Assembly: GCF_006345805.1 (NCBI RefSeq)
Contig: NC_043025.1
Coordinates: 8,866,001-8,930,000, forward strand
Source of the DNA: Octopus sinensis
Lineage: Eukaryota
Reading direction: 5' to 3'
DNA: 64,000 bases
The notes beneath the pieces are model-generated. The model had not been told where the DNA came from and ran no database searches. It was given only the letters and a program-made list of their open reading frames with translations. The position numbers and the translations under genes are program-made. Shown piece by piece: positions 1 to 64,000 of this stretch (its first letter is position 1; each line of letters begins with the position of its first letter).

Positions 1-29174: not shown

Positions 29175-29747
29175 TCTCTATCTCTCACACACATTCACCC
29201 ATGTCATATGTGTTATGTTTTCTCTTTCACAATAATTTCAGTTAACACCCACTCCGCCAGCTACCACCCGTTCCCAGTCTACCCACGCCCCCAGAGACCT
29301 TTACTTGGCATTGATGAAATGACCGTCTTGAACATCAACGCACCCATTTTCAAAAAGGAAGGAGGATACTTCTACCAGAACAGTCCTTCCTACAGTAGCT
29401 ATCCCATATACAAGACCTATCCACAATACCACTACCCACAAACCTACCACCATTCCCATACCACCCACCACTCCATCGTACCCTACTATTATGGACATGG
29501 AGGATATGGAGGATACGGAGGATATGGAGGATACGGTCATGGAGGATTTGGAGGATACGGTCATGGAGGATTTGGAGGATACGGTCATGGAGGATTTGGA
29601 GGATACGGTCATGGAGGATATGGAGGATACGGTCATGGTTTTGGTTATGGTCATGGTCATAGTTATTATGGAGGTCACAATGGCTATCCTTATGGAGGTT
29701 ATGGCCACCACTACGGATATCCCTACTATGGTCATGGTCATTATTAA
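18249..29747 (+). CDS. Secreted Gly/Tyr/His-rich structural protein, 293 aa, 7 coding exons (suckerin-like / histidine-rich beak-protein-like)
   Basis: join(18249..18285,19208..19231,20532..20570,21072..21293,23124..23147,27924..27953,29242..29747) = 882 nt. All introns are GT-AG and phase 1, and the frame is open to TAA. The N-terminus [23 protein letters not shown] reads as a signal peptide. Built by hand; no transcript evidence. Confidence 0.8.
18422..18798. mobile_element. Tc1/mariner-type MITE (377 bp)
   Basis: ~26-bp TIRs CACTTGCGTCAGAAATTAATTAGCAC / GTGCTAATTAATTTCTGACGGTAGTG flanked by TA. Confidence 0.85.
19208..19231 (+). CDS. Coding micro-exon 2 (24 nt, AATLFNPT)
   Basis: ttttttttcctttcag|CTGCC...ACCG|gtaaga; continues the signal peptide in frame. 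Confidence 0.8.
20532..20570 (+). CDS. Coding micro-exon 3 (39 nt, [13 protein letters not shown])
   Basis: tttatatttatag|CCTAT...TCAAG|gtaaat; phase 1-1. Confidence 0.7.
21072..21293 (+). CDS. Coding exon 4 (222 nt, Gly/Ile/Tyr-rich, 74 aa)
   Basis: ttcaattag|GTTCACAAG...TTTCA|gtgagt; [15 protein letters not shown]...[12 protein letters not shown]. Confidence 0.88.
22087..22650 (-). repeat. 5 x 114-bp tandem array from a SINE 3' segment
   Basis: Period 114 (22201, 22315, 22429, 22543). Interrupted at ~22651-22870 by a Nin-SINE and resumes at ~22870. Confidence 0.85.
23124..23147 (+). CDS. Coding micro-exon 5 (24 nt, SQLSHIPV)
   Basis: tctatatctatttcacag|GTCAAC...AGTCA|gtaagt; phase 1-1. 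Confidence 0.75.
24790..25170 (-). mobile_element. Full-length tRNA-derived SINE
   Basis: Minus-strand A-box TGGCCCAGTGGTTAGG and B-box GGTTTCGATTCCC. Confidence 0.8.
25198..25450 (+). mobile_element. CR1-like LINE 3' end (subfamily 2)
   Basis: LRGHSEKL...[32 protein letters not shown] with one in-frame stop. Confidence 0.75.
25714..25749 (+). pseudogene. Probable dead paralogue of micro-exons 5/6 (TTQQIQH...)
   Basis: The preceding ~190 bp, including the acceptor atctatttcacag, duplicates the intron upstream of exon 5. The peptide resembles exon 6, and the 3' end is replaced by a SINE head with an in-frame TAA. Confidence 0.55.
25927..26527 (+). mobile_element. Two tandem CR1-like LINE 3' ends nested in a Nin-SINE tail
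   Basis: [45 protein letters not shown] followed by (ATT)n, present twice. Same family at ~47040-47430. Confidence 0.8.
27099..27513 (-). mobile_element. ~420-bp tRNA-derived SINE (second family)
   Basis: Full copy at 50047-50470 (+). Fragments at ~28545-28640, 31440-31530, 39160-39240, 47560-47730 and 50480-50600. Confidence 0.75.
27924..27953 (+). CDS. Coding micro-exon 6 (30 nt, [10 protein letters not shown])
   Basis: ttttcatttttacag|CCACCC...GTTG|gtaagt; phase 1-1. Confidence 0.8.
28720..29192. repeat. Compound (CA)n/(CT)n microsatellite just upstream of the last coding exon
   Basis: Directly visible. Confidence 0.95.
29242..29747 (+). CDS. Coding exon 7 (168 aa, Tyr/His/Gly-rich C-terminus)
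   Basis: aataatttcag|TTAACACC; [13 protein letters not shown] followed by (GGY)n and (GGYGHGGF)x3; TAA at 29745-29747. Confidence 0.92.
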
Positions 29748-30004
29748 TTCAAAGCGAAACTGGATCGAGCTGAAACAAGCTGCAGGGTAAGCTTCCACGT
29801 TTATTTCTGTCTTCCTTTTATTCTGTTATACTCTTATTCTGTTATACTCTTATTCTGTTATTCTTTGACTCATTGTAAGCTTCCACGTTTATTTCTGTCT
29901 CCCTTTTATTCTGTTATACTCTTATTCTGTTATACTCTTATTCTGTTATTCCTTGACTCATTGTAAGCTTCCACGTTTATCTCTGTCTCCCTTTTATTCT
30001 GTTA

Positions 30005-30383
30005 CTAGCAGTATCGCCCGGCGTTGCTCGGGTTTGTAAGGGAAATAACTATAAAGCATTTTTAGAGAGTTATAGCCAAAAAATAGCAAAAAAATGGAAA
30101 AAAAAATGATGGTAAACTTTTTTTGAGAGTTAAAAAGGTCGAGTTGCGTCCCCTAGACAGTCTGTGGTTTGTGTTTCTGATTCTCGACCCCATGTCGAAT
30201 TTATCGATTTTTTTCAGAACTGGGGGAACCTTTCAAAATTTTCGCAGCGTTAGTTTTGAATTATGACATTGGGCTATGTGTGTGTCAAGTTTCATCAGAA
30301 TCGGTTGAAAGCCGTGGTCAGGGTGAGGGTACAACCTAACAGACACACAGACACGCACACAGACAAACTGCCGTTTATATAGA
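30005..30383 (-). mobile_element. Non-autonomous Helitron
   Basis: The minus strand has 5'-TC and a 3' hairpin CCCGAGCAACGCCGGG followed by CTAG. Inserted at A|T within ctgtta|tactct, with no TSD. Confidence 0.85.
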
Positions 30384-30471
30384 TACTCTTATTCTGTTAT
30401 TCTTTGACTCATTTCAGTCATCTGACTGCAGCCATGCTCGAGCAGTGCCTTAAATGGGTTTTTTTAGTTAA

Positions 30472-31430
30472 CCCCTTGACGATGGTGTTACCCGAAGCAT
30501 GCGAGACACTCCTCCGGGTTATTTTCATCTAATGAGGCCACACAAATACCTCGTGTCTATTTACGTTCATCATTACAATAACAGTGTCGTACATTTACGT
30601 CTACCGGTTTCTGAAAACGAACTGTGTGAAACTCTTTATCATAATATGATATGCATGAGTTATTCTGCTCAAGTTCAGAAAATAGCTTGCGTGTGGTACA
30701 ACGCAAAACATGGTATTATGCAAATAATACCAGTCTGGACAACGATATCATCACAGTCCGGACAACGATATCATCACAGTCTGGATAACGATATCATCAC
30801 AGTCTGGTCAATGATATCATCACAGTCCAGACAACGATATCATCACAGTCTGGACAACGATATCATCACAGTCTGGACAATGATATCATCACAGTCTGGT
30901 CAATGATATCATCACAGTCCAGACAACGATATCATCACAGTCTGAACAATGATATCATCACAGTCTGGACAATGTTATATTCACAGTCTGGACAACGATA
31001 TCATCACAGTCTGGACAACGATATCATCACAGTCTAGACAACGATATCATCACAGTCTGGACAACGATATCATCACAGTCCAGACAACAATATCATCACA
31101 GTCTGGACAATGATATCATCACAGTCTAGACAACGATATCTGGTTTCATGCCTACAGTGGTGTGAGGTGCATACAACACATTTCCATGCTGGATTCTGCT
31201 TTTTTTCCATTGGCGGTATGAAGCGCAGGAAATGTCCTCATCGGTTCAGAAGCCAGTTTGGAGTCGGTCCGGCGTGAGGACGGCCATGTGTTCGGTAGTT
31301 GGGCAGCTCGGAAACTTTAATAATTTCATTTATCAGGCATGATGATGAGTGTAAATTCGTTGATGGAGGACCGAAGTGCGAACGCAGAACTTGTAATTGA
31401 TTTGAAGACAAAGCATTGGTTTGCCGTGTT
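30472..31430 (-). mobile_element. piggyBac-like transposon 3' remnant (PGBD4-type Cys-rich domain)
   Basis: TTAA(30468-71)-CCCC terminus. The minus strand reads HFLRFIPPMEKKQNPAWKCVVCTSHHCRHETRYRCLDCD...GIICIIPCFALYHTQAIF* (stop 30675-30677). Confidence 0.8.
30731..31140. repeat. 23-bp minisatellite, ~18 copies
   Basis: Unit CAGTCTGGACAACGATATCATCA. Confidence 0.95.
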
Positions 31431-31627
31431 GGGGTGGTGGGCATGGTAGAAGACACTTGCACAAGGTGCCTTGCTGTGTGTGGGATTGAACCCAAAGCCA
31501 CATGCTTTGCAAAGTGATGCTTCTTATGCACACAGCCCATGAACCTGTTATTAATTCCATTCTTATATTCCTGTTCTCCGATTCCCTTTTATCCTTCTAA
31601 TCTTCTATTCTTTTTGTATCCTTCCAG

Positions 31628-32200
31628 GTTGCTGATGTACTTTGCATTCTAACTACCATCAAACAATGACTGAAAGAAAAAAAAACAAAACAAAACAAAC
31701 CCTATAAATAAATAGATAAAAATCCTGACACAACAACAACAACAACAACAACACCTGTGAAAACAAAAGAAAATGGATAATGATATATAACATACATACA
31801 CACGCATACATATGTGTATATGTATATATATATATATGTGTGTGTGTATATATATATATGTATATGTTTATATTTATATATATATATATGTATATATATG
31901 TATGTATGTGTGTCTATGTATGTGAAAAAATATTCCCATTTTTTTTTCAAAATTTTTACATTTTTTACATTTGTCACATAAACCTAAGTCAACAACAACT
32001 ACAACATCAGCAACAAAAACAACATCATCCTCAGCAATAACTGAAGCACCACCGTCATCAGTAATGAAGCGAAAAAACGAAAAATGAAAACGAAAAATTT
32101 TATAATGGTTTATATATGAATGTATATAAAATACAAAGAAATTTTTAATAAAAATTGTTTGTTGTGTTATAAGTTCGATTTTGTTGTTTTATTTTGCATT
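31628..32200 (+). terminator. Putative terminal 3'UTR exon and poly(A) site
   Basis: A-rich exon after the acceptor; AATAAA at 32147-32152 followed by a GT/T-rich downstream tract. Confidence 0.5.
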
Positions 32201-35200
32201 TTTTAAAAAAAATTTTGATTGATGTCTTGCAAACAACTTGCACATGCAAGTGCTACCAGTCAAAAACTCCGCATACCGGAAGCCAGCAAGCCATTTCAAG
32301 GCCTACCTCTTGACGGCATCAATGCTCACTGATATGAGGCCCCGCTTTGCTAGATCAGCTGGTTATCAAATAAAGCTCAATTTTATTCTAGCCATCACTC
32401 ATCGTCTCTTTTTAACCGAATCCAGTGGTTAGTCTTCTCCATTTTGGGGCCTACCTCTCGACGGCATCAATGCGCACCGGCCCCCTGCCCACTGATACGA
32501 GGCCCCACTTGCTAGATCAGCCGGTTAACAAATAAAGCTCAATTTTCTTCTAGCCATCACTCATCGTCTCTTTTTAGCCAATCCAGTGGCTAGCCTTCTC
32601 CATTTCGGGGCCTACCTCTCGACGGCATCAATGCGCACCGGCCCCCTGCCCACTGATACGAGGCCCCACTTGCTAGATCAGCCGGTTAACAAATAAAGCT
32701 CAATTTTATTCTAGCCATCACTCATCGTCTCTTTTTAGCCAATCCAGTGGCTAGCCTTCTCCATTTCGAGGCCTACCTCTCGACGGCATCAATGCGCACC
32801 GGCCCCCTGCCCACTGATATGAGGTCCCGCTTTGCTAGATCAGCTGGTTATCAAATAAAGCTCAATTTTCTTCTAGACATCACTCATCGTCTCTTTTTAA
32901 CCGAATCCAGTGGTTAGTCTTCTCCATTTTGGGGCCTACCTCTCGACGGCATCAATGCGCCACCGGCCCCCTGCCCACTGATACGAGGCCCCACTTGCTA
33001 GATCAGCTGGTTATCAAATAAAGCTCAATTTTCTTCTAGACATCACTCATCGTCTCTTTTTAACCGAATCAGTGGTTAGTCTTCTCCATTTTGGGACTAC
33101 CTCTCGACGGCATCAATGCGCACCGGCCCCCTGCCCACTGATACGAGGCCCCGCTTTGCTAGATCAGCTGGTTATCAAATAAAGCTCAATTTTATTCTAG
33201 CCATCACTCATCGTCTCTTTTTAACCAAATCCAGTGGCTAGCCTTCTCCATTTCGGAGCCTACCTCACGACGGCATCAATGCGCACTGGCCCCCCCTGCC
33301 CACTGATATGAGGCCCCGCTTGCTAGATCAGCAAATTTTTTTTACATTTGTCACATAAACCTAAGTCAACAACAACTACAACATCAGCAACAAAAAAACA
33401 AATCATCCTCAGCAATAACTGAAGCACCACCGTCATCAGTAATGAAGCGAAAAAAACGAAAAATGAAAACGAAAATTTTATAATGGTTTATATATGAATG
33501 TATATAAAATACAAAGAAATTTTTAATAAAAATTGTTTGTTGTGTTATAACTTCGATTTTGTTGTTTTATTTTGCATTTTTTAAAAAAAATTTTGATTGA
33601 TGTCTTTGCAAACAACTTGCACATGCAAGTGCTACCAGACAAAAACTCTGCATACTGGAAGCCAGCAAGTGTATGGGGTCATCAGGAGAGAATGTGCGCC
33701 ATTTCAGGGCCTACCTCTCGACGGCATCAATGTGCACCGGCCCCCTGCCCACTGATACGCCCCCACTTGCTAGATCAGCCAGTTAAAAATAAAGCTCAAT
33801 TTTCTTCTAGCCATCACTCATCGTCTCTTTTTAACCGAATCCAGTGGTTAGTCTTCTCCATTTTGGGGCCTACCTCTCGACGGCATCAATGCGCACCGGC
33901 CCCCTGCCCACTGATACGAGGCCCCACTTGCTAGATCAGCCAGTTAACAAATAAAGCTCAATTTTCTTCTAGCCATCACTCATCGTCTCTTTTTAGCCAA
34001 TCCAGTGGCTAGCCTTCTCCATTTCGGGGCCTACCTCTCGACGGCATCAATGCGCACCGGCCCCCTGCCCACTGATACGAGGCCCCACTTGCTAGATCAG
34101 CCAGTTAACAAATAAAGCTCAATTTTCTTCTAGCCATCACTCATCGTCTCTTTTTAGCCAATCCAGTGGCTAGCCTTCTCCATTTCGGGGCCTACCTCTC
34201 GACGGCATCAATGCGCACCGGCCCCCTGCCCACTGATACGAGGCCCCACTTGCTAGATCAGCTGGTTATCAAATAAAGCTCAATTTTCTTCTAGCCATCA
34301 CTCATCGTCTCTATTTAGCCAATCCAGTGGCTAGCCTTCTTCATTTCTGGGCCTACCTCTCGACGGCATCAATGCGCACCGGCCCCCTGCCCACTGATAT
34401 GAGGCCCCGCTTTGCTAGATCAGCTGGTTATCAAATAAAGCTCAATTTTCTTCTAGACATCACTCATCGTCTCTTTGTAACCGAATCCAGTGGTTAGTCT
34501 TCTCCATTTCGGAGCCTACCTCACGACGGCATCAATGCGCACTGGCCCCCTGCCCACTGATATGAGGCCCTGCTTTGCTAGATCAGCTGGTTATCAAATA
34601 AAGCTCAATTTTATTCTAGCCATCACTCATCGTCTCTTTTTAACCAAATCCAGTGGCTAGCCTTCTCCATTTCGGAGCCTACCTCACGACGGCATCAATG
34701 CGCACTGGCCCCCCCCTGCCCACTGATATGAGGCCCCGCTTGCTAGATCAGCAAATTTTTTTACATTTGTCACATAAACCTAAGTCAACAACAACTACAA
34801 CATCAGCAACAAAAACAACATCATCCTCAGCAATAACTGAAGCACCACCGTCATCAGTAATGAAGCGAAAAAACGAAAAATGAAAACGAAAATTTTATAA
34901 TGGTTTATATATGAATGTATATAAAATACAAAGAAATTTTTAATAAAAATTGTTTGTTGTGTTATAAGTTCGATTTTGTTGTTTTATTTTGCATTTTTAA
35001 AAAAAAATTTTGATTGATGTCTTTGCAAACAACTTGCACATGCAAGTGCTACCAGTCAAAAACTCCGCATACCGGAAGCCAGCAAGCCATTTCAGGGCCT
35101 ACCTCTTCACGGCATCAATGCTCACTGATATGAGGCCCCGCTTTGCTAGATCAGCTGGTTATCAAATAAAGCTCAATTTTCTTCTAGACATCACTCATCG

Positions 35201-38200
35201 TCTCTTTTTAGCCAATCCAGTGGCTAGCCTTCTCCATTTCGGGGCCTACCTCTCGACGGCATCAATGCGCACCGGCCCCCTGCCCACTGATACGAGGCCC
35301 CACTTGCTAGATCAGCCAGTTAACAAATAAAGCTCAATTTTCTTCTAGCCATCACTCATCGTCTCTTTTTAGCCAATCCAGTGGCTAGCCTTCTCCATTT
35401 CGGGGCTACCTCTCGACGGCATCAATGCGCACCGGCCCCCTGCCCACTGATACGAGGCCCCACTTGCTAGATCAGCTGGTTATCAAATAAAGCTCAATTT
35501 TCTTCTAGCCATCACTCATCGTCTCTTTTTAGCCAATCCAGTGGCTAGCCTTCTCCATTTCGGGGCCTACCTCTCGACGGCATCAATGCGCACCGGCCCC
35601 CTGCCCACTGATACGAGGCCCCACTTGCTAGATCAGCCGGTTAACAAATAAAGCTCAATTTTCTTCTAGCCATCACTCATCGTCTCTTTTTAACCGAATC
35701 CAGTGGTTAGTCTTCTCCATTTTGGGGCCTACCTCTCGACGGCATCAATGCGCACCGGCCCCCTGCCCACTGATACGAGGCCCCACTTGCTAGATCAGCC
35801 GTTAACAAATAAGCTCAATTTTCTTCTAGCCATCACTCATCGTCTCTTTTTAGCCAATCCAGTGGCTAGCCTTCTCCATTTCGGGGCCTACCTCTCGACG
35901 GCATCAATGCGCACCGGCCCCCTGCCCACTGATACGAGGCCCCACTTGCTAGATCAGCTGGTTATCAAATAAAGCTCAATTTTCTTCTAGCCATCACTCA
36001 TCGTCTCTTTTTAGCCAATCCAGTGGCTAGCCTTCTCCATTTCGGAGCCTACCTCTCGACGGCATCAATGCGCACCGGCCCCCTGCCCACTGATACGAGG
36101 CCCCACTTGCTAGATCAGCTGGTTATCAAATAAAGCTCAATTTTCTTCTAGCCATCACTCATCGTCTCTTTTTAGCCAATCCAGTGGCTAGCCTTCTCCA
36201 TTTCGGGGCCTACCTCTCGACGGCATCAATGCGCACCGGCCCCCTGCCCACTGATACGAGGCCCCACTTGCTAGATCAGCCGGTTAACAAATAAAGCTCA
36301 ATTTTCTTCTAGCCATCACTCATCGTCTCTTTTTAACCGAATCCAGTGGTTAGTCTTCTCCATTTTGGGGCCTACCTCCGCGACGGCATCAATGCGCACC
36401 GGCCCCCTGCCCACTGATACGAGGCCCCACTTGCTAGATCAGCCGGTTAACAAATAAAGCTCAATTTTCTTCTAGCCATCACTCATCGTCTCTTTTTAGC
36501 CAATCCAGTGGCTAGCCTTCTCCATTTCGGGGCCTACCTCTCGACGGCATCAATGCGCACCGGCCCCCTGCCCACTGATACGAGGCCCCACTTGCTAGAT
36601 CAGCTGGTTATCAAATAAAGCTCAATTTTCTTCTAGCCATCACTCATCGTCTCTTTTTAGCCAATCCAGTGGCTAGCCTTCTCCATTTCGGAGCCTACCT
36701 CTCGACGGCATCAATGCGCACCGGCCCCCTGCCCACTGATACGAGGCCCCGCTTTGCTAGATCAGCTGGTTATCAAATAAAGCTCAATTTTCTTCTAGAC
36801 ATCACTCATCGTCTCTTTTTAACCGAATCCAGTGGTTAGTCTTCTCCATTTTGGGGCCTACCTCTCGACGGCATCAATGCGCACCGGCCCCCTGCCCACT
36901 GATACGAGGCCCCGCTTTGCTAGATCAGCTGGTTATCAAATAAAGCTCAATTTTCTTCTAGACATCACTCATCGTCTCTTTTTAACCGAATCCAGTGGTT
37001 AGTCTTCTCCATTTTGGGGCCTACCTCTCGACGGCATCAATGCGCACCGGCCCCCTGCCCACTGATACGAGGCCCCGCTTTGCTAGATCAGCTGGTTATC
37101 AAATAAAGCTCAATTTTATTCTAGCCATCACTCATCGTCTCTTTTTAACCAAATCCAGTGGCTAGCCTTCTCCATTTCGGAGCCTACCTCACGACGGCAT
37201 CAATGCGCACTGGCCCCCCCCTGCCCACTGATATGAGGCCCCGCTTGCTAGATCAGCAAATTTTTTTACATTTGTCACATAAACCTAAGTCAACAACAAC
37301 TACAACATCAGCAACAAAAACAACATCATCCTCAGCAATAACTGAAGCACCACCGTCATCAGTAATGAAGCGAAAAAACGAAAAATGAAAACGAAAAATT
37401 TTATAATGGTTTATATATGAATGTATATAAAATACAAAGAAATTTTTAATAAAAATTGTTTGTTGTGTTATAACTTCGATTTTGTTGTTTTATTTTGCAT
37501 TTTTTAAAAAAAATTTTGATTGATGTCTTTGCAAACAACTTGCACATGCAAGTGCTACCAGTCAAAAACTCTGCATACTGGAAGCCAGCAAGTGTATGGG
37601 GTCATCAGGAGAGAATGTGCGCCATTTCAGGGCCTACCTCTCGACGGCATCAATGTGCACCGGCCCCCTGCCCACTGATACGAGGCCCCACTTGCTAGAT
37701 CAGCCGGTTAACAAATAAAGCTCAATTTTCTTCTAGCCATCACTCATCGTCTCTTTTTAGCCAATCCAGTGGCTAGCCTTCTCCATTTCGGGGCCTACCT
37801 CTCGACGGCATCAATGCGCACCGGCCCCCTGCCCACTGATACGAGGCCCCACTTGCTAGATCAGCCAGTTAACAAATAAAGCTCAATTTTTTCTAGCCAT
37901 CACTCATCGTCTCTTTTAGCCAATCCAGTGGCTAGCCTTCTCCATTTCGGGGCCTACCTCTCGACGGCATCAATGCACACCGGCCCCCTGCCCACTGATA
38001 CGAGGCCCCACTTGCTAGATCAGCTGGTTATCAAATAAAGCTCAATTTTCTTCTAGCCATCACTCATCGTCTCTATTTAGCCAATCCAGTGGCTAGCCTT
38101 CTTCATTTCTGGGCCTACCTCTCGACGGCATCAATGCGCACCGGCCCCCTGCCCACTGATATGAGGCCCTGCTTTGCTAGATCAGCTGGTTATCAAATAA

Positions 38201-38595
38201 AGCTCAATTTTATTCTAGCCATCACTCATCGTCTCTTTTTAACCGAATCCAGTGGCTAGCTTCCCCATTTCGGGGCCTACCTCTCGACGGCATCAATGCG
38301 CACCGGCTCCACTGCCCACTGATATGAGGTCCCGCTTTGCTAGATCAGCTGGTTATCAAATAAAGCTCAATATTCTTCTAGCCATCACTCATCGTCTCTT
38401 TTTAACCGAATCCAGTGGCCAGCCTTCTCCATTTCAGGGCCTACCTCTCGACGGCATCAATGCGCACCGACCCCCCCGCCCATTGATATGAGGCCCCGCT
38501 TTGCTAGATCAGCTGGTTATCAAATAAAGCTCAATTTTTTTCTAACCATCACTCATCGTCTCTTTTTGACCGAATCCAGTGGCCAGCCTTCTCCA
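31957..38595. repeat. Higher-order satellite: 4 blocks of [~335-365-bp spacer + 6-13 copies of a ~161-bp unit]
   Basis: Spacers start at ~31957, 33332, 34752 and 37257; unit period 161-162 (32349, 32511, 32672). Confidence 0.9.
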
Positions 38596-39240
38596 CTGTA
38601 GTTTGAATATCAGTCATGGTGGTATTGACTTTATGATAAGTTGGGCCTAACGATAACAACAGTCGCCTCACACTGTGTCCAACGAACCCTCTACATCAGA
38701 ACCCTCTACAAAAATCTACAAATTTAAAAAAAAAATTTATTCAATCATTAATCTTTGTTCAGTCATTAATCTTTGTTCAATCATTAATCATTTGGCTGTG
38801 ACCATACTACGATGGGGACCACCTAGGCATCTTACTACCCTTATCTATGTTATGCACCTGCTATACTCATCCTTTCTTCTTTCACTTTCTCCCTCCACAC
38901 ACCATCCCCTTTTCCCCTACTAAATGTGTGTAACCCTGCAGACTCACAGTAGGGATGTACTCTTCCAAATCCCTCTCATACTAACTCCTCTCGGCCCCAC
39001 CTAGCATGAAACTGAGTCAGAACTCCTGACCTTGCAAACCGTGTGATAGCCTTAATAGTGCAGTGGTCATGGAGAAAACAAAAAGCATCCAGTCCACCAT
39101 GTAAGGTGGTTGGCATTAGGAAGACCATCCAGCTGTAAAAACCATGCAAAAGCCGACACTGGAACTATAGAAGAAGGCACTTGCGCAAGGTACCATGCAG
39201 TGGGACTGAACCCAAAACCTTGTGGTAGGGAAGTAAGCTT

Positions 39241-40185
39241 CTTATTTCTTTACTGCCCACAAGGGGCTACACACAGAGGGGACAAACAAGGACAGACAAA
39301 CGGATTAAGTCGATTATATCGACTTCAGTGCATAACTGGTACTTATTTAATCGACCCCGAAAGGATGAAAGGCAAAGTCGACCTCGGCGGAATTTGAACT
39401 CAGAATGTAGCGGCAGAGGAAATACCTATTTCTTTACTACCCACAAGGGGCTAAACAGAGAAGGGACAAACAAGGACAGACAAACGGATTAAGTCGATTA
39501 TATCGACCCCAGTGAGCAACTGGTATTTATTTAATCGACCCCGAAAGGATGAAAGGCAAAGTCGACCTCGGCGGAATTTGAACTCAGAATGTAGCGGCAG
39601 AGGAAATACCTATTTCTTTACTACCCACAAGGGGCTAAACAGAGAAGGGACAAACAAGGACAGACAAACGGATTAAGTCGATTATATCGACCCCAGTGAG
39701 CAACTGGTACTTATTTAATCGACCCCGAAAAGATGAAAGGCAAAGTCGACCTCGGCGGAATTTGAACTCAGAATGTAGCGGCAGAGGAAATACCTATTTC
39801 TTTACTACCCACAAGGGGCTAAACAGAGAAGGGACAAACAAGGACAGACAAACGGATTAAGTCGATTATATCGACCCCAGTGAGCAACTGGTACTTATTT
39901 AATCGACCCCGAAAAGATGAAAGGCAAAGTCGACCTCGGCGGAATTTGAACTCAGAATGTAGCGGCAGAGGAAATACCTATTTCTTTACTACCCACAAGG
40001 GGCTAAACAGAGAAGGGACAAACAAGGACAGACAAACGGATTAAGTCGATTATATCGGCCCCAGTGAGCAACTGGTACTTATTTAATCGACCCCGAAAGG
40101 ATGAAAGGCAAAGTCGACCTCGGCGGAATTTGAACTCAGAATGTAGCGGCAGAGGAAATACCTATTTCTTTACTACCCACAAGGG
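39241..40185 (-). repeat. Nin-SINE 184-bp unit x5
   Basis: Period 184 (39423, 39607, 39791, 39975, 40159); same unit as 28-770. Confidence 0.9.
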
Positions 40186-40222
40186 TAGAAAACACATTGC
40201 AGATGTGCATGTATAACTTGAA

Positions 40223-40336
40223 TCACCCCCAGATCTTGCCCCTTGCAACTTTTCCCTCTTTACGAAAATCAGATCCCACTTAAAAGGAAGAAGATTTCAG
40301 GACGTTGAGGAAATCAAAGTGAATGCGACGCAGCAG
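40223..40336 (+). mobile_element. Mariner transposase C-terminal fragment
   Basis: SPPDLAPCNFSLFTKIRSHLKGRRFQDVEEIK matches the YSPDLAPCDF motif region. Confidence 0.75.
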
Positions 40337-40618
40337 TGTGCAAACCAGCTGGGAAAAGTTTCATCAAAATCAATTCACAGAAAACTAAGGAATCTTAGAT
40401 TTCACTTCTAAGCTATTAGCGGGGTTCTGGGTGTATATATACATGCGGGGGGGGGAGGGGGGATGTAGTCAATTACACTGACCCCCAGTGTTCAACTGGT
40501 ACATTTTTTTTTATCAACCCTGAAATGACGAAAGGCCAAAATGGTTTTGGTGGAATTTGAACTTAGAACTGGAAGACAAAATGCCCTGAGCTCACACAAA
40601 GCTCACTCCAGAGTCTTA

Positions 40619-40654
<36 letters not shown>

Positions 40655-40658
<4 letters not shown>

Positions 40659-43600
40659 ATCATCATCATCATCATCATTTAACGTCCGCTTTCCATGCTA
40701 GCATGGGTTGGACGGTTCAACTGGGGTCTGGGGAGCCCGAAAGCTGCACCAGTCCAGTCAGATCTGGCAGTGTTCTACAGCTGGATGCCCTTCCTAACGC
40801 CAACCACTCCGAGAGTGTAGTGGGTGATTTTATGTGCCACTGACACAGGTGCCAGACGAGGCTGGAAAACGGCCACGCTCGGATGGTGTTTTTTATGTGC
40901 CACCGACACAGGTGCCAGACGAGGCTGGCAGACGGCCACGCTCGGATGGTGTTTTTATGTGCCACCGACACAGGTGCCAGATGAGGCTGGCAAATGGCCA
41001 CGATCGGATGGTGTTTGTTACATGCCCACAGCACGGAGGCCAGTCGATGCGGTACTGGCTACGGCCACGTTCGGATGGTTTTCTTGTGTGCCACGTGCCA
41101 CCGGCACTGGTACCACAAAGATACAAATTCCATTGATGTTCATCTATTTTGATTTGTTTTGATTTTCACTTGCCTCAACAGGTCTTCACAAGTGTCACAA
41201 GAAGGAAGGTATGCACAGGTGGACTGACTACGTCCCAGGTAGGGACCACAGGTTATGGCCTGACTAGTCTTGCCGGGTCTTCGGATGGTGTTTTTATGTG
41301 CCACCGACACAGGTGCTAGATGAGGCTGGCGAACGGCCACGATCGGATGGTGTTGTTACATGCCCACAGCACGGAGGCCAGTCGATGCGGTTAGGTATGG
41401 CTACTACGGCCACGTTCGGATGGTTTTCTTGTGTGCCACGTGCCACCGGCACTGGTACCACAAAGATACAAATTCCATTGATGTTCATCTATTTTGATTT
41501 GTTTTGATTTTCACTTGCCTCAACAGGTCTTCACAAGTGTCACAAGAAGGAAGGTATGCACAGGTGGACTGACTACGTCCCAGGTAGGGACCACAGGTTA
41601 TGGCCTGACTAGTCTTGCCGGGTCTTCGGATGGTGTTTTTATGTGCCACCGACACAGGTGCTAGATGAGGCTGGCGAACGGCCACGATCGGATGGTGTTT
41701 GTTATGTGCCCACAGCATGGAGGCCAGTCGGTGCGGTACTGGCTACGGCCACGTTCGGATGGTTTTCTTGTGTGCCACCGGCACTGGTACCACAAAGATA
41801 CAATTCCATTAATGTTCATCTATTTTGATTTGTTTTGATTTGATTTGATTTGATTTGTTTTGATTTCATTTTGATTTTCACTTGCCTCAACAGGCCTTCA
41901 CAAGTATCACAAGGAGGAAGGTATGCACAGGTGGACTGACTACGTCCCAGGTAGGGGCCATGGGATATGGCCTGACTAGTCTTGCCGGGTCTTCGGATGG
42001 TGTTTTTATGTGCCACCGACACAGGTGCTAGATGAGGCTGGCGAACGGCCACGATCGGATGGTGTTTGTTATGTGCCCACAGCACGATGGCCAGTCAATG
42101 CGGTACTGACTACGGCCACGTTCGGATGGATTCTTGTGTGCCACAGGCACTGGTACCACAAGATACAAATTCCATTGATGTTCATCTATTTTGATTTGAT
42201 TTGATTTTCACTTGCCTCAACAGGTCTTCACAAGTGTCACAAGAAGGAAGGTATGCACAGGTGGACTGACTAGTCTTGCCGGGTCTTCGGAAGGTGTTTT
42301 TATGTGCCACCGACACAGGTGCCAGATGAGGCTGGCGAACGGCCATGATCAGATGGTGTTTGTTACGTGCCCACAGCACGGAGGCCGGTCGATGCGGAAC
42401 TGGCTACGGCCACGTTCGGACGGTTCTCTTGTGTGCCACCGGCACTGGTACCACAAAGTGTGTGCCACCAGCACTGGTACCACAAAGATACAGATTCCAT
42501 TGATGTTCATCTATTTTGATTTGTTTTGATTTTGATTTTCACTTGCCTCAACAGGTCTTCACAAGTGTCACAAGAAGGAAGGTATGCACAGGTGGACTGA
42601 CTACGTCCCAGGTAGGGGCCATGGGTTATGGCCTGACTAGTCTTGCCGGGTCTTCGGATGGTGTTTTTATGTGCCACCGACACAGGTGCTAGATGAGGCT
42701 GGCGAACGGCCACAATCGGATGGTGTTTGTCATGTGCCCACAGCACGGAGGCCAGTCGATGCGGTACTGGCTACGGCCACTTTCGGATGGTTTTCTCTTG
42801 TGTGCCACCGGCACTGGTACCACAAAGATACAAATTCCATTGATGTTCATCTATTTTGATTTGTTTTGATTTGATTTTGATTTTCACTTGCCTCAACAGG
42901 CCTTCACAAGTATCACAAGGAGGAAGGTGTGCACAGGTGGACTGACTACGTCCCAGGTAGGGGCCATGGGTTATGGCCTGACTAGTCTTGCCGGGTCTTC
43001 GGATGGTGTTTTTATGTGCCCACAGCACGATGGCCAGTGATGCTGTACTGACTACGGCCACGTTCGGATGGATTCTTGTGTGCCACCGGCACTGGTACCA
43101 CAAAGATACAAATTCCATTGATGTTCATCTATTTTGATTGATTTTCACTTGCCTCAGCAGGTCTTCACAAGTGTCACAAGAAGGAAGGTATGTACAGGTG
43201 GATCGACTACGTCCCAGGTAGGGGCCACGGGATATGGTCTGACTAGTCCTGCCGGGTCCTCTCATGCACAGCACACTTCCATAGGACTCGGTCTTCAGTC
43301 ATTTCCTTGGTGAGACCTAAAGTTCGAAGGTCGTGCTTCACCACCTCGTCCCAGGTTTTCCTGGGTCTACCTCTTCCACAGGTTCCCTCAACTGCTAGGG
43401 TGTAGCACTTTTGTACACAACTATCTTCAGCCATTCTCGTCACATGACCATACCAGCGCAGCCGTCTCTCTTGCACACCACAACTGACACTTCTTAGGTT
43501 CAACTTTTCTCTCAAAGTACTTACACTCTGACGATTATGAACACTGACATTACACATCCATCGGAGCATACTGGCTTCATTTCTTGCAAGCTTACGCATA

Positions 43601-43890
43601 TCCTCAGCTGTCACGGCCCATGTTTCACTACCATGTAGCATGGCTGTACGTACACACGCATCATATAGTCTGCCTTTTACTCTTAGCGAGAGGCCTTTTG
43701 TCACCAGCAGGGGTAAGAGCTCTCTAAACTTTGCCCAGGCTATTCTTACTCTAGCAGTTACACTTTCAGCACACCCACCCCCGCTACTGACTTTGTCTCC
43801 TAGGTAGCGGAAGCTATCAACTACTTCTAGTTTGTCTCCCTGGAACGTGGTAGAAGTTTGTCTCTGCACATTTCCAGTGTTTATTGCTCC
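40655..43890 (-). mobile_element. 5'-truncated RTE-clade LINE with a tandemly amplified 3'UTR (~7 x 280-365 bp)
   Basis: ORF 43243-43870 ends the RT region (FRYLG...LHGSETW...RRLRWYGHV...GRGRPRKTW). GATACAAATTCC or a variant recurs about 7 times between 41120 and 43105; (ATG)n tail at ~40655. Confidence 0.9.
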
Positions 43891-43964
43891 TGAGCATCTG
43901 CCACAGACAAAAACTATATATATATATATATGTATATATATGTATAATATATATGTATATATAT

Positions 43965-45095
43965 ATATATCATCATCATCATCATCATCGTCGTTTACGT
44001 CCGTTCTCCATGCTAGCATGGTTGGACGGTTCGAACCGGGGTTCTGGGAAGCCAGAAGGCTGCACCAGGCTCCAGTCTAATTTGGCAATGTTTCTACAGC
44101 TGGATGCCCTTCCTAACGCCAACCACTCCGTGAGTGTAGTGGGTGCTTTTTACGTGCCACCTGCACAGGTGCCAGGCGGGGCTGGCAACGGCCACGGTCA
44201 GATTGGTGTATTTTATGTGCCACCGGCACGGAAGCCAGTCGAGTCCGTTCTCCATGCTAGCATGGGTTGGACGGTTCAACTGGGGTCTGGGGAGCCCGAA
44301 GGCTGCACCAGGCCAGTCAGATCTGGCAGTGTTTCTACAGCTGGATGCCCTTCCTAACGCCAACCACTCCGAGAGTGTAGTGGGTGATTTTATGTGCCAC
44401 TGACACAGGTGCCAGACGAGGCTGGCGAACGGCCACGCTCGGATGGTGTTTTTATGTGCCACCGACACAGGTGCCAGACGAGGCTGGCAGACGGCCATGC
44501 TCGGATGGTGTTTTTATGTGCCACCGACACAGGTGCCAGACGAGCTGGCAGACGGCCACGCTCGGACGGTTTTGTTACGTGCCCACAGCACGGAGGCCAG
44601 TCGATGCGGTACTGGCTACGGTCCCGTTCGGATGGTTTTCTTATGTGCCACCGGCACTGGTACCACAAGGATACAAATTCCATTGATGTTCATCTATTTT
44701 GATTTGGTTTGACTTGATTCGATTTGACTTGCCTCAACAGGTCTTCACAAGTGTCACAAGCAGGAAGGTATGCACAGGCGGACTGACTACGCCCCAGGTA
44801 GGGGCCACGGGTTATGGCTTCACTAGTCTTGCCGGGTCTTCTCACGCACAGCATACTTCCATAGGTCTCGGTCTCTGGTCATTTCCATGGTGAGACCTAA
44901 TGTTCGAAGGTCGTGCTTCACCACCTCGTCCCAGGTTTTCCTGGGTCTACCTCTTCCACGGGTTCCCTCAACTGCTAGGGATTGGCACTTTCTCACACAC
45001 CTATCTTCATCCATTCTCGCCACATGACCATACCATCGCAATCGTCTCTCTTGCACGCAACAACTGATGCTTCTTAGGTACAACATTTCTCTTAG
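43965..45095 (-). mobile_element. Second RTE-clade LINE 3' end
   Basis: ORF 44823-45086 QERRLRWYGHVARM...GRGRPRKTWDEVV plus 3'UTR. A further UTR fragment lies at 46385-46700. Confidence 0.85.
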
Positions 45096-45097
45096 GG

Positions 45098-45143
<46 letters not shown>

Positions 45144-45166
45144 GTATGTATATATATATGTATATA

Positions 45167-45207
<41 letters not shown>

Positions 45208-45208
45208 T

Positions 45209-45243
<35 letters not shown>

Positions 45244-45327
45244 TTATAATATATATATATATAATTATATATATATTATTATATTTATATATATTTATTA
45301 TATATATATATTTATATATAATAAATA

Positions 45328-45712
45328 TTAGGGAATAAATCCAAACTTACAGGGAAAAATCAGATTTAGGATTGAATCCAATTTTATAGTAAAATATTAT
45401 ATTATATTAAATTAGAGACAAAACCACTATTATGCAAATCAAACAATGAAAGACTTAAGCCAATACATGTGATTAATTTATATTATTTAAATATGTAACA
45501 ATTATTAAAAATATAATTAATATCCACTACGATCGTTTCCTGCCTGCTGTCTTTAAATTTTTGAGTCGCAGTCATTCATCAGGTGGTTTCAAAATTTTTC
45601 TTGGCGAGTTTTAAACAATGAACTATAATTAACTATATAAATTAATCATATGTATTGCTTAAGTCTTTCATTGTTTGATTTGCCTAATAGTGGTTTTGTC
45701 TCTAATTTAATA

Positions 45713-45720
<8 letters not shown>
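45328..45720 (-). mobile_element. Penelope-like pseudo-LTR remnant with ~85-bp inverted arms
   Basis: Arms ~45398-45482 and ~45636-45720 are reverse complements and flank a hammerhead motif. Confidence 0.65.
45524..45586 (-). ncRNA. Minimal type-I hammerhead ribozyme motif
   Basis: Minus strand: CCAC CTGATGA [ATGACTGC...GCAGGCAG] GAA ACGATCGT A GTGG. Helix III is palindromic and the cleavage triplet is GUA; stem II has 2 mismatches. Confidence 0.7.
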
Positions 45721-45775
<55 letters not shown>

Positions 45776-45780
45776 TATAT

Positions 45781-46360
45781 ATACATAAAAAAAATAAATG
45801 GTACAACGAAGCACCGATATTACTGGAAAATAGTGAACGTAATAAATACGACGCTAATGTATAGTAATTTTACCCTCACGGGCTATCCTTTACTGGAAAG
45901 CAATGCTCTCGTATGGCATTACTATTTTCATTGAAACTTCTTCACTGTTCTCTTTCTGTTAACGTTTTGGCGTTCAGATGAGTGTACTGGCATAGATGTG
46001 GCAACATTTGAAATATTGTCGAGGTTTATGCAGCTGATGAAGATAAATCAAATATACGTTTGGCAAGCGTATTTTGAAGAATCTGAAACCGGTGCTGCAT
46101 TATCCGTTATCTAGGTTTTTCATTTTTCAGATGTTCTTCCTAGAGGTAAGACAATTTTTTTCATGTTTGTTGCACACACGCATCTTTACTAGTGCATACA
46201 CAGTGAAGCTATACATTAGCGTCGTATTTATTACGTTCGCTATTTTCCAGTAAATATCGGTGCTTCGTTGTACCATTTATTTACTTTTATGTATAATTTT
46301 ACCCTCGCGGGCTATCCTTTACTGGAAAGCAATACTCTCGTATTGCATTACTATTTTCAT
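45781..46360 (+). mobile_element. Penelope-like pseudo-LTR remnant (A> B> core <A B>)
   Basis: A at 45781-45864 is inverted at 46209-46293; B at 45865-45931 is repeated directly at 46294-46360. Confidence 0.65.
46028..46100 (+). ncRNA. Minimal type-I hammerhead ribozyme motif (N17=G, probably inactive)
   Basis: ATGCAG CTGATGA [AGAT..long hairpin..ATCT] GAA ACCGGT G CTGCAT. Confidence 0.65.
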
Positions 46361-46713
46361 ATATTTATATATATTTATATATATATCATCATCATCATCA
46401 TCATCATCGTTTAACGTCCGCTTTCCATGCTAGCATGGGTTGGATGGTTGGATGGCTGCACTAGGCTCCGGTCTTATCTGGCAATGTTTCTACAGCTGGA
46501 TGCACTTCCTAACGCCACCCACTCCGTGAGTGTAGTGGGTGCTTTTTACGTGCCACCTGCACTGGTGCCAGGCGAGGCTGGCTTCGGCCACGGTCGGATT
46601 GGTGCATTTTACGTGCCACCTGCACGGAAGCCAGTCGAGGCGGCACTGGCTTCGGCCACGATTCGGATGGTGCTTTTTACGTGCCACCGACACGGAAGCC
46701 ATATATTTATATA

Positions 46714-46770
<57 letters not shown>

Positions 46771-47746
46771 TATATATATGTATATATTTATGCTAGGCCT
46801 ACATACATATATACATACATAAGATTATAGGCTGAGCTTTGTTTGAATATTGGTGCCCTAGTATGGCGATAGTACCAATATTCAAACAAAGCTCACCCTA
46901 CAATCTTATGTATGTATATATGTATGTAGGCCTGGCAGAAATAACAACCAAATGTCCCTCAAATCACACCCGTTGTCTTATATTATTTTATCCCTTTACC
47001 TGTATTGGTCATTAGACTACGGCCATGCTGGGGCACTAAGAGCAAAGGATTTATTATCAACCATCGCACAAACAATAACTCTGAGCACCTCTTCAAACTC
47101 CACCCATCTGACAACCGTGGACATATTTACAAAGTAAAAACAGCACAGCTCCATGACTTCAGGAAACATTTTTTCACGCTGAGAGTTGCTGAAGCGTGGA
47201 ACAAACTGCCGGCATCGGTTGTTAGTTGTCGGAGCACTGCATCCTTCAAAACTTCCATGTTTCCTGAGATTCGCCAACACTACACCTGATTTTCTCCCCT
47301 CCATACACACGCAAGCATGTATCTGACTCATACACTGTTCACTTTCCAGACATTTCTACATTACTGCATGTACTTTATATGCACTTTCTGACAAGTTGTG
47401 GTGCACCTGAGCACTGTATACAATAATTTCATTATTATTATTATTATTAAATAAATCAGCCCTGGTGCTTATTCTGTTGGTTTCCTTTTGTCAAACCAGT
47501 TGCTTGGTGGTGGGGAGGGGGCAAACACATATACACACAACTATATATATATATATATATACATACATGATGGGCTTCTTTCAGTTTCTGTCAACCAGAC
47601 CCGCTCACAAGGCTTTGGTTGACTCAGGGTTGTAGTAGAATATACATGCCCAAGGTGCCACGCAGTGGGACTGAACCTGGAACCATGTGGTTGTATAGCA
47701 AACTTCTTACCACTCAGTTGTACCTGCACCTGTATCTATGTGTGGG

Positions 47747-47875
<129 letters not shown>

Positions 47876-47931
47876 TATATACATACATACATACATATTT
47901 ATACATACATATATGCATACATACATAGATA

Positions 47932-47970
<39 letters not shown>

Positions 47971-48422
47971 CATACATGTGGAGGCGCAATAGCCCAGTGG
48001 TTAGGGCAGTGAACTCGCAGTCGTAGGATCGCAGTTTCGATTCTCAGACTGGATGTTGTGAGTGTTTGTTGGGCGAAAACATCTAAAGCTCCATGAGGCT
48101 TCGGCAGGGGTTGGTGGCGATCCCTGCTGTACTCTTTCACCACAACTTTCTCTCACTCTTTCTTCTGTTGGCCTGCCCGCTTAGCCAGCGGGGTGGCGTC
48201 ATTTGGAGATCTATATGTATAACATATTGTCTGTCTGTCTGTCTATTCTCTTATTTGTTCCCAAATGGCTCAACCAAATCAAATCAAATTTTACAAGGTA
48301 ATAGTATCAGACCCTGTGAGTGCCAACATGTAATTTTTTTTACATTGAGATTAAAACAATATAACATTGGCACTGGTTCATTATCACATGTCAAAAGACA
48401 AAGAATAACATCTACATTATAA

Positions 48423-49024
48423 TCTTTATATATAAAAGTGAAGTTGTGTGTCTGTCTCCTACGATTTAGATTCCTAACTACTCCCACATTTTGCGGTGCA
48501 GTTTTACCAAAACCGGGTATCTTATAGTCGTGATTCATATCGAGCCCTTCTGGGTATTAGCGCGCGTCTACGATGAGTCTACGATTTAAAAAAAAATTTA
48601 CCATCATTTTTTTCCATTTTAATGCATTTTTTTCGCTATTATATAAGGGAAGTAACTCTCTAAAAATGTCTACGATGAGTCTACGATTTAAAAAAAATTT
48701 ACCATAATTTTTTCCCGTTTTAATGCATTTTTTTCGCTATTATATAAGGGAAGTAACTCTCTAAAAATGTCTACGATGAGTCAACGATTTAAAAAAAAAT
48801 TTACCATAATTTTTTTTCCATTTTAATGCATTTTTTCGCTATTATATAAGGGAAGTAACTCTCTAAAAATGTCTACGATGAGTCAACGATTTAAAAAAAA
48901 ATTTACCATCATTTTTTTTCCATTTTTAATGCATTTTTTTGCTATTTTTTGGCTATAGCTCTCTAAAAATGCTTATATAGTTATTTCCCTTACAAACCCG
49001 AGCAACGCCGGGCGATACTGCTAG
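48423..49024 (+). mobile_element. Non-autonomous Helitron with internal ~102-bp tandem repeats
   Basis: A|TCTTTATATATAAAA...CCCGAGCAACGCCGGGCGATACTGCTAG|T; internal repeats at 48567, 48669, 48770 and 48872. Confidence 0.9.
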
Positions 49025-49282
49025 TGTGATATAATAGTTTCACTTTTATTCTTTCACTTTTAATTCTAATGTTATAATGCTAAGATCATCTTATTTCTGT
49101 TAAATTCGTTTTTTAGAACTCCTGGAACTGTTTTCAGATATGATCCAAACCTTTCTTATTAAAAGGATAATTTTAACCAAATAGGTGTGCTAAACTATAA
49201 TTGTCATTTCTGCAAAGTTTTAAAATTTCCAGTTGAAACTAATGGCATGTGCTGCTCAAATGGTATGGTAAGAAGACGGTGT

Positions 49283-49870
49283 GTTGGCAGAAATGTTAGC
49301 ACACCGAGTGAAGTGCTTAGCGGTATTTCGTCAGTGTTACGTTCCGAGTTCAAATTCCGCCGAGGTCGACTTTGCCTTTCATCCTTTCGGGGTCGATAAA
49401 TTAAGTACCAGTTACGCACTGGGCTCGATGTAATCGACTTACTACCTATGTCTGTCCTTGTTTGTCCCCTCTGTGTTTAGCCCCTTGTGGGTAATAAAGA
49501 AATAGGTATTTCGTCTGCTGTTACGTTCTGAGTTCAAATTCTGCCGAGGTCAACTTTGCCTTTCATCCTTTTGGGGTCGATAAATTAAGTACCAGTTGCA
49601 CACTGGGGTTGATGTAATCGATTTAATCTCTTTGTCTGTCCTTGTTAGTCCCCTCTATGTTTAGCCCCTTGTGGGTAGTAAAGAAGCAGGTATTTCGTCT
49701 GTCGCTACATTCTGAGTTCAAATTCCGCTGAGGTCGACTTTGCCTTTCATCCTTTTGGGGTCGATAAATTAAGTGCAAATTACGCACTGGGGTCGATGTA
49801 ATCGACTTAATCCATTTGTCTGTCCTTGTTTGTCCCCTCTATGTTTAGCCCCTTGTGAGCAATAAAGAAA
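49283..49870 (+). repeat. Nin-SINE head plus 3 tandem ~183-bp units
   Basis: GTATTTCG at ~49323, 49506 and 49690. Confidence 0.85.
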
Positions 49871-50204
49871 TAAGATTGCCAGTACTACCAGTTCCTCCTC
49901 GACCACTTATGGATCTTCTGGAAGACACTTCCATCCACTCAAAGGAAAATGGGCATAAAATGATGATGATATATATATTTGCACACACAAACACACACAC
50001 AAGTATGCATATATGTGTATGTATATATATATATATATATATAGCTGCAGGAGTGATTGTGTGGTAAGTAACTTGCTTACTAACCACATGGTATGGGTTC
50101 GGTCCCACTGCATGGCATCTTGGGCAAGTGTCTGCTACTATAACCTCAGGCCGACCAAAGCCTTGTGAGTGGATTTGGTTGACGGAAACTGAAAGAAGCC
50201 TGTC

Positions 50205-50239
<35 letters not shown>

Positions 50240-50601
50240 TGCGTGTGTATATGTTTGTATGTCTGTGCTTGTCGCCCTGTCACTTGACAACCGATGCTGT
50301 TTTGCTTACGTCCCCGTAACTTAGCAGTTCGGCAAAAGAGGCTGATAGAATAATACCAGGCTTACAAAAGAATAAGTTCTGGGGTCGATTTGCTCAACTA
50401 AAGGTGGTGCTCCAGCATGGCTGCAGTCAAATGACTGAAACACGTAAAAGAATAAAAGATAAAAGAATATATATATGACGGGCTTCTTTTCAGTTTCCAT
50501 CTACCAAATCCACTTACATGGCTTTGGTTAGTCCGAGGCTATAGTAGAAAACACTTGCCCAAGGTGCCACACAGTAGGATTGAATACAAAACCATGTGGT
50601 T

Positions 50602-50619
<18 letters not shown>

Positions 50620-50657
<38 letters not shown>

Positions 50658-50670
50658 GTTGCTGCTGCTG

Positions 50671-50707
<37 letters not shown>

Positions 50708-50718
50708 CACTACTACTA

Positions 50719-50816
<98 letters not shown>

Positions 50817-50874
50817 AATACTACTACTACTACTACTACTGCTACTACTACTGCTGCTGCTACTACTACTACTA

Positions 50875-50909
<35 letters not shown>

Positions 50910-50928
50910 GTTGCTGCTGCTGCTAATA

Positions 50929-50960
<32 letters not shown>

Positions 50961-51003
50961 AATACTACTACTACTACTACTACTGCTACTACTACTGCTG
51001 CTG

Positions 51004-51056
<53 letters not shown>

Positions 51057-51160
51057 GCTGCTGCTGCTACTACTACTACTACTACTACTGTTGCTGCTGC
51101 TGCTGCTAATACTACTACTACTACTACTGCTGCTGCTGCTACTACTACTGCTACTACTGT

Positions 51161-51207
<47 letters not shown>

Positions 51208-51960
51208 AATCATTTTCATATTTCACGGAAAAGAACATTAAACCAAAAATTTAATATTTATGAACAAATTGCGTCAAACTGTAAAGAAGACAAATCCTGC
51301 TGAACAAATATGGTTAAAAATAAGAAATTCGGGCATGATAGAGAGAAAATGAGTGATTTGGGTAAAGAAAAATGCAAAAATGAAAAAGGAATTTGCTAAC
51401 ATTGGTAGAATATGATTTATCTCATGTTGTGAAGAGAGGGGGAAAAAAAAAAAATTGAAATAAATTATAAACTTGAGCAGAAAAATTTTTTTTCGTGCTT
51501 TTCTTGAACAGTTGGGCAGCTTTCAAAGTGTATTTACTGGCAGCAGCAGCAGCAGCAAAGGGTGATGATGATGATGATGAAGAAGAAGGAGAAGAAGAAG
51601 AAGAAGAAGAAGAAGAAGAAGAAGAAGAAGAAAGAGGAAAAGAAGAAGAAGAAGAAGAAGAAGAAGAAGAAGAAGAAGACGAAAAATTGCAAGAAGAAGA
51701 AGAAGAAGAAGAAGAAGAAAGAGGAAAAGAAGGAGAAGAAGAAGTGGAATTGGAAGAAGAAGAAGAAGAAGCGGAATTGGAAGAAGAAGAAGAAGAAGAA
51801 GAAGAAGAAAGAGGAAAAGAAGGAGAAGACGAAGAATTGGAAGAAGAAGAAGAAGAAAAAGAGGACGCAGAAAGCATGAAGAAGAAGAAGAAGGGGATGG
51901 AGTAGGAGGAGGAAGAGAAGAAGGAGGAGGAGGAGAAGAAGAAGAAGAAATCATCATCAC
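50620..51960. repeat. (CTA/CTG)n and (GAA)n microsatellites
   Basis: Blocks at 50622-51206 and 51560-51950. Confidence 0.95.
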
Positions 51961-51971
51961 TGTTATTATTA

Positions 51972-52027
<56 letters not shown>

Positions 52028-52033
52028 TTATTA

Positions 52034-52064
<31 letters not shown>

Positions 52065-52427
52065 TATTATTATCATTATTATTATCAAGGCTCCGAGCTG
52101 GCAGAGACATTAGCATGCCAGGCAAAATGCTTAGCAGCATCTCATCTGTCTTCACGTTCTGAGTTCAAATTCCACTGAGGTCGACTTTGTGTTTTATCCA
52201 TTGAGGGTCAATAAATCAAGTATCAATGAAACACTGGGGTTGATCTAATCGTCTAGTCCTCTCCCCCTAAATTTCAGGCCAGGTGCCTTTAGTAGAAAGG
52301 ATTATTTTATCCTTTTGGGGGTCGATAAAATAAATACCAGTTGAGCCCTGGGGTGGAGGTAATCGACTCATCCCCTCCCTCAAAACTGTTACCTTTGTGG
52401 CAAAATTTGAAAGCATAGTTATTATTC

Positions 52428-52461
<34 letters not shown>

Positions 52462-52463
<2 letters not shown>

Positions 52464-52934
52464 AGCAGTATCGCCCGGCGTTGCTCGGGTTTGTAAGGGA
52501 AATAACTATATAAGCATTTTTAGCCATTTCTCTTTTGGTGTCTTCAAGCCATGAAATCGTTGTTCTAAAAGAACGCTGGTCTCCTTGACAACGCTTTACG
52601 ACGTTGATTTCCTTACACTCCCTTCCCCACAGCTTCACGAGGGAGGGAAGAAGGGGGAAAAGCAACACAGGTGCAGGCGTGACCATGGACGCCAACTCCG
52701 CCGCCATCGACACACGAAAAATTATACATTAAGATGGAATAAAAAATGATGTTAAATTATTTTTAAAATCGTAGACTCATCGTAGACGCGCGCTAATAGT
52801 CAGACGGGCTCGATATGAATCACGACTATAAGATACCCGAATTTGGTTAAACTGCACCGCAAAATGTGGGAGTAGTTAGGAATCTAAATCGAAGGGGACA
52901 GACACTCACACAACTACAGTTTTATATATATAGA
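52462..52934 (-). mobile_element. Non-autonomous Helitron
   Basis: Same 3' hairpin and CTAG, and a related 5' ~170 bp, as the 48423 copy; different internal sequence. Confidence 0.85.

Positions 52935-64000: not shown

Follow-up and report, generated by a model that had tools for sequence, protein, structure and literature searches.

The SHTTHH block of the analysed DNA (a 64 kb stretch, referred to below as the window) lies in an open frame that encodes a Gly/Tyr/His-rich product. The reading that we favour, and hold with about as much doubt as confidence, is that this block belongs to the terminal coding exon of an orphan gene that is unannotated and restricted in its taxonomic range. The product would be disordered and would combine a Tyr/Pro/His-rich part with a (GGFGGYGH)n repeat, and its suckerin-like unit would be convergent or due to chance. 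What the present evidence supports is an orphan exon, unannotated and rich in Gly/Tyr/His. Suckerins, together with histidine-rich beak proteins (HBPs), are treated as decapodiform inventions and were not found in Octopus bimaculoides (Albertin et al. 2022), and where the sucker ring material came from is debated when the arm armature of cephalopods is reconstructed (PMC8688392).

A Candidate Terminal Exon with a Gly/Tyr/His-Rich Product

The features at and next to the block are the following:

28715 to 29174, no strand assigned: (CA)n/(CT)n compound microsatellite upstream of the exon (49% C, 27% A, 0% G)
29215 to 29241, plus strand: polypyrimidine tract and AG acceptor (ATGTTTTCTCTTTCACAATAATTTCAG/TT), read from the sequence, with putative splice use
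29242 to 29747, plus strand: putative terminal coding exon with a phase-1 start, 167 full codons and TAA
29424 to 29492, plus strand: extended suckerin-unit-like stretch of 23 residues, seen in the hhalign and Smith-Waterman alignments and rated by shuffles
29436 to 29483, plus strand: reported Pro-flanked block of 16 residues, from the translation (DNA 54% C, 29% A, 2% G)
29493 to 29744, plus strand: 84-residue tail rich in Gly/Tyr/His/Phe, or 85 residues if the Tyr before it is counted, recognised by its tandem repeat and codon-position composition

The translation showed a 168-codon open frame at 29242-29747 ending at the TAA at 29745-29747. The exact translation agreed with the preliminary description in giving a Pro-flanked SHTTHH peptide at 29436-29483 of the plus strand, and the residues downstream of this peptide run on to the same TAA. 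A strong candidate acceptor (29215-29241) is located exactly where the frame opens. In the N-terminal half of the exon the only stop-free frame is the exon's own, and 56% of its third codon positions are C.

The predicted product contains 28% G, 20% Y, 13% H and 8% P and has neither Cys nor Trp. Its N-terminal half is Tyr/Pro/His-rich and is followed by the Gly/Tyr/His-rich tail. Namely, a short ordinary segment precedes a 42-residue Gly-free Tyr/Pro/His/Thr tract carrying the block, after which comes the 85-residue Gly/Tyr/His/Phe tail; the Gly-free runs cover residues 1-21, 23-39 and 42-83, and the tail is the single Gly-rich part after them. The AlphaFold2 prediction from the single sequence of the product gave a mean pLDDT of 46 and a pTM of 0.13 with no secondary structure, as expected for a disordered protein.

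The tail is built on the octapeptide GGFGGYGH; the coding DNA of this repeat is a 24-nt array at 29517-29638, with 5.1 copies and 97% matches. GHG occurs in the tail eight times, six of them at an 8-residue spacing (GHGGFGGY or GHGGYGGY). It should be noted that the 24-nt array is free of stops in several frames, on both strands, so that the openness of the array proves nothing. Meanwhile, G makes up 51, 52 and 0% of the first, second and third codon positions of the tail, and the bias to positions 1 and 2 persists in the 38 codons past the array.

A second Gly-rich candidate exon was seen 8 kb upstream:

21072 to 21293, plus strand: Gly/Ile/Tyr-rich candidate exon, phase 1-1, with acceptor TTAG/ and donor /GTGAGT

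This segment forms a GC island between flanks of 22-31% GC, contains no tandem repeat and is stop-free in its own frame alone, with G at 45, 42 and 3% of codon positions 1, 2 and 3. It is frame-compatible with the exon at 29242 (A+TT = Ile). Alternatively, it may be the final exon of an adjacent gene that stops at the TAA at 21299-21301. The concentration of G at codon positions 1 and 2, with almost none at position 3, in both the tail and this non-repetitive exon was counted in favour of coding.

These properties have to be weighed against the possibility that there is no gene here, and that the frame is simple sequence in decay, where a C/A-rich tract gives way to a GGA/TAY/GGT/CAT minisatellite, one frame stayed open by chance and the peptide is never made. 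The surroundings invite this explanation: the 460-bp (CA/CT)n microsatellite abuts the exon region directly, the 24-nt array with its 97% matches lies inside the exon, and the opposite strand and the other frames are also open across the array. A stretch of 83 codons would be open by chance with a probability of roughly 0.2 (an estimate from the base composition), because TAA is the one stop codon available in G-poor DNA. No poly(A) signal (AATAAA or ATTAAA) was found in the 1.7 kb downstream of the exon's TAA, and the frame was absent from protein collections and exact look-ups. The good polypyrimidine/AG acceptor exactly at the frame opening argues against mere simple sequence, as does the non-repetitive segment of 39 residues, which is not simple sequence. 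In addition, the frame persists across two halves of opposite composition and across a degenerate 38-codon end, and the upstream Gly-rich exon is non-repetitive, with splice sites of the canonical type and a phase that fits. We regard the absence of a gene as unlikely.

A start at the in-frame ATG at 29208, which would bring a signal peptide of its own, was set aside as the less likely case; its start context is poor and the encoded residues are more likely a translated polypyrimidine tract. The preliminary description had proposed a comparison of the signal peptide with those of suckerins, and here the crude scans for a first exon gave microsatellite artefacts and one weak candidate, none of them convincing:

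3599 to 3650, plus strand: weak candidate first exon MKICKILILINGLSLIR, donor /GTAAGT, phase 1, 17 kb upstream of the exon at 21072

This was the only phase-1 match in the crude scan to an ATG, a hydrophobic stretch and a donor fitting 5/6 positions. As AT-rich DNA easily yields such peptides, the candidate should be treated as unconfirmed.

The SHTTHH Block Matches a Suckerin Unit Beyond Six Residues

When the 64 kb window was translated in all six frames, SHTTHH and HTTHH occurred once each, as against 72 occurrences of HTHTH from CA microsatellites. The chance of an exact SHTTHH was 1e-5 for residue shuffles of the 83-residue N-terminal half of the exon, 2e-4 for shuffles of the 35-residue Tyr/Pro/His block and 1e-4 for first-order Markov DNA modelled on the CA-rich tract; any M1-type 6-mer would be expected in the exon with a chance of ~4e-4, a value based on a small reference set.

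The references for the comparison were Dosidicus gigas suckerin-7 (A0A075LWS6), Sepioteuthis lessoniana suckerin-1 (A0A081DU96) and the unnamed exon product of the suckerin-like Logan contig L001. AATAVSHTTHHA is a suckerin peptide. The match proved longer than the six residues first noted: the window reads YHYP-x5-SHTTHH-x3-PYxY where suckerin-1 of Sepioteuthis reads YHYP-x5-SHTTHH-x1-PYxY. The Smith-Waterman alignment of 29424-29492 with suckerin-1 of S. lessoniana (P0016; GYHYPAATAVSHTTHHA--PYGY) gave a raw score of 68. Among 30,000 global shuffles 6 reached this score, and among 30,000 block shuffles preserving the local composition 10-23 did so, whereas the reversed query scored 44; thus, the match is above what composition alone gives for this exon. 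The corresponding P of ~2e-4 to 8e-4 refers to a single-exon null and is not scaled to all the windows and motifs scanned. The hhalign comparison with suckerin covered 18 columns at 56% identity with a probability of 90%, a value not calibrated for low complexity. BLASTP with composition correction gave E=0.18 over 7 residues against P0015, no alignment against P0016 and E>1 against L001.

Taken with the shuffle P, the hhalign probability makes pure chance not a comfortable explanation. The preliminary description had also warned that a six-residue match in low-complexity sequence may be accidental. This caution stays alive since the motif sits in C/A-rich simple DNA. The likeness itself is real and reaches the flanks, where HYP precedes the block and PYxYG follows it.

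The block had been described as a match to the suckerin beta-sheet motif. SHTTHHS and the suckerin SHTTHHA are identical at 6/7 positions, and the His-rich H1 motif HTTHH(A) is present in the block. The matched half is thus the hydrophilic, His-rich H1 part (HTTHHA) and not the Ala-rich one, and as the block has no Ala the label is a misnomer. It is the Ala-rich part of suckerins that drives beta-sheet assembly (PMC11931252, PMC9999432).

The Architecture of Suckerins Is Missing

Suckerins have the architecture [Pro-M1-Pro-M2]n with n=3-13; their His residues control solubility and their Tyr residues permit di-Tyr cross-links (PMC9999432). Their modules follow directly on an N-terminal signal peptide. 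Their genes are clustered, 13 in two clusters on chromosome 2 of D. pealeii (from Dopeav2006722m onward) and 16 in E. scolopes, and are expressed in the tentacles and suckers (Albertin et al. 2022). The window product shares with them the Tyr and His richness, the exact SHTTHH in a His/Thr block, YHYP before it at equal spacing and PYxYG with a GGY-rich run after it. It differs in having one unit and not an alternating series, whereas the retrieved suckerins carry 2-5 interspersed modules. Its 14-residue block includes Thr and His and contains no Ala, the Ala-rich AATAV half being absent. Ala makes up 1% of the product as against 11-12% in the two named suckerins and 6% in L001, and Leu 2% as against 12-14% and 6%, respectively. 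The Gly-rich part also differs, since in the window it hardly contains Leu and extends over 85 residues on GGFGGYGH, while in suckerins it takes the form of GGL/GGY/GLY modules of 20-30 residues. Unlike the suckerin loci, the 64 kb window holds no gene cluster. No convincing signal peptide was found for the product in the crude scans.

Phase-1 introns are common after signal peptides. Both the candidate exon and the coding region of L001 are phase-1 terminal exons running to the stop codon, and because such introns are common this agreement is weak evidence. The codons for Ser differ, with TCC in the window exon and AGC/AGT in L001.

A true but highly divergent suckerin relative, i.e., a one-unit proto-suckerin or a degenerate suckerin sharing descent with the sucker-ring-teeth genes of decapodiforms, would account for a whole unit matched from boundary to boundary (YHYP, a block of 12-14 residues ending in SHTTHH, PYxYG and a GGY-rich run). 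It would also account for the low shuffle P, for the shared phase-1 terminal exon and for the HT-microsatellite peptides elsewhere in the window scoring at most 46 against suckerin, as compared with 62-68 for the exon. Such a relative would nevertheless be expected to keep more than one of the 3-13 units and the Ala and Leu contents given above, to be recovered by BLASTP and by the exhaustive HMMER search, whose matches included no suckerin, and to have tandem paralogues in the window as clustered suckerins do. With the differing Ser codons and the slight weight of the shared phase, we consider common descent distinctly unlikely. The suckerin membership of the product is not supported by the sequence comparison.

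Of the preliminary suggestion of an ancestral or convergent single-module relative, the ancestral part is not supported, as the architecture is absent. Since the likeness extends to the flanks, the data agree with a single-module look-alike that arose by convergence. On its sequence, convergence or chance is the best reading of the unit YHYP..SHTTHH..PYxY, and not common descent with suckerins. The points counted for convergence were the composition of the motif DNA (54% C and 2% G), the 56% C at the third positions of the N-terminal half and the neighbouring microsatellite, which in the exon's frame reads HTHTH...SLSLS.

Database Searches and Other Gly/Tyr-Rich Proteins

The searches with the whole exon product returned GY/GH low-complexity matches only. 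When 1.84 billion representatives were searched exhaustively with phmmer, 8 matches at E<=1e-3 were obtained, all of them to GY/GH low-complexity repeats and none to a suckerin. No protein in the index of 5.8 billion clusters shared three 5-mers with the 85-residue N-terminal part, no Pfam family matched the product, and the PDB sequence search gave only an insignificant match (LSm4, E=1.4). The literature search for octopus sucker or cuticle Gly/Tyr proteins gave nothing relevant.

The top database matches belong to the generic Gly/Tyr low-complexity compositional class. The shematrins and prismalin-14 are Gly/Tyr proteins of the molluscan shell matrix. Like these and the peptides of the neuropeptide-like protein 29 (NLP-29) type, the window product has a Pro/Tyr-rich segment followed by GGY repeats, while those families have neither its His content nor the SHTTHH block as a feature. 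As there is no alignable non-repeat region, the similarity is compositional only.

Among these matches, the best were short secreted GYGGYGHGG proteins, one of them named neuropeptide-like protein 29 [Penaeus indicus] (P0003), and they raise the idea of a precursor that gives rise to antimicrobial peptides rich in Gly/Tyr/His, as in the NLP-29 type of nematodes and crustaceans, and from which a GGY/GHG-rich peptide would be freed at a dibasic KK site. One match (P0011) consists of a signal peptide and a 16-residue stretch, and the window protein carries 11 similar residues. All these matches are compositional, with E from 1e-8 to 1e-3, and are confined to the repeat; the window product is longer, has a 42-residue Tyr/Pro/His tract missing from those peptides, and the crude scans found no convincing signal peptide for it. 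A precursor of this kind is therefore very unlikely in our judgement.

HBPs were compared by their description only. Their C-terminus consists of GHGXY pentapeptides in tandem, where X is Leu, Pro or Val and GAGFA/GFA may be added, and the deprotonated Gly-flanked His of GHGXY together with Tyr-Tyr contacts drives coacervation (PMC11931252); they have been reported in decapodiforms only (Albertin et al. 2022). As in HBP-1, -2 and -3 of Dosidicus gigas, the C-terminal repeats of the window product combine Gly, His and aromatic residues, with GHG and a Tyr or Phe at regular spacing. Disorder is predicted for both, and a mechanism of a pH switch plus aromatic contacts is plausible for both. The window repeat, in contrast, is the octapeptide GHGGFGGY and includes no GHGLY, GHGPY, GAGFA or GFA. 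The non-repetitive N-terminus is Gly/Ala/His-rich in HBPs and Tyr/Pro/His-rich with 2 Ala in the window. HBP genes are clustered and expressed in the buccal mass, whereas the window shows no cluster.

Possible Mechanism and Significance

By analogy with the squid beak proteins and suckerins, the product of the orphan exon probably works like the His-switched Gly/Tyr structural proteins. If the exon is spliced as predicted and expressed, the protein would be secreted, and its many protonated His residues would hold it soluble. The deprotonation of His at the pH of seawater, or metal binding, would then let the Tyr and Phe side chains drive self-association by coacervation or aggregation. Tyr and His would thereafter be available for covalent cross-linking, which would give a tough matrix and so a material function.

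It is improbable, although worth stating, that the window codes for a true suckerin-like protein of one unit in a lineage of cephalopods, possibly the octopods, in which suckerins have been reported absent; the unit would then either pre-date the sucker ring teeth of decapodiforms or have arisen again de novo from CA- and GGA-rich simple sequence. If the latter origin is true, the locus is a snapshot of the birth of a biomaterial gene from microsatellite-like DNA. That the SHTTHH motif lies next to a microsatellite, in simple DNA rich in C and A, points to a way in which such modules can be generated. A suckerin-like unit outside the family, if conserved and expressed, would bear on when and how such biomaterial proteins arose. 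If the frame is unexpressed or the motif unconserved, the likeness is an ordinary low-complexity coincidence.

Other Features of the Window

No paralogue of the exon at 29242-29747 was found in the 64 kb window, the exon at 21072-21293 being alike in composition alone. The Rfam and tRNA scans of the window gave nothing useful, and blastn revealed no repeats common to the window and the Logan suckerin-like contigs. An abundant SINE-like repeat is present in the window.

Structure of the Exon Encoding the SHTTHH Block

Translation of positions 29436–29483 of the forward strand gave exactly the 16-residue peptide of the preliminary description, with its Pro-flanked SHTTHH block. The reading frame of this block is already open inside a compound microsatellite and runs on to the TAA stop codon at 29745–29747. 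As a good putative acceptor ends at 29241, the likeliest exon spans 29242–29747, with phase 1 entry, and its product comprises 167 full codons in three parts.

28715–29174: compound (CA)n/(CT)n microsatellite, 460 bp, reading HTHTH...SLSLS in the frame of the block
29241 (last base): putative splice acceptor, ATGTTTTCTCTTTCACAATAATTTCAG/TT, graded good
29242–29747, forward strand: putative terminal coding exon (29242 exon)
Part 1 of the product: 39-residue start of ordinary look
Part 2: 42-residue Gly-free Tyr/Pro/His/Thr/Ser tract, including the block
Part 3: 85-residue Gly/Tyr/His/Phe tail
29517–29638: GGFGGYGH octapeptide array, the core of the tail (24-nt unit, 5.1 copies, 97% matches)

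The whole product consists of 28% Gly, 20% Tyr, 13% His, 8% Pro, 1% Ala, and 2% Leu. GHG occurs in it eight times, six of these with an eight-residue period, and an aromatic residue recurs every 3–5 positions.

Shortly 3' of the stop codon lies an 88-nt tandem repeat (29787–30004, 2.5 copies). Since its unit starts with GTAAGC, the sequence CAGG/GTAAGC at 29787 could be a donor in the 3' UTR. A 23-nt minisatellite (17.8 copies) is located farther downstream, at 30731–31140.

Coding Status of the 29242 Exon

The N-terminal half of the exon, preceding the tail, is stop-free in the frame of the block only. In the tail, G makes up 51, 52, and 0% of codon positions 1, 2, and 3, the 38 degenerate codons past the array included. 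The same signature (45, 42, and 3%) was found in a second candidate, which is a point for the 29242 exon being coding:

21072–21293, forward strand: non-repetitive Gly/Ile/Tyr-rich candidate exon with a canonical AG acceptor and a GTGAGT donor, phase 1-1

This candidate has a single open frame, forms a GC island against flanks of 22–31% GC, and matched no Pfam family. It would continue into the 29242 exon with the frame preserved (A+TT = Ile), but could equally well be the final exon of an adjacent, separate Gly-rich gene, with a TAA at 21299. Several points argue against coding: the 24-nt array is open in several reading frames, no AATAAA or ATTAAA was found within 1.7 kb of the stop codon, no convincing signal-peptide exon was seen in the window (the sole candidate, 3599–3650, is weak), and the exon sequence is absent from database proteins, transcript-derived or annotated. 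On balance, the 29242 exon probably codes for a protein, and non-coding simple sequence is an unlikely explanation.

Resemblance to Suckerins

A synthetic consensus was used for suckerin retrieval, which yielded D. gigas suckerin-7 (P0015) and S. lessoniana suckerin-1 (P0016), together with a suckerin-like protein, without a name, encoded in Logan contigs (P0017). In the contig with the P0017 locus (L001), all modules lie in one terminal exon of phase 1. Composition-corrected BLASTP aligned the 29242 exon product with P0015 at SHTTHHS/SHTTHHA alone (E=0.18), gave no alignment with P0016, and reached only E>1 with the L001 product. The hhalign comparison with an alignment of the three suckerins matched GLHYPATTAVSHTTHHAP over 18 columns at 56% identity. 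Uncorrected Smith–Waterman aligned an exon segment with GGYGYPAATTYRRTTLNGYGGLYGGLGYHYPAATAVSHTTHHA--PYGY at a score of 68, which was reached in 6 of 30,000 global shuffles while shuffling only within blocks of 8, 12, and 16 residues reached it 23, 17, and 10 times, respectively, again out of 30,000. The reversed query scored 44, and translations of HT-rich microsatellites at other places in the window scored at most 46. The match is unusual for this exon (P about 2e-4 to 8e-4, uncorrected for the windows and motifs of the scan). Judged from these alignments, the resemblance is wider than the SHTTHH 6-mer, and real but local.

The unnamed gene, at 461–984 of L001 (Logan contig ERR12370321_4239070), combines three to four [TS]VSHTTQG modules, in alternation, with modules of the GLYGG type and is likewise present in Logan contigs L002–L006. 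The P0017 call begins at a TTG and continues through a TGA stop codon, which makes its final 19 residues artefactual.

Suckerins are defined as [Pro-M1-Pro-M2]n with n = 3–13, where M1 is Ala/Thr/His-rich (AATAVSHTTHHA) and M2 consists of 20–30 residues of Gly/Tyr/Leu (PMC9999432). The Ala-rich half of M1 drives beta-sheet assembly, whereas its HTTHHA half is hydrophilic and pH-sensitive (PMC9999432, PMC11931252); the genes occur in clusters (Albertin et al. 2022). In contrast, the 29242 exon encodes one unit, its block lacks Ala, and its Gly-rich region is a single stretch of 85 residues with another repeat. Ala and Leu amount to 1 and 2% here versus 11–12 and 12–14% in the two named suckerins and 6% each in the L001 product. 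No paralogue cluster of the exon was found in the 64 kb window. What the exon shares with a suckerin unit is the His half and the module borders; the block had been described as matching the suckerin beta-sheet motif, and the Ala-rich half responsible for beta-sheets is missing from it. Suckerin membership is therefore not supported, and a true divergent suckerin relative, in spite of the local match, is quite unlikely.

C accounts for 54%, A for 29%, and G for 2% of the DNA of the block; in the full Tyr/Pro/His tract (29386–29490), C accounts for 43% and G for 4%. In the N-terminal half, 56% of third codon positions carry C; the tail and the 21072–21293 exon use codons ending in A/T instead. 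As C/A-rich simple DNA encodes CAY, ACC, CCN, TAC, and TCC codons, and HTHTH is what the neighbouring microsatellite gives in the frame of the block, a His/Thr run is an expected type of product. This favours convergence or chance over descent, although simple DNA alone leaves the exact flanks unaccounted for. A one-unit proto-suckerin, or a suckerin-like unit born de novo, is very unlikely. Suckerins and histidine-rich beak proteins (HBPs) were reported in three decapodiforms and not in O. bimaculoides (Albertin et al. 2022); a conserved and expressed suckerin-like unit in an octopod would therefore be of interest.

A Putative Low-Complexity Matrix Protein

Querying a word index with the full exon brought up GY/GH low-complexity proteins only, and the 85-residue non-repeat part of the exon gave zero candidates. 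Exhaustive phmmer against 1.84 billion representatives found eight matches at E<=1e-3, all compositional and within the repeat. Pfam assigned the product to no family, and the sole match among PDB sequences, LSm4, was insignificant (E=1.4). The single-sequence AlphaFold2 model (pLDDT 46, pTM 0.13) had no secondary structure, consistent with a disordered product. Our best reading, with middling confidence, is an unannotated orphan exon of a Gly/Tyr/His-rich low-complexity protein. A precursor of an antimicrobial GGY peptide of the NLP-29 type, the type of the top named match (P0003), is a lesser alternative and very unlikely.

For the low-complexity protein, the tail is nearest in working principle, judged by composition, to squid HBPs, in which the His of GHGXY, flanked by Gly, loses its proton close to the pH of seawater and coacervation is driven by Tyr contacts (PMC11931252). 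It is also similar to suckerin Gly/Tyr domains, which can be cross-linked via Tyr (PMC9999432). HBP identity was rejected: the repeat is an octapeptide and not a pentapeptide, and both GAGFA and an Ala/His-rich N-terminus are lacking. From the spacing of GHG and aromatic residues and these parallels, we propose a self-assembling matrix protein. It would be secreted, disordered, and matrix-forming, and its self-assembly may be switched by His and driven by aromatic residues.

Repeats and Other Features of the Window

The window is AT-rich and, like large invertebrate genomes, dense in microsatellites, satellites, and tandem SINE-like arrays.

27–768, 39243–40185 (reverse), 49322–49872, 60306–61984: SINE-like element; single copy near 21420–21500
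53617–57491 and 32323–38595: two large satellites
1181–4591, 50602–51949, 59509–59974: very long trinucleotide arrays (ATA, TTA, TCA, CTA, GAA, TAG), up to 720 bp

The abundant SINE-like element (about 184 nt, containing CCTTTCGGGGTCGATAAATTAAGTACCAGTT and CACTGGGGTCGATGTAATCGACTT) occurs in short tandem arrays and dispersed copies; neither ARAGORN nor Rfam recognised a tRNA head in it. One large satellite has a 139-nt unit (27.9 copies, 97% matches), the other a 161/321-nt unit array in several blocks over about 6 kb. A 258-codon ORF on the reverse strand (43243–44019), containing GRGRPRKTWDEVVKHDLRTLGL, has the look of a retrotransposon protein's C-terminal region; Pfam gave no match for it at E<=1, and no identical sequence is on record. 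On both strands, the trinucleotide arrays give rise to numerous long ORFs that are homopolymer-like and spurious.
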